This document shows positions 1 through 64,000 of a stretch of DNA of 64,000 bases, piece after piece. Position numbers and translations under genes: made by a program. The DNA lies in NCBI GenBank assembly GCA_963755915.1, contig CAVWLP010000002.1:4352001-4416000 (forward strand), in the 5' to 3' direction. This DNA comes from an uncultured Phycisphaerales bacterium (lineage in GTDB: Bacteria > Planctomycetota > Phycisphaerae > Tepidisphaerales > Tepidisphaeraceae). Numbering within the stretch: the stretch's first letter is position 1; each line of letters begins with the position of its first letter. The notes under the pieces were generated by a model. That model did no database searches, had not been told where the DNA came from, and saw only the letters and a program-made list of their open reading frames with translations.

Positions 1-1672
1 ATCATGGCCATGGTGCCGACGAAAGATTTGGTGATGGAGGCGAGCTCGCCGGGTGTATCGACCGTCATGGCGGTGCCGTCTTTAAACGTGCCGTAGGCGC
101 GGTGGTAAAAGACGACGCCATGGCGGGCGAAGCAGAAGGAGAGCGGCTCAGAGGGATATTGCCGGACGCCGGCGCGGCAGAGGGAGTCGACGCGGGCGAC
201 GGCATAGGGCTCCATGCCAGCTTCCTGGGGCGTGCCGAGACGAAGGGTGATGGCGGGAGGGTTGACGGGCGCGGGTGTGAAAGAACCTTTGAGGGAGGGG
301 AAAGCTGTGTCATAGCCGTAGAATTTGCGGCGCATTCCGGCCCACCAGTGTTCGTCGGCTTCGAAGGGTGTGCCGTCGTCACCGCTGCACAGGTTGGCGG
401 CGATCCAGGCGAACTGCTGGTTTTGCAGAGGATTTGCAGAATGCAGCGGCCATGATTCATCGATTCTGCTGAGCAGCTTGGAGTCGCTGGCGATGGCGGA
501 GGATAGCGCGGCAAGCCCGTCCCGCTGGAGCTGCCAGGAGCCGAGGGTCTGCGGCACCCGGCAGAGGGTGACGAAGCGGCGGGTGACATATCCGGCCGCG
601 GTTTTGGCTTCGAGAATTGCCCCATATCGGCCGGGCCTGTCCGCGGATTTCACTTCCTGGTAATCGTTGTTGAAATAGCGCACGGTGGTCATGTTTTGGC
701 CCAGGACGAGATTGGCTTCGTCGGAATTGTTCCACGAGATGGAGGGAAGGGCAGAGCCGCTGAAGACCAAATCGCCAGCGGGCTTGAGATCTTCGATGGC
801 GGCTTGAATCTGGGCAGTCGTGCTTTGCGCGACTGGAGATTGGATGGGGGCGCTTTGGTCGGCCGGCGGCAGAGGTGTTTGAACGGTGGCGAAATGGACG
901 ATGCCGAGGCTGACGACGAGAACCGCGACAAGGGCCAGCACCGGGGGGATGGCGGTTTTGAAGCCGGACCAGGTGATGGCCCTCGACGCCGCATCAGCGA
1001 TGGCAGCCGCGGTCGATCCGCCGATGGTTTTGCTTAGCGCCAGCCCGCAGGCTTTTTCCGCCAACCCCACCGGCGCCGCTTGCGATTTGGAACTGATCGC
1101 CGAAGTGACAACCGCGGCGGAAAGCGTACCGCCCTTACCGCCCAGGATTTTGCGCAGCTTTTCCACCGCGCGCGACACCCGCCGCTTGGCGGCGGATTCG
1201 GTTGACCCCAGGGCGGCCGCAACTTCGGCGAAAGACTCGTCGCGGAAATAGCGCAGAACCACCGCGGCGCAGTCATTGGGACGCAACGCGGCCAGCGCCT
1301 CATCAAGCTGCGGGGAAATGTCATCACAGTCCGCGGAATGTGCAGAGGTGTCTGTTTCGGCGGCCATTTCGGCGGCCCTCCGTTCGTGTACCCGGCGCCG
1401 CACCGCCGATCGGCGGGCGTCGGTCGCGCAGTAGTGCGCCACTTGAACCAGCCAGGGACTCAGCAGCCGCGGATTGCGAATTTCCCCCGCCCGTGCGCCA
1501 ACACGATAAAGACCGCCTGCGTCACATCCTCAGCTGCCGCGGGGTCCCCCAGTTGCCGGCGGGCGGCGGCGTAAATCATGTCGATGTGCCGCTCCACCAG
1601 CAGCCGGAACGATCGCTCGCATCGCTGCGAGACGTATTGGGAGAGAAGCTGCTCGTCGGTTTCGGGTGGCAT
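1..1672 (-). CDS. ECF sigma-70 factor with C-terminal extension: TM helix plus serine hydrolase (beta-lactamase-like) domain; frameshifted, runs off the window
   Basis: N-terminus MPPETDEQLL...AEDVTQAVFIVLA is sigma region 2. Region-4-like sequence lies near 1150-1300 and a hydrophobic stretch near 900-950. Bases 21-44 translate on the minus strand to LASITKSF (SxxK), preceded by FARHGVVFYHRAYG. Confidence 0.7.
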
Positions 1673-1900
1673 GGTCTTTGGCGCAATCATAAAATAGTGG
1701 GCGGCCAACGAAATTGGGGACAAAGTCGCCGGTTAATTATGGCTTAATTGAGTGACTCTACGCTCCTGAAACGGCCTTAAGGTTGTCCTTGACGCGGGTG
1801 GTCAGGCTGTTAGGATCGCCTGCCGATGTAGATTGCTGTTTGGGCATTTGAACGATCGACCGATCAATCCCGACCTTGAAAAGCGGCTGGGAGTTATTGC

Positions 1901-3070
1901 ATGGGGAGCATGGCTCACCGTGCTGTTTTTCGTCTCTGCGCTCATCTGGGTAGCGCCCTGCAGCGCAGCGACTGCCTGATCTACTATCTTGCCGCAAGAA
2001 ACTGGTGGCGGGGAACCAATCTCTTTGCCTTTAACTTCAACATTGACGGCTTCCTCTATTTTCCGCAATTTGCGATTCTTTATACGCCCTTCGAGCTGCT
2101 GGGGATGACGATTGGGCAGATCGTCTGGCGCGTCGGGGGTTTGGCGCTGCTGACCTGGGGAATCTGGCGGTTCGCAAAACTTTTCAGCCCGCAGAGAACC
2201 ACGCTCATGTTCGCGCTGGCGACGATCGCGGCCCTGCCGCCTTCGGTTGCTTCGCTGCGAAACGGCGAGGCGAATTTGCACATCGCCGCTTTCATGCTTC
2301 TTGCTGCCGCCGACCTCAGCGAGCGGAAATGGTGGTGGGCGACATTCTGGATGACGCTGGGGCTCATGATCAAGCCGATCATGATCGTCATGCTGCTTCT
2401 TTCGGCGGCGGTCTACCGGCCGGTGATCTGGCGGCTGGCGATTGCCATTTTGCTCGCCGTCGTGTTTCCGTTTGCGTTTCAGAGGCCGGAATATGTGATC
2501 GAGCAGTATCGGAGTTACCTCCACTGGACACAGCTTGCCACTGAGCCGCCGAATCTGTTCTGTAATATCCGGGGGCTTTTCGGATGCCTGGGGTGGGTAA
2601 TGTCGCAGCCGATGTTCAAGATCATCGGCGCCATCGCGGCGGCGGCAACGCTGGGGTTGTGCCTGATGGCGGGGCGAATGTGGAAAGAGCCGTGGCGGGC
2701 TTTGTTTGTGTTCGGATACGCGGCTGCATATCTGGTGCTTTTCAATCCGCGCACGGAGTCGAATTCTTATGTGATTCTAGCGCCGGTGGTTGCGTTGTTG
2801 GCGGCGGTTTTTGTCGCTTTGATCCCCCGGCCGCGAATGGCGACGATTCTCTATGTCATCGCATTCTTGCTGATCTGTGATGCCTGGGCGTTTAAACCGA
2901 CCAAGAATTGGCTGAAGCCGTTAGCGGGCGTTTTTGTGGTCGGACTACTGGTTCGGGAAATGATTGCCGAGGCGCCGGGACCGGAATTGCCCGAAAAGGG
3001 AGTTCCCGGAAGAGGATTTGAGGTCGTTATCCCGACCCGTCCGCAAGCTCTTTCGCCAGAGCCCCAATAA
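1901..3070 (+). CDS. Glycosyltransferase family 87 (DUF2029-like) polytopic membrane protein
   Basis: FLYFPQFAILYTPF, RNGEAN and IKP motifs with many TM segments; start uncertain. Confidence 0.7.
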   Translation: MGSMAHRAVFRLCAHLGSALQRSDCLIYYLAARNWWRGTNLFAFNFNIDGFLYFPQFAILYTPFELLGMTIGQIVWRVGGLALLTWGIWRFAKLFSPQRTTLMFALATIAALPPSVASLRNGEANLHIAAFMLLAAADLSERKWWWATFWMTLGLMIKPIMIVMLLLSAAVYRPVIWRLAIAILLAVVFPFAFQRPEYVIEQYRSYLHWTQLATEPPNLFCNIRGLFGCLGWVMSQPMFKIIGAIAAAATLGLCLMAGRMWKEPWRALFVFGYAAAYLVLFNPRTESNSYVILAPVVALLAAVFVALIPRPRMATILYVIAFLLICDAWAFKPTKNWLKPLAGVFVVGLLVREMIAEAPGPELPEKGVPGRGFEVVIPTRPQALSPEPQ

Positions 3071-4463
3071 CCTGCTTGGCGTCGCCGAAGAGCATCAGGG
3101 TGCGGTCCGACGTGTAAAGCTCGTTTTCAATCCCTGCGAAGCCGGGGTTCATGGAACGCTTGATCGCGATGACAGTTCGAGCCTTGTCGGCGTTGAGGAT
3201 CGGCATGCCGTAAATGGGTGAAGATTTATCATGCCGGGCGGCGGGGTTGACGACATCATTAGCGCCAACGACCAGTGCGACGTCGGTCTGGGGAAATTCG
3301 CCATTGATCTCATCCATTTCGACGAGCCGATCGTAAGGAATCTCCGCCTCGGCAAGCAGCACGTTCATGTGCCCCGGCATCCGGCCGGCGACGGGGTGAA
3401 TGGCGAATGAGACGAAAACGCCCCGCCGGGTGAGCTGATCGTACAGATCCCGCACTTTGTGCTGCGCCTGGGCGACAGCCATTCCGTAGCCGGGAATGAT
3501 AACGACTTTTTGACCGGCTTCGAGAATCGCGGCAGCTTCCTCAACGCCGGTGGAGCGCACGGTTTTGGCCTCGGTTCCCACGGCTTTCTCCTGCACCTGC
3601 CCGAACGCGCCGAAGAGGACATTGGTGAAGCTGCGGTTCATCGCCTTGCACATGATGATGCTCAGGATCAACCCGCTGGCGCCGTCCAGCGCACCGGCGA
3701 TGATCAGCAGCTTGTTGTCCAGAACGAATCCCATCATGCTCGCGGAGAGGCCGGCGTAACTGTTCAGCAGCGATATAACAGTCGGCATATCCGCGCCCGC
3801 CGATCGGGATGATCAGCAGCACGCCAAACGTGAGGGACAGCAGCAGCAGGACCGGAAAGAAGAACCAGAACTGCGGATGGAGAACGCAGGACGATTCCGC
3901 AGCCGAGGGCAGCGCCGAGGAGGCAAAAGTTGTAGATGTTCTGATTTTTGTAGGTGAGGGGCCGGCCAGGCAAAAGGTCCTGGAGCTTACCGAACGCCAT
4001 GAGACTGCCGGTAAAAGTCGAGCGCCCCCAGCAGCACCTCGAGGCAGAGGAAGACCATGATGACGGAGGTCGGCGGGTGGTTGCGAAGATCGAAGAGGAA
4101 ATAGTGTGCCGTGCCGACAAGGGCGGCCGCCAGCCCGCCGCAGGCGTGCGAGAGCGCCGTCCGCTGCGGGACGGCGGTCATGGGCATCCAGATCGCCATC
4201 GGCGCGCCGATGAGAGCGCCGATGACGAAACCGGCGATGATCCAGTCGTAGCTGATGATGCCGCGGTTCACCAGCGCGCCGATGATGGCGATCGTCATCC
4301 CGATCTCGCCGGTGAGATTCCCACGCCGGGCCGTCTTCGGTGAGCTGAGCCATTTCAGCGCCAGGATGAAGCACAGAGCGGCGACAACGTAAGCCGTGGT
4401 GGTGATCGCATCCACGAACATCGCCTTTGCATCTGGGGAAATATCGGCAACGAGGGGAATCAT
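3027..4463 (-). CDS. pntB: NAD(P) transhydrogenase subunit beta (frameshifted over three ORFs)
   Basis: MPTVISLLNSYAG, PGYGMAVAQAQH, AIHPVAGRMPGHMNVLLAEA and GANDVVNPAA motifs. Confidence 0.95.
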
Positions 4464-4774
4464 GATTTGGGTTTCCCGTCGCTGGTTGCCGTTACGTTTC
4501 GCTTTTTGAACATCTTGAGCATCCGGTCGGTGATCATGAATCCGCCGATGACGTTGGCCGAAGCTGCCGCTACGGCGGCGGTCCCCAGGATTGTCGAGAG
4601 CACCGTTCTCTGCTCCCCGGCGAGCTGGATCGCGGCGATGACGCTGATCGCGGAAATCGCGTTGGTGAGGGACATCAGCGGCGTGTGCAGCAACGGGCTC
4701 ACGCGTTTGATCACCTCCAGCCCCAGAAAGGCCGCGAGGATAAAGACGTAAAGATGGGCCGTGAAATCAGGCAT
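4460..4774 (-). CDS. pntA: NAD(P) transhydrogenase subunit alpha, membrane part
   Basis: LHTPLMSLTNAIS and NVIGGFMITDRMLKMF motifs. Confidence 0.95.
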   Translation of the reverse strand: MPDFTAHLYVFILAAFLGLEVIKRVSPLLHTPLMSLTNAISAISVIAAIQLAGEQRTVLSTILGTAAVAAASANVIGGFMITDRMLKMFKKRNVTATSDGKPKS

Positions 4775-5905
4775 GGGCGATGCACTCCTTCAGGCGGGGA
4801 TGAACGATCTGCCCGTCTTTGCAGAGCAGGATACCGGCGATGATTTCATCGGAGACATCCATATTGATTTCCCCCGGTGGTTTCACGATCAGCTTCAGCA
4901 GGCTGGCCAGATTGTTCGCGTAGACCTGGCTGGCGTGGAAGGGAACGGACGCGGCGACATTGATGGCGCCGATAATCGTAACGCCGTTTCTGCGAATGGT
5001 TTTGCCGGGCTCGGTCGCCTCGCAGTTTCCGCCGGTATCCGCGGCGAGATCGACGATAACCGCGCCCGGCGGCATTTTGTCGACAACCTCGGCCGGAATC
5101 AGCCGCGGCGCGGGTTTGCCGGGGATCGCGGCAGTGGTGATGACCGCGTCAGATTCGATCACCGCGCGTGCCAGCAGATCGCGCTGCTTTTGCTGCTGCT
5201 CCGGCGTCAGCTCTTTCGCATATCCACCGGCGTCCTGGGCGGCGGCGGTTTCGAGCGGCAGCTCGACGAATTTTGCCCCCAGGCTCTGAATCTGCTCCTT
5301 CACGGCCGGGCGAACGTCGTAGCCGCTGACGATCGCCCCCAGCCGCCGTGCCGTGGCGATCGCCTGAAGCCCGGCAACGCCCGCCCCGATCACCAGCACC
5401 TTCGCCGGCTGGAGCGTGCCGGCGGCGGTCATCAGCATGGGGAAGATTTTCGGCGCATGATCGGCGGCGAGCAGGACGGCCTTGTATCCCGCGATATTCG
5501 CCTGCGAGGAAAGCGCATCCATGGCCTGGCGCGGGTGATTCGGGGAAGATATTCAAGGGCCATCGCCGCAATACCCTTTTGGGCGGCGGCGCCGATCAGA
5601 TCGCCGGCGCGGTAAGGCGAGAGCAATCCCACGAGCAGGGCGCCGGATCGCATCTGACCAACCTGCGCCGTCGATGGCGGCCCAACGACCAGCACAATAT
5701 CAGCATCCGCCCAACCATCGGAAGAAATGACTTTTGCCCCCGCGGACTGGTAAGACTCATCGCTGTGAGACGCCGCCACCCCGGCGTGCGATTCGACGAA
5801 CACTTCCGTGCCGGCCAATCCCAACCGCTTGATGACCGGCGGCACCAGCGCGACGCGCGTTTCGCCCCGATCACTTTCGTTAGGCACGAAAATCTTGACC
5901 GCCAT
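4767..5905 (-). CDS. pntA: NAD(P) transhydrogenase subunit alpha, NAD-binding part (frameshift near 5525)
   Basis: ETRVALVP, PRITRA, MDALSSQANIAGYKAV and GAGVAGLQAI motifs. Confidence 0.95.
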
Positions 5906-5989
5906 GCGGGACATCAGTTTACAACGAATCGCTCTTCGCGTCTCCAGGGGACGGAGCCAAAGAATTAATCCGTTTGCTACAATTGAAAC

Positions 5990-6520
5990 ATGCCCCTGTT
6001 TGATCTGACCGGCCAGCGTGTCGGCATCCGCCGGCCTACTACCGACGATTGCGACGATTTTATCCGCATGGTTTGCTCCAGCCGGGATCTCCATTATCCC
6101 TGGGCTGAGCCCCCTTCAACACCGGAAAAATACGCTACCTATCTTGAGACGCGGACGGGCCTCGCGGACGATGGATTTCTGGTTTGCGAAATCGATTCCG
6201 GTGCGTTCGCTGGAGTGATCAATCTCAACTGCATCGTCCGCGGGCATTTTCAATCCGCATACCTTGGCTATTACGCCTCAGCAGCACTCTCCCGACGCGG
6301 ATTGATGACGGAGGGAATGCGGCTGGTAACCCAATGTGCCTTTCAGGAGCTGCGATTGCACCGGTTGGAGGCAAACATTCAGCCGGCGAACCTTGCCTCG
6401 ATCGCTCTGGTGAAAAAATGCGGGTTTCGGCTGGAGGGATTTTCCCCCCGGTATCTGATGGTCGCCGGCGAATGGCGCGATCATCAGCGCTGGGCGCTAT
6501 TGGCCGATGAAAAGACTTAG
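5990..6520 (+). CDS. GNAT N-acetyltransferase, RimJ/RimL-like
   Basis: SAYLGY, RGLMTEG, LHRLEANIQPANLASIAL and WRDH motifs. Confidence 0.9.
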   Translation: MPLFDLTGQRVGIRRPTTDDCDDFIRMVCSSRDLHYPWAEPPSTPEKYATYLETRTGLADDGFLVCEIDSGAFAGVINLNCIVRGHFQSAYLGYYASAALSRRGLMTEGMRLVTQCAFQELRLHRLEANIQPANLASIALVKKCGFRLEGFSPRYLMVAGEWRDHQRWALLADEKT

Positions 6521-6521
6521 A

Positions 6522-6596
6522 ACCACGGATTGCGCGGATGGGCGCGGATAAAGCCAATTCCTCTTCTTATCCGCGCCCATCCGCGAAATCCGCGGT
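6522..6596. repeat. Palindromic REP-like element built of 9-mer CGCGGAT units, between convergent genes (possible bidirectional terminator)
   Basis: ACCACGGATTGCGCGGATGGGCGCGGATAA ... TTATCCGCGCCCATCCGCGAAATCCGCGGT form ~30-bp inverted arms. Confidence 0.85.
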
Positions 6597-6603
6597 CTAA
6601 ATT

Positions 6604-7110
6604 TCATCCCGCCGAATCGGCCATGATGGCCCATTCTGTCACGCTGATCGGTGGAAGGGGTTTGACGCCGAGCTGGCGCAGCATGTTCAGCGATTGCGTG
6701 CGGTGATGATAACCGTGGGTCAGGACGTGAGTGAGGATTGCGCCGCGGGTCAGCTTGATTGTTTTTCCATCGCGAGTTCGAGTCGCGGTTTCGCTGTAAG
6801 CAAGTCGATGGGCTTCCGCGGCCAAATCCTTTGAGACGTTTTCAAGCAGCAACAAAATCTCCGCGGGCGTCCGCTGTTTGCCGTCCTGATCGATGCGCGG
6901 CGCGGGCTGCTGGCCCGCCAGGGTCTGCGTCCAGGTGCGCATGGCGCCGACGATGTGCAACGTGGCGTTATGCAGGGTGCCCGGGCCGATCTCAAATGTC
7001 TTGTGAAACTGCTCGGGCGTCAGCTTGGCACAGGCTTCCAAAACATTTCGCGTTGCCCACTCGTTGTGGGCAAGCATGATGTCGATGGGATCGCTTTTTG
7101 GCATAGGCAT
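6604..7110 (-). CDS. DinB family protein
   Basis: HNEWAT, HIVGAMRTW and HVLTHGYHHRTQ His pattern. Confidence 0.85.
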   Translation of the reverse strand: MPMPKSDPIDIMLAHNEWATRNVLEACAKLTPEQFHKTFEIGPGTLHNATLHIVGAMRTWTQTLAGQQPAPRIDQDGKQRTPAEILLLLENVSKDLAAEAHRLAYSETATRTRDGKTIKLTRGAILTHVLTHGYHHRTQSLNMLRQLGVKPLPPISVTEWAIMADSAG

Positions 7111-7246
7111 TCAATTTAGCGGTTTTGGACCCGTCTGGAAATGAAAATATGGCGATTGCACCTCGCAAGAGTGGCGGTCGAGAAACCGCGGGGGCGATTT
7201 AGCCGATAATGGTTCAGACACCCGGCATACGCCGGCTTTTCACGCC

Positions 7247-7684
7247 ATGTTAATTTCACGAGAGCAAAGAGAATTCCAATGGCAATTGATCGCCGCCATC
7301 GTTTTCCTGGCGTGCCTGATCTTTTCCGGAGTTTTTTGGGTAGGCGAAATCCGATACGCCTTCTGGGGAGCAACCGCCCAGGCGGTCGTGGTTGGCTACG
7401 ACGATGTTTACAATTCCAACGGCGTCCGCACTTCAGTGGTGGACATCGATTACCAGTATTTTGACGAAGGGGCAAAGGCCGTTTGTCGGGGAAGCTATCG
7501 GCTCTACCCGCCCGCGGCCATCCCGGCGCCGGGGGAGACATTCGCGGTGAGATACCTGCCCAACGACGCCAACTCGTCGATGCGGGTCGCGGACGACTTT
7601 CTGGGGCCCGTGTGGGCAACGATCCAGTTTTTTGCCCTCGTGGGGGTTTGCGTTTTGTGGGTACGGTTCAGTGGGTGGCTGTAA
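7247..7684 (+). CDS. DUF3592-like membrane protein
   Basis: TM helix, then ATAQAVVVG...IDYQY...GETFAVRYLPND, then TM helix. Confidence 0.6.
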   Translation: MLISREQREFQWQLIAAIVFLACLIFSGVFWVGEIRYAFWGATAQAVVVGYDDVYNSNGVRTSVVDIDYQYFDEGAKAVCRGSYRLYPPAAIPAPGETFAVRYLPNDANSSMRVADDFLGPVWATIQFFALVGVCVLWVRFSGWL

Positions 7685-7785
7685 TCAGCTTCGAATCACG
7701 CCTCAATTCAACTCATTTTTGAAATGAATGCCTCGCAGCCGGCGTATAAGGGGCTGATTAACGGCCAACAAAGCCGGAAGGCACG

Positions 7786-8913
7786 ATGATTCGAAGCGGG
7801 CTGCTGGCGGCGGTGATTGGGCTGATTGGGCAAGTCGCGTCGGCCGATGGGATCCGCTATGACCGGATTCCTACGGATACGACGGGATATGGCCATGTGG
7901 ATTTCGATCGGCTGGTTTCGTCGCGACTCATGCACTCGATATACGACGGCCGGCAATCGTTGTCTGATCTGATGGCGAACCTTGGCGATGTCGGCGACGG
8001 AACCATCTATACGCTGAAGATCGGCCGGGCGAGTGAGGCGGTGATGCTCTGGCACACGAAAGACGTTGCCGCCCGAAGCCAATATTGGAACGAGGTGATT
8101 TCAGATAAGGACGCCATCGTGATTACCTACGACGGCCAGGAGGTACGTTATATCCCCACGAGCCTGGGAGATCTGGTGAGTCAGAAGTGGAACGCGACGT
8201 TTTTTGCCGAAAAAGCGAAGTCCAGGGGGATTCAGCAGGCGCCGCCGGAGGCGAGTCCACCGAAATCCACCAGGATTGAGCTTGGAATTGGAGACGAGCA
8301 GACTTCCACGCGGTGGTTTGAGCGCGGGCCGTTTTACGTTGCCTTTTATGGGAACGATCTGATCGTATTGACCGGGGATATTCCCTCAATGGCGGCGGCG
8401 CTGGACGTGTTGCACGGCAAAATGCCGTCGCTGGCGACAAATGATCCGCAGAGCCTGAAGATGGATATCCCCCCCGGAGCGATCATGGTGGGCGCGGGGG
8501 CGATGGCAAGTTTTTCAACGGACGGGAAGGGTTCGGCGACGCAGCCTACCGAGGCGAATACGGCGGGCGGCGCATTTGGATTGAATCTGGCGGGTTCACT
8601 TCAGGCGAACGCGCGGCTGGCGAAATTCGATTTTGGGGAGGATCAGCAAAATTTATATGGCGACGCGACGGTTCTGATGAAAGATGCCGATTCCGCCGGT
8701 CAGTTCAGGAATCTGGTCACCGGGGTGAAGGCGCTGATCAGCCTGACGCAGCCGGACAAGGCGGCGCTGCTGACGCCGCTGACGATTGACGCGAGCGGGG
8801 ATAGCGTTGGGTTGCATTGGTCGTGGCCGACGGGGACACTTTCGGAGCTGATACGGATTGCCCAGTCGCCGACCGACCATGACGCTTCTTCGCCCCCCAG
8901 CACCAGGCCGTGA
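7786..8913 (+). CDS. Exported hypothetical protein
   Basis: 375-aa ORF with signal peptide and internal ATQP motif; first gene of an ECF operon. Confidence 0.7.
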   Translation: MIRSGLLAAVIGLIGQVASADGIRYDRIPTDTTGYGHVDFDRLVSSRLMHSIYDGRQSLSDLMANLGDVGDGTIYTLKIGRASEAVMLWHTKDVAARSQYWNEVISDKDAIVITYDGQEVRYIPTSLGDLVSQKWNATFFAEKAKSRGIQQAPPEASPPKSTRIELGIGDEQTSTRWFERGPFYVAFYGNDLIVLTGDIPSMAAALDVLHGKMPSLATNDPQSLKMDIPPGAIMVGAGAMASFSTDGKGSATQPTEANTAGGAFGLNLAGSLQANARLAKFDFGEDQQNLYGDATVLMKDADSAGQFRNLVTGVKALISLTQPDKAALLTPLTIDASGDSVGLHWSWPTGTLSELIRIAQSPTDHDASSPPSTRP

Positions 8914-8926
8914 ATCCGAGGCCGCG

Positions 8927-9485
8927 ATGACGCCGAGCCACGGTGGGCGAGAATCTTCGGCGGAGGCGCTGGCGCGGTGCGTGGCGCACGGGGGATGCGA
9001 GGCGTGTTTTGGGGAGCTGGTGCGGCGGTTTCAGACGCCGCTCGTGCATTTTTTGATGCGACGGGTGGGGTCGGAGCATGATGCGGAGGATTTGGTTCAG
9101 GAGGCGTTCGTTGTCGCGTATCGGAAGATCGGGCGGTATCGGCCATCGTGGAAATTCAGCACCTGGCTCTTCACGATCGCAAATCGGCTGGCGGTTTCGA
9201 AGGCGCAGGACGCGAATCGGCAGGCGGCTGGGGCAGGAGGCATGTGATGCGAGTTCCGATCCGTCGACCGTTGCCGAAGAGAGTGAGATGAGGAGCCGGC
9301 TATGGGACGCGGCGCGGGAGATTTTGGACGGGGATGCGTTCACGGCCATTTGGCTGAGTTGTGTGGAGTCGATGCCAGCGGAGGAAATTGGGGTGGTGCT
9401 CGGGCAAAGCGCCAATGCGGTGCGGATTCTATTGCACCGGGCGCGCGGGCGGCTGGCCAGGGAGTTGAAATATGAGTGGAAATGA
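8927..9485 (+). CDS. ECF RNA polymerase sigma factor (frameshift near 9235)
   Basis: DAEDLVQEAF, FSTWLFTIA and EEIGVVLGQSANAVRILLHRAR motifs. Confidence 0.9.
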
Positions 9486-10128
9486 CGATTTGCCGAACGA
9501 TCCGCTGATGGACCGGCTTCACCGCGAGGCGCTGGCGGAGCGCCCGCCGTTTTCGGAGGAATTGCATTCGCGAATTATGCGAAACGCGAAAGAGAGGGAT
9601 CGAGCTGATTTTCTTGGCGTCTTGGCGGTTATAACGACTTTTAACCGCCAAGACGCCAAGGGCCCCAAGAAACAAGAAGTGACAAACCGGGACGCAGCTA
9701 GTTTTAAACTAGCTGCGTCCCCGTTTCTCAGGATTGCGGCGGTTTTGGTGGTGGCGGTGGGGTTGATTGCGACTTGGGAAATTCATTTGCGGCGAGGGAC
9801 TGGGCAGGATCTGGTTGTGATCGAGCGGGCACCGAAGGTGCAGCGGGAACAGCGGCCGATTGCGATATTCAGTCCCATTGACATTAGCGGCGTCGTCTCG
9901 GCGCGGCTGTTTCCGCCTGAACTTCGGATTCAGCTGCCGACGATTGCGGGGGCGAAATTGCCGGAATCGCAGAACTTTGAAGCTCAATCCGGCTCGGTTT
10001 TCGAATCCCTGGATGCTCCTGCGGATAGTGCGACGCAAACGATCGCGGATATGGTGCCCCCCAGCCTTCGCGCCATGGTGAAATTGGCTCAGTCAGCCAC
10101 TTTCGCCGATACCCAAGTCGCGAAATAA
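9472..10128 (+). CDS. Putative single-pass anti-sigma factor
   Basis: Overlaps the ECF stop; short N-terminal helical domain followed by TM IAAVLVVAVGLIATW; contains in-frame palindromes. Confidence 0.6.
   Translation: MSGNDDLPNDPLMDRLHREALAERPPFSEELHSRIMRNAKERDRADFLGVLAVITTFNRQDAKGPKKQEVTNRDAASFKLAASPFLRIAAVLVVAVGLIATWEIHLRRGTGQDLVVIERAPKVQREQRPIAIFSPIDISGVVSARLFPPELRIQLPTIAGAKLPESQNFEAQSGSVFESLDAPADSATQTIADMVPPSLRAMVKLAQSATFADTQVAK
9610..9726. repeat. Two tandem palindromic elements inside the CDS
   Basis: CTTGGCGTCTTGGCGGTTA...TAACCGCCAAGACGCCAAG (9613-9660) and a 16-bp stem GGGACGCAGCTAGTTT-T-AAACTAGCTGCGTCCC (9689-9721). Confidence 0.9.
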
Positions 10129-10135
10129 TGGGGCG

Positions 10136-12353
10136 ATGACCCAGACGCAGTTGATGGAGCAGGCGAACCAGATGCACCAGGCCGGACGGCTTGCCGAGGC
10201 GGAGGGATTCTGCCGGCGGGTTCTGGAGCGGTCGCCGAAGAATCCGGCGGCGCTTCGGCTCCTCAAAAAGCTCTCCCCGGAGATTGGCAAGGTGGATGAG
10301 GCGGAGCGTTTGCTGCGGGCCGTGATTGCAGCCAATCCGAAGCAGCCGGCCTATCACGTCAATCTTGGCGATGTCCTGGCCGGGCGCGGGGAGATGAATG
10401 AGGCCCTCGCATCTTATTGCCGGGCCCTGGCGCTGGATCCGAAATCGTCCCAGGCGCTCTATCGCCTCGGCCGCACGCTCAACTGCGCCGAGCCGTTGAC
10501 GAGCGGCGCGCTGGGGGCGTATCAGCAGGCGATCGATTCCGGAACGGATGTGGCCGAGGCGTTTAATCTGCTCGCAAATTGTCTTGTTGCGATGGGACTC
10601 AACGAGCAGTCGCTGGCGGCCTATGCCGAGGCAATCAAGCTGCGGCCCCATGATCCGGTTTATCATTACAACACCGGCATCCCCCTGAAATCCCTGGGGC
10701 GATGGGACGATTCCATGGCCGCCTATCGAAAGGCCCTGGAACTACAGCCGGATTATCCCGAAGCGCTGAATAATCTGGGGATTCTCCTAACTGAGCGCAA
10801 TCGGCTCGATGAATCGGTCGAAATATTGAAGAAAGCCGTCTCGATTCGTCCCGACTTTGCCGCGGCGTACCAGAACCTGGGGAATTCGCTGAAAGACCTC
10901 GGCCGCACCGATGAAGCGCGCGACGCACTGCAGCGCGCGATCGAGATCCAGCCCGACTTTCCGCTGGCGCTGAACGCCCTGGGGATCGTTCACCTGATGA
11001 CGGGAAACGTCGCCAAAGCGATCGAAAACTATCGTCGAGCGCTGGAGTTTGACCCCACCAGCGCGATGATCCACAGCAATCTCCTCTTCGCGATGAGCTT
11101 TTCGCCCGATTGCGACGCAAGGGCGATTCTGGCCGAGGCAAGAATATTTTACGAGCGCCAAGGAATGCCCCTGAAGCATCTCGCGCGGCCGCACCGCAAC
11201 GAGCGCGATCCGAATCGCCGCCTTCGCATCGGCTATGTCTCGCCCGATCTTGGGCAGCACGTGGTTGGATATAACCTGCTTCCGCTCCTGCGCTGCCATT
11301 CACCCCAGCAGGTGGAGGTATTCTGTTACAGCAGCCTGACCCGACCCGACGCGACCACGGCAGAGCTGCGCTCGCGGGCCCATCATTGGCGCGAGGTCGC
11401 CCTTATCGGCGACGAGCAGCTTGCCGACCAGATTCGCGAAGACGCGATTGATATCCTCGTCGATCTGTCCCTCTTCACCGCCGGAAATCGGCTGCGGACC
11501 TTTTCAATCGTGCCGGCGCCGGTGCAGATCACCTATCTCGGCTACTGCGGAACCAGCGGCGTCGAGGGGATGCACTACCGCTTTTCCGATCCCTATCTCG
11601 ATCCCCCCGGCGAAGATTTAAGCTGCTATAGCGAGGAGACGATCCGCCTACCCGAAACCTACTGGTGTTACGGTCCGGGCGGCGAAGCGCCGAAAGTTTC
11701 GCATCTCCCTGCCGGAGAGCGCGGCAATATCACCTTCGGCTGCATGAACCAGTTTCCCAAGGACTCACCGGCGGCGAGGGAATTGTGGTGGCAGATTCTC
11801 AATCGCATGCCGGGCTCGCGGATGATCATTCATTCGCCGCCGGGCAATCATTTGAACGCCATTCGCGAAGAAATCGCCCGGCATGGAATCGACGAAGATC
11901 GCGTCGAATTCATCGGCCGCCAGTCGTGGGACCAGTACATGCGAACGTCATATCGCATCGACATCGCCCTCGATCCCTTCCCCTATAACGGCGGAATCAC
12001 CACCTGCGACTTGATGTGGATGGGCGTGCCGATCATCACTCTCTCGGGCCGAACGGCCGTTGGGCGGGGGCCGCAGTCTTCTTTCCAATATCGGCCTGCG
12101 AGAGCTCGTCGCCTACAGCCCGGAGCAATATGTGCAAATCGCCGTTGAATTGGCCGCCGATCGCGCCCGGCTCTCAGAAATCCGCGCCGGCCTGCGCGAG
12201 CGGATGCAGGCTTCCCCCCTCATGGACGCACCCCGATTTGCCCGCAATGTCGAGGCGGCGTATCGCCAGACCTGGGTCCGATGGTGCAATGGGAAATCAA
12301 GCAAGAATCCCAGGCCCAAACCTTCAGCCGCGAACCAGCTTGGCAAGAAGTGA
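10136..12353 (+). CDS. TPR-containing O-GlcNAc transferase, SPINDLY/GT41 family (frameshift near 12070)
   Basis: TPR array followed by LRIGYVSPD, IDILVDL, APVQITYLGY and DIALDPFPYNGGITTCD. Confidence 0.9.
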
Positions 12354-13544
12354 CAGACCCCGCTCCGGCTGCGCGACATAGGGGTTGGATTTGTCCCAGA
12401 CATAACCCGCCAGCACCGAGCAGATTTGCCGCATCACCGTCAGATCCTTATCGCCCGAGAAAAAGATTTCCCCTAGCGTGCCGTCGTACCACGCATTTAC
12501 ATAGGCGCGAAACGTGTTGATTCCCTGCGTGAGGTAATCCGCGTAATCCGTCTGCCAGTTGACCGCCTCCCCGTGCAGTTCGCGGATGATGGTCTGCGCC
12601 GCCCGCGTTCCCGATTCCATGGCCAGGGTCGCCCCGGAGCTGAATACCGGGTCCAGAAATTCGGTCGCGTTTCCCGCCAGCGCGAAACGCGGGCCGAATA
12701 TTTTCTTGATCGAGCACGAAAACCCCGCGATCCGCCGCGGCGGAAAGGTGAATTCCATCCCGCTCAGCCGCGCGGCCGCGTTAGGATCGCTCATCACGAT
12801 CGAGCGCAACTGCGCCGATGGCTCGGCTGGGAACTTCCGATAGAACTCCGACTCCGCCACCACCCCCACGCTGGTCTTGCCGTTGGAAAACGGGATGATC
12901 CATATCCACGCCCCCTGCGAATGCACGCACACCCAGATTTTCCCCTCATCCCCCCCGCCAGGCCGGCGATCGCCGGTCACGTGCGTAAAGAGCGATTCAC
13001 GAAAAGCCTGCGTGGAAGGTTTCTCCAGGTCGAGCAGCTTGGGAAGCACCCGGCCATATCCACTGCAATCCAGCACGAATTTCGCGGTGACGGTGCGCAG
13101 CGATTTGTCCGGCTGCTCGATGGTGATTTCCGCATGGGAATCGTGAAATTTCACCGCGGTGACGCCATGGTTAAAAAGGAATTCCACGCCCCGCGCGGCA
13201 ACGGTGTCAGCCAACGTCTTATCGAAATCAGCCCGGGGAACCTGAAACGCGTAGCTCCAGCCATTGGTGGACTGCTGCGAAAAATCAAAATCGCACGTCT
13301 CATCGCCGCGGTAGAACGTCGCTCCGTTTTTCCGCATGAATTTCTGCTTCTCGACGGCTTCGAGAAGGTCGGCATCGCGCATCAAATCCATCATCCGCGG
13401 CAGCAAACTCTCGCCGATCACAAAGCGCGGGAAAACCTGCTTTTCAACCACAAGCTGCCGGACGCCGGCGCGATGCAGGTGAGAAGCGGCCGTCGAGCCG
13501 GCCGGGCCTGCGCCGATCACCAAAACATCAACGTCGCATTGCAT
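12324..13544 (-). CDS. FAD-dependent oxidoreductase of the flavin-dependent halogenase family
   Basis: GAGPAG, FPRFVIGESLLP, WIWIIP (WxWxIP) and FLDPVFSSG motifs. Confidence 0.85.
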   Translation of the reverse strand: MQCDVDVLVIGAGPAGSTAASHLHRAGVRQLVVEKQVFPRFVIGESLLPRMMDLMRDADLLEAVEKQKFMRKNGATFYRGDETCDFDFSQQSTNGWSYAFQVPRADFDKTLADTVAARGVEFLFNHGVTAVKFHDSHAEITIEQPDKSLRTVTAKFVLDCSGYGRVLPKLLDLEKPSTQAFRESLFTHVTGDRRPGGGDEGKIWVCVHSQGAWIWIIPFSNGKTSVGVVAESEFYRKFPAEPSAQLRSIVMSDPNAAARLSGMEFTFPPRRIAGFSCSIKKIFGPRFALAGNATEFLDPVFSSGATLAMESGTRAAQTIIRELHGEAVNWQTDYADYLTQGINTFRAYVNAWYDGTLGEIFFSGDKDLTVMRQICSVLAGYVWDKSNPYVAQPERGLSLLAKLVRG

Positions 13545-13638
13545 TTCGAAATCTCCTCAGGCCGATGTGGCGAATGCGCGGCATTGTCGCCGTGGCCGGT
13601 GAGATTACAAGTGACCGAATGCACCCAGCGCCGCGCAT

Positions 13639-13668
13639 AAAAAAACCCACGGCATAACCGTGGGCTTT
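13639..13668 (-). terminator. Intrinsic terminator after the APC permease
   Basis: CCCACGG/CCGTGGG hairpin followed by a T-tract on the minus strand. Confidence 0.7.
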
Positions 13669-13696
13669 AGAGGCACTATTAGTTTCCGGACCTTCT

Positions 13697-15700
13697 TCAG
13701 GCGCCAACCGCTTCCGGCGGCTTGGTCACCATCATCGTCCGGCCCAGCTTCTTACTTCGCATCATGAAGTAGATCGCGCCGTAGATGCCCCAGATTGCAC
13801 AGAAACCAAGTGCAATGAACGGCTCTTTGGGGCTCATGCCCGGCACGCTCAGTGGACCCACCAGGTAGAAGATCATGCAACCCAGGTTAGCGATCAATCC
13901 GAAACCTGGAATCAGCAGATGCTTGATGGGGTTGTGCAGTTGGTGCTCGTGGAAGGCCACCATCGCCACGATACAGCTCATCATGTAGAGCAGGAACGTC
14001 CCGAAGTTGCTGATCAGCACGATGATCAGCAGGCTGCACGGAATCTTCTGGGCAGTGGCGTAGCTGAAGACGCCCTTGTACCAGAGGCTGTGCTGCTGGG
14101 CGGTGTTGAGATTGGTATCCAGCGACGCGCTGGCGGAAGGACCGCAGAGGTAGAACAGCACGCCGAAGATGCCGACCACGACGGAGATCGTCGCCAGCGT
14201 CCAGATGCAGCGGTGTGGGGTGTTGTTCTTGCCGTGGAGGAGGCCGAAGTGGTTCGGCACTTCCTCATCGCGGCCCATGGCGTAAGTCACCCGAGCGCCC
14301 GTGTTGATGCACGAGAGCGTCGTACCGATCAGCGCCAGGAAGACCGTGATGGCTTCGACAAACATGAACCACCAGCCGGCCCTTGCCGAGCCCCAGAGCC
14401 AGGCGCCGGCAAGCTGCATCATGTCACCAATTGGAGCCGGTGAACCGGCGGCCGTCTGGTTCGTGTACAGCGAGCTTTGGAAGTAGTTGGCGGCGAAATA
14501 TTCAAACAAGTAGCAGAAACCGCCCTGAATCAGCAGCGACGCCACGATGGCGATCGGGATGTGCTTCTTGGGGTTCTTGGCTTCCTCACCCATCGAGGAG
14601 ACCGATTCGAAACCGACGAGGCACAGGATCGCGATACAGCCCTGGATTAGAATGTACTGGCCGCTGTGCCAGTGGATCACCGACTTGGCGCTGTCGTGAT
14701 AATTAAACTGCCAGACACCCTTGGAATCCTGCACCATGCCGCCCTGGTAGCTGATGGTCACTTTTTCAGGCAGCGCCTGGGCAGCCCCGGCCGGAAGGGC
14801 CGCGAGCTTGCCGTTGGCATCCGTCGCCACGACGATCGGGTTGCCCGAGCTGTCGTTCATGGGATTGCCCTTGGCGTCGATGGCCTCGTAGACCCAGATG
14901 GGGGTGCCACTGGAGTCGGCCTTGGGGCTGGTGGCGCCGCTGGGATCGGGAATCTGCTTGGTGGGATCATTGGGGAACTTGGGGTCCTGGATCATGTTGG
15001 GCGTGGTATCCTGCACAAATTGCGTGGGAGTGCCCGTGGAATCCAGCGTCCAGTCGACATCCCCCTCTTTCACGTGAACGCGATGGGCGATCGCCATGAT
15101 CGAGAAGATGAGCAGTGCAGTGATCTGAATGATGTTGATGGCGACGTTGACGCCGGTTGCGCCCGCGACGCCGCGGTAGGCGATATACGACACGCCGTAG
15201 GAGAAAATCACGCAGAACAGGATCATCAGCAGGGGGCTTCCCTCAAAGACGCTGAAGGTGCTGGGGAAGAGCTGCCCGGCCATGTAGCCTATGAATATGG
15301 CGGTCACCGCCACCATCACGCCGGGATAGATCCAGTAGTAAAGGTGGCTTGCCCAACCGACCATGAACTTATAAATGCGTGCCCAGCGGAAGGCCTGCTT
15401 CTTGGAGAGGAAGGCCTGCTCGGCAAAGAAGTAGCTCGAGCCGGCGCCGGGATAGAGCTTTGAGAGCTCAGCGTATGAGATCGCCGTTGCCAGGCAGAGG
15501 ATAGTTGCGAGCAACATACCCATCCACATGGCCGAGCCGGCAGATGGAGCGCCGTAACCCGACTGCTCGGTAAAGGTCAGCCACAAAAATGCACCCGGCG
15601 CGATCAGCGCCATGGCATTACTAGTGAGCCCGGTCAGACCCAGGGTGGCCTTCATTTGGCCGCCCGAGGCTCCTCCAGAACTAGTGGTATCTGTAGACAC
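13697..15700 (-). CDS. APC family amino acid/polyamine permease with a large extracytoplasmic insert
   Basis: SYAELSKLYPGAGSSY, GFESVSSMGEEAKNPK and ARVTYAMGRD motifs; GTG start after RBS AAAGGAG. Confidence 0.9.
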   Translation of the reverse strand: MSTDTTSSGGASGGQMKATLGLTGLTSNAMALIAPGAFLWLTFTEQSGYGAPSAGSAMWMGMLLATILCLATAISYAELSKLYPGAGSSYFFAEQAFLSKKQAFRWARIYKFMVGWASHLYYWIYPGVMVAVTAIFIGYMAGQLFPSTFSVFEGSPLLMILFCVIFSYGVSYIAYRGVAGATGVNVAINIIQITALLIFSIMAIAHRVHVKEGDVDWTLDSTGTPTQFVQDTTPNMIQDPKFPNDPTKQIPDPSGATSPKADSSGTPIWVYEAIDAKGNPMNDSSGNPIVVATDANGKLAALPAGAAQALPEKVTISYQGGMVQDSKGVWQFNYHDSAKSVIHWHSGQYILIQGCIAILCLVGFESVSSMGEEAKNPKKHIPIAIVASLLIQGGFCYLFEYFAANYFQSSLYTNQTAAGSPAPIGDMMQLAGAWLWGSARAGWWFMFVEAITVFLALIGTTLSCINTGARVTYAMGRDEEVPNHFGLLHGKNNTPHRCIWTLATISVVVGIFGVLFYLCGPSASASLDTNLNTAQQHSLWYKGVFSYATAQKIPCSLLIIVLISNFGTFLLYMMSCIVAMVAFHEHQLHNPIKHLLIPGFGLIANLGCMIFYLVGPLSVPGMSPKEPFIALGFCAIWGIYGAIYFMMRSKKLGRTMMVTKPPEAVGA

Positions 15701-15843
15701 AGAGTCTCTCCTTTCACCCGGCCGATGGACCGGAGGCAAATGGGATGCAGCAGAGCGCCCGTACTGAGTTCGCGATAAAGTCCGCGTGAACGCGGCAGCG
15801 CAACGGTTGGTTCAAGCGCTGCGGTTCGAGCGCTGAATGCCTA

Positions 15844-15859
15844 AACAAAGGCAATGCCA
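15844..15859 (-). promoter_or_regulatory. Near-consensus sigma54 -24/-12 element upstream of the APC permease
   Basis: TGGCATTGCCTTTGTT versus consensus TGGCACGNNNNTTGCW; the -12 GC is GT here. Confidence 0.3.
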
Positions 15860-16553
15860 TTTGCGCGGCGCTGCACGCGCAATTTCAAAATGCTCTAAAT
15901 GGAGTGCACCGCGCGTCCACATTGCTTAGCTGGTGAGACAGAAAAGATTTTCGTGCGCGTTCTGCACGCAGTGTTGCAAAATGCGCGGTGTAAAGGTGTG
16001 GGTGCTGCAATCAAATCGCCGAACGAATTTGCCTCGCTATGGACCATTTAATCCATAAAGGCCGACACTTCCGGCGATAGGCCGTAGCAACCAAATCCAT
16101 ACGCAAACCAGACAAGTTTTTTGTCCGGATGTTGGACGCCTTCCACGAACGAAAACCGGTTTCTGCTTATTTTATATACATGTTTGCCCACATATTAAGC
16201 CATCAAAATTAAAAAACTGACTTTGCGCAAACACCCATAAAAACAGGAGTAATGACAAGCGGGGGAATATCAGCCTGCTCAAATTCGGGCAAAAAGCGGA
16301 GGCCGTATGATCATTCGCCCGTTTTGCGGCACCTGTCCGTTTCCCAGGCCTTGAGTGAGAGTTTTTGAGAGGTTCTGGGATCGAGAGGACGTGGCAGTAT
16401 GCCAATCATCCAGCACACCTAACCCTTTGATGCACAAAGTGCTTTACAATAGGAAGAATCGAGTCGGGAGAGTTTTTTCTCCTCACCGCGCTGCAGATTT
16501 GAATATACTTACTGCCTGGTATTCGATTTGCAATATCGAATCAGCACGAGAAA

Positions 16554-17966
16554 ATGGCGGGGGACCTGCTAAATAATCCCATGCTTCAGATACGCACAGA
16601 ATTCCGCCCCCTACGAATCTTGGTCGTCGACGACGAGGAAAACATCCGCTTCATGATGCGCATGTGCCTGGAGATCGAAGGGCACAAAGTCGCCGCGGCC
16701 TCCACGATCGACGAGGCCCTCGAACATACTGCCCGCGAGGCCTTTGACCTGATCTTTCTCGACGTTCGCCTCGGCAGCAACGTCAACGGCCTCGACTACA
16801 TCAAGATCCTCATGGACGAGAACCCCTGGGTACGCATTATTGTGATCACCGCCTATGCATCTATACAGAGCGCCGTCGAGGCGATGAAGCGCGGCGCCAG
16901 CGACTATCTCCCGAAACCCTTCGAACCGACCCAGGTCAGGCTCCTCACTCAGAAGGTCGCCGAGCGGCGGATGCTCGAACGCAAAGTCGAGGCGCTCCAG
17001 AAAGCCCTTGGCTCCATGGACGTCGAAACCGATTTGTCCTCCGCCTCCCCCATCTGGCGGGAATCGATCGAATTTGCCCGCCGCATCGCCACCGCCAATT
17101 CCTCTGTCCTGATTCGCGGTGAATCGGGAACCGGTAAATCCTGGCTCGCCCGCGCCATTCACGAATGGAGCAACCGCGCCGACGGGCCTTTCACCTCGAT
17201 CTCATTCGACGGAAAAACCGTCGACGCCATCGAAGCCGAATTGTTCGGCTCCGGCTCGCAGGTCGGGGCGATCGCCCTCTGTCACGGCGGCACCCTGCTG
17301 CTTAAGGAGATCAGCAACCTGCCCATGCGCCTCCAGCCGCAGATTCTTTCCGTGATCCGCGACAAGGAATTCGAAAAGCAGGATCAGTTCGTCCGCCGCC
17401 CCGCCGACGTGCGCATTATCTCCACCACCGGCGTCGATCTCGCCGCCGCCGTCAGCATCGGGCGCTTCCGCGAAGATCTCCTCATGGCCCTCAGCGTTTC
17501 CCAGATCAACACCCCCGCCCTGCGCGAGCGCAAGGAGGACATTCTTCCCCTGGCCGAACGATATCTGGCCACCTACAGCCGCGAGCATCACAAACCCATC
17601 GCCGGTTTCTCGCGCGACGCGGCTTACCTTCTGAAGAGCCACAAGTGGCCCGGCAATTGCCGGGAGCTGCGCAATATCGTCGAACGCGCCGTGCTGGCGT
17701 GCGATGCGGATTATGTGGGGCTCGACCATCTCCCGGTCGATCTGAAAAATTCCGTCGCCGCCACGCCCGAAACGCCCTTTGGCGGCTATCGCATCGGCGA
17801 CCTCGTTCCCCTCGACGTCATCGAGGAAGCCCACATCCAAAAGGTCCTCGCTTCCGCGAAGACGATCCGCCGCGCGGCCGCCGTCCTCGGCCTCAACGCC
17901 AGCGCCCTGTGCAGGCGGCTTAAGCGAAATAAAGAGGTATCCGAGAATCAGAACCTGGCGGGATGA
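16554..17966 (+). CDS. NtrC/AlgB-like response regulator (REC-AAA+-HTH) with degenerate AAA+ motifs
   Basis: LVVDDE, FLDVRL, GESGTGKS, GRFREDL and WPGNCREL motifs; GAFTGA loop absent. Confidence 0.9.
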   Translation: MAGDLLNNPMLQIRTEFRPLRILVVDDEENIRFMMRMCLEIEGHKVAAASTIDEALEHTAREAFDLIFLDVRLGSNVNGLDYIKILMDENPWVRIIVITAYASIQSAVEAMKRGASDYLPKPFEPTQVRLLTQKVAERRMLERKVEALQKALGSMDVETDLSSASPIWRESIEFARRIATANSSVLIRGESGTGKSWLARAIHEWSNRADGPFTSISFDGKTVDAIEAELFGSGSQVGAIALCHGGTLLLKEISNLPMRLQPQILSVIRDKEFEKQDQFVRRPADVRIISTTGVDLAAAVSIGRFREDLLMALSVSQINTPALRERKEDILPLAERYLATYSREHHKPIAGFSRDAAYLLKSHKWPGNCRELRNIVERAVLACDADYVGLDHLPVDLKNSVAATPETPFGGYRIGDLVPLDVIEEAHIQKVLASAKTIRRAAAVLGLNASALCRRLKRNKEVSENQNLAG

Positions 17967-17969
17967 CGA

Positions 17970-18700
17970 TCAGCGATTGGCAATCCACTGCAACACCGCG
18001 AAAACAGCCAGATTCAAAATAAAAATCGTGATGACGAAGTACCAGGTATCGCTCTCGTCAAGATCGAACAGCGCCCCAATCAGCGCGAAATAAAGCACGA
18101 ATTCGATCCCCAGCAAAAGCACCCATCCGAAGCAGATAACGTGAGCCAGCGGTTCCAGGAGCGTCACCAGAGCCCCGGGCGCGACCGATATCGCCGCCAG
18201 CCGCAGGGCGGCGCTTCCGAACGACCCGATATCGATATGCCGAAGCTTCGCGGCAATCATCACTCCTACGAGCATGAGCATCGTCCCGGCGATCAGGCCC
18301 ACGCCGATGTCGATCATCGCCCCCTGAAGATTGCCCGCGTGCCGGAAATATTCCGAAACGAATTCAATGACCAGTCCCCCGCCCAGCAGCCATAGCGGCG
18401 CGTAATATTTCTTCAGAAGGTCTGGATCGACGCCTCGGTCCTGCGCCCGGGATCAGCAGTTTGGGCGTCTGGTAAGCCAGCGTTGGCGCCGGGGGAATTG
18501 CGGTATCCGTCGGCACCGGCTTCGGCTTCGCCGCCGCCGGTCCATCCTCGGCGAGATCATACAACCCATCTTCCGCCGCCTGATTCTCCGGACACTTCAT
18601 CACCTGTCCGCAAGGGCAACGCACCTGCTTCCCGGCCAGTTCCGCTTTCCAACGGAACTGCTTTCCGCACGCCTGGCAATTGAAGAACTCAAGACCCGTA
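17970..18700 (-). CDS. Zn-ribbon plus multi-TM hypothetical protein (frameshifted)
   Basis: CQACGKQF...RCPCGQ N-terminus, YDLAED linker and C-terminal TM helices across ORFs 18364-18624 and 17970-18317; start uncertain. Confidence 0.6.
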
Positions 18701-18928
18701 ATGACTCCTTAATGTTAAGACCGATTATCGGCGGCGATGAGCCCGCTGCAATTATGTAAAACCACGCCCCTTCTAAGCGCCAATCTTTACCAACAGCTTA
18801 AATCCCCCACGACATGAATCGCGGGAACGACCGCCACCAACCCATTGGATTGGCAGCAAAACCCAAACGGGACCCCGAAACGGCGAACAATCTTCGCAAT
18901 TTTTATTTATATCCGCAGGGTCTCGCCG

Positions 18929-21676
18929 ATGGTTCAAACGGAGGATACATCGCAAATGAAGCTCGCCAGAACACGTTTGCCGCGCAAATTTTCCCCTTTC
19001 GCAAATTTCTACGAAAGTCTGGAGAAGCGGCTCATGTTTACGGCCGCGCTGCCGGAGCTGCCGCAGGTCGTCGCGCCGGCGAGCAATCCCACCCTGCCTT
19101 CGGGGTTTGATACGTTTGTGCCGCCTGCAACGCTAACAACGCCTTCGGCCGGAACACCGCAAATCGCCGGCGCCACCAACTCGGCCGACCCCGGTGACAC
19201 CATCGCCGTAAGCGATGTCAACATTTCGGCGCTGCCTGCTTCCGACAAGGATTCCGACAGTGAATTCGTAACCTACGGCCAGACGACCGCCTCCAACGGC
19301 CAGCTCGTCGAAGACACCATCCAGCAATTGGGCCCGAACACCGCCTCGGTGACTTTGGCCTCCGATAATACCCCGGATTCGATGTACTTCCTCTGGGCCG
19401 GCAACGCGAACGGATTCAGCGCGCCGGTAGCGATCAACAAAACCGACGCCATGTGGGTCGGGCCGAACCAGGCAACCGCCGGGCAGACGATTTCCGTCTA
19501 CGGTCAGAACCTCACCTTCACCGCCACCGATGGAAAATCCTGGGTCTACATCACCCAGGCCGGCAGCAACTCCGGCCAGTGGGCCTCCGTCGTCAGCGCA
19601 AATCCGTATTGCGTCACCTTCGTCGTCCCACAAAATCTTTCCGCCGGAAGCTACCAGGTCTGGGTCCATAACGGCCACGGCGGCGTCTATGGCTGGAGCA
19701 GCCCGGTCACCCTCACCGTGAATGCACCCGTCGCCGCCAGCACCCAGGTTTTCAACGTGCTCAACTACGGTGCGGTCGGCAACGGAACCACGGACGACAC
19801 CGCCGCCTTCAACGCCGCGATCAGCGCCGCCTCAAAATATCCCGGAGCCACCGTTTACGTCCCCACCGGAACCTACGTCATCAGCCAGATCACCATCGGC
19901 AATCTCCAGCTCGTCGGTGACGGGCAGGGAAAATCCGTGCTGCTGGGCGCGCCAACGTCGTCCCCCTCCGTCGCCATGGTCTGGCTCAATTCCAATACGC
20001 AGATCAGCAATCTGACGCTTGATTCCAACAACGTGGGATATTCCGATCTGATGTACGGAAGGTTCAGGACCAACCTGCAATTCACCGACGTTACCTTCAA
20101 CGCCCATCTCACCCAGTACTTCGACATCCACGCCGACAATCTCGTTTCTTTCACCGGCTGCAACATGATCGGCGACGGTGCGTTCCTTGGAACCGCCTCG
20201 CAGCTTTTCTTCAACGATTGCAATTTCTACGGTACCAACGACGCCAACACCCTGCTGTATTCCTGGGGGGGAACCGGCATCAGCATCACCGGCTGCACGG
20301 CGCAGGATTATAACGATTCCAATCCCAATTCGGGGGCGGGCTGGGCAAAGGGGCGCTTCTTTGTCGCAAGTCCCAATTGGGGACCCGTGGATGACATCTA
20401 CATTGCCGACAACACCACCATTGCCCTGGGCGTCCGTCCGACCTATCCGGATCAGAACGTGGGCGAACAGCTTTTGTTTGAGGGCAACAACATCTACTCT
20501 GATCCGGGGGCCGTGTTTGTCGCGGCGACCCAAAGCAGCGTAACTCTCTCGGGGCTGCCCAGCTCATTTTCCGCAACTGGATATGAAGTAATAATCATGG
20601 GCGGCGATGGCGTGGGGGAGCATCTGCCCATCGCCTCCTATAACGCCGCAACCGGACTCATTACGCTCGATGGCGCCTGGGCCGTCGTACCCGACTCCAC
20701 CAGTATCGTTCGCCTTGGAATGATCGACGACGGAATCGTGATTTATCAGAACAGTCTTTCCGGCAAAGGTTCGGTGACAACGACCGCGTCAGCCGGTGTG
20801 GAATTCTGGGGCGGAGCCATCGACGCCGTCGTCGCTTCCAACACGATCAATAACGTCGATACCGGCATATTCGATGACAGCCTGGATTCCGGTGGAAACA
20901 GCGAGCCGGACTACTGGAATTTATACCAGAATAACACCATTACAAATTCGGTCACTGGAATTGTCATCGCCAACGACGGTACCGGCGGCCAGGCCGGCGC
21001 CTTTGGCGATATCGCTCGCAGCAATCAAATCACCACCATGAGCAATTCCGGCTTTACGATTTCCGACGATAATGCAACCCAGGCGAGCGAGTATTATCTC
21101 ATCCTCGAAGACAACACGGTCACCAATGCAAAAACTGCCGTCTGGATCGTCGAGGCGCCATCCCTTCCCGCGAACCCCGCCGCGGTTACTCAACTTCTGC
21201 TCGTTGGCAATACGTTTGTCTCAGGAGCGGATACCCCCGCCGGGGCGGCCGCCGTCGACGTGAACGAAACGGCGGATATCACTCAGGATGGCAATACTTT
21301 CGAGAATTATCCGCAATCGTATGCCGGCGACGCCGCGTCGGCCCTGCTGCAACCGGTTTCCACGGCGCCCTCGGATAATCTGCTGTCGGTTCCGGCGAAT
21401 GTCGTTGCGACCGTGCCTACCGGCGCTGGTTCGACAGAGACTGCGGATACGACCTCAAGCTCCACATCCGATCAGTCGTCGAGCAGCACCTCAAACGAAA
21501 GCAACACAAACGCTTCGACGTCACAAACCCAACCGCCCCGCAAAACCTCCAGGTTGAGCTGGGTCGCGGTCACCGCCGCCGGTTCAACGCCCACGACCAT
21601 GACCTCGGATGACCTGAAAAAACTCCACCAGGCCACCGCGATTTTAGCTTCCAACACGCACGTTCTGGCGGCATAG
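18929..21676 (+). CDS. Large secreted beta-helix protein (pectate lyase 3/GH28-related) with Ig-like domain and Ser/Thr-rich tail
   Basis: ESLEKRLMF planctomycete export motif; NVLNYGAVGNGTTDDTAAFNAAI...VYVPTGTY; Asn/Thr-rich repeats. Confidence 0.8.
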   Translation: MVQTEDTSQMKLARTRLPRKFSPFANFYESLEKRLMFTAALPELPQVVAPASNPTLPSGFDTFVPPATLTTPSAGTPQIAGATNSADPGDTIAVSDVNISALPASDKDSDSEFVTYGQTTASNGQLVEDTIQQLGPNTASVTLASDNTPDSMYFLWAGNANGFSAPVAINKTDAMWVGPNQATAGQTISVYGQNLTFTATDGKSWVYITQAGSNSGQWASVVSANPYCVTFVVPQNLSAGSYQVWVHNGHGGVYGWSSPVTLTVNAPVAASTQVFNVLNYGAVGNGTTDDTAAFNAAISAASKYPGATVYVPTGTYVISQITIGNLQLVGDGQGKSVLLGAPTSSPSVAMVWLNSNTQISNLTLDSNNVGYSDLMYGRFRTNLQFTDVTFNAHLTQYFDIHADNLVSFTGCNMIGDGAFLGTASQLFFNDCNFYGTNDANTLLYSWGGTGISITGCTAQDYNDSNPNSGAGWAKGRFFVASPNWGPVDDIYIADNTTIALGVRPTYPDQNVGEQLLFEGNNIYSDPGAVFVAATQSSVTLSGLPSSFSATGYEVIIMGGDGVGEHLPIASYNAATGLITLDGAWAVVPDSTSIVRLGMIDDGIVIYQNSLSGKGSVTTTASAGVEFWGGAIDAVVASNTINNVDTGIFDDSLDSGGNSEPDYWNLYQNNTITNSVTGIVIANDGTGGQAGAFGDIARSNQITTMSNSGFTISDDNATQASEYYLILEDNTVTNAKTAVWIVEAPSLPANPAAVTQLLLVGNTFVSGADTPAGAAAVDVNETADITQDGNTFENYPQSYAGDAASALLQPVSTAPSDNLLSVPANVVATVPTGAGSTETADTTSSSTSDQSSSSTSNESNTNASTSQTQPPRKTSRLSWVAVTAAGSTPTTMTSDDLKKLHQATAILASNTHVLAA

Positions 21677-21785
21677 CCGGCCGATCCCTTATGATGGCCG
21701 ACGATTCGCGTGGGATATCGAAAACGCCTATCGGCAAATGTGGCGCATTTGTCTCACCCGGATCTTCGAACCCCGCCCCCCAGCC

Positions 21786-23521
21786 ATGAATTGCAAAGAT
21801 ATCCGTAACGCCGCTCTGTGCGCACTGGTCGTCCTGGCCGCGTTCTTCCTGACCAATCCCTTCGTCCAGATTCCCTTCAACGACGACTGGATGTATTCCT
21901 ATACAGTTCGGCAATTGGCGCAGACCGGAAAACTCGTTTATTGCGGCGAGTCGGCTGGTTTTCTGATGCAAGCCGGTTGGGGCGCCGCTGTTGCCCGCAT
22001 TTTCCACTTCTCTTTTGTCTCGCTCCGCTTCTCCACCCTCCCCTTTTCCATGACCTGCGCGGCATTGTGTTATCTGCTGGCCCGGCGGGCAAACCTCGAT
22101 CATAAAAATGCATTTTTCGTTGCCATCCTTCTTGCCCTTTCACCGCTGTTTCTTCCTCTCGCCGCCTCTTTCATGACCGATGTGCCCGCGCTCGCCTGTA
22201 TTCTTCTTTCTCTCTACTGCCTCGCACAGTCGCTGGAAAGCCAACGCCCCTGGGTTTGGCTCGCCGCGGCATACATCGCCGCCCTCGTCGGAGGGCTCGA
22301 TCGTCAAATCGTCTGGATCGTTCCCCTCACCTGCGGTCCCTACGTTGCATGCCTGCGGCGAAAAGATCCCGCCGTTCTATTCGTTTCCGCCCTCGGTTTC
22401 GCGGGAAACCTGGTCGTCGCCTTCGCCTTCACCGCATGGTTCGCCGACCGGCCTGGCGTCGTCACCGACTGGACATTTTCCCACACCATTCAAGTCGCCA
22501 AAACCGTTTGGGCCGATTCCCTGATTATTTGGCTATGCGTCTGGTTGACAACACTGCTTTTGATCCTCCCTGCCGCCATTCCAGTCGTCTGGTCGTCGAT
22601 CGCGCAAACCTGCAATCATCTTCGCGGCCGCCGAGGTCTCTTGGCCGCCTCAATCGCCGTCGCCATCGCTCTACTTTCCGTACACTGGCCTGCGATGTCA
22701 ATCGAGCCCTGGCTCGGCGACGTGGTCTCGCCGCGCGGACCGCTTTCCGGCATGGAACTTTCCGGATACCGCCCCGTTTCCCAGCCCCCTTTCTTGCGCA
22801 CCTTGTTCGGAATTCTGGTCATCATCGCCGCCTGGTCGCTGCTCACCGATTTAGCCGACCGATGCTTCCACCCCCGCCTTTTCCCAACCCCAAAAAACGC
22901 GCCGCCCGTTGTCGTCATGATGCTTATCTTCGACACCGTTTATCTCGTTCTTCTGGCCTACCGCGCCCGCGCGGATTCATATACGATCGCTACGCCCTGC
23001 CCCTGATCCCCTGCGCCGCGATCCCCTTGCTCCTGAAATCCCAAAATCAACGCTGTCCGATTCCCATAAAAATCCTCGTCTGGACAATGCTCGCCCTCTG
23101 GAGCATCTACGGCATCGCCGCAACACAAGACGTACACGCGCTTCAATGGGCACGCCGAACCGCCATGGATCGCCTCCTCCGCGCCGGCAATCCCGACACC
23201 TCAATCGCCGACGGCAGCGAATTCGACAACTGGACGCAGCTCCTCCACCAGGGATACGTCAACATTCCCGGCATCAATTCCCCGCCCGGAAAATACAACC
23301 CCGCCCTCGGCATTTGCCCCGCCCTCCGCCCGCTCTATAGCGTCGAATTCCTCCCCACTCCCGACACCGCTCCATCCGAATTCGGCTCGGTCGATTACAT
23401 TTCCTGGCTTCCCCCCTTCCACCGGCGAATATTCATCGATCGTTTCCGCGATCCCTACTGGCTCAATCCAAATAACAATACTCCTCCGCCGAAGGACTTC
23501 GAGGATTTCCATATGCACTGA
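21786..23521 (+). CDS. GT-C fold membrane glycosyltransferase (ArnT/PMT/GT39-like), paralog 1 (frameshift near 22970)
   Basis: PFNDDW, SLRFSTLP, SPLFLPLAASFMTDVP and YDRYALP motifs. Confidence 0.75.
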
Positions 23522-23582
23522 AGATCGCTCCACCGCCCCAGCTTGCGATACACCTCCCGCGCTTGTAGGGTTTCACCCATTC

Positions 23583-25342
23583 ATGTCACGCCACGATGCG
23601 CACAACGGGCTGCTTTGTGCGGCGGCAGTCGTCGTCGCCATATTTATTACCAATCCATTCGTTCAAATGCCCTTCAACGATGACTGGACCTATGCCTTCT
23701 CCGTCCACGAATTGCTCCGCATCGGCCAAATGACCTACCACTGCGGCGAATCCGCCGCCTTCCTCACCCAGGCCTATTGGGGTCTCCTCTTCGTCAAATT
23801 ATTCGGCTTCTCCTTCGTGACCCTTCGCCTCTCCACCTTGCCCTGGGCCATCGGATCCGTACTCGTCTGTTACTTCCTCGCCCGCGAGGCCGGCCTCGAA
23901 ACCGCCCCCGCGCTTCTGGCCACCCTCCTCTTCGGCCTCTCCCCACTTTTCCTTCCCCTGGCCACATCGTTCATGTCCGATGTACCCTCCGAATTCGCGA
24001 TTCTGCTCTCGATCTACGCCCTCACCCGCGCCGCCCGCGCCCCCACTCGCCGCCACTGCATCGCCCTTCTGATCCTGGCATTTATCACCACTCTATTAGG
24101 CGGACTAAGCCGGCAGATCATCTGGATCATCCCCCTCACCGCCGGAATCCAGGTCGCATTTCTGCGCCGCCGCGAAAAGCCGATTCTTTTTGTCTCGCTC
24201 GTCGGCATCTCCGCCAACATCTTCGCCGCCTACGTTTCAGCTCGCTGGTTTTACACTCAGCCCTTCGTCGTGAAAGAATGGACGTTTTCGCAAAGCGTTA
24301 GCGCCGCCTCCCACAACTGGCAATATCTGCTCGCCCTCTGGTCCTACCTCTGGCTCACAACGCTGCTCCTCATCATCCCCGCCTCCCTCCCCGCCGCGTG
24401 GGTCGCACTCCATCAAACCCTGCATAACCTCCGCGGCCGCCGCGGCATCATCGCCGCCGCCGTTGCCGTCTTCATCGCCTTCGCGTCGATCCAGTGGCCC
24501 GCACTCTCCCTCGCTCCCTGGCTCGGCGACATCGTATCCCGTCGCGGCGTTCTCTGGGGGATGGAACTCTCCGGCCACCGCCCCCTCTCCATCCCCACCC
24601 CCCTCGGCGAAGTCCTCGCCCTCATCGTCATCTTTCTGGCCTGGATTTTCCTCACCGATCTCGCCGACCGCGCCTTCCATTCCCATCTCCTCCATCGCAC
24701 CGCCGCATTCTGTTTCCCCGCGAACAATCGCATCGCACTCCCCGCGCTTCTTCTCTTCGCCGCCGCCTATCTCGCCCTTCTCGCCTATCGCACCCCGCGA
24801 GAATTCATCTACGACCGCTACACCCTCCCCCTCATCCCCTGCTTCGCGATTCCTCTACTGTTGAGGTATCAGCATTCCCCAAAACCAATCATCTCCCTTT
24901 CATGGACCTTGCTCGCCCTCTGGAGTATTTATGCCGTCATCACCACGCAGGACGTCCATGCACTCCAGGCCGCCCGCCGATCCGCTCTCGACCGCCTCTT
25001 CGCCGCCGGCGTCCCCGACACCGCCATCGCCTGCGGCTCAGAATACGACAACTGGACCCAGCTTTTGCAGACCGGCTATATCAACGTCCCCATGATCAAT
25101 TCCCCGCCCGGAAAATACGACCCCACCCTCGCCGGATGCTTCAGCCTCCGACCCAAATACCGCGTCGAATTCCAGCCCGCCGCGAAACCGAACCCTCCCC
25201 ATTCGGCGTCATCGACTACCTCTCCTGGCTCCCCCCCTTTCATCGCCGCATTTTCATCGACCAGTACCACGATCCGCTCTGGCTCAATCCCAACAGTCAT
25301 CTCCCCCCGCCCATCAATTATGAAGACCACCACTTCGACTAA
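23583..25342 (+). CDS. GT-C fold membrane glycosyltransferase, paralog 2 (frameshift near 25185)
   Basis: Same motifs as paralog 1; C-terminus YLSWLPPFHRRIFID lies in another frame ending at 25342. Confidence 0.75.
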
Positions 25343-27100
25343 TCCCCGCTCCAGCGACTCGCGGATCGCCTTGCTATGCGCCGTCCTGACCGTCCTCGCG
25401 TTCCTGTCCGTCAACCCCTTCGTGGAAATGCCTTTCGACGACGACTGGTCCTACGCCTGGACCGTCAAACAATTCCTCGCCACCGGCCACATCCTCTATC
25501 ACGGCTGGAGCACCGCCGCGATTATTACCCACGTCCTCTGGGGCGCCCTCTTCGCAAAAATCTTCGGCTTCTCCTTCACCGTCCTCCGCTTCAGCACCCT
25601 GCCCCTCGCCGCCGCCTCAGTCGCCCTCTCTTATCTCCTCGCCCGCAAGGCCGGTCTTTCCACAAAATCCTCTCTCTTCGTCGCCATGACCCTCGCCCTC
25701 TCTCCCGTCTTTCTCCCGTTGGCGACCTCCTTCATGACCGACGTCCCCGGCCTTTTCTTCATCCTCTTTTCCCTTTACTGCCTCGTCCTCGCCTGCATCA
25801 CACAACGAAGTGCCCTCTGGATCATCCTCGCCGTCGTCGCCTCGATGCTCGGCGGCATGGGCCGCCAGGTCGATTGGCTCGTCACCCTCGCCCTCCTCCC
25901 CTACGTCGCATTCCTCCTCCGCCGCCGGCTTCGACTCGTCGCCATGTGCGCCATCGGTTGGCTGCTCGTCGTCGCCAATGCGGCCCTCACCACCGCATGG
26001 TTCAACCATCAGCCCGACGTCATGATTGATCGCCCCTTTCACCAGTCCCTCGTCCAGGTCGCTTTCGAGCCCACAGGCGTGCTCATCGCCCTATTAAAAA
26101 TCGCTCTCACCACCATCCTCCTCTCCCTTCCCGCTGCCATCCCATTTTGCCTGAGCGTCGCCCGGCGAACCTGGCGCGAAAGGCGCGGCCGGCTCGGGTT
26201 CATCGTCGTCATCGCCCTGCTGCTCATTTCCGCCGCCCTTCTCCTCTGGCCCACCCTCGATTTCGAACCCTGGGTCGGCAACATCCTCACCCCCAAAGGC
26301 GTCCTCGGAGACATCGAACTCGCCGGCAACCGCCCCACCGCCCAACCTCAAATCCTTTCAGACATTCTCAGCGCCGCATGTCACATCGCCTTCGGCCTGA
26401 TTCTCATCGCCGTCCTTGATTGGCTCTCCCGCCCCGCGCTGGCGTTCAAAATTTCCGCCAATTCTTCGCCGCCTCCGATGGCCAGGTCGCCCTGCCCATG
26501 ATCGCCATTTTCACCGCGGCTTATCTGTTCGCACTTATCCCCCGGATCTCAGAATCCCTCATTTTCGACCGCTATCTGATCGAGCTCTTCCCGTTACTCG
26601 CCATCGCTCTCCTCCGCCGCTTTCCCTCCCCCGGCGCAGCCCCGATTCTCCTTTTATGCATCTACGCCGCCTTCGCCCTCGCATCCACGCAGGATGTTCT
26701 CGCCCTCGGCCGCGCCCGTTTCGCCGCCGCTCAGCGCCTCCAGGCCGCCGGCGTTCCCAGAACCGCTTTTGTCGATGGATTCGAATTCAATTTCTGGACC
26801 CAGCTCCAGGCCCAGGGCTATATCAACCGCGCCGCCGTCGCAAACACCACCCACCCCTACAACCAGTTCATCGGCATGAAGCCCGCAATCCTCCCCCGCT
26901 ATCGCATCGAACACAATCCGCGCTCCGGCGAAACGCAGCCCAGCCCCTTCGGCTCAATCCATTACATTTCCTGGCTGCCCCCATTTCATCGCAGAATCGA
27001 TATCGACGAATTCCGCAATCCCTGGTGGCTCGATCCAAATCGGAAAACGACCGAGCCGATTCCCAGATACTGGGAAGACTACGAAGCTTATTTCAACTAG
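25320..27100 (+). CDS. GT-C fold membrane glycosyltransferase, paralog 3 (frameshift near 26445)
   Basis: PFDDDW, SFMTDVP, FDRYL and YISWLPPFHRRIDID motifs. Confidence 0.75.
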
Positions 27101-27141
27101 CGTTCCTCGGCCTTGGCATGATTTGACGTACAATAGAGCTA

Positions 27142-27726
27142 TTGTCACTGGAGATTTTGTCGGTGCGGAAACTCTCGCTGTTGTTTCTTCTGGTAATGGT
27201 TGGTTGCACAGCACGGACCGCCAATCCTGGAAGTCAAGCGCCGGCTACTCGCACTTCGACTCAGCCTTCGGATAATGGACGCAACGAAAAGATTGCATCA
27301 AACTTTCGTTCCATCGCGATGGAATTGTTGCTCTTCATCGATAACCATAACGGCAGGTTTCCCGGCGATTTGGGCGAGCTTTCGATCGACAATTTTGATC
27401 CCCCGCAGCTTTTTGTGCTTCCCCAAGCCGAAAACCGGGTCCCGACAAATTGGCAGGAAATGAGTTTTCCCCATCGCGCAAAATGGATCAACCGTAATTC
27501 CGCGTTCACCTATCTTGGAGGAGGCCTCGTGTTCGGAAGGGATTATTCATCGCTGACGTCTTTGCCGCCTGACAAGATTGTGATCGCATATCAAAATATT
27601 CAAACGTCAACGCGCGGAATTTACATGCTTTACATGGACATGCATGTCGAATTTGATGCATCGGATCTAGCCGGTCAGCGGCTTTCCGACACAAACGCGT
27701 TTCTTCAGCGCATCAATCCGAATTGA
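27142..27726 (+). CDS. Putative lipoprotein resembling planctomycete prepilin/DUF1559-type domains
   Basis: Lipobox-like MVGC, STQP, SNFRSIAMELLLFIDNHNGRFP and MLYMDMHVE. Confidence 0.55.
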   Translation: MSLEILSVRKLSLLFLLVMVGCTARTANPGSQAPATRTSTQPSDNGRNEKIASNFRSIAMELLLFIDNHNGRFPGDLGELSIDNFDPPQLFVLPQAENRVPTNWQEMSFPHRAKWINRNSAFTYLGGGLVFGRDYSSLTSLPPDKIVIAYQNIQTSTRGIYMLYMDMHVEFDASDLAGQRLSDTNAFLQRINPN

Positions 27727-27794
27727 ATTGGCTTAAGGGGCGGCCGATGACGAGGCGATGAACTTCGTCACAACTCTCTCCGCCTTGGGGGTGT

Positions 27795-29931
27795 CTATTT
27801 CAGACTTTCCAAAATCGCATTCTTCACATTCGTCGGCACCGGCGCATACCGCAACGGCTCCATTACCGAGCTGGCCCGGCCCGTGCTCATCGAACGAAGT
27901 TCGGTCGTGTACCCGAACATTTCGCTCAGCGGAACTTCCGCTTCCACGATCCGCGTGTTGCCACGCTGATCGCTGTTGACGATCATCCCGCGGCGGCGAT
28001 TCAAATCGCCGGTGACGTTGCCCACGAATTCCTCGGGCGTCGTCACGACGACTTTCATGATCGGCTCCAGCAGCGTCAGCCCCGCCTTCTGGCACGCCTC
28101 TTTGAACGCGATCTGCCCCGCCAGTTCGAACGCGATCTGCGAGCTGTCCACCGGGTGATAGCTGCCGTCGGTCAGCGTCACTTTCACGTTGATCAGCGGA
28201 TAATTCGCCAGCACGCCCGTCTTGGCGGCCATGCGGGCGCCGTACTCGATCGACGGGATGTATTCCTTGGGAATCGACCCGCCGAACACCTTGTTTTCGA
28301 ACGCGAAGCCGTCTTTCCAGCCCCATTTCTTGAGGGTCTCGGGATCGACGCCAGTGCCGTTGAACGGCTCGATGTTGATCGTGCAGTCGCCGTACTGGCC
28401 GCGACCGCCGGATTGCTTGACGTGCTTGCCGCGAATATGGCTCGCCGAGCCGATGATCGTTTCCTTATACGCCACCTTCGGCCGGCCGACGTTCACCTCG
28501 ACCTTGTGATCGCGCGTGAGCTTGATTCCGGAGGATTTCCAGGTGAAGCTCGCCCATGCCGGCGATGATGGTCTGGCCGGTTTCTTCATCGTAATTGGCC
28601 TGGAACGTCGGGTCTTCGCGCTTGAGGGTTGTGAGCGCCTCGCCGAGTTTCTGCTTGTCGGCGGCGGTCTTGGGCTCGATGGACATGCTGATGACCGGCT
28701 CGGGGAAAGTCGGCCGTGTCCAGGATGATCGGATGATCCTGGTCGCAAAGCGTGTCGCCGGTCAGAGCATCCTTGACGCCGATACACGCGACGATGTCGC
28801 CGGCCTCGGCAACGTCGATAGGATTTCGGTCGGCGGCGTGCATCTGGAACATCCGGCTGATGTTCTCGCGCTTGTTGCGGTTGCTGTTGAGAACGCGGCT
28901 GCCCTTTTCGAGCCTGCCGCTGTAGACGCGAACGTAGGTCAGATCGCCGTGCTGGTCGTTGACGATTTTGAACGCCAGGCCGCAGAACGGCTCATCCGGA
29001 TTCGGATGCCGCTCGATGATCTTCTCCGGGTCCTTCACGTCGTGCCCCTTGATGGCCGGCATATCGATCGGGGCGGGCAGATAATCGATGACGCCGTCGA
29101 GCAGGCGCTGAACGCCGACGTATTTCAGGGCCGACCCGTAGAACACCGGATGCAATTTGAAGCTGATCGTGGCCGCGCGCAGGGCCTTGCGCAGCTCGTC
29201 CTCGGTCGGCTCCTGACTGTTGAGATATTTCTCCATCAGGTGGTCGTCGGTCTCGGCGACTTTTTCGATCAGATCGTGACGCCACTTTTCGTAGCGCTCT
29301 TTTTCGTCCGCGGGGATCGGCTTTTCGATGATGGTCATGCCCCGGTCCTTGTCGTCGCCCGACGTTGTAATACAGGGCCACGCCGCGGATCAGATCGATC
29401 ATTCCTTTGAATGTGTTGCTCTGTCCGATAGGAATTTGCACGGCCACGGCCGGAGCGCCAAGCCGTTCGCGGATGGAATTGAAGCTGAAGTCAAAATCGG
29501 CGCCGACCTTGTCCATCTTGTTGATGAAACAGACGCGCGGAACGTTGTACTTGGTGGCCTGCCGCCAGACGGTTTCCGATTGGGCTTCGACGCCTTCCTT
29601 GCCGTCGAACACAGCCACCGCGCCGTCGAGCACGCGCAGCGAGCGTTCCACCTCCGCGGTGAAATCGACGTGGCCGGGCGTGTCGATCAGGTTGATCGTG
29701 TATCGTCTCGCCGTTGCGGTCCCACGGACAGGTGGTGGCGGCGGAGTTGATCGTGATGCCGCGCTTCTGCTCTTCCTCGTCAAAGTCCATGACGGCGGTG
29801 CCTTCATGTACCTCGCCCATCTTGTGGATCTTCCCGGTGTAATAGAGGATGCGCTCGGAGACGGTGGTTTTGCCCGCGTCGATGTGGGCGGCAATGCCGA
29901 TGTTACGAATTTTGGAAAGATCGCGAGCCAT
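27795..29931 (-). CDS. fusA: Elongation factor G (several frameshifts); stand-alone copy outside the rpsL-rpsG operon
   Basis: [43 protein letters not shown] and [10 protein letters not shown] motifs. Confidence 0.97.
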
Positions 29932-30035
29932 AAAAATTTCCTGCTACTCCTGGAGAAATCGATATCGACAGTACGACCCACCGCCGACCAAAGTTTGCCC
30001 AAACCCACACCTGCGGGCCGTCGAAAGAGCGAAGT

Positions 30036-30063
30036 AATGTAATCGTAGTCCGACAATCGTCAA
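30036..30063 (-). promoter_or_regulatory. Possible sigma70 promoter of fusA
   Basis: TTGACG-N16-TACATT about 105 bp upstream of the ATG. Confidence 0.4.
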
Positions 30064-30414
30064 GCCGACGCGCCCTGCTGGGAATCAAATCGACGCCTTT
30101 CAGGCCGAAAATAAAAAAGAGGATCGCAATTTTTGTGAAATTGGTGCCTAATTTAAGTGGGGTTAAACCTTTAAGCCTATCCCGCATAGGGGCGGTTCCC
30201 TTAACTCTCTGGCAAACGCAGGCCGATAAGACTAAAAGCCGGAAATAGTCGTTCGTTGGGCATATACAGGGAATTTCATCCATACTTAAGCAGCCATGGC
30301 CAGAAGCGTTTAAACCCCGTTTTCTCTGAGCAGCCCACCCTCACGGGCAGCCAGCGGCGGTCCCAGCCAACAACTATTTCCTTAAAAATGGCGTATTACT
30401 CATGTAGGAAACTC

Positions 30415-32541
30415 ATGAGCAGGACATTAATTACACTCGCGATCCTGCTGGCCATCGTCGCCATGGGGTATCCCTACATCAACCACAAAGCCCCCGCCGC
30501 CGTCCCCTCCACCCGCCCCGACCTCTCCGCCGACCAGATCTCCGCTGCATCACTCTCCGGCCTGCTCCACGTCAACCCCTACACCCAGCTCCGCGGCCAC
30601 TCGGGATTCTGGCGCCTGGGTGAAGACCAGTCCGGTGTCTGGTGGTTCGTCTCCCCCGAAGGAAAACAGGAATTCCTCAACACCGTCACCACTGTCCAGC
30701 CCATGCAGGATGGCCGCGACAAAGATGCCGTCCACTTCGTCTCCACCGACTGGGACGGCCGCGACCGCGATGCCGACCTCAACCTCTGGGCCAAGGCAAC
30801 CCTCAAGCGCGTCTACGACTACGGCTTCAAGGGCCTCGGCGCCTGGTGCAACCCCGCATTCCACAACCTCGACGTCCCCATGGCCCAGGACCTCAACCTC
30901 TGGGCCTGGGTCACCGACGAATCCAAACGCTTTTATTCCCCCGAATGGGCCGACATGGTCGGCACCGCCGTTAAAGAGCAAGTCCCCCAACTCCGCACCA
31001 ACCGCAATCTCGTCGGCTACTATCTCGACAACGAGCTCGACTGGGGCGACGGCTTCGCCGGCCCCGGCGCTTACTTCGACAACCTCCCCGCCAGCGATCC
31101 CAATCGCGAGCAGGTCATCCAGACCATTCATTTCCTCTGGCCCCAGCTCCACGATTTCAACACCGCCTGGGAGACCAAACTCACCGACTGGTCCCAGCTC
31201 GACTCCTGGGTCGCCCTCCCCCGCGAGCAGGCCCAGGCCTACGACAAGCTCAGCACCGCCTGGCTCCTCCATCTCGCCAACGACTATTTCCGCCTCACCA
31301 CCTCCCTGGTTCACCGCTATGACCCCAACCACCTGATCCTCGGCGTTCGCTACAAAGGCCTCGCCCCCGAGCAGGTCGTATCCGCCTCAAGAGATTACAC
31401 CGATGCCCAATCCCTCAACTATTACGTCTCCGACGCCCGCCTCGACTCCGACATGTTTCACATGATGTATCAGCGCTCCGGACAGCCGGTCATCATCAGC
31501 GAATACTCCTTCCACGCCATGGACGGCCAAAGCGGCAACCTCGACGCCGTTGGCTTCAGCGCCCAGGTCCCCGACCAGCAGGCCCGCGCCGATGGCTATC
31601 GCCTCATGACCACTCGCCTCGCCCGCGTCCCCTACATCATCGGCGCCGACTGGTTCCAGTGGTGCGATGAGCCCCCGCTTGGCCGCGCCAGCGACGGCGA
31701 AGACGTCAACTTCGGCGTCGTCGATGTCCACGACAAGCCCTACACCCTCCTCGTCGATTCCATCCAGAAAACCGCCCCCCTCCTCGATCCCATCCACGCC
31801 CGCAGCGCAGCCGATTCTCAGTCCGATGTCTGGCGCGAGAGCTATTCCATCAAGCCCGCCATGCACGTCCCCTTCCTGGTCCACCCGCCCACCCTCGACG
31901 GCGATCTCTCCCAATGGACCGCCCTCGCCCCCCTCGACGGAATTCGCCGCGAGCAAACCGTCGGACTCGACCGCTGCAAAATCCGCTCCCCCGACGTCTT
32001 CCTGGGCTGGACGCCCCAGGGTCTCTACGTCGCCCTCCAGGTCTTCGACAAGGACATCATTACCACCCCCGCCAGCGCCTGGTGGTGGACGCGCGACAAC
32101 GTCGAACTCTTCCTCTCCACCCGACCCGTAACCACCGATGAGATCAATTACGACGTCTTCTGCCAGCAATTCTTCCTCATCCCGCGCGACGCCACCTTGA
32201 AAGACGCCCCCGTCGTCGGCCAATGGCACCGCGACGGCGACGCCCTCAAAGACAACCTCATCCCCCATCCCCTGATCCAGCGGACCGTTAAAATCCTCCC
32301 CGACCGCTACATCGCCCAGCTCTTCATCCCCGCGGCCGTCATGCACGGCTACGATCCCCAGCACCACGCCACCCTCGCCTTCAACATTCACGTCCGCAAC
32401 TTCTCCCACGCCGCCGACTTCTTCTGGTCCGCCCCCAAATCCAGCCGCACCGAGCTCCGCCCCAACACCTGGGGAACCCTCTACCTCGACCCCCCGCTCC
32501 CTACAACTGTCGCCCACTCCGCTCAAGCGCGACTTGACTGA
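30415..32541 (+). CDS. Secreted glycoside hydrolase (GH-A clan, GH50/agarase-like) with C-terminal CBM9-like domain
   Basis: WWFVSPEG, YYLDNELDW, DPNHLILGVR, IISEYSF and PTLDGDLSQW motifs. Confidence 0.75.
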   Translation: MSRTLITLAILLAIVAMGYPYINHKAPAAVPSTRPDLSADQISAASLSGLLHVNPYTQLRGHSGFWRLGEDQSGVWWFVSPEGKQEFLNTVTTVQPMQDGRDKDAVHFVSTDWDGRDRDADLNLWAKATLKRVYDYGFKGLGAWCNPAFHNLDVPMAQDLNLWAWVTDESKRFYSPEWADMVGTAVKEQVPQLRTNRNLVGYYLDNELDWGDGFAGPGAYFDNLPASDPNREQVIQTIHFLWPQLHDFNTAWETKLTDWSQLDSWVALPREQAQAYDKLSTAWLLHLANDYFRLTTSLVHRYDPNHLILGVRYKGLAPEQVVSASRDYTDAQSLNYYVSDARLDSDMFHMMYQRSGQPVIISEYSFHAMDGQSGNLDAVGFSAQVPDQQARADGYRLMTTRLARVPYIIGADWFQWCDEPPLGRASDGEDVNFGVVDVHDKPYTLLVDSIQKTAPLLDPIHARSAADSQSDVWRESYSIKPAMHVPFLVHPPTLDGDLSQWTALAPLDGIRREQTVGLDRCKIRSPDVFLGWTPQGLYVALQVFDKDIITTPASAWWWTRDNVELFLSTRPVTTDEINYDVFCQQFFLIPRDATLKDAPVVGQWHRDGDALKDNLIPHPLIQRTVKILPDRYIAQLFIPAAVMHGYDPQHHATLAFNIHVRNFSHAADFFWSAPKSSRTELRPNTWGTLYLDPPLPTTVAHSAQARLD

Positions 32542-32618
32542 AATTGTTTAGCCGCGACCCCCCGAGCGAAGCGGTAACCTTATCTCGGGGAGCGCTCCGC
32601 AACTATCATTGAATCGCA

Positions 32619-35513
32619 ATGCCCGCCCAGACCCTGGAAAATCGCACCCACGAGATCGGCCGCGAGATCTTCACGCGCATTAACCACGCCAATCGCCGCG
32701 GCTGGCCCCTGCGCACCATCGACGACGCCATGATGGCCTGGTCCATGCGCGACCCGCGCCGAAAATCCCAGCTCTTCCGTTTTGTCGATTGCCTCCCCGC
32801 CCTCCACTCCACCGATTCCGTCGCCGCCCACCTCCACGAATATCTCGGCATCTCAGGAAACGGCATGGCCCCCCTCCTCGCCGCCGCCGCCAGGCTAGGC
32901 GTAGGCCGAATGGCCAGAAAATTCATCGCCGCCGAAAATCCCCAGGCCGCCCTCTCCGCCATCCAGCGCCTCCGCGCCCAGCATCTCGCCTTCACCGTCG
33001 ATCTCCTCGGCGAAGCCGTCGTTTCCGAATCCGAGGCCGACGAATACCAGCGCCGATACCTTCAGCTCCTCCAATTCCTCCCCCCCAAATCGCCGCGCTC
33101 CCCGAAGACCCCCTGATCGACCGCGACGCCACTGGCACAATCCCCCGCGCCAATATCTCCGTAAAACTCTCCGCCCTCTTCAGCCAGTTCGACCCCATCG
33201 ACCCCTTCGGCACCACCCAATCCGTCCTCGCCCGCCTTCGCCCCATCCTTCGTCTCGCCCGCTCCCAGGGCGCCTTCATCAATCTCGACATGGAGCAGTT
33301 TGCCTTCAAAGACCTCACCCTCGAAATCTTCCGAACCGTCCTGATGGAACCCGAATTCCGCGACTGGCCCGACGTCGGCATCGCCATGCAAACCTATCTC
33401 CGCTCCACCCTCGATGACCTCAAATCCCTTGCCGACTGGTCCCGCCACCGCGGCGTCCCCGTCTCGGTCCGCCTCGTCAAAGGCGCCTACTGGGATTTCG
33501 AAACCGTCATCGCCGCCCAGCACAACTGGCCCATCCCCGTCTTCACCCACAAATCCCAAACCGACGCCAACTTCGAATCCGCCGCCGCCTTCCTCATCGA
33601 AAACCGCGCCCTTCTCCGCCCCGCCATCGCCGGCCACAACGTCCGCAGCATCGCCTCCGCCATCGCCCACGCCGAAAAATTCGCCGCTCACCCCGCCGAG
33701 ATCGAATTCCAGATGCTCTTTGGCATGGCCGACCCCATCAAATCCGCCCTCATCGAAATGCACCGCCGCGTCCGAATCTACGCCCCCATCGGCGACCTTC
33801 TTCCCGGCATGGCCTATCTCGTCCGTCGACTCCTGGAAAATACCTCCAACGAATCCTTTTTGCGGGCTGGCTTTCTCGACCACGCCCCCGAGGAGCAATT
33901 GCTCATGAACCCAGCTTTAATCAAACACGCCTCACCGACCCCAACCAAACCCGTCTTCCAAAACGAACCCCCCACTGATTTCTCGCAGCGCGGCTTCCGC
34001 GAGACCATGGCCTGGGCCATCGACCATTTCTCCGCCAAACCCCCCGCCTCCCATCCCCTCCTCATCAACGGCCGTCGCATCGAAACCGGCAAATGGATCG
34101 ACTCCGTCAACCCCTCCCACAAATCCCGCCTCGTAGGCCGCTGCGCCTGCGCCGGCCCCGACCAGGCCCACCAGGCCATCGCCGCCGCAAAATCCGCATT
34201 CGCAACCTGGCGTGATATCCCCCCCGATCAGCGCGCCTCCCTCCTCGATCGCGTCGCCGAAATCCTCCGCTGCGACCGCTTCCACCTCTGTGCGATCGAA
34301 ATCGCCGAGTGCGCCAAACCCTGGCGCGACGCCGATGCCGACATCGCCGAAGCCATCGACTTCTGCCGCTACTACGCCGCCCAGATGCGCGAGCTTTCCC
34401 AACCCGCCGGCGCCGACCTCCCCGGCGAACGAAACGACTGGACCTACGAATCCCGCGGCCCCGCCGTCATCATCGCCCCCTGGAATTTCCCCCTCGCCAT
34501 CCTCACCGGCATGGCCGCCGCCGCCGTCGTCACCGGAAATCCCGTCATCCTCAAACCCGCCGAGCAATCCCCCATCATCGCCTGGCATCTCGCCAAAGCC
34601 TTCGAAGAAGCCGGCGCCCCCCGGCGTCGTCAACTTCCTCCCCGGCATCGGTGAAGAAATCGGCCCTCTGCTTGTGGATCACCCTGACATCGCCATGATC
34701 GCCTTCACCGGCTCCAAAGCCGTCGGCCTCTCCATCAACTATTCCGCCGCCAAACCCCGCGACCACCAGGATCACGTCAAACGCGTCATCGTCGAAATGG
34801 GCGGCAAAAACGCCATCATCATCGACGAAGACGCCGACCTCGACGAAGCCGTCGCCGCCCTCCTCGCCAGCGCCTTCGGCTACTCAGGCCAGAAATGCTC
34901 CGCCTGCTCCCGCGCCATCGTCCAGCCGGCAAATTACGACGCCTTCCTGGCTCGCCTGATCAGCGCAACGTCGAGCTTAAAAATCGCCCCCGCCGAAGAC
35001 CCCGCCTGCCGCATCGGCCCCGTCATCGACGCTGACGCCCACACTCGAATCCTCGCCGCCATCGAGCGCGGCAAAACCGAAGCCCGCCTCGCCTATGCCG
35101 GCAACCCCGGCCCCCTCTCGAGCGAAGGCTATTTCATCCCCCCCCACATCTTCACCGAGGTCCCTCCCAACAGCTCCCTCGCCACCGAAGAAATCTTCGG
35201 CCCCGTCCTCTCCATCTTGAGAGCCGACAACCTCGATCACGCGCTGCAACTCGCCAACGGCGCACAGTACGCCCTGACCGGCGGAATCTTCTCCCGCAGC
35301 CCCGCCAACATCGCCCGCGCCCGCCACGATTTCCGCGTCGGAAATCTCTACATCAACCGCCCCACCACCGGCGCCCTCGTCGGCCGCCAACCCTTCGGCG
35401 GTTTCAAACTCTCCGGCGCCGGCACCCAGGCCGGTGGCCCCGACTACCTCCGCCACTTCCTAATGCCCCGCTGCGTCACCGAAAACACCATGCGCCACGG
35501 TTTCACAGACTAA
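32619..35513 (+). CDS. putA: Bifunctional proline dehydrogenase / P5C dehydrogenase (two frameshifts)
   Basis: TVDLLGEA, VRLVKGAYWD, AYLVRRLLEN, EAIDFCRYY, EMGGKNA, GQKCSAC and EEIFGPVL motifs. Confidence 0.95.
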
Positions 35514-35604
35514 TTTTCCACCTAAAATTCGGCGCGACGCACCCTCTCCTCGTTTAGCCGCAACCCCGAAGGGGTGCGCGTTCTGTGCTATCATCCACAT
35601 TCCC

Positions 35605-36315
35605 GTGCCACACACCTTCAAACATTCCGGTGACATCGGCGACGTCATCTGGAGCCTCCCCGCCATCCGCGCCCTCGGTGGTGGAATCCTCTACCTCGAC
35701 CCCGACGGCGGCCTCTCCAGCCCCCTCGTCAAATGGGAAGGCCGCACCCAAACCCGCATGAACGCCGACATCATCCGAGCCGCCATCCCCCTCCTGAAAT
35801 TACAACCCTACCTCGAAGACATCCGCCCCTGGCAAAACAACCCCATCGATTTCGACCTCGACCGCTTCCGCAAATCCGGCAGCTTCAACAACGTCTCCGA
35901 CTCCCACCTCGCCGCCTTTTCCCTCCCCTTCCCCGAGCGCGACCGCGCCTGGCTCACCGTCGACCACCCCCTCTCCATCCCCGATCGCCCCTTCATCCTC
36001 GCCCGCAATCTCCGCTATCACGGCAACGATGGTTTCTGGGAAGCCACCCTCCCCCACATCAAAAATGACGCCCTCTTCGTCGGCTCACCCAAGGAGCACG
36101 AAATCTTCGAACTCACCTTCGGCCACAAAATCCCCTACCACCCCACCCCCGACCTCCTCTCCCTCGCCCGCCTCCTCGCCGGCTGCCGCCAATTCATCGG
36201 CACCCAGGGCCTCCCTCACGCCATCGCCGAAGGATTGAAAATTCAACTCGTCAACGAATACTACCGCTACTACCCCTCCGCGATATTCAATCGCCCCGGC
36301 GCCCAATACGTCTAA
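35605..36315 (+). CDS. GT9/heptosyltransferase-like glycosyltransferase
   Basis: HSGDIGDVIWSLP N-terminus and LARLLAGCRQFIGTQGLPHAIAEGL C-terminal GT-B motif. Confidence 0.6.
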   Translation: MPHTFKHSGDIGDVIWSLPAIRALGGGILYLDPDGGLSSPLVKWEGRTQTRMNADIIRAAIPLLKLQPYLEDIRPWQNNPIDFDLDRFRKSGSFNNVSDSHLAAFSLPFPERDRAWLTVDHPLSIPDRPFILARNLRYHGNDGFWEATLPHIKNDALFVGSPKEHEIFELTFGHKIPYHPTPDLLSLARLLAGCRQFIGTQGLPHAIAEGLKIQLVNEYYRYYPSAIFNRPGAQYV

Positions 36316-36317
36316 AC

Positions 36318-36346
36318 AAAAAAACCCACGGCTCCATGCCGTGGGT
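36318..36346 (-). terminator. Intrinsic terminator between convergent genes
   Basis: ACCCACGGC/GCCGTGGGT hairpin with a T-tract on the minus strand; same stem as 13639-13668. Confidence 0.7.
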
Positions 36347-36370
36347 CATTATCAATCAGCCAAAACCGCA

Positions 36371-37209
36371 CTACCTGTGTCCACCACCGCCCCCAAACCC
36401 ACCACCTCTCATCCCCCCGCCCACAAATCCACCGCGACCACCCCCACCCCATCCACCACGATAGCCCCACCCGCCACGGTAACCGCCCCAATAGCGCCCA
36501 CCCCCGCCGATCACCACGATCCCGCCATAACCGAAATACGGATACCCGTAGTAACCGCCGTAGTAACCACCATAATAGGGATACGAATACACATACGAAG
36601 GCTGCGCCGGATAAACATACGTCGGCTGCTGCGCCTGCCCATACACATACGTCTGCGTCGGCTGCACATCAGCCGTATCCGCCGTCGCATAAGTCGGTGG
36701 AACCGTCGATTGATCCGGCCCATACGTCGAGATCGGCATCTGATTCGCCGCCTGCGCCTGCGGCAGCGCCGCACTCACCTGGTTTGAAATCGCGTCCTCG
36801 ATCTTAAACAGATCCGTCAGCGCCCCCGTCGACGTCAGCGCCGCCACCGTCCGGTTATTCACCGTATCGTACACCTGCCCCGTCACCCGAAGCTGCGTAT
36901 CCGCAAACTGGTAAGTCCCAAAAATCACCAGCGGCGCTCCACATGTTGGGCCGCGCTCACCGCTTCCGCCTGCCCGTTCAGCGGCACGTTCAAGTTGATC
37001 GCCCGCACCGCCGAATTCCCCGCAACCTGCGTCACCAGGTTCTCGTTGATCGCCTGCCCCACCCATTCATGATCCGTCGCACCGATCTGCACAAAGGGCA
37101 CCACCAGCACCTTCGTCTGCACCGCCGGATCAGGCATCGTCGTCGCCTGCCCCAGGCTCATAGACACACACCCCAAAACCACCAGCAACAAATAGGGGAT
37201 GTTTTTCAT
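36371..37209 (-). CDS. Secreted FlgO/CsgG/TolB-N-like domain protein with Tyr/Gly-rich tail, paralog A (frameshift near 36940)
   Basis: Signal peptide + ATTMP; VLVVPF...HEWVG...VIFGTYQ...LRVTGQVYD...LTDLFKIED; YGGYYG and GGGRGG tail. Confidence 0.65.
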
Positions 37210-37295
37210 AACTGGCTCCTGTTCTTCCACCATTATACGCGTCATCAAAGAGCAAACCGCGCATCCCCTATAAATAATCCCCCCATTTGCACCGT

Positions 37296-38126
37296 TTATC
37301 GCCCATGCCCACCCCCGCCGCCCCCACCGCCATGGAATCCACCCCCAAAACCCCCACCCCCATGGAAACCGCCTCCCCCATGAAATCCCCCGCCTCCATG
37401 AAATCCGCCGCCCCCATGAAATCCACCATGGAAATACCCCCCACGATAAAACCCTCCATGCGGATATCCCCAACCTCCATATCCGCCCGACAGATACACC
37501 GGCCCACCGTAATACGGATACCCATAATCAGCACTGTCATCCGAATAAGCCGGGTAAGGATAAACGTACGTCGTCACTGCATTGCCCCCGCTTTCATCCG
37601 CCGACGTGTAATACGGCACCGGTGATCCCTGCGCCCCATACGTCGCGCCCGCAAGCTCCCCCGTCGGCTGCGGAAGCACCGCCCCCAGTTGCGCGCTGAT
37701 CGAATCTTCCATCTTGAACAGATCCGTCAGCGCCCCCGTCGCCGTCAAAGTCGTCAGCGTGCGCTGATTCGCCAGATCATAAACCTGCCCATTCACCCGA
37801 AGCTCACTCTCCGAAAACTGATACGATCCAAACACCACCAGCGTCGCCCCCGCATTCGCCGCCGCCGCCGTTGCCGCTGCTTCCCCGTTCACCGGCCCAC
37901 TCAGACTCATCGCCTGAAGCTCCGGATCCCCCGCAATCTCCGTAAGCAGATTCTCCTGCAACGCCGCCCCCACCCATTCATGACCGTCGCCCCCAATCTG
38001 CGTAAACGGAACCACTAGCACCTTGACCAGCGGCTGCGCCTGAACAGCCGGCATCGTCGTCGCCTGCCCAAACGCCATCGACGCCACCCCAAACACCACC
38101 AGCAAAAACCAAATCACCTTTCTCAT
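37296..38126 (-). CDS. Secreted FlgO/CsgG/TolB-N-like domain protein with (GGGGFH)n tail, paralog B
   Basis: Clear paralog of the neighbouring gene; tandem 18-bp repeats encode GGGGFH. Confidence 0.7.
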   Translation of the reverse strand: MRKVIWFLLVVFGVASMAFGQATTMPAVQAQPLVKVLVVPFTQIGGDGHEWVGAALQENLLTEIAGDPELQAMSLSGPVNGEAAATAAAANAGATLVVFGSYQFSESELRVNGQVYDLANQRTLTTLTATGALTDLFKMEDSISAQLGAVLPQPTGELAGATYGAQGSPVPYYTSADESGGNAVTTYVYPYPAYSDDSADYGYPYYGGPVYLSGGYGGWGYPHGGFYRGGYFHGGFHGGGGFHGGGGFHGGGGFHGGGGFGGGFHGGGGGGGGHGR

Positions 38127-38218
38127 AACGCACTCCTTGAACGTCTAAGCGAATTCTATGGACATTCACCAGGAGTATTCGCGCCACCCGCTAAAAATAC
38201 CCGCAATTTCTAAGCGGG

Positions 38219-38602
38219 CTACTTCACCAGCCTGTTCCACAGCGGAGGCCCCAGAATCACCACTCCCACCACAACAGCCATGATCGAAGCAATAAGCACC
38301 ATCCCCGCCGCCACGTCCTTGCCGGTTTTCGCCAGCGGATGCACCTCCGGCATCGCCAGGTCAATCGCCGCTTCAATCGCCGTATTCACCCCCTCCAGAA
38401 TTAGCACAATCGCAATAGTTATCGCCAAAATCGCCCACTCCACCCTCCCAATCCCCACCCACCACCCCACCCCACACGCCCCCGCCCCGATCACAACTTC
38501 AACCCGCGCATTTCTCTGCGTCCGCAAGAGATACCCCAACCCCGCAAACGCAAACCCAAACGACCGAAATATTCCCCCGCGACCAGGCTTCTCGTCACCC
38601 AC
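38219..38602 (-). CDS. dgkA: Diacylglycerol/undecaprenol kinase family protein
   Basis: SFGFAFAGL, EGVNTAIEAAID and KTGKDVAAGMVL motifs; the open frame extends upstream to an ATG at 38725. Confidence 0.85.
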   Translation of the reverse strand: MGDEKPGRGGIFRSFGFAFAGLGYLLRTQRNARVEVVIGAGACGVGWWVGIGRVEWAILAITIAIVLILEGVNTAIEAAIDLAMPEVHPLAKTGKDVAAGMVLIASIMAVVVGVVILGPPLWNRLVK

Positions 38603-38763
38603 ATGTGCCTCACGACTAGCTTTACGGCTATCTCTGGCCTTGTCTCCGAAGCCACGACTCGAACCCAAGCGCGCTCCGGGCAGGTCGGACAAGCGGGGCT
38701 GTGAAGGACGGTTGAGGTCGAGCATGTGCTCGAAACTCCTTAGCGCCCTGCCGCCGTAGGCGG

Positions 38764-38894
38764 CGACTCCCTGCCGAACACCTCAAGGCGGTCCCGATTG
38801 TCACCAAGGCAGCCTTGTGCTCCCGCAGCGGAACCGCCTGTTACATACGAGTCAACGCATCTCCTCGTCACACAAACCGCAACCGAAAATAATC
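38764..38894 (-). repeat. Dispersed 130-bp promoter/hairpin cassette, copy A
   Basis: Aligns colinearly with 54564-54693. Confidence 0.85.
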
Positions 38895-38946
38895 CGCCTT
38901 CTCTTCTCGGCCCTACCAAACCATCTCGCGAAACAAAACCTCAACA

Positions 38947-39861
38947 TCAAATCTTCCAAGAATCCCCCACCTCCCGATTCACAACTCTTTCACTCTCCCT
39001 CCCCGCCGCCGTCAGCATCCTCTCCATCGGCTCCGTCATCGCCTCATGGCTCAGGCGAAACGTACTATGATGCATCGGCATCACAAATTCCGCCCGCACA
39101 TGCCCCGCCATCGTCCACGCCTGCTCCGGCGAAGCATGCGCCCGGATATAAGGGTCATACGCCCCGATCCCCAGGATCGCCAAATCCACCCGTCCCACAT
39201 CCTTAAACCATTCCTGGTAAGCCGTATCCCCGCCGTAGAGAATCTTGCGGCCGCTCGTCTCCAGAAGATAAGCGTTATACCCCCGGTAGCTATCGATAAA
39301 CGTCCGCGCCCCCCAGTGCTCCACCTTCCGCGCCGTCACCGCCAGTCCGTTAAACCGCGCCGACTCCCCCCACCGCAGCTCAGTAACATTTCGAAACCCC
39401 AAATCCCACACCAAATCGCGCGTCCGATCCGCCATCACGATCGGCGTCTTCTTATCCAGCCCCGCCAAACTCGGTCGATCCAGATGATCAAAATGCGCAT
39501 GGGAACTGAGAATCAAATCGATCTTCGGCAACTGATTGAGTCTCAGCGCCGCCCCGATATATCTCCGCGGCCCCAGCGTCCCCAATCCCAATCCCAATCC
39601 AATCCGATTCCCAAACACCGGATCCGTCAGCACCGTCATCCCCCCAATCCGCATCAGAATCGTCGCATGCCCGATCCAAACCGCGGACAATTCCCGATCC
39701 TCCCACCCGCGCAGATCCGGCCGAACCTTCGCCGCCGGCGGTGGATTGATCTGATCGAATATCCGCATCTGTCCCCGCCCCCGTCCCAGCCGTGCCGCCA
39801 GCTCCATCGCATACGGCCTGCGCTTCAAAACATCCGTCACCGTGCGCCACACCGATTTCAC
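38947..39861 (-). CDS. MBL-fold metallo-hydrolase (NAPE-PLD-like)
   Basis: WIGHAT, LTDPVF, SHAHFDHLD, GGDT and MPMHHSTF motifs. Confidence 0.9.
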   Translation of the reverse strand: MKSVWRTVTDVLKRRPYAMELAARLGRGRGQMRIFDQINPPPAAKVRPDLRGWEDRELSAVWIGHATILMRIGGMTVLTDPVFGNRIGLGLGLGTLGPRRYIGAALRLNQLPKIDLILSSHAHFDHLDRPSLAGLDKKTPIVMADRTRDLVWDLGFRNVTELRWGESARFNGLAVTARKVEHWGARTFIDSYRGYNAYLLETSGRKILYGGDTAYQEWFKDVGRVDLAILGIGAYDPYIRAHASPEQAWTMAGHVRAEFVMPMHHSTFRLSHEAMTEPMERMLTAAGRESERVVNREVGDSWKI

Positions 39862-40619
39862 AAAATCTCCGAGATGACCGGAAAATGATCGCTCGCATAT
39901 TTCGCCAGCCGATCCCGCTCGATCCCCGCGTCCTTGATCTTCGAGATATCGATCCCAAACGTGAAGATATAATCCACCCGCTGCCCCGGAAACTGCGTCG
40001 AAAAGCTCCCCGTTTTCGCCGCCTTCCAGGGATCGTGCGCGTAAAACGTATCCAGATACCCCGCATCCAAAAGCTTATGCACCGCCGTCCGCGGCAGCAT
40101 CCCCCCATTCGCCTCATAATCCCCCTTCGTCCGCTCCTTGCACTTCTCTATCTCAATCGCCTGGATCGGCGAATTCGCATTAAAATCCCCCGCCAAAACA
40201 TGCGGCCGATTCCCCTTCCGATGCCCCGCGAAAATCTCCAATATCGCGTCAATCTCCCGCTCCCGAACCTTCTCATCCTCGAGCTTCGCATGCGGATGCA
40301 AATGCACCGCCGCCACGGTCCACTCCTGCCCATCGACCGACACCGTCGCCTCCAGCAGACAATCCGAAAGCACGATCCGCAGCACTGAATGATTCACCGA
40401 CTCAATGATATTCCCCCGCACGAGGATCGCGGCTCCGTGCTTCTTCCCATCCACCCGCAGATATTCCATCTTCAGCCGCTTCGCGATCCGCTCCACAACC
40501 GCATCATCATCCGCCTCCACCAGCGCCACAATATCCGCCCGCTGCGCCTCAATGACTTCCGCGAGCGGATCGGCACGTCCGACGCCTCCGTCGAGAATGT
40601 TGTACCCGACGATCCTCAT
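39858..40619 (-). CDS. Endonuclease/exonuclease/phosphatase family protein
   Basis: YNI, ADIVALVE, VHL, AGDFNA, RVDYIF and SDHFPV motifs. Confidence 0.9.
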   Translation of the reverse strand: MRIVGYNILDGGVGRADPLAEVIEAQRADIVALVEADDDAVVERIAKRLKMEYLRVDGKKHGAAILVRGNIIESVNHSVLRIVLSDCLLEATVSVDGQEWTVAAVHLHPHAKLEDEKVREREIDAILEIFAGHRKGNRPHVLAGDFNANSPIQAIEIEKCKERTKGDYEANGGMLPRTAVHKLLDAGYLDTFYAHDPWKAAKTGSFSTQFPGQRVDYIFTFGIDISKIKDAGIERDRLAKYASDHFPVISEIL

Positions 40620-40725
40620 CCGCGTTTGATGGTAGCGCCACCCGCCCCAAAAGCAACGGGGAAGCCCACTCAGCTTTCCCCTCCCCGGGTATGGCGGGGC
40701 AGGGCGACATAATTTTACGTTTTGT

Positions 40726-42215
40726 TAATCCCGTTCGGCACGCAGGCTTCATCGGAGCATTCCAAAGCTGTGGAGGACGCGAAACAATTGAAGCTTAGAT
40801 ACTTTTACTTTCCCCTGCTGCACGCCGGCGTCCGCAAGAGCGCAGCATCAACCGCGAGGTCTCCGCGGCGACGGATTCCCCTTCAGTTTACTCCCAGTTT
40901 TTTCAAGGCCTCCGCTCTTGCCCTCAGCTTAATCCCGGTGTTATCCGGCTTGTTCAGGAATCGAAGCACGTCCTGTTCCTCGGCCAGCCCCAGCAGATAC
41001 CAGCCGATCATGTTCCGCATCGCCTTGTTCGGCTTCCTGCCGCTGATCAGCTGAATCAGCACGCAGACGATCAGCGCGCAGTGGATTTGGATGTCGATCC
41101 CCTCCTGGCGTTGGCTCAGCAGGTGACGCATGCCCAGCAGTTGCTTGAAGATCCGGAAGAACAACTCAACGGTGTAGCGGTACAGATAAATCAGGGCGAT
41201 CAATTCCGCCGGCAGGTCCAGCAGGTTCGTGTACAGGATGATCAGGTCCGTCGGCTTGTTGCCGCTGCGCGTGCGGCGCGGATGGGGTTTCACCTGCACT
41301 TCCACCCGTCGCACCACCCTATCCGCCGCCGTCTCCAGGCCGTCGAGTTTCACCAGCGCGTCTCGCACCACGCCGCCGTCCAATGCTTCCTGTGAAAGCA
41401 ATCGTTCTTCAAACAGCTCAAACACCGAGTTTTCCGCGGCCCGCATCACAAAGGAGCTTTGCGCCGCGGCGATGTCCGCAAAGAGGCTCCGGTCGGCGTA
41501 GCCGCCGTCTCCTACATAGCACCGTCCTGCTTCCAGGCTGCGCCGCAGGACGTTGTTTTCACGGTTGGCCCCCGCGTTGCGAGCGCCAGTGCGGTCGAGG
41601 CGATGGACTTTGAACGTCTCCAGATCGAATTGAACGTGCAAACGCCAGCCATAGACCGCTTTCCCGTCCCGGGAGGTGTTGTAGCGCGCATCGATGCCGC
41701 AAGCGGATTTGGCCAGCCGACTCAGCGCCGTCAGCACCGTCCCGTCGACCAGCGTGATCGCCTGCCCAAAGTCCGCAAGACGCGGATCGGGCGCCTGGGG
41801 CAGTTCCCCCGCCAATTCCTCAATCAGCGGCGTCAAACGCCCCGGCTCGAACACCCGAACCGATTCAGAGAAACTGCCCACGGAAAAACGCTTAATTCCC
41901 AGCGCCTTGGCCACCTTGGGCAGTTCAGCAACCTCCTGAAGATCCCGCAGGGATTGGATCAGCGGATTCCAGGTGTAAAGCAAAACCAGCTTGCAATAAT
42001 CGTCGAAGTGAAGCTGGCGGTTCCCGGCTCGATCCCGCTCACAGCCCACATCCCGCAGCGTGGGCAGCAGCGCGAAGACGCGCCGCAGATGTCCGAGGCA
42101 CAGGATCTCTTTTTCCTTCAGTCTTGCCTGCACGTCCGGCAGCATGCCATAAAAAGATCAAAGGCGCAATCTCAATATCTTGCTGCTTGCGCGAACCCCG
42201 TGCCGAACGGGATTA
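40726..42215 (-). mobile_element. IS4-family insertion sequence, copy 1 (1490 bp)
   Basis: 17-bp perfect terminal inverted repeats TAATCCCGTTCGGCACG; DDE transposase inside. Confidence 0.92.
40883..42145 (-). CDS. IS4-family DDE transposase
   Basis: LVDGT, VGDGGY and YLYRYTVELFFRIFKQ (YREK motif). Confidence 0.95.
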   Translation of the reverse strand: MLPDVQARLKEKEILCLGHLRRVFALLPTLRDVGCERDRAGNRQLHFDDYCKLVLLYTWNPLIQSLRDLQEVAELPKVAKALGIKRFSVGSFSESVRVFEPGRLTPLIEELAGELPQAPDPRLADFGQAITLVDGTVLTALSRLAKSACGIDARYNTSRDGKAVYGWRLHVQFDLETFKVHRLDRTGARNAGANRENNVLRRSLEAGRCYVGDGGYADRSLFADIAAAQSSFVMRAAENSVFELFEERLLSQEALDGGVVRDALVKLDGLETAADRVVRRVEVQVKPHPRRTRSGNKPTDLIILYTNLLDLPAELIALIYLYRYTVELFFRIFKQLLGMRHLLSQRQEGIDIQIHCALIVCVLIQLISGRKPNKAMRNMIGWYLLGLAEEQDVLRFLNKPDNTGIKLRARAEALKKLGVN

Positions 42216-42248
42216 ACAAAACGTAAAATTATGTAAAATCCGCAGCTG

Positions 42249-42420
42249 GCGGCAGCCGGAAGCTGCCGGGCGGTACGCCGCAAAACTTTAGGCCGGAAGC
42301 CGCTCCGTGGCTGGACGCCACGGCGGGCGGTACCCCCCAGTGGTACGTAGGGTGGCGCGTACTCGCCCACCATTCCCTGATCGGCAGACCAAACGGTGGG
42401 CGAGTACGCACCACCCTACG
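42249..42420. repeat. REP mosaic between the IS copies
   Basis: Two hairpin+CGGGCGGTAC units (42250-42276, 42303-42333) and an inverted GTAG-type doublet CGTAGGGTGGCGCGTACTCGCCCACC...GGTGGGCGAGTACGCACCACCCTACG (42346-42420). Confidence 0.8.
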
Positions 42421-42455
42421 GTCTTGCTAAAATCGCGTAAAACGTAACAAAACGT

Positions 42456-43944
42456 TAATCCCGTTCGGCACGGGGTTCGCGCAAGCAGCAAGATATTGAG
42501 ATTGCGCCTTTGATCTTTTTATGGCATGCTGCCGGACGTGCAGGCAAGACTGAAGGAAAAAGAGATCCTGTGCCTCGGACATCTGCGGCGCGTTTCGCGC
42601 TGCTGCCCACGCTGCGGGATGTGGGCTGTGAGCGGGATCGAGCCGGGAACCGCCAGCTTCACTTCGACGATTATTGCAAGCTGGTTTTGCTTTACACCTG
42701 GAATCCGCTGATCCAATCCCTGCGGGATCTTCAGGAGGTTGCTGAACTGCCCAAGGTGGCCAAGGCGCTGGGAATTAAGCGTTTTTCCGTGGGCAGTTTC
42801 TCTGAATCGGTTCGGGTGTTCGAGCCGGGGCGTTTGACGCCGCTGATTGAGGAATTGGCGGGGGAACTGCCCCAGGCGCCCGATCCGCGTCTTGCGGACT
42901 TTGGGCAGGCGATCACGCTGGTCGACGGGACGGTGCTGACGGCGCTGAGTCGGCTGGCCAAATCCGCTTGCGGCATCGATGCGCGCTACAACACCTCCCG
43001 GGACGGGAAAGCGGTCTATGGCTGGCGTTTGCACGTTCAATTCGATCTGGAGACGTTCAAAGTCCATCGCCTCGACCGCACTGGCGCTCGCAACGCGGGG
43101 GCCAACCGTGAAAACAACGTCCTGCGGCGCAGCCTGGAAGCAGGACGGTGCTATGTAGGAGACGGCGGCTACGCCGACCGGAGCCTCTTTGCGGACATCG
43201 CCGCGGCGCAAAGCTCCTTTGTGATGCGGGCCGCGGAAAACTCGGTGTTTGAGCTGTTTGAAGAACGATTGCTTTCACAGGAAGCATTGGACGGCGGCGT
43301 GGTGCGAGACGCGCTGGTGAAACTCGACGGCCTGGAGACGGCGGCGGATAGGGTGGTGCGACGGGTGGAAGTGCAGGTGAAACCCCATCCGCGCCGCACG
43401 CGCAGCGGCAACAAGCCGACGGACCTGATCATCCTGTACACGAACCTGCTGGACCTGCCGGCGGAATTGATCGCCCTGATTTATCTGTACCGCTACACCG
43501 TTGAGTTGTTCTTCCGGATCTTCAAGCAACTGCTGGGCATGCGTCACCTGCTGAGCCAACGCCAGGAGGGGATCGACATCCAAATCCACTGCGCGCTGAT
43601 CGTCTGCGTGCTGATTCAGCTGATCAGCGGCAGGAAGCCGAACAAGGCGATGCGGAACATGATCGGCTGGTATCTGCTGGGGCTGGCCGAGGAACAGGAC
43701 GTGCTTCGATTCCTGAACAAGCCGGATAACACCGGGATTAAGCTGAGGGCAAGAGCGGAGGCCTTGAAAAAACTGGGAGTAAACTGAAGGGGAATCCGTC
43801 GCCGCGGAGACCTCGCGGTTGATGCTGCGCTCTTGCGGACGCCGGCGTGCAGCAGGGGAAAGTAAAAGTATCTAAGCTTCAATTGTTTCGCGTCCTCCAC
43901 AGCTTTGGAATGCTCCGATGAAGCCTGCGTGCCGAACGGGATTA
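42456..43944 (+). mobile_element. IS4-family insertion sequence, copy 2 (1489 bp), inverted relative to copy 1
   Basis: Same terminal repeats; appears identical to copy 1 except for a 1-bp deletion near 42594. Confidence 0.92.
42526..43787 (+). CDS. IS4-family transposase with a 1-bp frameshift near the N-terminus (sequencing error or pseudogene)
   Basis: Protein identical to copy 1 on both sides of the indel. Confidence 0.85.
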
Positions 43945-44259
43945 ACGTTTTGTTACGTTTTCGGCGAATTAGTTAGTATATGCTAACTCATTTTGATTTA
44001 AGTCTGTGTGGGGGAGGTGGTTGCGTGGGGTTTGGTTAATTTTCAATAAACGCGGGGTGTAACATTGCTGGATAGGAATTCGCCCGCTCTTTCCACTTTC
44101 CACCGCTCTGCTCTCTCACGAAGCGAGGCGGAGATCGTGCGGGTCCGCGATGTTTCATCCGCAAGATTGTCCGGCAGTAATCTATCGAGTAACTTGTATG
44201 CGGACTCCGATCCGGAGTAACTGTGCTCTGAGTCGCGACATACGTAAAGGTGGTGCCTG

Positions 44260-44499
44260 ATGGCCGAATCTCAATTCGAAAAAGGCGACACGGTAATGCT
44301 AAAGAGTGGCTCGCGGTTGATGACGATTAAGAGCTTTCAGGACAACGACGCGGAGTGCCATTGGGTGGATAAAGACGGAAAGCCGGAGTCGGCCAATTAC
44401 GATACTTCAATGTTACGTCACGCAACGCGCGCTGTACCTCGCATAATCGCCTTGCGGCGGCCCAGTGTCACCCCAAGTAATTCGCCAGAATATTCTTGA
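44260..44499 (+). CDS. YodC/DUF2158 family small protein
   Basis: FEKGDTVMLKSGSRLMTI...AECHW pattern. Confidence 0.8.
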   Translation: MAESQFEKGDTVMLKSGSRLMTIKSFQDNDAECHWVDKDGKPESANYDTSMLRHATRAVPRIIALRRPSVTPSNSPEYS

Positions 44500-44816
44500 T
44501 ACCGGCGATCATTGCCTCCACGTCCTGCCGAGTAAATTGATCGAATTCGCCGTGGGCGGCTTTGTTGCGAATGTGTGCCCAAGCCTCTAGCTGTGCAGCC
44601 ATCGTTTGTTTGAACACATCAGCTTTTTTGAGCGCTACGATAAGCGGGCTGAGGGTCAGCGGATTGCCTTTGGCATTCGTTGTCGGTATCGACGGTTTCT
44701 GCTTTTGGCACAAAGTCCTTAGAGTTTTCTCTAAGACCGCGCCAGCTAGGACGGCTGCGGGGACATGGTCATTCTTGCCGGATTGACCCTCAACGAGAAG
44801 TTCGTCCGCTTGTCCC
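44468..44816 (-). pseudogene. 5'-truncated HEPN/DUF4145-like gene
   Basis: AAVLAGAVLE and IRNKAAHG (RxxxxH) motifs; 5' end replaced by IS3 sequence. Confidence 0.7.
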
Positions 44817-45502
44817 ATGGCGGATCGGCAGGTGAGCGTCTGCGTGAACACGGTGGCGCGTCTGATGAAACAGGCCGGATTGCAATCGCGGATTCGCCGG
44901 CGATTCGTCGTCCATACCACCGATTCGAATCACGATGAGCCGGTCGCGGCCAATGTGCTGGACCGCCAGTTCGCAACTGAGCGCCCAACCGCAAGTGGTG
45001 CTGCGACATCACCTACGTTCCGACGGATGAAGGATTCCTATACCTGGCGGCCGTGATCGACCTGTGCAGTCGGAAAATAGTCGGCTGGTCGATGGCCGAT
45101 CATCTGCGAAGTGAGCTGTGTCTGGAAGCGATATCGATGGCGCTGACACATCGCCGACCGGAGCGAGGTTTGCTGCACCACTCCGATCGCGGTGTCCAAT
45201 ACGCCTGCGAGACTTATCGACAGATGCTGGCGGAGCATGGGATGGAGCGGAGCATGAGCCGCACCGGCAATTGCTACGACAACGCGGTGATGGAGAGCTT
45301 TTTCAGCACGCTGAAGACGGAGCTCATTTATCACGAGCACTACGCAACGCAAGCGGAGGCTCGGCGTTCGATCTTTGAGTACATTGAAGTGTTTTACAAT
45401 CGCCAGAGACGTCACTCGGCGATAGGCTACCAAAGCCCCGAAGCGTTCGAGGCCAGCCTGAACTGACGATTTGGCCGCGCCCACCGAACGTGGGGAAGGT
45501 CA
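44817..45502 (+). mobile_element. IS3-family remnant (3' half of OrfB and right inverted repeat)
   Basis: NTVARLMK, DLCSRKIVGW, HHSDRGVQY, GNCYDNAVMESFF and YNRQRRHSAIGYQSP; ends GGGGAAGGTCA. Confidence 0.9.
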
Positions 45503-45573
45503 CTACGGAGGATCAGAAAAATCGCGTCCTCTTCGTTGGCCACTTTGTTTAAACTTGGATCGCTTAACCGCAA

Positions 45574-45796
45574 ATGGCCGACCGGGTTGGGCCGAAGAAA
45601 AAATCCGGATGCCGTGAAAACCGAATGGATCGAGATGCGCGTCGAGAAGTCCGAAAGGGATACGTTCCGCGCCGCCGCTGACGCAGCCGGATTGCCGCTG
45701 TCCGGCTGGATAAGGCAACGCTTGCGCCATGATGCGAAATAGGAATTGGAGGATTTGGGGTTGCCTGTGCCATTTGTTGAGCGCCTAGGCGTCTGA
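45574..45796 (+). pseudogene. Ribbon-helix-helix (DUF1778/MobC-like) gene with an internal TAG
   Basis: IEMRVEKSERDTFRAAADAAGLPLSGWIRQRL; the frame continues ELEDLGLPVPFVERLGV* after the stop at 45740. Confidence 0.5.
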
Positions 45797-47164
45797 TCGC
45801 GGCTCCCCGCTCTGAACAGAGACAACATGCACAGTCGCTAAAGCGCCAGCAAATACAGAAAAAGGGCTTCGCGACCCAGAGAAATCGGCTTGCTCTGTCA
45901 ACTTAAGGAATCCGTCAACAGAAATAGAAAAAGACGAATTCCTATAAACCAAATCGAAGGTGTGCAATTCATTTTTGGTGATTCGGCCAGCATCCCTTTT
46001 GTCGTAGGCCTCGTCCTTAAAGCGTCGCGCGAATGGTCCCTTCCAAATGTGGAGGTAGCCCTCATTCATGTGTTGTTCCCAATTGAATATGATTTCTTCC
46101 TCCACATAACTAAGTCGGACATTTGTTGAATTGGTCATTGCGACTACGCGGAAAGCGATTGGAACGGTAAACGGATCGGGGGTCTGAATGCGATTTTTCC
46201 TCTCGTCATCCAATTCATAGATTCCGTTTTCGAACGATTTGTAGTTTTGCCCCATTCTACCAATCCATTCGGTCGGATTACCGGCAAATGGCGATCTGAT
46301 TTCAGGCAGCCGGCGGTCAATCGCTTTTCCAAGAACTGCCGCAGCGGAAACTTGCTGACTTGCACGGCGACTGATCTTAAAGAGGGAATCACGACCGAAT
46401 AATCGAACGCCGGGATCGAGCCGAAGAAGGCTTTCCGCCGTAGACGTGTTCTCCGGAAATTTTATATACCTGCCGTCAGGATATATCAGCCTTAGTTCTT
46501 TTGCCCGGCCGTATATGGGTGGGTCGTCACTCATTTCCAACACTTGATGTTCAACTTTTTGCGGCGATCCATCATCGCCAGCGCAGAGCAAGAGGATTAC
46601 CTTATCCCTCAATGGAAAGCCCCTAAGCGTCGTATCAAACCAATCTAGGCCTGTCCCCCATGCGGCCTCAAATGACCATTTGCCGTATGTCTTTATGAGC
46701 CGATCAAAATCAGTTTCCGCACGAACTGCCTGAGTAGTGGGGGGCGACAAGCCATTTTGTCTCGACAGCAGATTTCGCAGAACAAGCAAAAAACCCATCC
46801 CCACAATAAGCAGAGCTGCCAGATAGTAAATCGCAAATTTGCGGTCGCTAGAGTTGTTGATAACAGCCGCCCACATGAAAGCTACCACCAGCCATCCAAG
46901 CAGCAAATAGCGGGCTTTCTTGCCAGAAGCGGTGATCGATGAGAGGCCCATTTGAATTTTCGTCAATCTATTTTGCTCGGCAAAATGCTGGTTTGACTGC
47001 TTCCCCTGAAGGAATGTCGTCACCGCCGAAATTATTTGAACAATGGTTTGAATAAGAAGCAGAATAGTGCCGAATATGGCCGTCAACGCGAGAATGTTTG
47101 GGAGGGTCATCCCAAACATTACTTTTGCCTCAGTTTCTGCAATGGGTGGCAGGACTATCGACAT
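45785..47164 (-). CDS. Hypothetical membrane protein with a beta-rich C-terminal domain
   Basis: Long ORF with three N-terminal TM segments; lower GC than the flanks. Confidence 0.65.
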   Translation of the reverse strand: MSIVLPPIAETEAKVMFGMTLPNILALTAIFGTILLLIQTIVQIISAVTTFLQGKQSNQHFAEQNRLTKIQMGLSSITASGKKARYLLLGWLVVAFMWAAVINNSSDRKFAIYYLAALLIVGMGFLLVLRNLLSRQNGLSPPTTQAVRAETDFDRLIKTYGKWSFEAAWGTGLDWFDTTLRGFPLRDKVILLLCAGDDGSPQKVEHQVLEMSDDPPIYGRAKELRLIYPDGRYIKFPENTSTAESLLRLDPGVRLFGRDSLFKISRRASQQVSAAAVLGKAIDRRLPEIRSPFAGNPTEWIGRMGQNYKSFENGIYELDDERKNRIQTPDPFTVPIAFRVVAMTNSTNVRLSYVEEEIIFNWEQHMNEGYLHIWKGPFARRFKDEAYDKRDAGRITKNELHTFDLVYRNSSFSISVDGFLKLTEQADFSGSRSPFSVFAGALATVHVVSVQSGEPRSDA

Positions 47165-47481
47165 ATCTATTCTCCAGAAACCGGGTTCGCCCGGCGCTAT
47201 GCCGCCGCTGGAGAGGCAACGGCATAGCGCCAAGGCTTCGACGGATAGCTATTCCGCCGTTCCCGAATAACTGGATTATCGCAAAATTGGGAAGGGCGGT
47301 CACTTTAGCCACTCCCTCCCGCACAACCCGTCATGCAGACGTCGGTTCCGTTGTGCAAACCGCTTCCCTTGTGCAAAGCCCGCGGACCGTAAAGCTTTGT
47401 ATTCAATTGTCCGTACCAAAATCTCCATCGCTCCGGCCACCCAAACGCCCCACCCCCGTCTTCGCAACTATAATCCCCCCA

Positions 47482-49479
47482 GTGAATCTCCTCCCCCCCA
47501 TCGACCTCGCCTGGCAGCACCAGCAGGCCGGCCGCCTCAACGAGGCCGAAGCCATCTGCCGCCAGCTTCTCACCCACGACCCCAACAACGCCCCCGCCCT
47601 GCATCTGCTGGGCGTCATCGCCAAGCTCACCGGCAATGACGACGCCGCCCTTGAGCTTCTCGGTCGCTCGGTCGCCGTTGCCCCCAACGACCCCTTCGCC
47701 CAAAGCAATCTCGGCAACCTTCTTCGCGACAAAGGGCGTTTCGACCTCGCCCTGGCCGCCTATCACAAAGCCATCGCGCTTGACCCCAATTTCGCCGCGG
47801 CCTTCTTTAACCTGGGAATGTGCCACTGGCAGATGAACCAGGACGACCACGCCATCGCCAATCTCCGCCAGGCAATCCACATCTCCCCCGGCATGACCAA
47901 CGCCTGGTTCGCCCTCGCCACCGTCCTCAAGGAGGCCGGGCAGATCGAGCCTTCTATCGCCGCCTGCCAGAAGGCGATTGAACTCAACCCCAACGCCGCG
48001 GGGTACCACTACTCGCTTGCCGACGCATACGAACTCAAATCTCCCCCCTTGCACGACCAGGCCATCGCCGCCTACCGCCGCGCGATCGAGATCGATCCCA
48101 ATTACTCCGAAGCCCGCTGCGACCTCGCCGTCGCCCTCGCCGCCCTGGGCCGCGCCCCCGAATCCGAAGCCGCCCTCACCGACGCCGCCGCCCACGGCGC
48201 CGCCCCCGCCCTCCTCGCTCTCACCCGCGGCCGAATCCTCCACCGCGCCGGCCAATCCGAAAAAGCGATCGAATTTCTCCGCCGCGCCGCTCAGCTCGAT
48301 CCCGATTCCTGGCGCGCCTGGTTCAACCTCGGCAACGCCCTGCGCGAAACCGGCCGCTTTTCCGAAGCCGCCCAGTGCGTCCCCCGCATCCTCGCCCGCC
48401 GCCCAAATTCCTCCCACGCCTACGGCCTGCTCTCCAGCCTCGGCGCCGATCTCGACCCCTCCGAAATCTCCCGCCTCTCCCAATCCCTCGACGACCCCCA
48501 GCTCTCAAACGCCGATCGCGCCGCCCTAGGCTTCGCCCTCGGAAAATTCCTCGACAAATCCGCCCGCTATGACGAAGCCTTCACCCACTTCACCCGCGCC
48601 AACGCCGCCGCCCGCGATCTCCGCCGCGCCGCCGGCGAACGCTACAGCAGCGAACAATTCTCCCGCCACATCGACGACCTGATCGCCCTCACCACCCCCG
48701 ACTTCTTCACCCGCTGGCACACCGCCGGCGTCCGCTCCGATCTCCCCGTCTTCATCGTCGGAATGCCCCGCTCGGGAACCACCCTGATCGAACAAATCGC
48801 CGCCAGCCACCCCCAAATCTTCGGCGCCGGCGAGCTCAATGACATCCCCACCCTCGCCGCAAAATTAAATTTCCCCCACTGTTCCCCCGATCAAATCACC
48901 CAGACCGCTCAGCATCACCTCGACCACCTTCGCTCGCTCGCCCCCTCCGCGGCCGGCGTCATCGACAAGATGCCCGCGAACGTCGAGCATCTGGCCCTGA
49001 TCGCCGCCCTTTTCCCCGAAGCCAGGATCATCTTCTCCCGCCGCGACCCGCGCGACACCTGCCTCTCCTGTTTCTTCCAACCCTTCCTCGAAGGAAATCT
49101 TTTCAGTTTCGACCTGGCCGACTGCGCCCGCCATCACGCCCAGATCGACCGCCTCATCGAGCATTGGAAATCAGTGCTGCCCCTGCGCATGCTGGAAGTC
49201 CAATACGAAACCCTGGTTCAGGACCCCGACCCCCAATCCCGCCGAATCATCGAATTCCTGGGCCTTCCCTGGCACCCCGCCTGCCTGGATTTCCACCACA
49301 CCCAGCGCCCCATCCACACTGCCAGCGCGTGGCAAGTCCGCCAGCCGCTCTACAATCACTCCATCGGCCGGTGGAAAAATTATGAGAAATATCTTGGCCC
49401 ACTTTCGGACGCCCTGCGCCTTACCCCCTCTCCCGGTACTCCGGGAGAGGGCAGGGGTGAGGGCCTTGGAAAAATCTGA
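47482..49479 (+). CDS. TPR-containing sulfotransferase
   Basis: TPR array; VFIVGMPRSGTTLIEQI, IDKMP, RDPRDTCLS and TASAWQVRQP motifs. Confidence 0.92.
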   Translation: MNLLPPIDLAWQHQQAGRLNEAEAICRQLLTHDPNNAPALHLLGVIAKLTGNDDAALELLGRSVAVAPNDPFAQSNLGNLLRDKGRFDLALAAYHKAIALDPNFAAAFFNLGMCHWQMNQDDHAIANLRQAIHISPGMTNAWFALATVLKEAGQIEPSIAACQKAIELNPNAAGYHYSLADAYELKSPPLHDQAIAAYRRAIEIDPNYSEARCDLAVALAALGRAPESEAALTDAAAHGAAPALLALTRGRILHRAGQSEKAIEFLRRAAQLDPDSWRAWFNLGNALRETGRFSEAAQCVPRILARRPNSSHAYGLLSSLGADLDPSEISRLSQSLDDPQLSNADRAALGFALGKFLDKSARYDEAFTHFTRANAAARDLRRAAGERYSSEQFSRHIDDLIALTTPDFFTRWHTAGVRSDLPVFIVGMPRSGTTLIEQIAASHPQIFGAGELNDIPTLAAKLNFPHCSPDQITQTAQHHLDHLRSLAPSAAGVIDKMPANVEHLALIAALFPEARIIFSRRDPRDTCLSCFFQPFLEGNLFSFDLADCARHHAQIDRLIEHWKSVLPLRMLEVQYETLVQDPDPQSRRIIEFLGLPWHPACLDFHHTQRPIHTASAWQVRQPLYNHSIGRWKNYEKYLGPLSDALRLTPSPGTPGEGRGEGLGKI

Positions 49480-49546
49480 CGCACACACGGCCCTCACCCG
49501 CGCGGACTTCGTCCGCTTGCCCTCTCCCGGAGTACCGGGCGAGGGG
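49425..49546. repeat. Inverted pair of CCCTCTCCCGG-TACT-CCGGGAGAGGG palindromic elements
   Basis: First copy overlaps the sulfotransferase 3' end; further copies at 53197-53235 and, degenerate, at 54387-54427 and 40678-40704. Confidence 0.85.
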
Positions 49547-49589
49547 TGGAGCCGCAAAAGTGCTCGCATTGGTAGAGCAGTATTCCCGA

Positions 49590-50384
49590 TCAAATATGCA
49601 AAATAAACGCCGCCCCAATCAAACACCCAATCCCCCCGCACACGATCCCCGCGATCGCCATCCCCTTACCACCGCGCGTAGCCGAATCCATGCTCGCCAC
49701 CTGCTTTAACCCCACGATCCCAAAAATAACCGCCAGCATCGCCGGTATCACGATCATGAACGCCGGCAGACTAATGATCCCCAGCACCAGCGACGCCACG
49801 CAGAACCCGTTGTTCGTCCCCGTCGCCTCCAGCGTCGTCCCCTCCATCGTGAACGGCATGCCACAGCTCTTGCAGTTATTCGCCGTAATCGTGCTGCTCG
49901 CCATGCACCGCGGGCAAATGATGATCTGTTTCCCCTCCTTCGTCCGCTGAATCTTTGGCGCCCTTCCCCCGGCGGCGGCATACGCATGAACCGGATGCGG
50001 ATCCTGCCGGATGATCTCCCGGGTCTTCGGATCGATCAGCCGCCCATACCGGTCGAGGATCGGAATCGTTATCTGGTTCCCGCACGTCGGGCACGTCCCA
50101 TCCTGCCCCCCCATCGACTCCGTCGCCTCCAGCCGGCTGGAGCAATACCCGCAGTTAAACCCATACCGTTTCCCCCCAATCCGCGGCGGCGCAATCGTCC
50201 GCGACATCACCGCCCCACCCACCGCCCCACTCGCAGACCCCACCGAGCTCTGCCCCGCTCCAACCGACTCGGTCACCGGCACCCGCACCGTCGTCCGGCA
50301 CACCGGACAACGCACAACCTGCCCCGCCTGCTCCGGCGCTGCCGATATCGGCGTACGGCAAACGTGGCACGCAAATACAATCAT
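49590..50384 (-). CDS. Multi-Zn-ribbon protein with C-terminal DUF4190 membrane domain
   Basis: Six CxxC motifs; ASLVLGIIS...GIVGLKQ...GKGMAIAGIVCG. Confidence 0.8.
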   Translation of the reverse strand: MIVFACHVCRTPISAAPEQAGQVVRCPVCRTTVRVPVTESVGAGQSSVGSASGAVGGAVMSRTIAPPRIGGKRYGFNCGYCSSRLEATESMGGQDGTCPTCGNQITIPILDRYGRLIDPKTREIIRQDPHPVHAYAAAGGRAPKIQRTKEGKQIIICPRCMASSTITANNCKSCGMPFTMEGTTLEATGTNNGFCVASLVLGIISLPAFMIVIPAMLAVIFGIVGLKQVASMDSATRGGKGMAIAGIVCGGIGCLIGAAFILHI

Positions 50385-50437
50385 GCTCCCTCAAAATCCT
50401 AAACGACCGCGACGCAATTTCAAACCGATCGCTGGGG

Positions 50438-50567
50438 GAAAACCAGAAACCCGAAACCAGAATTCCGAATCAAACCCGAATGACCGAATGACGAATAAAA
50501 GTGGCACCCATTCGGATTTCGTCATTCGGATTTGATTCTGGTTTCGGGTTTCTGGTTTCGGATTTCA
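50438..50567. repeat. Inverted array of degenerate heptamer repeats between genes
   Basis: AAACCAGAAACCCGAAACCAGAAT...CGAATGAC versus GTCATTCG...ATTCTGGTTTCGGGTTTCTGGTTT. Confidence 0.85.
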
Positions 50568-50575
50568 ATTTCCAT

Positions 50576-51043
50576 TCACACCACCGCCTCCACCGCCCTC
50601 CGACTCCCCTCATCCATCTCATCCATCCTCGGCAACTCATAAATCGTCCCATCCGCATCCTTCACCGTAAACCTACCATCGGCCATAAACCGGATATCCT
50701 CCCGTTCCTGCACCCGAAAATCCGCCGGCCCGCGGTCCGTTTCCACCGTCCACTGCTGAAACCCAAACCGCACATCCACCGCCATCACCCGCGTAATCCG
50801 CGGGATCATGCTCGTCCCCGCCAGATAATTCTCGACGATTCCCCGCAGCCCCTCGGAAAGCTTCCCCAGATCGTCGATCATCACCAGTTCCTTCCCCTCC
50901 TTGCTGCGAATGCTGACGTTCCTCTCCGGCGAAGACCACGGAAACGACCGCCGCACGCGCACGTCCACCACCTCCTCCACCCCCGGCCGCACCAGCACCA
51001 TTCGCCCTTGCGGATCCACCTTCAAATCAAACGCCTCGCTCAT
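50576..51043 (-). CDS. DUF1854 domain protein
   Basis: RRSFPWSSP...VSI, PRITRV, WTVETDRG and DADGTIY motifs; RBS GAGGAG. Confidence 0.8.
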   Translation of the reverse strand: MSEAFDLKVDPQGRMVLVRPGVEEVVDVRVRRSFPWSSPERNVSIRSKEGKELVMIDDLGKLSEGLRGIVENYLAGTSMIPRITRVMAVDVRFGFQQWTVETDRGPADFRVQEREDIRFMADGRFTVKDADGTIYELPRMDEMDEGSRRAVEAVV

Positions 51044-51051
51044 AACTCTCC

Positions 51052-53477
51052 TCACCGCAGCGCCAACTGCGAGTTCAGTTCCACTTGCGTCTTAAAGAGC
51101 TTCGCATACACGCCCCCCTCCTTGTCCACCAGTTCCCGGTGCGTCCCCTGCTCCACGATCTTGCCGCTTTCCAGCACCACCAGCCGGTCGGCGCTCGTCA
51201 ACGTGCTCAGCCGGTGCGCAATGGCAAACGTCGTGCGCCCCTCAACTAGACGGTTCAGCGCCTGCTGAATTTCCCGTTCCGTCTCCGTATCGACCGAGCT
51301 GGTCGCCTCATCCAGGATCAATATCCGCGGATTGTGCAGGATCGCCCGCGCGATGCTGATCCGCTGCCTCTCCCCGCCCGACAGGCTCTGCCCGCGCTCC
51401 CCCACGAGCGTGTCATATCCATCCGGAAATCCCACGATAAAATCATGCGCGTTGGCCGCCCGTGCTGCCGAGATCACCGCCTCCTCGCTCGCCTCCGCGT
51501 TCCCATAGCGGATATTGTCCGCGATCGTCCCGTGAAACAGGTACGGCTCCTGCAAGACCAGCCCAATTTGCCTCCTCAAAAACTTCACGTCAAAATCGCG
51601 AACGTCAATCCCATCGATCAAAATCTGCCCCTCCGTCACGTCATAAAACCGGCACAGCAAATTCACCAGCGTGCTCTTCCCGGCCCCGCTTTTTCCGCAC
51701 AGCCCGATCATCTGCCCCGGCTCCGCCGACATCGAAACCTCGCGCAGCGCCGGCTGCGCCCCCTCATAACTGAACGAAACATTCCGAAACTCAACCCGCC
51801 CCTCCAGCCGATCCTTCACCACCGCATCCGCCCGCGAATAAACGTCCGGCGGTGTATCCAGAATCTCGAAAATCCGCTGCGCACTCGTTGCCGCCCGCGT
51901 CACCATCCGGTTGCTGTTCGCCAGCTCCATGATCGGCTGATAGAACTGCCACACAAACTGCGTAAACGCGATCAGCACCCCCAGCGTATACCGCGGATCG
52001 TTCGGATGCTTGATCACCAGCCACCCCCCGATCACCCAGATCAGCAGCGCCCCAAACCGCATCAACCCGCTGACCCACGGCGCCAGCGCCGTCCAGACGA
52101 TGTGAATTTCGCTCGCCTTGTCGGTATATTCATTGCTCCGCCGATCAAACCGCCGGATTTCCTTCTGCTCATTGGCAAACGCCTTCACCACCCGCACGCC
52201 CGGCAGCGCATCCCCGACCACCGCGCTCATCCGCGAATAGTAGGTCCACAATCTTCCAAACATCCGCTGCATCTTCATGCCGCGCTTGTATGTGAGTACC
52301 CCCAGCACCGGCAGTGGCAGCAGCGCGATCGCCGCCAGCTCCCAGTTCATCTTGAACATCATCGCCGCGATTGCCGCGATCATTGCCACGTCGCGAATCA
52401 GATCGATCGATCCAAACACGATGAAATCCCACAGCCGGTCCGTGTCGCTGGTCACCCGCGTAATCAGCGACCCGGTCCTCCGCTTGGAAAAATAGCGCGG
52501 GCTCAGGTCGTGCAGATGCTCATACACCTTGTGCCGAAGATCGGCGGTGATCCTCTCCCCCATCAGCGCCAGCGTGCGCAGGCGAAGCGCGTTCAGCCAT
52601 TCGCTGACGACCACCACGATCAGCAGCGCCGACGACCACACCACCAGCTCGTGCACCCGATATCCGAGCGTCATCGCGGCCGCGCTGGCGTGCGCCGGCG
52701 CGATCGCCCGGTCCACCAGTTGCCGGTTCATCCACGCCGGTATTGCCGCCATTGCAGAAACCAGGATGGTCAGCACCAGCGCAAACCGCGTCCGCCACTT
52801 ATACGGCTTGGCCACATCCAGCAATCGCGACAAAATCTTCCGCTTCGCCGCGCACTGCGGGCACACCCCTTCGGCATACGATGGAATTAGCTCCCCGCAC
52901 TTCGGGCAATGCGCCTTTCGCTCCGCCTCCCGCTCAACCGCATCCAGCCACTCCGGCCTCCCCTCCGTCTTCTCCTTCGAATCGTCCGCCCGTCTGATCT
53001 GCCTCTGCAATTTCCGGTTCAGCCGCGTCATCGTCGTCCGATGCCGCCGCGAATACCGCAGTTCCCCCGCCGCCTTCCCCTCAGACACGATCACCAGCCG
53101 GTCCACCCCCAGCCCCTCCACAATCCGGCTCTCCTCGATCTTCTCCAAAGCAATCGACCGGCGCCTTCTCTCCCCCCACCGGACGCCCCTCTTTCCCCCT
53201 CTCCTGGTACTCCGGGAGAGGGTTGGGGTGAGGGCCGTGAATTCTCCTCATAGCCCACACCATCGCCCCCCACCCCAATCTGCACCAACTCCCGATCGGT
53301 GAGCACCACAAACTGCCGCGCAAACCGATTCCGAGAATCCAAATCGAACTCTGACCACCCCAAAATCGTCTGCCCCGCCAGCTCTCCATCCAGCCGCGCC
53401 GCCACCGCCGGCGGCAAGCCGCCCGTCCCCACCACTTCCATTTCCATCTCACTCGTTGTCCCCTGACTCATCGCCAT
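51052..53477 (-). CDS. ABC exporter (N-terminal accessory domain, Zn-knuckle, TM and ATPase domains) of the DUF1854-associated type; frameshift in a G-run near 53175
   Basis: CPKCG...CPQC, GKSGAGKST, LSGGERQR, ILDEATSS and IAHRLST motifs. Confidence 0.9.
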
Positions 53478-53481
53478 CTCC

Positions 53482-53520
53482 AAAAAAAAGCCACGCGGTC
53501 TTGATTCAAGGCCGCGTGGC
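53482..53520 (-). terminator. Intrinsic terminator (attenuator) immediately upstream of the ABC gene
   Basis: GCCACGCGGCCTTGA-A-TCAAGACCGCGTGGC followed by T8. Confidence 0.85.
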
Positions 53521-53546
53521 GGGAATTTCCAGTTCTATGGGCAGAT

Positions 53547-53648
53547 TCAGCCTCGATCCGCCTCCCGCCTGCGCACCGTAGCAACCATTTCCGAGCGGCT
53601 GCGCCGCCTGATGGTTACTGCAAAGTTGTGCGTCGAGTGGTTGAGCAT
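53547..53648 (-). CDS. Putative Arg-rich leader peptide MLNHSTHNFAVTIRRRSRSEMVATVRRREADRG (33 aa)
   Basis: AAGGAGGAG RBS upstream; stop codon 26 nt before the terminator; absent from the ORF track because it is short. Confidence 0.65.
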   Translation of the reverse strand: MLNHSTHNFAVTIRRRSRSEMVATVRRREADRG

Positions 53649-53678
53649 GTTACGGATATTTCTCCTCCTTGAGCCGGA

Positions 53679-53707
53679 ACAATGCCCGAACTCTCAGGCG
53701 TTGTCAA
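53679..53707 (-). promoter_or_regulatory. sigma70-type promoter of the leader/ABC operon
   Basis: TTGACA-N17-CATTGT. Confidence 0.6.
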
Positions 53708-53764
53708 CAACAATCTTCCCCAATTTTGCCCGGCAGCACCCATTTCGTTATCGTCTCCGCCCAC

Positions 53765-54373
53765 ATGCACCATTCTATTCCCTCTCTTCTCCGCCGGCTA
53801 CTTCTCCCCCTCGCCGCCCTACTCTGCACCGCCTGCGCCGCCACAGACTCCCCGCCCCAAATCACCACCCTCGAATCCCAGGTCACGACCATCCTCGCCC
53901 AGATCCAGCAGCAGGACCCCAACATCCAAGCCCAGATCGACCGCTCCTACGGCTTCGCCCTCTTCCCCTCCATCCTCAAAATCGCCGCCGGCGTCGACAT
54001 CGGCTACGGCCGCGGAATCGTCTTCCAGCACCACCGCCAGATCGGCGAAGCCTCCGTCCTCCAATACAACGTCGGCGCCGCCATCGGCGGTCAGCAATAC
54101 TGGCAGCTCATCCTCCTCCCCGAAAAAACCGACCTCGACGACCTCCGCGACGGCCCCACCCTCGCCGTCGGAAACGCCTCCGGAATCTTCATCCATTCCG
54201 GCTCGGGTTTAACTCTCGCCGTCCCCAGCGGGTCCGCCTCCATGGTCCAACCCACCTCCGGTCTCATGTTCGAAGTAGCCATCGGCGGCCAAACCTTCTG
54301 GTTCCAAAACCTGAAGCCAGGTGAATGGAACTACTCCGCTACCGTCTCCTCACCACTTCTTGCCCAACGATAA
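53765..54373 (+). CDS. YSC84-related lipoprotein
   Basis: Lipobox CTAC; GFALFPSILK...GYGRG; GAAIGGQQY; GLMFEVAIGGQTF. Confidence 0.75.
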   Translation: MHHSIPSLLRRLLLPLAALLCTACAATDSPPQITTLESQVTTILAQIQQQDPNIQAQIDRSYGFALFPSILKIAAGVDIGYGRGIVFQHHRQIGEASVLQYNVGAAIGGQQYWQLILLPEKTDLDDLRDGPTLAVGNASGIFIHSGSGLTLAVPSGSASMVQPTSGLMFEVAIGGQTFWFQNLKPGEWNYSATVSSPLLAQR

Positions 54374-54458
54374 CCGGCAAGTATTTCCCCCACCCACGGT
54401 AATCCGGGGGAGGGTTAGGGAGGGGGTTTTTCCGAATGACGTGTTAAATCCTCATCCC

Positions 54459-54506
54459 CTACTGCCCCACAATATCCTTCCTCGTCCCCTCAATGATCCC
54501 CATCAG
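54459..54506 (-). repeat. 48-bp displaced duplicate of the globin gene 3' end
   Basis: 46/48 identical to 54778-54825. Confidence 0.9.
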
Positions 54507-54563
54507 GATCGTAGGGTGGATGTACTCGCCCACCGATTCTCCACCGATCACCGATCACCGCCA

Positions 54564-54693
54564 CGACTCCCGTCCAACACCCCAAGGCCGTCCCGACCGT
54601 CACCAGGCCAGCCACGTGCTCCCGCGGCGGAACCGCCTGTTATATTCGAGCCCCCGCACCCTCTCGTCACCCAAACCATAACCGAAAATAATC
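54564..54693 (-). repeat. Dispersed 130-bp promoter/hairpin cassette, copy B
   Basis: Aligns with 38764-38894. Confidence 0.85.
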
Positions 54694-54777
54694 TTCCCAG
54701 TCTTCCCCCCGAACCAAACAAAAACCCATCATTTGCAGAAATAAGAATACCGCTAAAACTTGGATTTCAGAAAGCGA

Positions 54778-55233
54778 CTATTGCCCCACAATATCCTTCC
54801 TCGTCCCCTCAATAATCCCCATCAGTTCATTCGTCTCATTCACCCCCACCTGATATTTCTCCAGCGACCTCTTGAAGTCCTGCTCCGCAGCGTTGAACTG
54901 CGCATCGGTAATCTGCATCCCCGCATGCGCCGCCTTCATATCCTTCCCCTCATATTCCTGCGGCCCCCCCGCCGCCGCCTCGATGAACTCCACCAGATGC
55001 CCCCTCACCATCTCCACATTCTCCGGCGTCGCCTGCCACTCCGCGCTCGTCCCCGCCCGGGTAAAATTCACCCGCGGATCCCCCATCGCATTATTGATGA
55101 AATCATCCACAATCGCCGAAATCATCATCTCCCCCCCAACCCGATCATAAAGCGGCTCCGGCCGATTCAACGCGCACCCCTCCCCCACAATCGCCGCCGA
55201 CAAAACCGCCACCAGCACCCACGCTTTACCCAT
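54778..55233 (-). CDS. Group I truncated hemoglobin with N-terminal signal/lipobox
   Basis: LYDRVGG, IVDDF, GGPQEYEGKDMKAAHAGMQITDAQF motifs. Confidence 0.9.
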   Translation of the reverse strand: MGKAWVLVAVLSAAIVGEGCALNRPEPLYDRVGGEMMISAIVDDFINNAMGDPRVNFTRAGTSAEWQATPENVEMVRGHLVEFIEAAAGGPQEYEGKDMKAAHAGMQITDAQFNAAEQDFKRSLEKYQVGVNETNELMGIIEGTRKDIVGQ

Positions 55234-55322
55234 CCCATTCTCCCTTCTTTTTGCCCACGCCGATAGATACTCGCATCACCTCCTCACTTCAACCATTTCC
55301 AGGGTTCAAACAGATTTTGCCG

Positions 55323-55362
55323 CATTCTCATTCGGCATTCGGCATTCGGCGTTCGCCATTCG
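55323..55362. repeat. Tandem heptamer (CATTCGG)n
   Basis: CATTCT CATTCGG CATTCGG CATTCGG CGTTCGC CATTCG. Confidence 0.7.
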
Positions 55363-55378
55363 CCGCTACAATCCCCCC

Positions 55379-56605
55379 ATGGACCTCCCTCTCCTCACCC
55401 GCGACATCCCCGGCATCGGCGGCTCAATCAAGCAACGCCCCGAAGATTTCTTCGTCCAGGAAATCCCCCTCTACGAACCCTCCGGCCAGGGCGAGCACCT
55501 CTACTGCGAAATCGAAAAAATAAATCTCTCCACCTTCGACGCCGTCGACCGCCTCGCCCGCGCACTCAACATCCCCTCCCGCGAGATCGGCTACGCCGGC
55601 CTCAAAGACGCCGCCGCCATCACCCGACAGCTCTTCTCCCTTCCCGGTCTCGACGAATCCGCTGTCGCCAATCTCCATCTCCCCCAGATGACCGTCAAAT
55701 GGGCCGCCCGTCACGGCAACAAGCTCCGCCTCGGCCATCTCCGCGCCAATCGCTTCGCCATCAAAATCCGCCACGTCAATCCCACCGACGTCGTCAAGCT
55801 CACCCCCGTCATCCAAACCCTCCAACAGCGCGGCATGCCCAACTATTTCGGCGAGCAACGCTTCGGCCGCCGCCAAAACAACCACCTCCTCGGCGCCGCC
55901 CTTCTTCGCGGCGACGACTCCGAAGTCCTCAAACTCCTCCTCGGCTCCCCCGACAAATCTCTCGACAACCCCAAACAGCGTGCGGCGCGGGAAGCTTTCG
56001 ACGCCGGCGACCCCCGCGCCGCCATGAAACACTGGCCCCGCTCCAGCGGCATGGAACGCCGAATCCTCGCCCGTTTCATCAAAACCGAAAAACCCGCCGC
56101 CGCCGTCCGCGCCGTCGATCAGCGCGTCCGCCGCCTCTGGATCTCCGCCCTCCAGTCCGACCTCTTCAACCTCGTCGTCGCCAGCCGCATCGACTCCCTC
56201 GACAAGCTCCTCGCCGGCGACCTCGCCCAGAAGCACGAAAACGGCGCCGTCTTCCGCGTCATCGATCCCCAAACCGAGCAACCCCGCTGCGACACCTTCG
56301 AGATCAGCCCCACCGGCCCCCTCATCGGCTACCGCATAACCCTCCCCGAAGCAGAGCCTCTGCAAATCGAGCAGGAAATCTTCGCCTCCCGCCACATCCG
56401 CCCCCAGGATTTCCGCGCCGCCGGCCGCCTGAAAGTCAAGGGCCAGCGCCGACCCCTCCGCGTCAAGCCCGAAGATATAGAACTCTCCGCCGGCGTAGAC
56501 GATAACGGCCCCCACATCACCGCCGCCTTCACCCTCCCAGCCGGTTCTTTCGCTACAGTTTTCCTCCGCGAACTCATGAAAGTGGAACCCGATTCATCAA
56601 CCTAG
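55379..56605 (+). CDS. truD: tRNA pseudouridine(13) synthase
   Basis: PEDFFVQE, GYAGLKD, PNYFGEQRFG and FTLPAGSFAT motifs. Confidence 0.95.
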   Translation: MDLPLLTRDIPGIGGSIKQRPEDFFVQEIPLYEPSGQGEHLYCEIEKINLSTFDAVDRLARALNIPSREIGYAGLKDAAAITRQLFSLPGLDESAVANLHLPQMTVKWAARHGNKLRLGHLRANRFAIKIRHVNPTDVVKLTPVIQTLQQRGMPNYFGEQRFGRRQNNHLLGAALLRGDDSEVLKLLLGSPDKSLDNPKQRAAREAFDAGDPRAAMKHWPRSSGMERRILARFIKTEKPAAAVRAVDQRVRRLWISALQSDLFNLVVASRIDSLDKLLAGDLAQKHENGAVFRVIDPQTEQPRCDTFEISPTGPLIGYRITLPEAEPLQIEQEIFASRHIRPQDFRAAGRLKVKGQRRPLRVKPEDIELSAGVDDNGPHITAAFTLPAGSFATVFLRELMKVEPDSST

Positions 56606-56647
56606 CCGATTTTAACGTATGATTCCCGGTGAAAGGAGACTCCCCCA

Positions 56648-57168
56648 TGACCGCCACCGCAACCTCCACCATGAAGCCCGGCTCCCCCCTCGCTTACCTC
56701 TACCTCCACTTCATCAGCTTCGCCGAAAAATGGCGCTCTCCCTTCCTCCTCTTCATCCGCCTCTACATCGGCTACCAGTGCATCATCTCCGGCTGGGCCC
56801 ACATCCATAACCTCCAGGCCACCACCAAATTCTTCACCACCCTCCACATCCCCTTCCCCGAGCTCAGCGTCATCATGTCCGCCACCACCGAACTCTTCGG
56901 CGGCATCATCCTTATCGTCGGCTTCGGCTCCCGCCTCATCTCCCTCATCCTCACCGTCAACTTCTTCGTCGCCATGCTCACCGTTGAGCTTTCCCAATAC
57001 GCCTTCTCCTACAAACAGCTAGGCGCCCAAATCTGGAAAGACCAAACCCCCATTCTGAACGACACCGCCTTCCCCTTCCTCGCCACCACCATCATCATCC
57101 TCCTCTTCGGCCCCGGCTGGCTCTCCATCGACGGCCTCATCAAATTCGCCCGCGGCAAGAAAAAATAA
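56648..57168 (+). CDS. DoxX family membrane protein
   Basis: LFIRLYIG...SGW, TELFGG...GFGSR and GPGWLSID motifs; RBS AAAGGAG. Confidence 0.88.
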
Positions 57169-57200
57169 CCCCCTCTTTCCCCACCTGATACGAATTTGTA

Positions 57201-57390
57201 TTTCTTGGCGCTCTTCGCGTCTTGGCGGTTAAAACGGAGCCGCGGACGGCGACGGGCGGTACTCCGCGAAAGGTAGGCCGGAGGCCGATCAATTTTTTAA
57301 CCGCCCGCTTCGCTCAAGACGCCAAGAGCGCCAAGAAATTCAATTAAAAAAGCCCATTTTGATTTCCCTCCCCGTTCTCCGCGGTGAAAA
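57201..57390. repeat. REP mosaic: CTTGGCG 9-mer inverted pair enclosing a CGGGCGGTAC unit
   Basis: TTCTTGGCGCTCTTCGCGTCTTGGCGGTTAAAA...TTTTAACCGCC(CGCTTCGCT)CAAGACGCCAAGAGCGCCAAGAA. Confidence 0.85.
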
Positions 57391-57694
57391 AAACCAAAAA
57401 AAAATCCGCGCCATAGGTACAAAATACGTCCAAAACGTGCACCTTTGGCCCTGTATATAGAGGCACCACATGATGACAATCGCCCCAAACCCCCTTCAAC
57501 CCCGCGTCGCAATTCGCGAAAAAAAAACGTACACCCTCCGCCCCCGTTTTAAAAATATCCAAAGTGTCAACGGTAACGAAACCCCGCGCCGCAGCGCAGC
57601 GTCAACGCGTTTGCCACCACTAACATCTCATGATTTTCACCCCGCTAAATATGTTGACGCAATCGCGGAAACAGGGCGACTTGTGGATATTCGT

Positions 57695-60279
57695 TTAGTG
57701 GTTGAGCTCTGGCGATTTGAGCGCCGCCGCGAGGCTTTCGCTCGCCTCCTCGAACGTCGGATCCAACTCGACCGCCCTGCGATATTGCTCGATCGCACCA
57801 GGAAAATCCCCCTTCGCGCGGAGGATTTCTCCCAGCCCGTAGTTCGCCCGCCCGTGCCAGGAAGACTGCGACAGCACCAGTTGATATTCCGCCGTCGCCT
57901 CCGCGAATTTATGCTGGTCTCGGTAAACCTCCGCCAGCGCAAAGTGCGCCCGTGTGAAATCCGCCTGCAGCTCGATCGCCCGTTTGAATTCTCCAACCGC
58001 CTGGTCGACTTTCCCCTCCGCCTGGAATAACTGGCCCAGCCCGAAGTGCGTCAGCGCCTTGTTCGGATCGAGCTGAAGCGATTGCCAGAATTGCTCCGCC
58101 GCTTCGTCAAAACGCCCTTCCATCCACAATGCCTTCGCCAGGTTGTACCGAGCCGTCGCGTTGGTCGGCTGAAGGCGAATGATGTGCTCATACTCCAGAA
58201 TCGCCTGGGTGTGATTGCCTCTAAACCAGAACACCTTGCCGAGGAACCCATACGCCCAGGGGTAATCCGGATTGATTTTGACCGCCTCCTCGAACGCATC
58301 CACCGCGTCGTCCGTGTGGTCGGCGTATTGCAGGGCGATCCCCAGGTTTGCATAAACGATCGCCGTCCCCGGACGCAGCGCCAGGGCAGCCCGGAAATAT
58401 CCCACCGCTTCCTCGGGATCGCTTTTACGCAGCGCCCGGCCCAGCCAGAAGTTCGCCCAGAAATCGTCCGGATGCTGCCGCTGGATCGAGGTCAGCAGCG
58501 GCCGCGCGTCCCCCCCTGGCCTTCCAGCGAGACCGCCAGCGCCAGGAGCAAATGCACCGAGTTTTCGGTGCGGGGAACGCTTTGCACCAGCGCCGTCACT
58601 GCCGCCTTGTTGCTCCATTTTGCCGGGTCACGGGCGATATCTCGCCACGGGTCGGGGTCGGCCCGGCGCCACGTCCATCAGCCACGCCCGGCGGGTCTGA
58701 TTTTTCGCGCAACCCGACCAATCGTCCAGCGCCGCCACCAATTCCGCGCGAAACGGAGAAGCCGCGATCCTCGCCGCCACGATTTTCGGCGCGTCCCCGA
58801 CCGAACCCAGCCCCGAAACCCGGAACTCGTTCTCGTATCCCTGGTCGGCCTGGGCATTGCTCACCAGCCCATCAACCTCCGATGCCCGGTCCAGGCAGAT
58901 CGCGTCGAGCCGGTTAATAAGCTGGTGGCCCTGGCTCAATTGTTCCAGCAGAAGCAGTTGCTGCCGCAAAACATCCGGCCCACCCGCTCCGAGTTGAACC
59001 TTCACGCGCTCCAGCTTTGCATCGCCGCCCGACCAATCCGACTGAAGCTGGAGCTGTTTGACTTCGTTCAGCTCATCCGTCACTTCGCGCACGTTTTCGG
59101 CGCGCTGGGATGCGAGCACGAACCCGGCCGCCCCGATCAGCAGCGCCAGCAGAACCGCGCTCGCCGCCGCGGCCGCTTTCGCCGGTTGCCGCCGGGCCCA
59201 CAGGAACATTCGCTCGACAGCCCCCACCGGACGCGCGTGAATCGGCTGCGCCGCAAGGAACCGCCGAAGATCGGCCGACAAGTCGCCCGCCGTCCCGTAC
59301 CGCCGGGTAGGATCCTTGCTCAAACATTTGAGGCAGATCGTTTCCAGATCGCCGGGAACCTTGGCGTTCAACTTCGACGGAGCCGCCGGTTCGTTCTGCA
59401 TCACCTGCCGGCGCGTTTCGATGGACGTCACCGCCCGAAACGGCGGCCGCCCCGTCAGGAATTCGTACAGGATCGCCCCCAGCGAATAAATGTCCGTGGA
59501 CGCATCCAGCGCCCGGAGTTGCCGCCCGCTTGTTCCGGCGACATATAGCTCGGCGTCCCGACGGGCATGCCCACTTCGGTCAGCCCCGACTGGCCGTTCA
59601 TCTGCCGGGCCAGTCCGAAATCAGTCAGCTTCGGGATCCCATCCGCCGTCATCAGCACGTTGGCCGGTTTGATGTCGCGGTGAATGATTCCTTTTCCGTG
59701 GACCGCCCCGATCGCATCCGCGAGCGTTGCCGCCAGGCTCGCCGCCTGCCGCGCGTGCAGCGGAGCCCCCGTGAGTCGCTGCGCCAGGTTCCCGTCTTCC
59801 ACGTATTCCATCGTGAAATAGGCAACGTCGTTGTGATTGCCGATGTCGAACACCTGCACGATGTTCGGATGGCGTATGCCCGCAATCGCTTCCACTTCGC
59901 GGTGGAACCGTTCGAGCTGGTGAAGCTGGGCATATTCGCCCGAAAGGAGCATTTTCAGCGCCACCGGGCGATTGAGTCGCAGGTCCCAGGCTTTGTAGAC
60001 GACTCCTATGCCGCCGCGCCCGAGCACCGCCTGGAGTTCGTAACCGGGGATTCGCGGCAGATCGAAGGCCGATTGCCTCGCCCCCCCATCCGCATCCGGC
60101 CGCGTCGACCCGGCCGGTGGAAAGAGCAGGTTCACCCGCGCTTCCACGGCGCTCAAAACATTCAGTCGCTGGCGGACGACCGGAAGAAGCTGCGGGTAAT
60201 CGATGCAGACTTCCTCGGCCGCTCGATTTGATTCCAGGATCTGATCGACGAGCTGTTGGATGCTGGGATCGGGGGACAT
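57695..60279 (-). CDS. Serine/threonine protein kinase with TM segment and C-terminal TPRs (several frameshifts)
   Basis: LGRGGIGVVY, VALK, HRDIKPANV, DFGLAR, GTPSYM, DLETICLKCL motifs, then TPRs. Confidence 0.92.
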
Positions 60280-60302
60280 ACTTGGCTTACCAGCCGTCGC
60301 CG

Positions 60303-60923
60303 CTAACGCGCACCGGAGGAATCCTCATCAGGCTTAAGATCCCCCAGTTGTTCCGCCAGCAGTTGAAGGCTCCGATTCAGCCGGCGCTGGACTGTCTTTA
60401 CCGACACCCCAATCACACCAGCGACTTCGGCGTGAGTCAACCCCTGAATTCGCGCCAGTTCGAAAACTTCACGCTCGTCGTCCGGCAGTCGGCCGATCGC
60501 CTCCATGATCCGCGAATACTCAGGGGTGATGTCCCAGGGCGCATCCGTCTCGGCCGGAATGATGCTTTCATGCAGTTCCACCGAGCGGGGCTGCTTGTCC
60601 AGCCGGCGTACGAGGTCGTTCAGCTCCCAGAGAATGTGCTTGTTCGCAAGCGAAAAGAACTGCCGCACGTTTGTCGGACGAGCGACCCGCATGGCTTTGA
60701 GAACCCGCTCGATCACCGCCCCGAGCAATTCATCCGGCTGCAAATTCAGCGGCGGCTGCTGAAGCCGGGGATAATTGCGGTGCAGCAGATTTGTGCAGAG
60801 AAGTCGCAGGCGACGTATCGCCCGATCGAGCAGCGCACGCACGACCGGTTGAACCGGGGCATCTCCCGTGAGCTCGTTGAGGTAGCGCTGGACGGCGTCG
60901 GTAGTGCGCTCTTCGGCCATCAT
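60303..60923 (-). CDS. ECF sigma factor of the kinase-associated planctomycete type
   Basis: RLRLL...QPDELL...RQFFSLA...WELNDLVRR and LPDDEREVF...SVKTVQRR; directly upstream of the kinase. Confidence 0.88.
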   Translation of the reverse strand: MMAEERTTDAVQRYLNELTGDAPVQPVVRALLDRAIRRLRLLCTNLLHRNYPRLQQPPLNLQPDELLGAVIERVLKAMRVARPTNVRQFFSLANKHILWELNDLVRRLDKQPRSVELHESIIPAETDAPWDITPEYSRIMEAIGRLPDDEREVFELARIQGLTHAEVAGVIGVSVKTVQRRLNRSLQLLAEQLGDLKPDEDSSGAR

Positions 60924-61159
60924 GATGGCCCCCGTCGCTGTGACCCAATCATACCATAAACCTGCGATGTCCACCTGTTGCGCCTAGGACGTTGGAAGTC
61001 ATTGAACCTCCAAACATACGTGAACGCCCGGTCGGAATTAACACGTTGAAAGACAAGGCACTTATGCCAGTTGCTCTGGAAAATACGAATACGTGCCGCG
61101 AGAGGGAAACGGACTTCCATCTCGAAAGAAAGGAGATTTTTTTGGCGAGTGAACGCCCC

Positions 61160-61837
61160 ATGGTCCTGGTGATCGATGGGAATTTCGACAATCGAGAGAT
61201 ATTGCAGGCTTTGCTCCAGCGGCATCACTATAACGTCAAGATCTCCGAAGACGGTGAATCCGCAGCCGATATCGCGATCGCCTCTCCACCCGACGTGGCG
61301 ATCGTCGATATGCACGTCTCCCCCTCCGGCGGGTTGGCGGTCTGCCGGTATTTTCGTGCCCAGCCCAAAACCGCCCAGCTTCCCATCCTTCTCCTGACTG
61401 CCCCCGAGGACAAGGACCAGGGAATTACCGCACTGGAACTTGGAGCGGATGATTTTGTGCTCAAGCCTTTCCATCCCCGCGAGCTGGTCGCCCGGGTCGA
61501 TTGCCTGGTGAGACGCAACCGCCGGGGAAAGGTTGGCGGACGCCTGGAGATCGGCCGACTGGCCATCGACCCCGATCAGCATGAAGTTACCTACGGCGGA
61601 TCGAGAGTGCGGCTTACCGCCGCGGAGTTCCGGATCATGAAATTCCTGGCCGAGAAACCCGGTTCCGTCCATTCCCGCCAGGCGATCTATGCCTCAACCG
61701 GAGGCGACGCCGGCGGAATGCAGGACCGGGCAATCGATGCCCACATCAAGAATATCCGCAGGAAGCTCGGCGACGGCGAGAACGCCATCGAGACCGTGAG
61801 GGGATGCGGGTATCGCTTGCGCCGCGACGACCCGTAA
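61160..61837 (+). CDS. OmpR/PhoB-family response regulator (orphan)
   Basis: REC domain with LGADDFVLKPF; wHTH with LTAAEF, RAIDAHIKNIRRKL and IETVRGCGY; start uncertain. Confidence 0.9.
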   Translation: MVLVIDGNFDNREILQALLQRHHYNVKISEDGESAADIAIASPPDVAIVDMHVSPSGGLAVCRYFRAQPKTAQLPILLLTAPEDKDQGITALELGADDFVLKPFHPRELVARVDCLVRRNRRGKVGGRLEIGRLAIDPDQHEVTYGGSRVRLTAAEFRIMKFLAEKPGSVHSRQAIYASTGGDAGGMQDRAIDAHIKNIRRKLGDGENAIETVRGCGYRLRRDDP

Positions 61838-61991
61838 ATCCGCGCGGCATCCGGGGGAAATTTCCGCACGCCTTGCTGCTGGTCTCCCCCACATCATTTT
61901 TTTTGCGCCTTTCCATATGCAACTGTGTTGCATTTAATCTTTGAGGCGGATATTCTGCTGAAAATCTCCGCCGCGCGGAGATCGTTCCTGC

Positions 61992-62297
61992 ATGCACCTC
62001 CGCCTGCTCAATCTTCTGCTCCTCGCGTCCTTTGGGTATTGGGCGACCGGAGTGGGGCAATTTCTGCATGAGAAGATTGAGCATCATCATGATGGCGGGG
62101 AAGCGGATGATCATGATGGGTGTTTGACGTGCCAGACCCTCAAGGCGATGAAGGCGCATCCGCCCGATTCGCCCAGAGTGCCCGAGCCTTCCCTGCCGGC
62201 GATTGAGTGCGCCCCCCTGCCGCTCCCGGCTGCGCCGCAGACGGTGAGAGTTCTCATTCATCTGGCCCGCGCGCCTCCAGTTCCTTCGGCTCTTTAA
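61992..62297 (+). CDS. DUF2946-like His-rich CxxC/RAPP small protein (putative regulatory uORF)
   Basis: Hydrophobic N-terminus, HHH...HDGCLTC, C-terminal ARAPP; upstream of the TonB receptor. Confidence 0.75.
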   Translation: MHLRLLNLLLLASFGYWATGVGQFLHEKIEHHHDGGEADDHDGCLTCQTLKAMKAHPPDSPRVPEPSLPAIECAPLPLPAAPQTVRVLIHLARAPPVPSAL

Positions 62298-62414
62298 TCG
62301 TGGATTGAGCTTGTACCAAACGGGGTGTGGTCTGGTGTGCGCCTAATCCGCGCGAAGAGCCGGGGCTGAACTTTTTCACGGGACAACAAATAGATTCTTG
62401 GGAGGCAGAACCTC

Positions 62415-64000
62415 ATGCGAATTTTATTCGTCTGGGCCGCGGCGGCGTTAACAACCTGCGCCGCATTGGGCTGGGCCGACGCCACGACGCAGCCCAGCAG
62501 TGCCACGGCAACCACAACTCCAAGCTCGGTTGAGGCCCCACCGATTCCGGGACCGCCGCCAACGCAATCGGTGGCCGCAACTCAGCCGGCAAGCACGCAG
62601 CCGGCGCAAGTTACAGCGCGGTTGAAGAAGGTGGTCGTGACCAGCGATCTCGATTTGCTGCGCGATCAAATTGCCCCGGGCCTCGGCGCAACTGAATACA
62701 CCCAGGGGCCAAACCAGATCGCCAACATCCCCGGCGGCCAGAACGCGACCTTCCAGCAGGTCATCCTTCGCGATCCCGGCGTAGTGGCGGACTCCTTCGG
62801 GCAGTTTCACGTCCGCGGCGAGCACGCCAATGTTACCTATGACGTCGATGGCGTGCTCCTTCCGCAGCCGATCAATACGTTCGGACAGGAACTGGATACG
62901 CATTTAATTCAATCGGTGACTTTGGTGGACGGCAGCCTGCCGGCCCAATATGGATTTCATACGGCGGGAATCATTGATGTCACCACCAAAACGGGAACGG
63001 CTTTGCAAGGCGGCGAAGTTTCACTTTACGGCGGCAGTTACGACTGGTTTGAGCCCTCGGTGGAACTGGGGTGGTCAGACGGCAAGTGGGATATTTTTGC
63101 CACGGGATCGTACAAGCACAACAGCATCGGGATTGAAAATCCGACGGGAAGCGTGCGGCCGATTCATGATGACACCAGCCAGCAGCGCGGGTTTATCTAC
63201 GCCGCATATCATATCGACGATACGAGCCGGCTCACTTTTATCGTTAACGGCGCCAACCAGGATTTTCAGATTCCCAATGTTCCCGGTGCGCCATCCTTGT
63301 TTCAGCTCGGCCCGATCACGAACTTCGATTCCGCCGATCTGAACGAAACTCAGAACGAGCAGGAATACTACGGCGTCGTCTCTTATCAGAAGAGTCTGGA
63401 AGACTTTTCGATCCTGGCGTCGGCATTTTACCGGTATGGGCAAATTCATTTCGTACCGGATTTCACGGGAGATCTGATTCTCCAGGGCGTCGCCGGTGAG
63501 GTGTTCAACTCTTATTCCACCGAAGGATTCCAGATCGACAGCTCCTTTAACCTCAACGACCAGAACACCCTGCGCCGGCCTGATCGGGGACTATACCGTC
63601 GAGCGGAATAACACCAATACGAATGTTTTTCCCGTCGATCCCGTGACGGGAGCCCAGACTTCCACGATACCGGAAGACATCACTGACGACACGCGCAACG
63701 ACGGACTGGAGATCGGCGGATATCTGCAGGATGAATGGAAATTGACAAAAACGGTCACCGTGAATTTCGGCGCCCGCCTGGACGAATTCGATGCAAATTT
63801 TGACAACGAGGGGCAGCTTAGCCCGCGCGTGAACCTGGTGTGGAAAGTGACGCCGGAAACGACGGCCCATATCGGCTACGCGAGGTATTTCGTTACCCCG
63901 CCGATCCAATATGTGCCGCCCAGCACATTGGCGAAATTCACCAACACCACCAACGCCCCGGCCAACATCCTGGACAACGCGCCCGTGGCCGAGCGGTCGA
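62415..64000 (+). CDS. TonB-dependent receptor (frameshift near 63575; runs off the window)
   Basis: Signal peptide + ATTQP; VVVT TonB box; PGV...HVRGEH...VDGV plug; YLQDEW...GARLD and LSPRV barrel motifs. Confidence 0.92.

Follow-up and report, generated by a model that had tools for sequence, protein, structure and literature searches.

How two copies of one insertion sequence (IS) came to lie close together in opposite orientations, with a nine-base word on the outer side of each and its complement on the inner side, is the question raised by the locus described here (Table 1), which was analysed within a 64-kb stretch of DNA, the window. The 9-mer ACGTTTTGT occurs at exactly 4 sites in the window, two on the forward strand outside the IS pair and two on the reverse strand inside it, against a chance expectation of 0.30 (100 shuffles, 0 of which reached 4), and every one of these sites abuts an IS end. 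Outside, each copy is bordered by ACGTTTTGT, and inside by the complement ACAAAACGT; a direct 9-bp duplication is therefore lacking at both. The two copies, denoted L and R, are 100% complementary over 1353 plus 140 nt, with one additional base in L at 42077. To the left of the pair, at about 40600, lies an Exo_endo_phos gene. The left IS shows a perfect inverted match of flank plus end over 36 nt (40707-40742 and 42199-42234), and the right IS one over 43 nt at 93% (42430-42472 and 43928-43970). Within the segment between the copies, 42216-42234 is the reverse complement of the left part of motif copy 1 and 42439-42455 that of the right part of motif copy 2; when 42216-42455 is flipped, the pieces join as ACATAATTTT-ACGTTTTGT-TACGTTTT, a 27-bp motif. 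Thus, the pair consists of inverted copies whose flanking duplications match across the copies as reverse complements. The first-pass annotation had described both this arrangement and the restoration of a 27-bp target around each 9-mer by the flip; the positions of the 9-mers and the inverted-repeat alignment confirm the former, and the joined pieces the latter.

Table 1. Features of the locus, in window coordinates.
Feature	Position	Strand	Remarks
Left outer part of motif copy 1	40707..40725	+	ACATAATTTT plus ACGTTTTGT (40717-40725); abuts left IS
IS copy L, 1490 bp	40726..42215	-	Terminal inverted repeat TAATCCCGTTCGGCACG
Predicted transposase, intact, 420 aa, IS4-family DDE	40883..42145	-	Single ORF in copy L
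Middle segment, 240 bp	42216..42455	.	Both ends ACAAAACGT (42216-42224, 42447-42455); inverted relative to IS-free ortholog
REP-like hairpin	42346..42420	.	29-nt arms, 93% complementary; kept in empty G001 locus
IS copy R, 1489 bp	42456..43944	+	One-base deletion relative to L, between 42593 and 42594 (= 42077 in L)
Transposase frame of copy R	42510..43787	+	First ~23 codons out of frame through the 1-bp deletion
Right outer part of motif copy 2	43945..43961	+	ACGTTTTGT (43945-43953) plus TACGTTTT
Start of segC, ~180-bp dispersed intergenic repeat	43945..44125	+	Phased GTTAC motif at 5' edge

Judged by its sequence, the element belongs to the IS4 family, as had been proposed. The 420-aa transposase matches PF01609 (DDE_Tnp_1, IS4 type) with an E-value of 1.4e-19 over residues 127-360, scores 154.6 bits against the NF033592 model "IS4 family transposase" (cut-off 115), and contains the Y-(2)-R-(3)-E-(6)-K signature, as defined in the excerpted text of PMC2266710, in the form YLYRYTVELFFRIFK at residue 320 of 420. 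A single transposase ORF with no programmed frameshift (in copy L), 17-bp perfect terminal inverted repeats and a 9-bp target duplication, within the 8-13 bp of the family and about one helix turn in length, are likewise those of an IS4 element. Cut-and-paste transposition through hairpin intermediates is a further trait of the family (De Palmenaer et al. 2008, PMC2266710). The 3 hits of the transposase in a PDB sequence search (E 0.038-0.13) were chance matches to small terminases; no transposase was among them, and hence there is no structural link by sequence to Tn5 or Tn10. Copy L, whose transposase-proximal end points to the middle, is identical to the consensus of the 23 full IS copies in the source genome (G000); copy R is one base off. 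The ATG frame of copy R (42526-42711) stops after 61 aa, and its transposase frame could reflect either a pseudogene or a mistake in the assembly; the same one-base deletion recurs in the copy at C2:2451907. Because L and R are alike but for one base, their sequence neither dates nor orders the events, and the variants shared among the 23 copies are uninformative for dating the pair.

The key to the history of the locus is its counterpart in a congeneric genome, G001. No IS is present at this counterpart, where the same flanking gene and segC enclose the hairpin segment with a direct copy of the 27-bp motif on either side. The order in this empty locus is motif 1 (27/27 positions, with 40707..40725 of the window identical to it), ACGCGATTTT, the hairpin and motif 2, which agrees with motif copy 2 of the window at 25/27 positions. 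The hairpin segment lies in the orientation opposite to that in the window. When 42216-42455 is flipped back, the window aligns with G001 in one colinear HSP (query 3-529, 527 columns, 581 bits), whereas the assembled order gives a left-flank HSP that ends at 368 and a middle that aligns to the minus strand. The enclosed DNA is thus reversed in an outgroup, which backs the earlier proposal of two opposite insertions at the same 9 bp of a repeated motif with an inverted middle. The G001 middle is ~100 bp shorter than that of G000 next to motif 2, so that the ancestral G000 state is reconstructed rather than observed.

The other copies of the element show what it selects as a target. Among the 23 full copies in the source genome, 18 are flanked by 9-bp duplications (15 perfect, 3 with one mismatch) and five have none. 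These 18 sites have in common a symmetric 15-bp consensus, G-N-W-[AC-N5-GT]-W-N-C, in which G(-2) is present in 16, A1 in 16, C2 in 16, G8 in 17, T9 in 15 and C(+12) in 14, and the centre is A/T only. The preferred 9-mer is ACAAAACGT/ACGTTTTGT, of which 16 of the 70 genomic instances abut an IS end; from these counts, about 9 of roughly 63 such sites are occupied. The intact 27-mer is itself a repeated sequence, as the first-pass annotation held, with 13 further matches in the genome at up to 3 mismatches and 0 in the reversed control. The consensus is found in several short repeat families of 10-bp-phased GTWAC and at a few sites outside them. The copies that occupy the same target motif have no more than about 30-160 bp of flank in common and are therefore independent insertions, not duplicated blocks. 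In G001, every one of the 9 IS copies examined, at 95-96% identity, is flanked by a perfect 9-bp duplication that fits this target type (ACAAAAGGT three times, ACGTTTTGT twice, ACAGAACGG/CCGTTCTGT twice, ACAGAATGT and ACGAAATGT), and a sister IS, 69% identical, uses the same type of target.

The first-pass annotation had also proposed strict targeting of the repeat, for which unrelated targets at the other copies would be damaging. The targets do prove related through the symmetric consensus, in 18 of 23 copies of the source genome and in the nine examined in G001; the strictness does not hold, given that the 18 sites are spread over at least four short repeat families and that 4 of them (ACATTCCGT, ACTGTTCGT, GCAGATCGT, CTAATCTGG) have neither a repeat-family motif nor the abutting flank homology seen among family-2 copies. 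The same two facts rule out a REP-targeting "type 1 association" in the sense of Tobes and Pareja (PMC1525189), with all copies at one position of one REP family. The element inserts not into the GC-rich hairpins but into the AT-rich phased motif that adjoins them. One of the four sites outside the repeat families, C2:290850, has repeat homology farther out in its flank. Three other copies lacking duplications (C2:2451907, C2:4456243 and C3:106168) showed no reciprocal flanking 9-mer matches when compared by eye. The excerpted text of PMC11708052 deals with IS copies without duplications and, in that part, does not cover inversions.

These observations allow us to propose that two insertions took place and that the inverted copies then recombined homologously, which we consider the probable course of events. 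In the ancestral locus, the REP-like hairpins would have been flanked by the motif ACATAATTTTACGTTTTGTTACGTTTT, present in two direct copies with a spacing of about 220 bp. A first IS copy would have entered ACGTTTTGT of motif 1, and a second, possibly by a local hop, would have inserted the other way round into this 9-mer in motif 2. Recombination between the 1.49-kb inverted copies would then have inverted the DNA between the crossover points, moving the inner 9-mers to the other copy and leaving ACGTTTTGT outside and ACAAAACGT inside each IS. The structure, the IS family, the target preference and the reversed middle of the congener are observed; we infer the order of the steps and the recombination. 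Unless the element hops locally, it is by coincidence that two neighbouring motifs were hit.

Alternatively, a lone IS in one motif copy could have moved within the molecule, "in trans", to the ACGTTTTGT 230 bp away in the second motif, a route that duplicates the IS in inverted orientation and inverts the intervening DNA together, as described for IS26 and Tn4401. The product of such a step matches the observed structure exactly, one event replaces three, the proximity of the copies is explained, and both copies equal the consensus except for one base. The pattern does not discriminate between the two routes because the old and new duplications are the same 9-mer. What speaks against the one-step route, and makes it unlikely, is the nature of the element: it has the full YREK signature, and the excerpted text of PMC2266710 describes the IS4 family as cut-and-paste, so that no donor copy remains within a single molecule, and recombination is favoured over a replicative step for this reason. 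The element is not a member of a replicative, cointegrate-forming transposase family of the IS26 or Tn3 type, and simple insertions account for 18 of the 23 copies in G000 and 9 of the 9 examined in G001. The outer 9-mers at 40717 and 43945, which are direct repeats of each other, together with IS copies that are inverted as in Tn10 and Tn5, are also what would be seen if the IS-middle-IS unit had moved like Tn10 into one motif copy with the outer repeat ACGTTTTGT ... ACGTTTTGT. A composite transposon of the Tn10/Tn5 type is nonetheless ruled out for practical purposes, and with it the mini composite transposon of the first-pass annotation: the middle is native, with the hairpin segment, two motif copies and the same flanks present at the IS-free G001 locus, and no second copy of the middle lies between IS elements elsewhere in the genome. 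The signature of exchanged duplications is thus ambiguous here because one word serves as all four flanking 9-mers. Such identical 9-mers mimic the outer direct repeats of a composite transposon, an ambiguity that only the empty G001 ortholog resolved, and they leave recombination and the one-step route equally inseparable by pattern.

The inversion could, finally, lie in the assembly, with the middle misoriented between identical 1.5-kb inverted repeats, or in a population that holds both orientations. The genome, a metagenome-type assembly of 3 contigs, is 81% complete with 8% contamination, and the single-base indels by which IS copies differ cluster in GCGC contexts, a pattern suggestive of noisy long reads. 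The middle is bounded by the same IS end on both sides, so that its junctions read identically in the two orientations and short reads cannot tell these apart. Parts of the window occur in 20 soil-metagenome runs, all as short Logan contigs, and the contigs of four of these runs (X1, X2, X4 and X5) were compared with 40300-42470. A 1493-nt contig (X1 record 3) covers 40724-42216 with 0 differences, and another of 606 nt (X1 record 1) confirms the junction of the left flank and the IS, also with 0 differences; one X4 contig continues past the 42455 end of the middle into AAAATTATGTAAGGGGCTGCGC, which is motif 1 in its empty state in a G001-like strain. The contigs of the four runs gave no reported joints and no IS-spanning record in this interval, and, with no read or contig across a whole IS, the orientation is taken from the assembly. 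Yet a read of ~1.7 kb, from the unique flank through one IS into the middle, decides the orientation and is short for long-read data, and the correct direct duplications at 18 of the 23 copies indicate that repeats are generally well resolved; in a mixed population, the inversion would be real all the same. We therefore regard an artefact or a mixed population as very unlikely.

It appears quite improbable that the locus is a live flip-flop inverting its 240-bp core at high frequency, or that an IS4-family element produced it by one-step, intramolecular, copy-generating transposition. Both transposase genes start beside the core, so that in a flip-flop its orientation could decide whether read-through transcription enters the intact or the frameshifted copy. 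If the one-step reading were true, a family regarded as cut-and-paste would be able to yield IS26-like inversion-duplications, given a second copy of its preferred target no more than a few hundred bases away.

Under the favoured history of insertion and recombination, the pair is a clean but ordinary example of IS-driven genome rearrangement. It resembles the IS-bounded inversions described for IS26, Tn4401 and others in its inverted pair, the lack of own direct repeats, the flanking k-mers shared between the copies as reverse complements and the recovery of the ancestral order by flipping (PMC4471558), and differs from them in the tiny gene-free segment, the use of one 9-mer for both duplications and a family that is cut-and-paste rather than replicative. 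Like the Tn10 and Tn5 composites, it is an inverted IS4-family pair that brackets a segment with direct 9-bp repeats outside, but here the enclosed DNA is native, gene-free and shows no sign of movement. With respect to targeting, the closest parallels are ISRm22 of Sinorhizobium meliloti, with 10 of 10 copies in REPs as listed and nine copies in the discussion text (PMC1525189), and the target-specific IS4 subgroup members, which share with this element a YREK transposase, one ORF, a length of about 1.4-1.65 kb, insertion at one position of short intergenic repeats and conserved "arms" around the duplication. The end of the element, TAATC..., resembles the subgroup end signature -AATR, whereas the duplications listed for the subgroup are 10-13 bp, compared with 9 bp here. 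As compared by description, the palindrome itself is not the target of the present IS, which inserts into AT-rich GTWAC arrays with 10-bp phasing alongside GC-rich hairpins, in several repeat families and also at a few sites outside these. IS231A (GGG-N5-CCC in Tn4430 ends) and IS10 (NGCTNAGCN), also of the IS4 family, insert in either orientation into targets with two-fold symmetry centred on the duplication and differ in the consensus, which here is AC-N5-GT with G at -2 and C at +12.

The symmetric target lies in GTWAC arrays phased at 10 bp and has been conserved between two species of the genus; it is sharply defined, so that insertion sites are predictable, and it offers a natural substrate for the study of target capture by IS4-type transposases.

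For the inverted segment, no biological function is implied. The 240-bp middle folds into several GC-rich hairpins (z -5.39), its terminal 9-mers are separated by 222 bp, it has non-palindromic parts at about 42240-42330, and it contains no gene. A sigma-70 promoter scan of 40500-44400, covering this one promoter type, found 0 sites (shuffles average 1.0). Given a middle with neither a gene nor a detected promoter, the inversion is probably neutral. An Rfam search of 40000-45600 at E-values up to 1 returned nothing for the motif or segC and 5 sub-threshold look-alikes of miRNA hairpins on the 42346-42420 palindrome. The segC repeat has six more genomic copies at 79-91% identity; no gene is common to their downstream sides, and, because the seven copies precede unrelated small ORFs, we propose no regulatory role for it. 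The locus as a whole forms a 3.2-kb near-palindrome with a 240-bp spacer, which might be expected to be unstable and yet was assembled.

Two mutually inverted copies of one insertion sequence (IS), L on the left and R on the right, enclose a 240-bp middle segment (42216-42455). The copies are 100% complementary across 1353 + 140 nt, their sole difference being an additional G at 42077 in L, and the IS is bounded by a 17-bp terminal inverted repeat, TAATCCCGTTCGGCACG. Within the 64-kb window, the 9-mer ACGTTTTGT is found at four places (expectation, 0.30; at least four occurrences in 0 of 100 shuffles), all of them adjoining IS ends, so that each copy is flanked externally by this 9-mer and internally by its complement. 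Flank homology extends past the 9-mers as an inverted repeat, which in L spans 36 nt (100%) and in R 43 nt (93%). The 9-mer count and the inverted-repeat analysis bear out every coordinate in the first-pass annotation of the 9-mers and the IS pair.

Coordinates and properties of the IS pair, related elements and repeats (window positions unless a contig is named)
Feature	Position	Strand	Length	Description
IS pair region	40707-43961			two copies of one IS, mutually inverted
IS copy L	40726-42215	minus	1490 bp	
IS copy R	42456-43944	plus	1489 bp	
9-mer ACGTTTTGT	40717, 43945	plus		
9-mer ACGTTTTGT	42216, 42447	minus		
segC	43945-44125		~180 bp	AT-rich intergenic repeat
Repeated stretch	44818-45503		686 bp	8 times in genome, 99.6-99.9% identity
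Repeated segment	38760-38909		~150 bp	>40 diverged genomic copies, 72-84% identity
Sister IS	G000:C2:3982783-3984273			loci L028, L036
Sister IS	C2:2541309-2542800			
Sister IS	C2:819380-820879			
Target repeat family				27-mer family of the first-pass annotation
Target repeat family				...AGGTACAAAACGTACACCTTTTGG..., four copies
Target repeat family				CTGTTACCTTTTGTACC, four copies

The same annotation proposed that the IS inserted twice in a repeated motif and that the middle was then inverted, and this core claim is supported by an IS-free version of the locus in the congeneric genome G001 (88% identical in the flanking Exo_endo_phos gene), an empty site that is decisive evidence for the inversion. 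In G001, the Exo_endo_phos gene is followed by ACATAATTTTACGTTTTGTTACGTTTT (27/27), ACGCGATTTT, a hairpin with 29-bp arms, ~35 bp, ACATCATTTTACGTTTTGCTACGTTTT (25/27) and the segC repeat. When both ISs and one 9-mer each are removed from the window sequence and 42216-42455 is flipped back, alignment with G001 gives a single colinear HSP (query 3-529, 527 columns, 581 bits); with the middle kept as assembled, the left-hand HSP ends at 368 and the middle aligns on the minus strand (90% over 105 columns). A short contig from the soil-metagenome run X4 carries the same G001-like empty motif 1, the first of the two 27-bp target motifs (loose end behind 42455). Beside motif 2, the source genome G000 contains an additional ~100 bp of GC-rich hairpin sequence that is absent from G001 (42216-42455 compared with 3208-3400 of locus L040), because of which we infer, rather than see, the ancestral G000 state. 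A paralogue of this extra sequence adjoins the same motif at C2:3985897-3986012, and it seems that hairpin modules and motif spread jointly as mosaic units.

Two oppositely oriented insertions, one in each motif copy, could have produced the arrangement, with homologous recombination then taking place between the 1.49-kb inverted copies. Alternatively, after a single insertion, the IS could have transposed intramolecularly, "in trans", into the second motif; according to PMC4471558, such an event leaves an inverted segment between the original IS and a newly made copy in inverted orientation, the duplications being inverted too. Both histories fit the sequence equally, and, with one and the same word in the two duplications, the flank pattern does not separate them. 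We nevertheless prefer the two insertions followed by recombination, and consider transposition in trans unlikely, because PMC2266710 describes IS4-family transposition as cut-and-paste and all other interpretable copies, in G000 and G001, are simple insertions. Drawing an inversion from exchanged duplications is routine (PMC4471558).

If the assembly were misoriented or the population mixed, short reads would show the same picture: they are blind to the orientation of the middle, because it meets the same IS end on either side and the junctions are identical either way; moreover, none of the metagenome records compared spans an IS. We nonetheless hold this explanation to be very improbable. 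The outer 9-mers are mutual direct repeats, as would be expected had IS-middle-IS inserted as a composite transposon, a history not raised in the first-pass annotation. This rival is disposed of, since the middle belongs to the locus itself, as the G001 empty site attests, and is found nowhere else in the genome between IS copies; the mini composite transposon suggested in that annotation is likewise unsupported.

The middle contains nothing but GC-rich hairpins (folding z -5.39), and both transposase genes start beside it and run outward. Searches of the middle for Rfam families, sigma-70-like promoters and ORFs of note returned none, and there is no evidence of a switch. Most simply, the inversion is neutral; continuing flipping via the 1.5-kb inverted repeats would be plausible. 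Target-specific IS4-family insertion and IS-bounded inversion are both of kinds already known.

The intact 420-aa product of copy L (40883-42145) matches DDE_Tnp_1 in Pfam (E 1.4e-19) and NF033592, "IS4 family transposase", in NCBIfam (154.6 bits; cut-off 115). The Y-(2)-R-(3)-E-(6)-K signature, which the definition in PMC2266710 assigns to the IS4 family, is present at residue 320 as YLYRYTVELFFRIFK, and the element's size, single ORF, TAAT... ends and 9-bp duplication fit this family. The ends are closest to the -AATR signature of subgroup IS4 as given there, although the duplications listed for that subgroup are longer (10-13 bp). In copy R, a one-base deletion, also found in one other copy (C2:2451907), shifts the frame of the first ~23 codons; because most other indels among the copies lie in GCGC contexts, a real pseudogene and a long-read error appear indistinguishable here. 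Across 23 copies (1487-1491 bp), single-base indels and one G/A difference recur in several at alignment columns 140, 426, 532 and 1139-1140, in GCGC-type contexts, and could represent systematic long-read error (at a methylated motif, for example) and not true variation, which bears on which transposase genes count as intact.

The source genome (6.63 Mb, 3 contigs; the window is C2:4352001-4416000) contains, by BLAST, 23 full-length IS copies at ≥99.7% identity, plus fragments. The 9-bp duplications are perfect in 15 of the 23, carry one mismatch in 3 and are lacking in 5, namely, L, R, C2:2451907, C2:4456243 and C3:106168. Among the 18 empty sites reconstructed from copies with duplications, G at -2, A1 and C2 each occur in 16, G8 in 17, T9 in 15 and C at +12 in 14, and the central position is always A/T, giving the two-fold symmetric consensus G-N-W-[AC-N5-GT]-W-N-C with A-rich and T-rich shoulders. 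IS231A and IS10 likewise have symmetric targets. The favourite word, ACAAAACGT/ACGTTTTGT, adjoins an IS end in 16 of its 70 genomic instances. The 27-mer consists of three 10-bp-phased units (ACATAATTTT, ACGTTTTGTT and ACGTTTT...), has 13 genomic matches with ≤3 mismatches (reversed control, 0), three of which directly adjoin the main IS, and the neighbouring register ACATAATTT is used as well (C2:1073100 and C2:3984409). Copies in the same motif share only ~30-160 bp of flank and are therefore independent insertions, not duplicated blocks. In G001, perfect 9-bp duplications of this kind flank all 9 copies examined (95-96% identical).

Given the G000 sites, the G001 copies and a sister IS at the same motifs, the targeting is real and strong. 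What does not stand of the "strict repeat targeting" in the first-pass annotation is confinement to one repeat: the symmetric 15-bp consensus spans several short repeat families, and four sites (ACATTCCGT, ACTGTTCGT, GCAGATCGT and CTAATCTGG) lie outside them. The IS thus recognises a sequence and not a particular repeat family, and what it targets is the AT-rich phased motif rather than the adjoining GC-rich hairpins. For subgroup IS4, PMC2266710 already describes target arms that are conserved and insertions within intergenic repeats, and a table in PMC1525189 places 10 of 10 copies of ISRm22, another IS4-family element inserting into intergenic repeats, in REPs.

At C2:2451907-2453395, C2:4456243-4457732 (~60 kb beyond the IS pair, outside the window) and C3:106168-107657, the flanking 9-mers do not pair mutually, and C2:2451907 and C2:1073100 have an identical right flank (at least 600 bp, 99.7%), which points to other putative IS-associated rearrangements or duplications.

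The sister IS (~1.49 kb, ends CATTGCCGTTCGGTAC; 69% identical to the main IS over 254 nt) occupies the same phased GTTAC motifs and is represented by three full copies plus a partial one; of the AC-N5-GT 9-bp duplications of the full copies, one is perfect, one has a single mismatch and one is missing. The region C2:3982600-3986012 is a paralogue of the pair locus, in which the sister IS lies 126 bp from a main-IS copy.

The segC repeat, which has no Rfam match, has six other copies (79-91% identity). All of them carry the phased GTTAC motif at the 5' edge, and the small ORF that comes next differs from copy to copy, being DUF2158 in the window and antitoxin-like elsewhere. The 686-bp repeated stretch encodes an integrase-core fragment (..HSDRGVQYACETY..NCYDNAVMESFF..), which we take from its motif to be IS3-family-like, and overlaps the start of a DUF4145/HEPN-like ORF (44468-44920). 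The ~150-bp repeated segment is probably a repeated coding module.

Follow-up and report, generated by a model that had tools for sequence, protein, structure and literature searches.

The operon for an ABC exporter and a DUF1854 protein on the minus strand of the window (the whole 64,000-nucleotide stretch of DNA that was analysed) is preceded by an upstream open reading frame (uORF), a predicted intrinsic terminator, and a block at the uORF end that is able to pair with the terminator 5′ arm. The same leader was found at 16 of 34 orthologous Tepidisphaerales loci, giving 17 copies when the window is counted. The best explanation appears to be a ribosome-mediated transcription attenuator built of three RNA elements, an assignment to which we give slightly better than even chances.

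When the minus strand was read, the promoter, the Shine-Dalgarno (SD) site, the arginine-rich uORF, and the hairpin with its T8 run were all found as an earlier note on this DNA had listed them. The candidate promoter consists of a −35 hexamer TTGACA (53,702 to 53,707) and, 17 nt past it, a −10-like hexamer CATTGT (53,679 to 53,684). TTGACA stands at the equivalent place in 16 of the 17 leaders and is replaced by TTGACT in the one from locus L051, and the −10 position reads CATCTT, CATTGT, or CATGTT in the relatives, with the spacing unchanged. The uORF SD AAGGAGGAG (53,662 to 53,670) is located 13 nt 5′ of the ATG, a distance that the earlier note had entered as a caveat. As judged by eye, the relatives have GGAG-type sites about 7 to 13 nt 5′ of the uORF ATG (the uORF of L035 seems to be leaderless), and the long spacing therefore does not count against translation. 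The uORF itself (53,547 to 53,648) has 33 codons plus TGA and encodes the 33-residue peptide MLNHSTHNFAVTIRRRSRSEMVATVRRREADRG, which contains eight arginines. Within it, RNAfold predicted a stable hairpin, P0 (53,580 to 53,619), that holds the RRRSR codons, followed by the X block GUGCGCAGGCGGGAGGC (53,560 to 53,576), which we assign as the antiterminator 5′ strand from the alignment, pair counts, and duplex energies. A further hairpin obtained by folding, P2 (GGCGGAUC...GAAUCUGCC, 53,540 to 53,562), has the uORF stop codon within it. The terminator 5′ arm and its upstream extension, UUCCCG plus CCACGCGG (53,512 to 53,525), form the strand common to the antiterminator and the terminator. The predicted terminator (53,482 to 53,520) comprises the hairpin GCCACGCGGCC...GACCGCGUGGC (53,520 to 53,490; −21.7 kcal/mol) and a U8 run (53,489 to 53,482), and it ends about 10 nt 5′ of the ABC start. 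The SD of the ABC gene, GGAG (53,481 to 53,478), and the likely start codon occupy positions 53,469 to 53,481. There are candidate ATG codons at 53,477 and 53,471, and alignment with the relatives favours 53,471, the N-terminal MSQGTTSE of the window aligning with MTQGTTSE and MAQGTASE in loci L002 and L003.

The gap between the U run and the ABC start is too short for a promoter. The upstream gene (53,765 to 54,373, plus strand) is divergent from the exporter, so that no other gene ends in the hairpin; because, in addition, the U run abuts the ABC SD, expression of the operon would depend on read-through past the terminator. The fold of the whole window leader had a z-score of −2.08. A simple consensus scan missed the promoter, the −10 of which matches TATAAT at just three of six positions, and likewise missed the hairpin, which failed a loop-length rule; these misses have their reasons in the rules, and the scan was not taken as evidence either way. 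The case that the features are above chance rests mainly on their conservation at the 16 other loci. A search of positions 52,500 to 54,500 against Rfam (cmscan, E up to 10) returned chance matches only, to miRNA and snoRNA models and far below gathering scores.

The ABC exporter gene (51,052 to 53,471, minus strand; Pfam ABC_membrane and ABC_tran) is a single ORF of about 770 to 835 aa in the relatives. In the window it lies in two different frames, with the N-terminal domain at 53,471 to 53,091 and the ABC core at 53,247 to 51,052, and the apparent frame change, of 14 nt around 53,100 to 53,250, adjoins a REP-like insertion. The leader copy of the window may be decaying, its ABC gene being out of frame. 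The DUF1854 gene (50,576 to 51,055, minus strand) overlaps the ABC stop; its product passed the Pfam PF08909 gathering threshold (117.3 bits vs 26.8, E = 5.4e-34), and it scored 110.5 bits against a cut-off of 150 for NCBIfam NF052234. For the ABC protein the best NCBIfam match was NF052233, with 666.6 bits against a cut-off of 880, and the intact L002 protein reached 682.2 bits. A peptidase domain was not found in the ABC protein with Pfam. At 13 of the 52 loci collected, the DUF1854 gene was not linked to the ABC gene.

The recurrence of the leader was evaluated over the 34 loci that contain the ABC 5′ end with upstream DNA. In 16 of these the leader was found, which supports the module of leader peptide, terminator, and antiterminator that had been proposed from the window alone. 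A covariance model run on the window and the 52 loci (594,940 bases) gave 17 full copies, with scores of 65.9 to 94.2 bits, and one hairpin-only copy (L027); there was no further plus-strand match above 19 bits, the rest being reverse-strand readings of the same palindromic hairpins. In a quick tree of the ABC proteins, the leader was scattered over several separate clades, including the deepest (L051), which suggests that it is old and has been retained. This tree was used only for the coarse point of clade scatter: the frameshifted L001 and L050 entered it by their longest aligned piece, and L021 (168 aa) and L042 (37% identity) were omitted. The leader-bearing loci are all in metagenome-assembled genomes, and Fontivita pretiosa (L012), the sole cultured relative found, is without the leader.

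An ATG-started ORF of 25 to 39 codons runs in the same frame through the conserved block in all 17 leaders, whereas the other two frames contain a comparable ORF in 2 and 1 of the 17. Differences in uORF length amount to whole codons (35 in L002 vs 25 in L003, one extra in L018), and the gap from the uORF stop to the terminator is 26 to 33 nt in every copy. From this pattern of sequence conservation, the uORF is probably translated. Its peptide keeps [H/Y/D]-N-F at codons 7 to 9 and a basic residue about five positions on, for which a pure sensor of translation speed does not account; P-R-x-[RW]-[ER] is kept as well. The idea that early His, Asn, Tyr, and Asp codons serve as queuosine codons was rejected, since Asn (2.2-fold) and His (1.7-fold) are enriched but Tyr (0.77-fold) and Asp (0.30-fold) are not. 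As for structure within the ORF, P0 (codons 2 to 24 in the window) had a predicted energy of −22.1 kcal/mol and a z-score of −2.81 in RNAfold, and an in-ORF hairpin was predicted in most relatives (mean z = −1.25 over the 17), its sequence not being kept. A P2 hairpin enclosing the uORF stop was predicted in 15 of the 17 leaders, with arms that differ yet stay complementary. The support for P2 comes from per-sequence folds with modest z-scores (+0.9 to −2.4), because the loops align too poorly for column-wise scoring.

A terminator-like hairpin of −16 to −28 kcal/mol followed by a U run is present in 17 of 17 leaders. Its core, CCACGCGG/CCGCGUGG, is invariant in every copy and forms eight invariant pairs, while the loop varies and the flanking pairs vary and covary (GC/AU/GU and CG/UA). 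The covariation score was 0.164 compared with 0.110 in shuffles and was reached by none of 500, and RNAalifold on the MAFFT alignment recovered the terminator alone. The block at the uORF end, consensus CCG CGU GGG CGG GAG GC, repeats the terminator 3′ arm and could thus form an antiterminator with the 5′ arm. The X block of the window is a degenerate form of the consensus CCGCGUGGGCGGGAGGC (P-R-G-R-E-A), and the mutually exclusive antiterminator drawn in the earlier note proved to be a degenerate local form of a stronger pairing conserved in the relatives. Between the X block and the 5′ arm, 82.4% of the alignment cells are paired, vs 23 to 50% when the partner columns were slid. In the relatives, CCGCGUGG(G)CGGGA pairs with UCCCG-CCACGCGG at −25 to −27 kcal/mol, and for L002, L003, L004, and L008 this pairing was matched by none of 400 control windows. 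The window duplex, in blocks of 4 and 8 bp, was calculated by RNAduplex as −19.9 kcal/mol; among 400 windows of 37 nt drawn at random from this region, 11 equalled it. Overall, the duplex was better than nearly all controls in 14 of the 17 leaders (no more than 11 of 400 controls equalled it). It failed this control in L001 (−15.4 kcal/mol, 110 of 400 as good) and in L051 (−10.8 kcal/mol, 268 of 400). The switch looks weakened in the lineage of the window itself, L001 being its closest relative. Transcripts truncated where the 5′ arm ends folded into the helix formed by this pairing, P1, in 15 of the 17. No compensatory change was found in P1 among the 17 leaders because the 5′ arm never varies; P1 is thus supported by conservation plus energy, not by covariation, and a strand that can pair with either of two partners is expected to be invariant. 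Comparison of orthologs bore out the pairing proposed from the window, without compensatory change, and did not bear out conservation of its arginine codons.

We propose that transcription would begin at the TTGACA/CATTGT promoter and then meet the terminator about 10 nt 5′ of the ABC start codon. In naked RNA, the block in the last third of the uORF would pair with the terminator 5′ arm once the arm is made, and the resulting P1, surrounding P2 and its stop codon, would block the terminator and let RNA polymerase enter the ABC/DUF1854 operon. A ribosome keeping pace and located on the block or near the stop codon would mask the block, the 5′ arm would pair with the 3′ arm, and transcription would end. 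Slow or arrested translation over approximately the first two thirds of the leader, or a failure to start it, should raise expression, and read-through is predicted for a leader that is not translated. The input would then be the progress of translation, not a codon run for one amino acid, and we think that a general stress on translation, or a stall governed by the amino-acid sequence of the leader, is a likelier cause than a shortage of arginyl-tRNA. Since the arginine-rich stretch of the window copy lies in the sensitive part, arginine shortage is one possible inducer there. At equilibrium, the folding model favours the antiterminator. Modelling the ribosome as a mask freed the 5′ arm only with the P-site within about five codons of the block, and in the same equilibrium model, which leaves aside folding kinetics and ribosome bulk, P1 can re-form with the ribosome on the last one to three codons. 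Before the 5′ arm exists, the X core was predicted to pair upstream in 12 of the 17 leaders. A trp-like anti-antiterminator of this kind may make the default OFF without translation; the predicted partners are at different, non-homologous places, and no conserved anti-antiterminator was found among the 17 leaders.

The earlier note had proposed that the operon senses Arg-tRNA shortage, a ribosome stalled at codons 14 to 18 freeing the antiterminator and so inducing an exporter linked to cyanophycin (an Arg-Asp polymer). This we regard as improbable, and arginine-specific sensing is not supported by the sequences compared. In the window, arginine makes up 24% of the uORF vs 7.9% of 12 confident genes of the window, two of the uORF codons are the rare AGG (6.7% of Arg codons), and in the mask model a ribosome stalled at codons 14 to 18 keeps the X block accessible. 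However, RRRSR is confined to the window and L001, the nearest clade mates having NRVWPRIG and NRVK, and the run coincides with the GC-rich P0 stem (GGCGGC/GCCGCU), which is Arg-rich in one frame of three. By our own reading, an arginine stands at an aligned position past a hydrophobic stretch in about 14 of the 17 leaders. At the single basic position that is well conserved, L022 has lysine. The leaders have between 0 and 7 arginines ahead of X (none in L050, one each in L008 and L022). Tandem arginines occur in 5 of the 17, and no amino acid makes a conserved run. Arginine makes up 12.1% of the 396 upstream residues vs a background of 9.8% in long open frames and 7.9% in the 12 confident window genes; over the first of these, its enrichment is 1.23-fold, below those of Met, Trp, Asn, His, and Phe. 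The conserved P-R-G-R codons are inside the antiterminator strand, and a ribosome stalled there should favour termination. The earlier note knew of no attenuator that senses arginine, but one uORF that senses Arg codons, through pausing at them, had already been described, orf34 in the Salmonella speF leader, as far as the available part of that report goes (Ben-Zvi et al. 2019, PMC6386406). The association with cyanophycin is real in other bacteria, where DUF1854 was reported, in the part of the study available, to be cofit with cphA genes in two beta-proteobacteria (Price et al., 10.1101/072470), and the best NCBIfam matches of both window proteins are to the cyanophycin-associated ABC/DUF1854 pair. 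It is weak here: both proteins score under the NCBIfam cut-offs, and in 33 of the 35 window ORFs of at least 230 aa and 25 large non-ABC ORFs of the 52 loci nothing cphA-like was found.

The other alternatives differ in how much of the RNA switch they retain. The same switch could be triggered by sequence-specific nascent-peptide arrest that stalls the ribosome early, with [H/Y/D]-N-F, basic residues, and often Trp acting in the exit tunnel as in TnaC, SpeFL, or the Erm leaders. The stall would answer to a small molecule, either a ribosome-targeting drug or a metabolite, the latter possibly a basic amino acid. We consider this reading unlikely, with some real weight left to it. The few kept peptide positions persist over deep clades while neighbouring residues vary freely, and the codons for Asn and Phe vary synonymously (AAC/AAT, TTC/TTT). 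The leaders are depleted of Gly and acidic residues and 2.3-fold enriched in Trp, which 11 of the 17 contain but the window copy lacks. The motif is also at a constant distance from the start codon, far enough upstream to leave X free, although its distance to the C-terminal block varies by about 8 to 21 residues. Peptide conservation is weak (mean column identity 29%, with RNA constraints as a confounder), close pairs differ at many positions, and some conserved codons may be partners of X at the RNA level (in L018, CUACCACG with CGUGGUAG). A length of about 33 to 35 aa, an I-R-R-like stretch near residues 10 to 16, and the 3′-end hairpin loosely recall SpeFL as described in the available text (Herrero del Valle et al., 10.1101/604074), a likeness of a few residues, and bmrB-bmrCD is, from the part of the report at hand, a known case of leader-peptide control of an ABC exporter by translation inhibitors (Reilman et al. 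2014, PMC4191407). The antibiotic stall at R-x-R motifs suggested in the earlier note fits poorly, because the conserved R-G-R (a "+x+" motif) is within the antiterminator strand, where a stalled ribosome would mask that strand, free the terminator arm, and terminate transcription. A more specific form of the arrest reading, in which the conserved residues trap a small molecule (e.g., a basic amino acid or something that the exporter handles as a product) in the ribosome tunnel early in translation, and the readout is the intrinsic terminator/antiterminator instead of Rho, is unlikely in our estimation. It is highly unlikely that there is no switch and that an independent small-protein gene (e.g., for a cationic peptide handled by the exporter) precedes a leaky terminator that fixes the ratio of peptide to transporter transcripts. 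The ORF, SD, and terminator are all conserved, and the L027 hairpin terminates an ordinary 328-aa gene with the uORF absent, but this leaves unexplained that the ORF 3′ end repeats the terminator 3′ arm in 14 of the 17 leaders, that the stop-to-terminator spacing is fixed, and that the peptide is otherwise very variable, and the ABC protein is without a Pfam peptidase domain; for these last two reasons, a bacteriocin/RiPP precursor was also rejected. That the palindrome CCACGCGG...CCGCGTGG is a protein-binding site, as a dimer DNA operator or an RNA hairpin, with an incidental uORF, is scarcely credible. The 8-nt inverted repeat is kept in sequence without covariation, but the half-site spacing of 5 to about 15 nt suits a hairpin loop and not a dimer operator, the DNA operator being rejected for this reason, a third, same-sense copy lies within a frame-conserved ORF, and the hairpin always has a U run after it.

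The proposed attenuator family offers a compact, testable switch in which one 8-nt sequence serves three times over: in the strand of the antiterminator, in the arm common to both structures, and in the arm of the terminator. Knowing what slows translation of the leader would reveal the conditions under which cells need the ABC/DUF1854 exporter. If the arrest reading were true, the leader would join the SpeFL/TnaC-like sensors with a new kind of output, and from a phylum that has been little studied, and the arrest peptide would hint at the substrate of this uncharacterised exporter. The window also carries a caution, as a single-genome Arg-rich leader resembled an amino-acid sensor until the relatives were read. 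In the literature on Planctomycetes leader peptides and transcription attenuation, we came upon no leader-peptide attenuator from Planctomycetota, and the accessible portions of the DUF1854 literature say nothing on regulation.

The classical leader-peptide attenuators of amino-acid operons are trpL, hisL, leuL, thrL, and pheL of E. coli. The window family has in common with the trpL type a short leader ORF, a terminator just before the first structural gene, an antiterminator that uses the terminator 5′ arm, and a decision that would depend on the position of the lead ribosome. It differs in having no conserved single-amino-acid codon run and no conserved anti-antiterminator that we could find, in placing the antiterminator 5′ strand in the last codons of the leader ORF, in controlling an exporter and not a biosynthetic operon, and in matching no Rfam leader family. 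As regards the controlled genes, the best-scoring families are those of the cyanophycin-associated ABC and DUF1854 pair (NF052233 and NF052234), and the two genes are adjacent in the window as they are in beta-proteobacteria, according to the available part of that study (Price et al., 10.1101/072470); the scores, in contrast, are 667 vs 880 and 110.5 vs 150, with no cphA-like gene found in the window and loci.

In bmrB-bmrCD of Bacillus subtilis, as far as the available text goes, induction by antibiotics was shown, and the leader must be translated for it (Reilman et al. 2014, PMC4191407). There too a small ORF directly precedes an ABC exporter, and alternative stem-loops accompany an intrinsic terminator. 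That system is from another phylum and has no sequence likeness to the window leader, and its terminator is inside the leader coding region, whereas that of the window family is 26 to 33 nt past the stop (PMC4191407). The speFL/orf34 leader, in which arginine and ornithine levels feed the decision, resembles the window leader, so far as the portions at hand describe it, in its approximately 34 codons, in consecutive Arg codons near positions 12 and 13 that slow the ribosome, and in a hairpin around the ORF 3′ end (Ben-Zvi et al. 2019, PMC6386406; Herrero del Valle et al., 10.1101/604074). The basic motif of the window is only loosely similar to that of speFL. Those same portions describe speFL as acting via Rho and arrest at the stop codon, with a defined HIRRXXH pocket (PMC6386406, 10.1101/604074), whereas the window family would be read out by an intrinsic terminator, and a stall at its stop codon should not induce.

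Reading the minus strand over positions 53707-53469, we found a TTGACA -35 box (53707-53702), a 17-nt spacer and a -10-like CATTGT (53684-53679), followed by a Shine-Dalgarno (SD) site AAGGAGGAG (53670-53662), a 33-codon upstream ORF (uORF, 53648-53547) encoding MLNHSTHNFAVTIRRRSRSEMVATVRRREADRG with 8 Arg, a terminator hairpin (53520-53490) with U8 directly 3' of it (53489-53482), and the ABC gene's SD GGAG with ATGs at 53477 and 53471, the latter being the one to which relatives align. This confirms the earlier note's observation of these elements. The upstream neighbor (53765-54373, plus strand) is divergent from the ABC gene; therefore, the hairpin sits in a 5' leader, and the U-run is too close to the ABC start for a promoter to fit in. 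A weak NCBIfam match (SYLF/BPSL1445 family, E = 5.8e-8, far under the cut-off) suggests that this neighbor is a SYLF-like lipoprotein; it had no Pfam match. The 221-nt leader had a fold z of -2.08 and only chance matches in Rfam; a simple consensus scan flagged neither its promoter nor its hairpin, because of the scan's own rules.

The genes downstream are the ABC exporter core ORF (51052-53148, minus strand; ABC_membrane and ABC_tran domains) and, next, the DUF1854 ORF (50576-51055, minus strand). Their top NCBIfam matches were the cyanophycin metabolism-associated ABC transporter and DUF1854 protein, with scores under the curated cut-offs (667 versus 880 and 110.5 versus 150, respectively). 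According to a preprint (10.1101/072470), DUF1854, an ABC transporter and two cphA-like genes are cofit in two beta-proteobacteria, and export of an amino-acid polymer is proposed there. No Mur-ligase/ATP-grasp ORF was found in the window, where the scan covered 33 of the 35 ORFs that reach 230 aa, or among 25 large non-ABC ORFs of related loci.

By its DUF1854 homologs, the window belongs to a lineage of Tepidisphaeraceae (Planctomycetota). Related loci were collected by scanning a 22-sequence DUF1854 alignment against one genome per species, which matched 110 stretches and yielded 52 loci (L001-L052), all from Phycisphaerae/Tepidisphaerales. The ABC N-terminus was present in 32 of the 52 by tblastn, and L036 and L049 contain the start region of the gene but lack such a match; the relatives' ABC protein is a single ORF of roughly 770-835 aa. 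In 13 loci (L006, L009, L011, L014, L016, L019, L020, L023, L025, L026, L030, L043 and L052) the ABC gene was absent from the fetched 5-12 kb, five of these being rechecked at E up to 10. Linkage of the two genes in this order is therefore not universal.

Ahead of the ABC start, 17 loci and the window have a hairpin whose lower stem is CCACGCGG...CCGCGTGG, with a T-run; neither those loci nor the 64-kb window has it anywhere else. A covariance model made from the 3' module, run over 594,940 bases (the window and 52 loci), recovered 17 full copies at 65.9-94.2 bits and L027 at 35.9 bits, with no further plus-strand match above 19 bits; the leftover matches were the same palindromic hairpins read on the reverse strand. 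By these copies, 16 of the 34 loci with an ABC 5' end carry the full leader. In L027 (2059-3105), the invariant CCACGCGG hairpin and T-run stand alone after a 328-aa gene, without a uORF and with the ABC start about 105 nt beyond; it seems that this terminator was kept after a rearrangement. In most inspected leaderless loci (L010, L012, L013, L032-L034, L039, L041 and L044), an SDR-like gene in divergent orientation lies about 100 nt upstream instead, and the promoter is TTGACAAA. In a quick ABC tree (37 rows), copies of the leader were scattered over a number of distinct clades, among them the deepest (L051), which suggests an old element that was lost repeatedly.

The 17 full copies (the window and 16 loci) share one anatomy. 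The promoter has TTGACA in 16 and TTGACT in one, and an SD-like site, read by eye, lies about 7-13 nt ahead of the uORF ATG; the long spacing that the earlier note had doubted is therefore a family trait. The uORF has 25-39 codons and usually contains a stable hairpin, P0 (mean z = -1.25; window, -2.81). Near its 3' end is a conserved block, CCG CGU GGG CGG GAG GC, which reads P-R-G-R-E-A. All 17 copies have, in one shared frame, an ATG-started ORF that spans the block, compared to 2 of 17 and 1 of 17 for the other frames. Lengths differ by whole codons (35 in L002 versus 25 in L003; one extra codon in L018). When the 17 sequences were folded one by one, 15 placed the uORF stop in or beside the loop of a second hairpin, P2. 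The P2 arms (5' GGGAGGC, 3' pyrimidine-rich) vary by clade with complementarity kept, as in L007 (GGGAGG/CCUCCC), L022 (CGGAGGUUGGA/UCCAGUCUUCG) and L035 (GCGAAGG/CUUUCGC). The stop codon is 26-33 nt from CCACGCGG, and each copy ends with the terminator and then the ABC SD.

The first 8 nt of the block are the same sequence as the terminator 3' arm, and the block can therefore pair with the 5' arm as an antiterminator; in L002, L003, L004 and L008 a longer pairing, CCGCGUGG(G)CGGGA with UCCCG-CCACGCGG, is available. Standard pairs occupied 82.4% of alignment cells in this helix, versus 23-50% when the partner columns were slid. No covariation was detected in it on the 17-copy alignment because the 5' arm is invariant, whereas in the terminator 8 pairs are invariant and the flanking pairs covary (0.164 versus 0.110 in shuffles, reached in 0 of 500). 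Duplex energies ranged from -10.8 to -26.9 kcal/mol. Each was compared with 400 random 37-nt windows of its own locus: for 14 of the 17 leaders, no more than 11 of these reached the energy of the block (window, -19.9 kcal/mol, 11 of 400), and the others were L017 (29), L001 (110) and L051 (268). Transcripts ending at the 5' arm were predicted to fold into the block/5'-arm helix around P2 in 15 of 17, and full-length transcripts to fold the terminator. When a ribosome footprint was masked codon by codon along the uORF, the 5' arm was paired upstream without a ribosome, or with one positioned up to about two thirds of the way along the uORF, and was released once the P-site came within about 5 codons of the block.

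The pairing in predicted folds, the frame-fixed uORF and the covarying terminator bear out the leader-peptide/terminator/antiterminator module of the earlier note, and we favor, with modest confidence, an attenuator of three elements. Termination would follow when a ribosome is on the block, and read-through when the ribosome is late or absent. A trp-like anti-antiterminator may also exist: in 12 of 17 leaders the block has a predicted upstream partner before the 5' arm is made, but these partners lie at non-homologous places.

What the ribosome would respond to was considered from the peptides. A sequence-specific arrest or drug-induced stalling ranks second and appears unlikely. A few positions are kept across deep clades, namely [H/Y/D]-N-F at codons 7-9, with a basic residue about 5 positions on, a frequent Trp, and P-R-x-[RW]-[ER], and the Asn and Phe codons change synonymously; however, close pairs are otherwise unlike at many residues (mean column identity 29%), and the block may pair, at the RNA level, with some of the conserved codons (e.g., L018). 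The R-x-R antibiotic stalling offered by the earlier note fits poorly with the location of its R-G-R '+x+' motif in the antiterminator strand, where a stall should terminate.

The relatives speak against a shortage of Arg-tRNA, the signal proposed in the earlier note: sensing of arginine is a minor possibility for the window's lineage, and the compared sequences do not support it as the logic of the family. The window uORF is truly Arg-rich and uses AGG twice, compared to 7.9% Arg, with AGG as 6.7% of Arg codons, in 12 confident window genes. However, RRRSR is limited to the window and L001, whose nearest clade mates read NRVWPRIG, NRVWPLVG and NRVK, and the run coincides with P0's GC-rich stem GGCGGC/GCCGCU. 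Upstream of the block, Arg numbers 0 (L050) to 7 (L017) per leader, is in tandem in only 5 of 17, and makes up 12.1% of 396 residues versus 9.8% in the loci's long open frames; it is exceeded in enrichment by Met (2.9-fold), Trp (2.3), Asn (2.2), His (1.7) and Phe (1.6), with Asp, Glu and Gly depleted. L022 has Lys at the best-conserved basic position, and the conserved Arg codons sit in the antiterminator strand, where stalling should again terminate.

The family has better representatives than the window's copy. Its block is degenerate, GUGCGCAGGCGGGAGGC, and that of L001 more so. Within 53091-53300 (minus strand), its ABC gene has a REP-like palindromic insertion in the linker past the N-terminal domain; in L001 this insertion is also present but in frame, and 14 nt of the window are missing. 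Therefore, the window's ABC core (open from 53247) is in another frame than the N-terminal domain (to 53091). The gene is a pseudogene unless the frame change is an assembly error, which is possible because other window genes look split. EF-G-like domains (GTP_EFTU; EFG_IV and EFG_C) are split over two minus-strand ORFs, 27795-28787 and 28992-30056, which suggests a frameshift or assembly indel. The 26-nt REP-like palindrome (CCCTCTCCCGGAGTACC.GG.GAGGG) has three window copies, with none expected by chance (49426-49451, minus; 49520-49545, plus; 53197-53222, minus), and translates as a recurring PSPGTPGEG-type peptide at several ORF ends. Two DDE_Tnp_1 transposase ORFs in opposite orientation with equal Pfam scores (40883-42145, minus; 42510-43787, plus) probably represent one insertion sequence present twice.

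On comparative grounds, the leader is a real and conserved element and represents a new family of an already known type of mechanism. The earlier note did not know of a described class of attenuator that senses Arg-tRNA shortage; pausing at Arg codons within a uORF has a precedent in Salmonella speF orf34 (PMC6386406). A possible sequence-specific arrest at this leader would loosely resemble that of SpeFL (10.1101/604074), and a possible drug-induced stalling would have its analogue in bmrB-bmrCD (PMC4191407).
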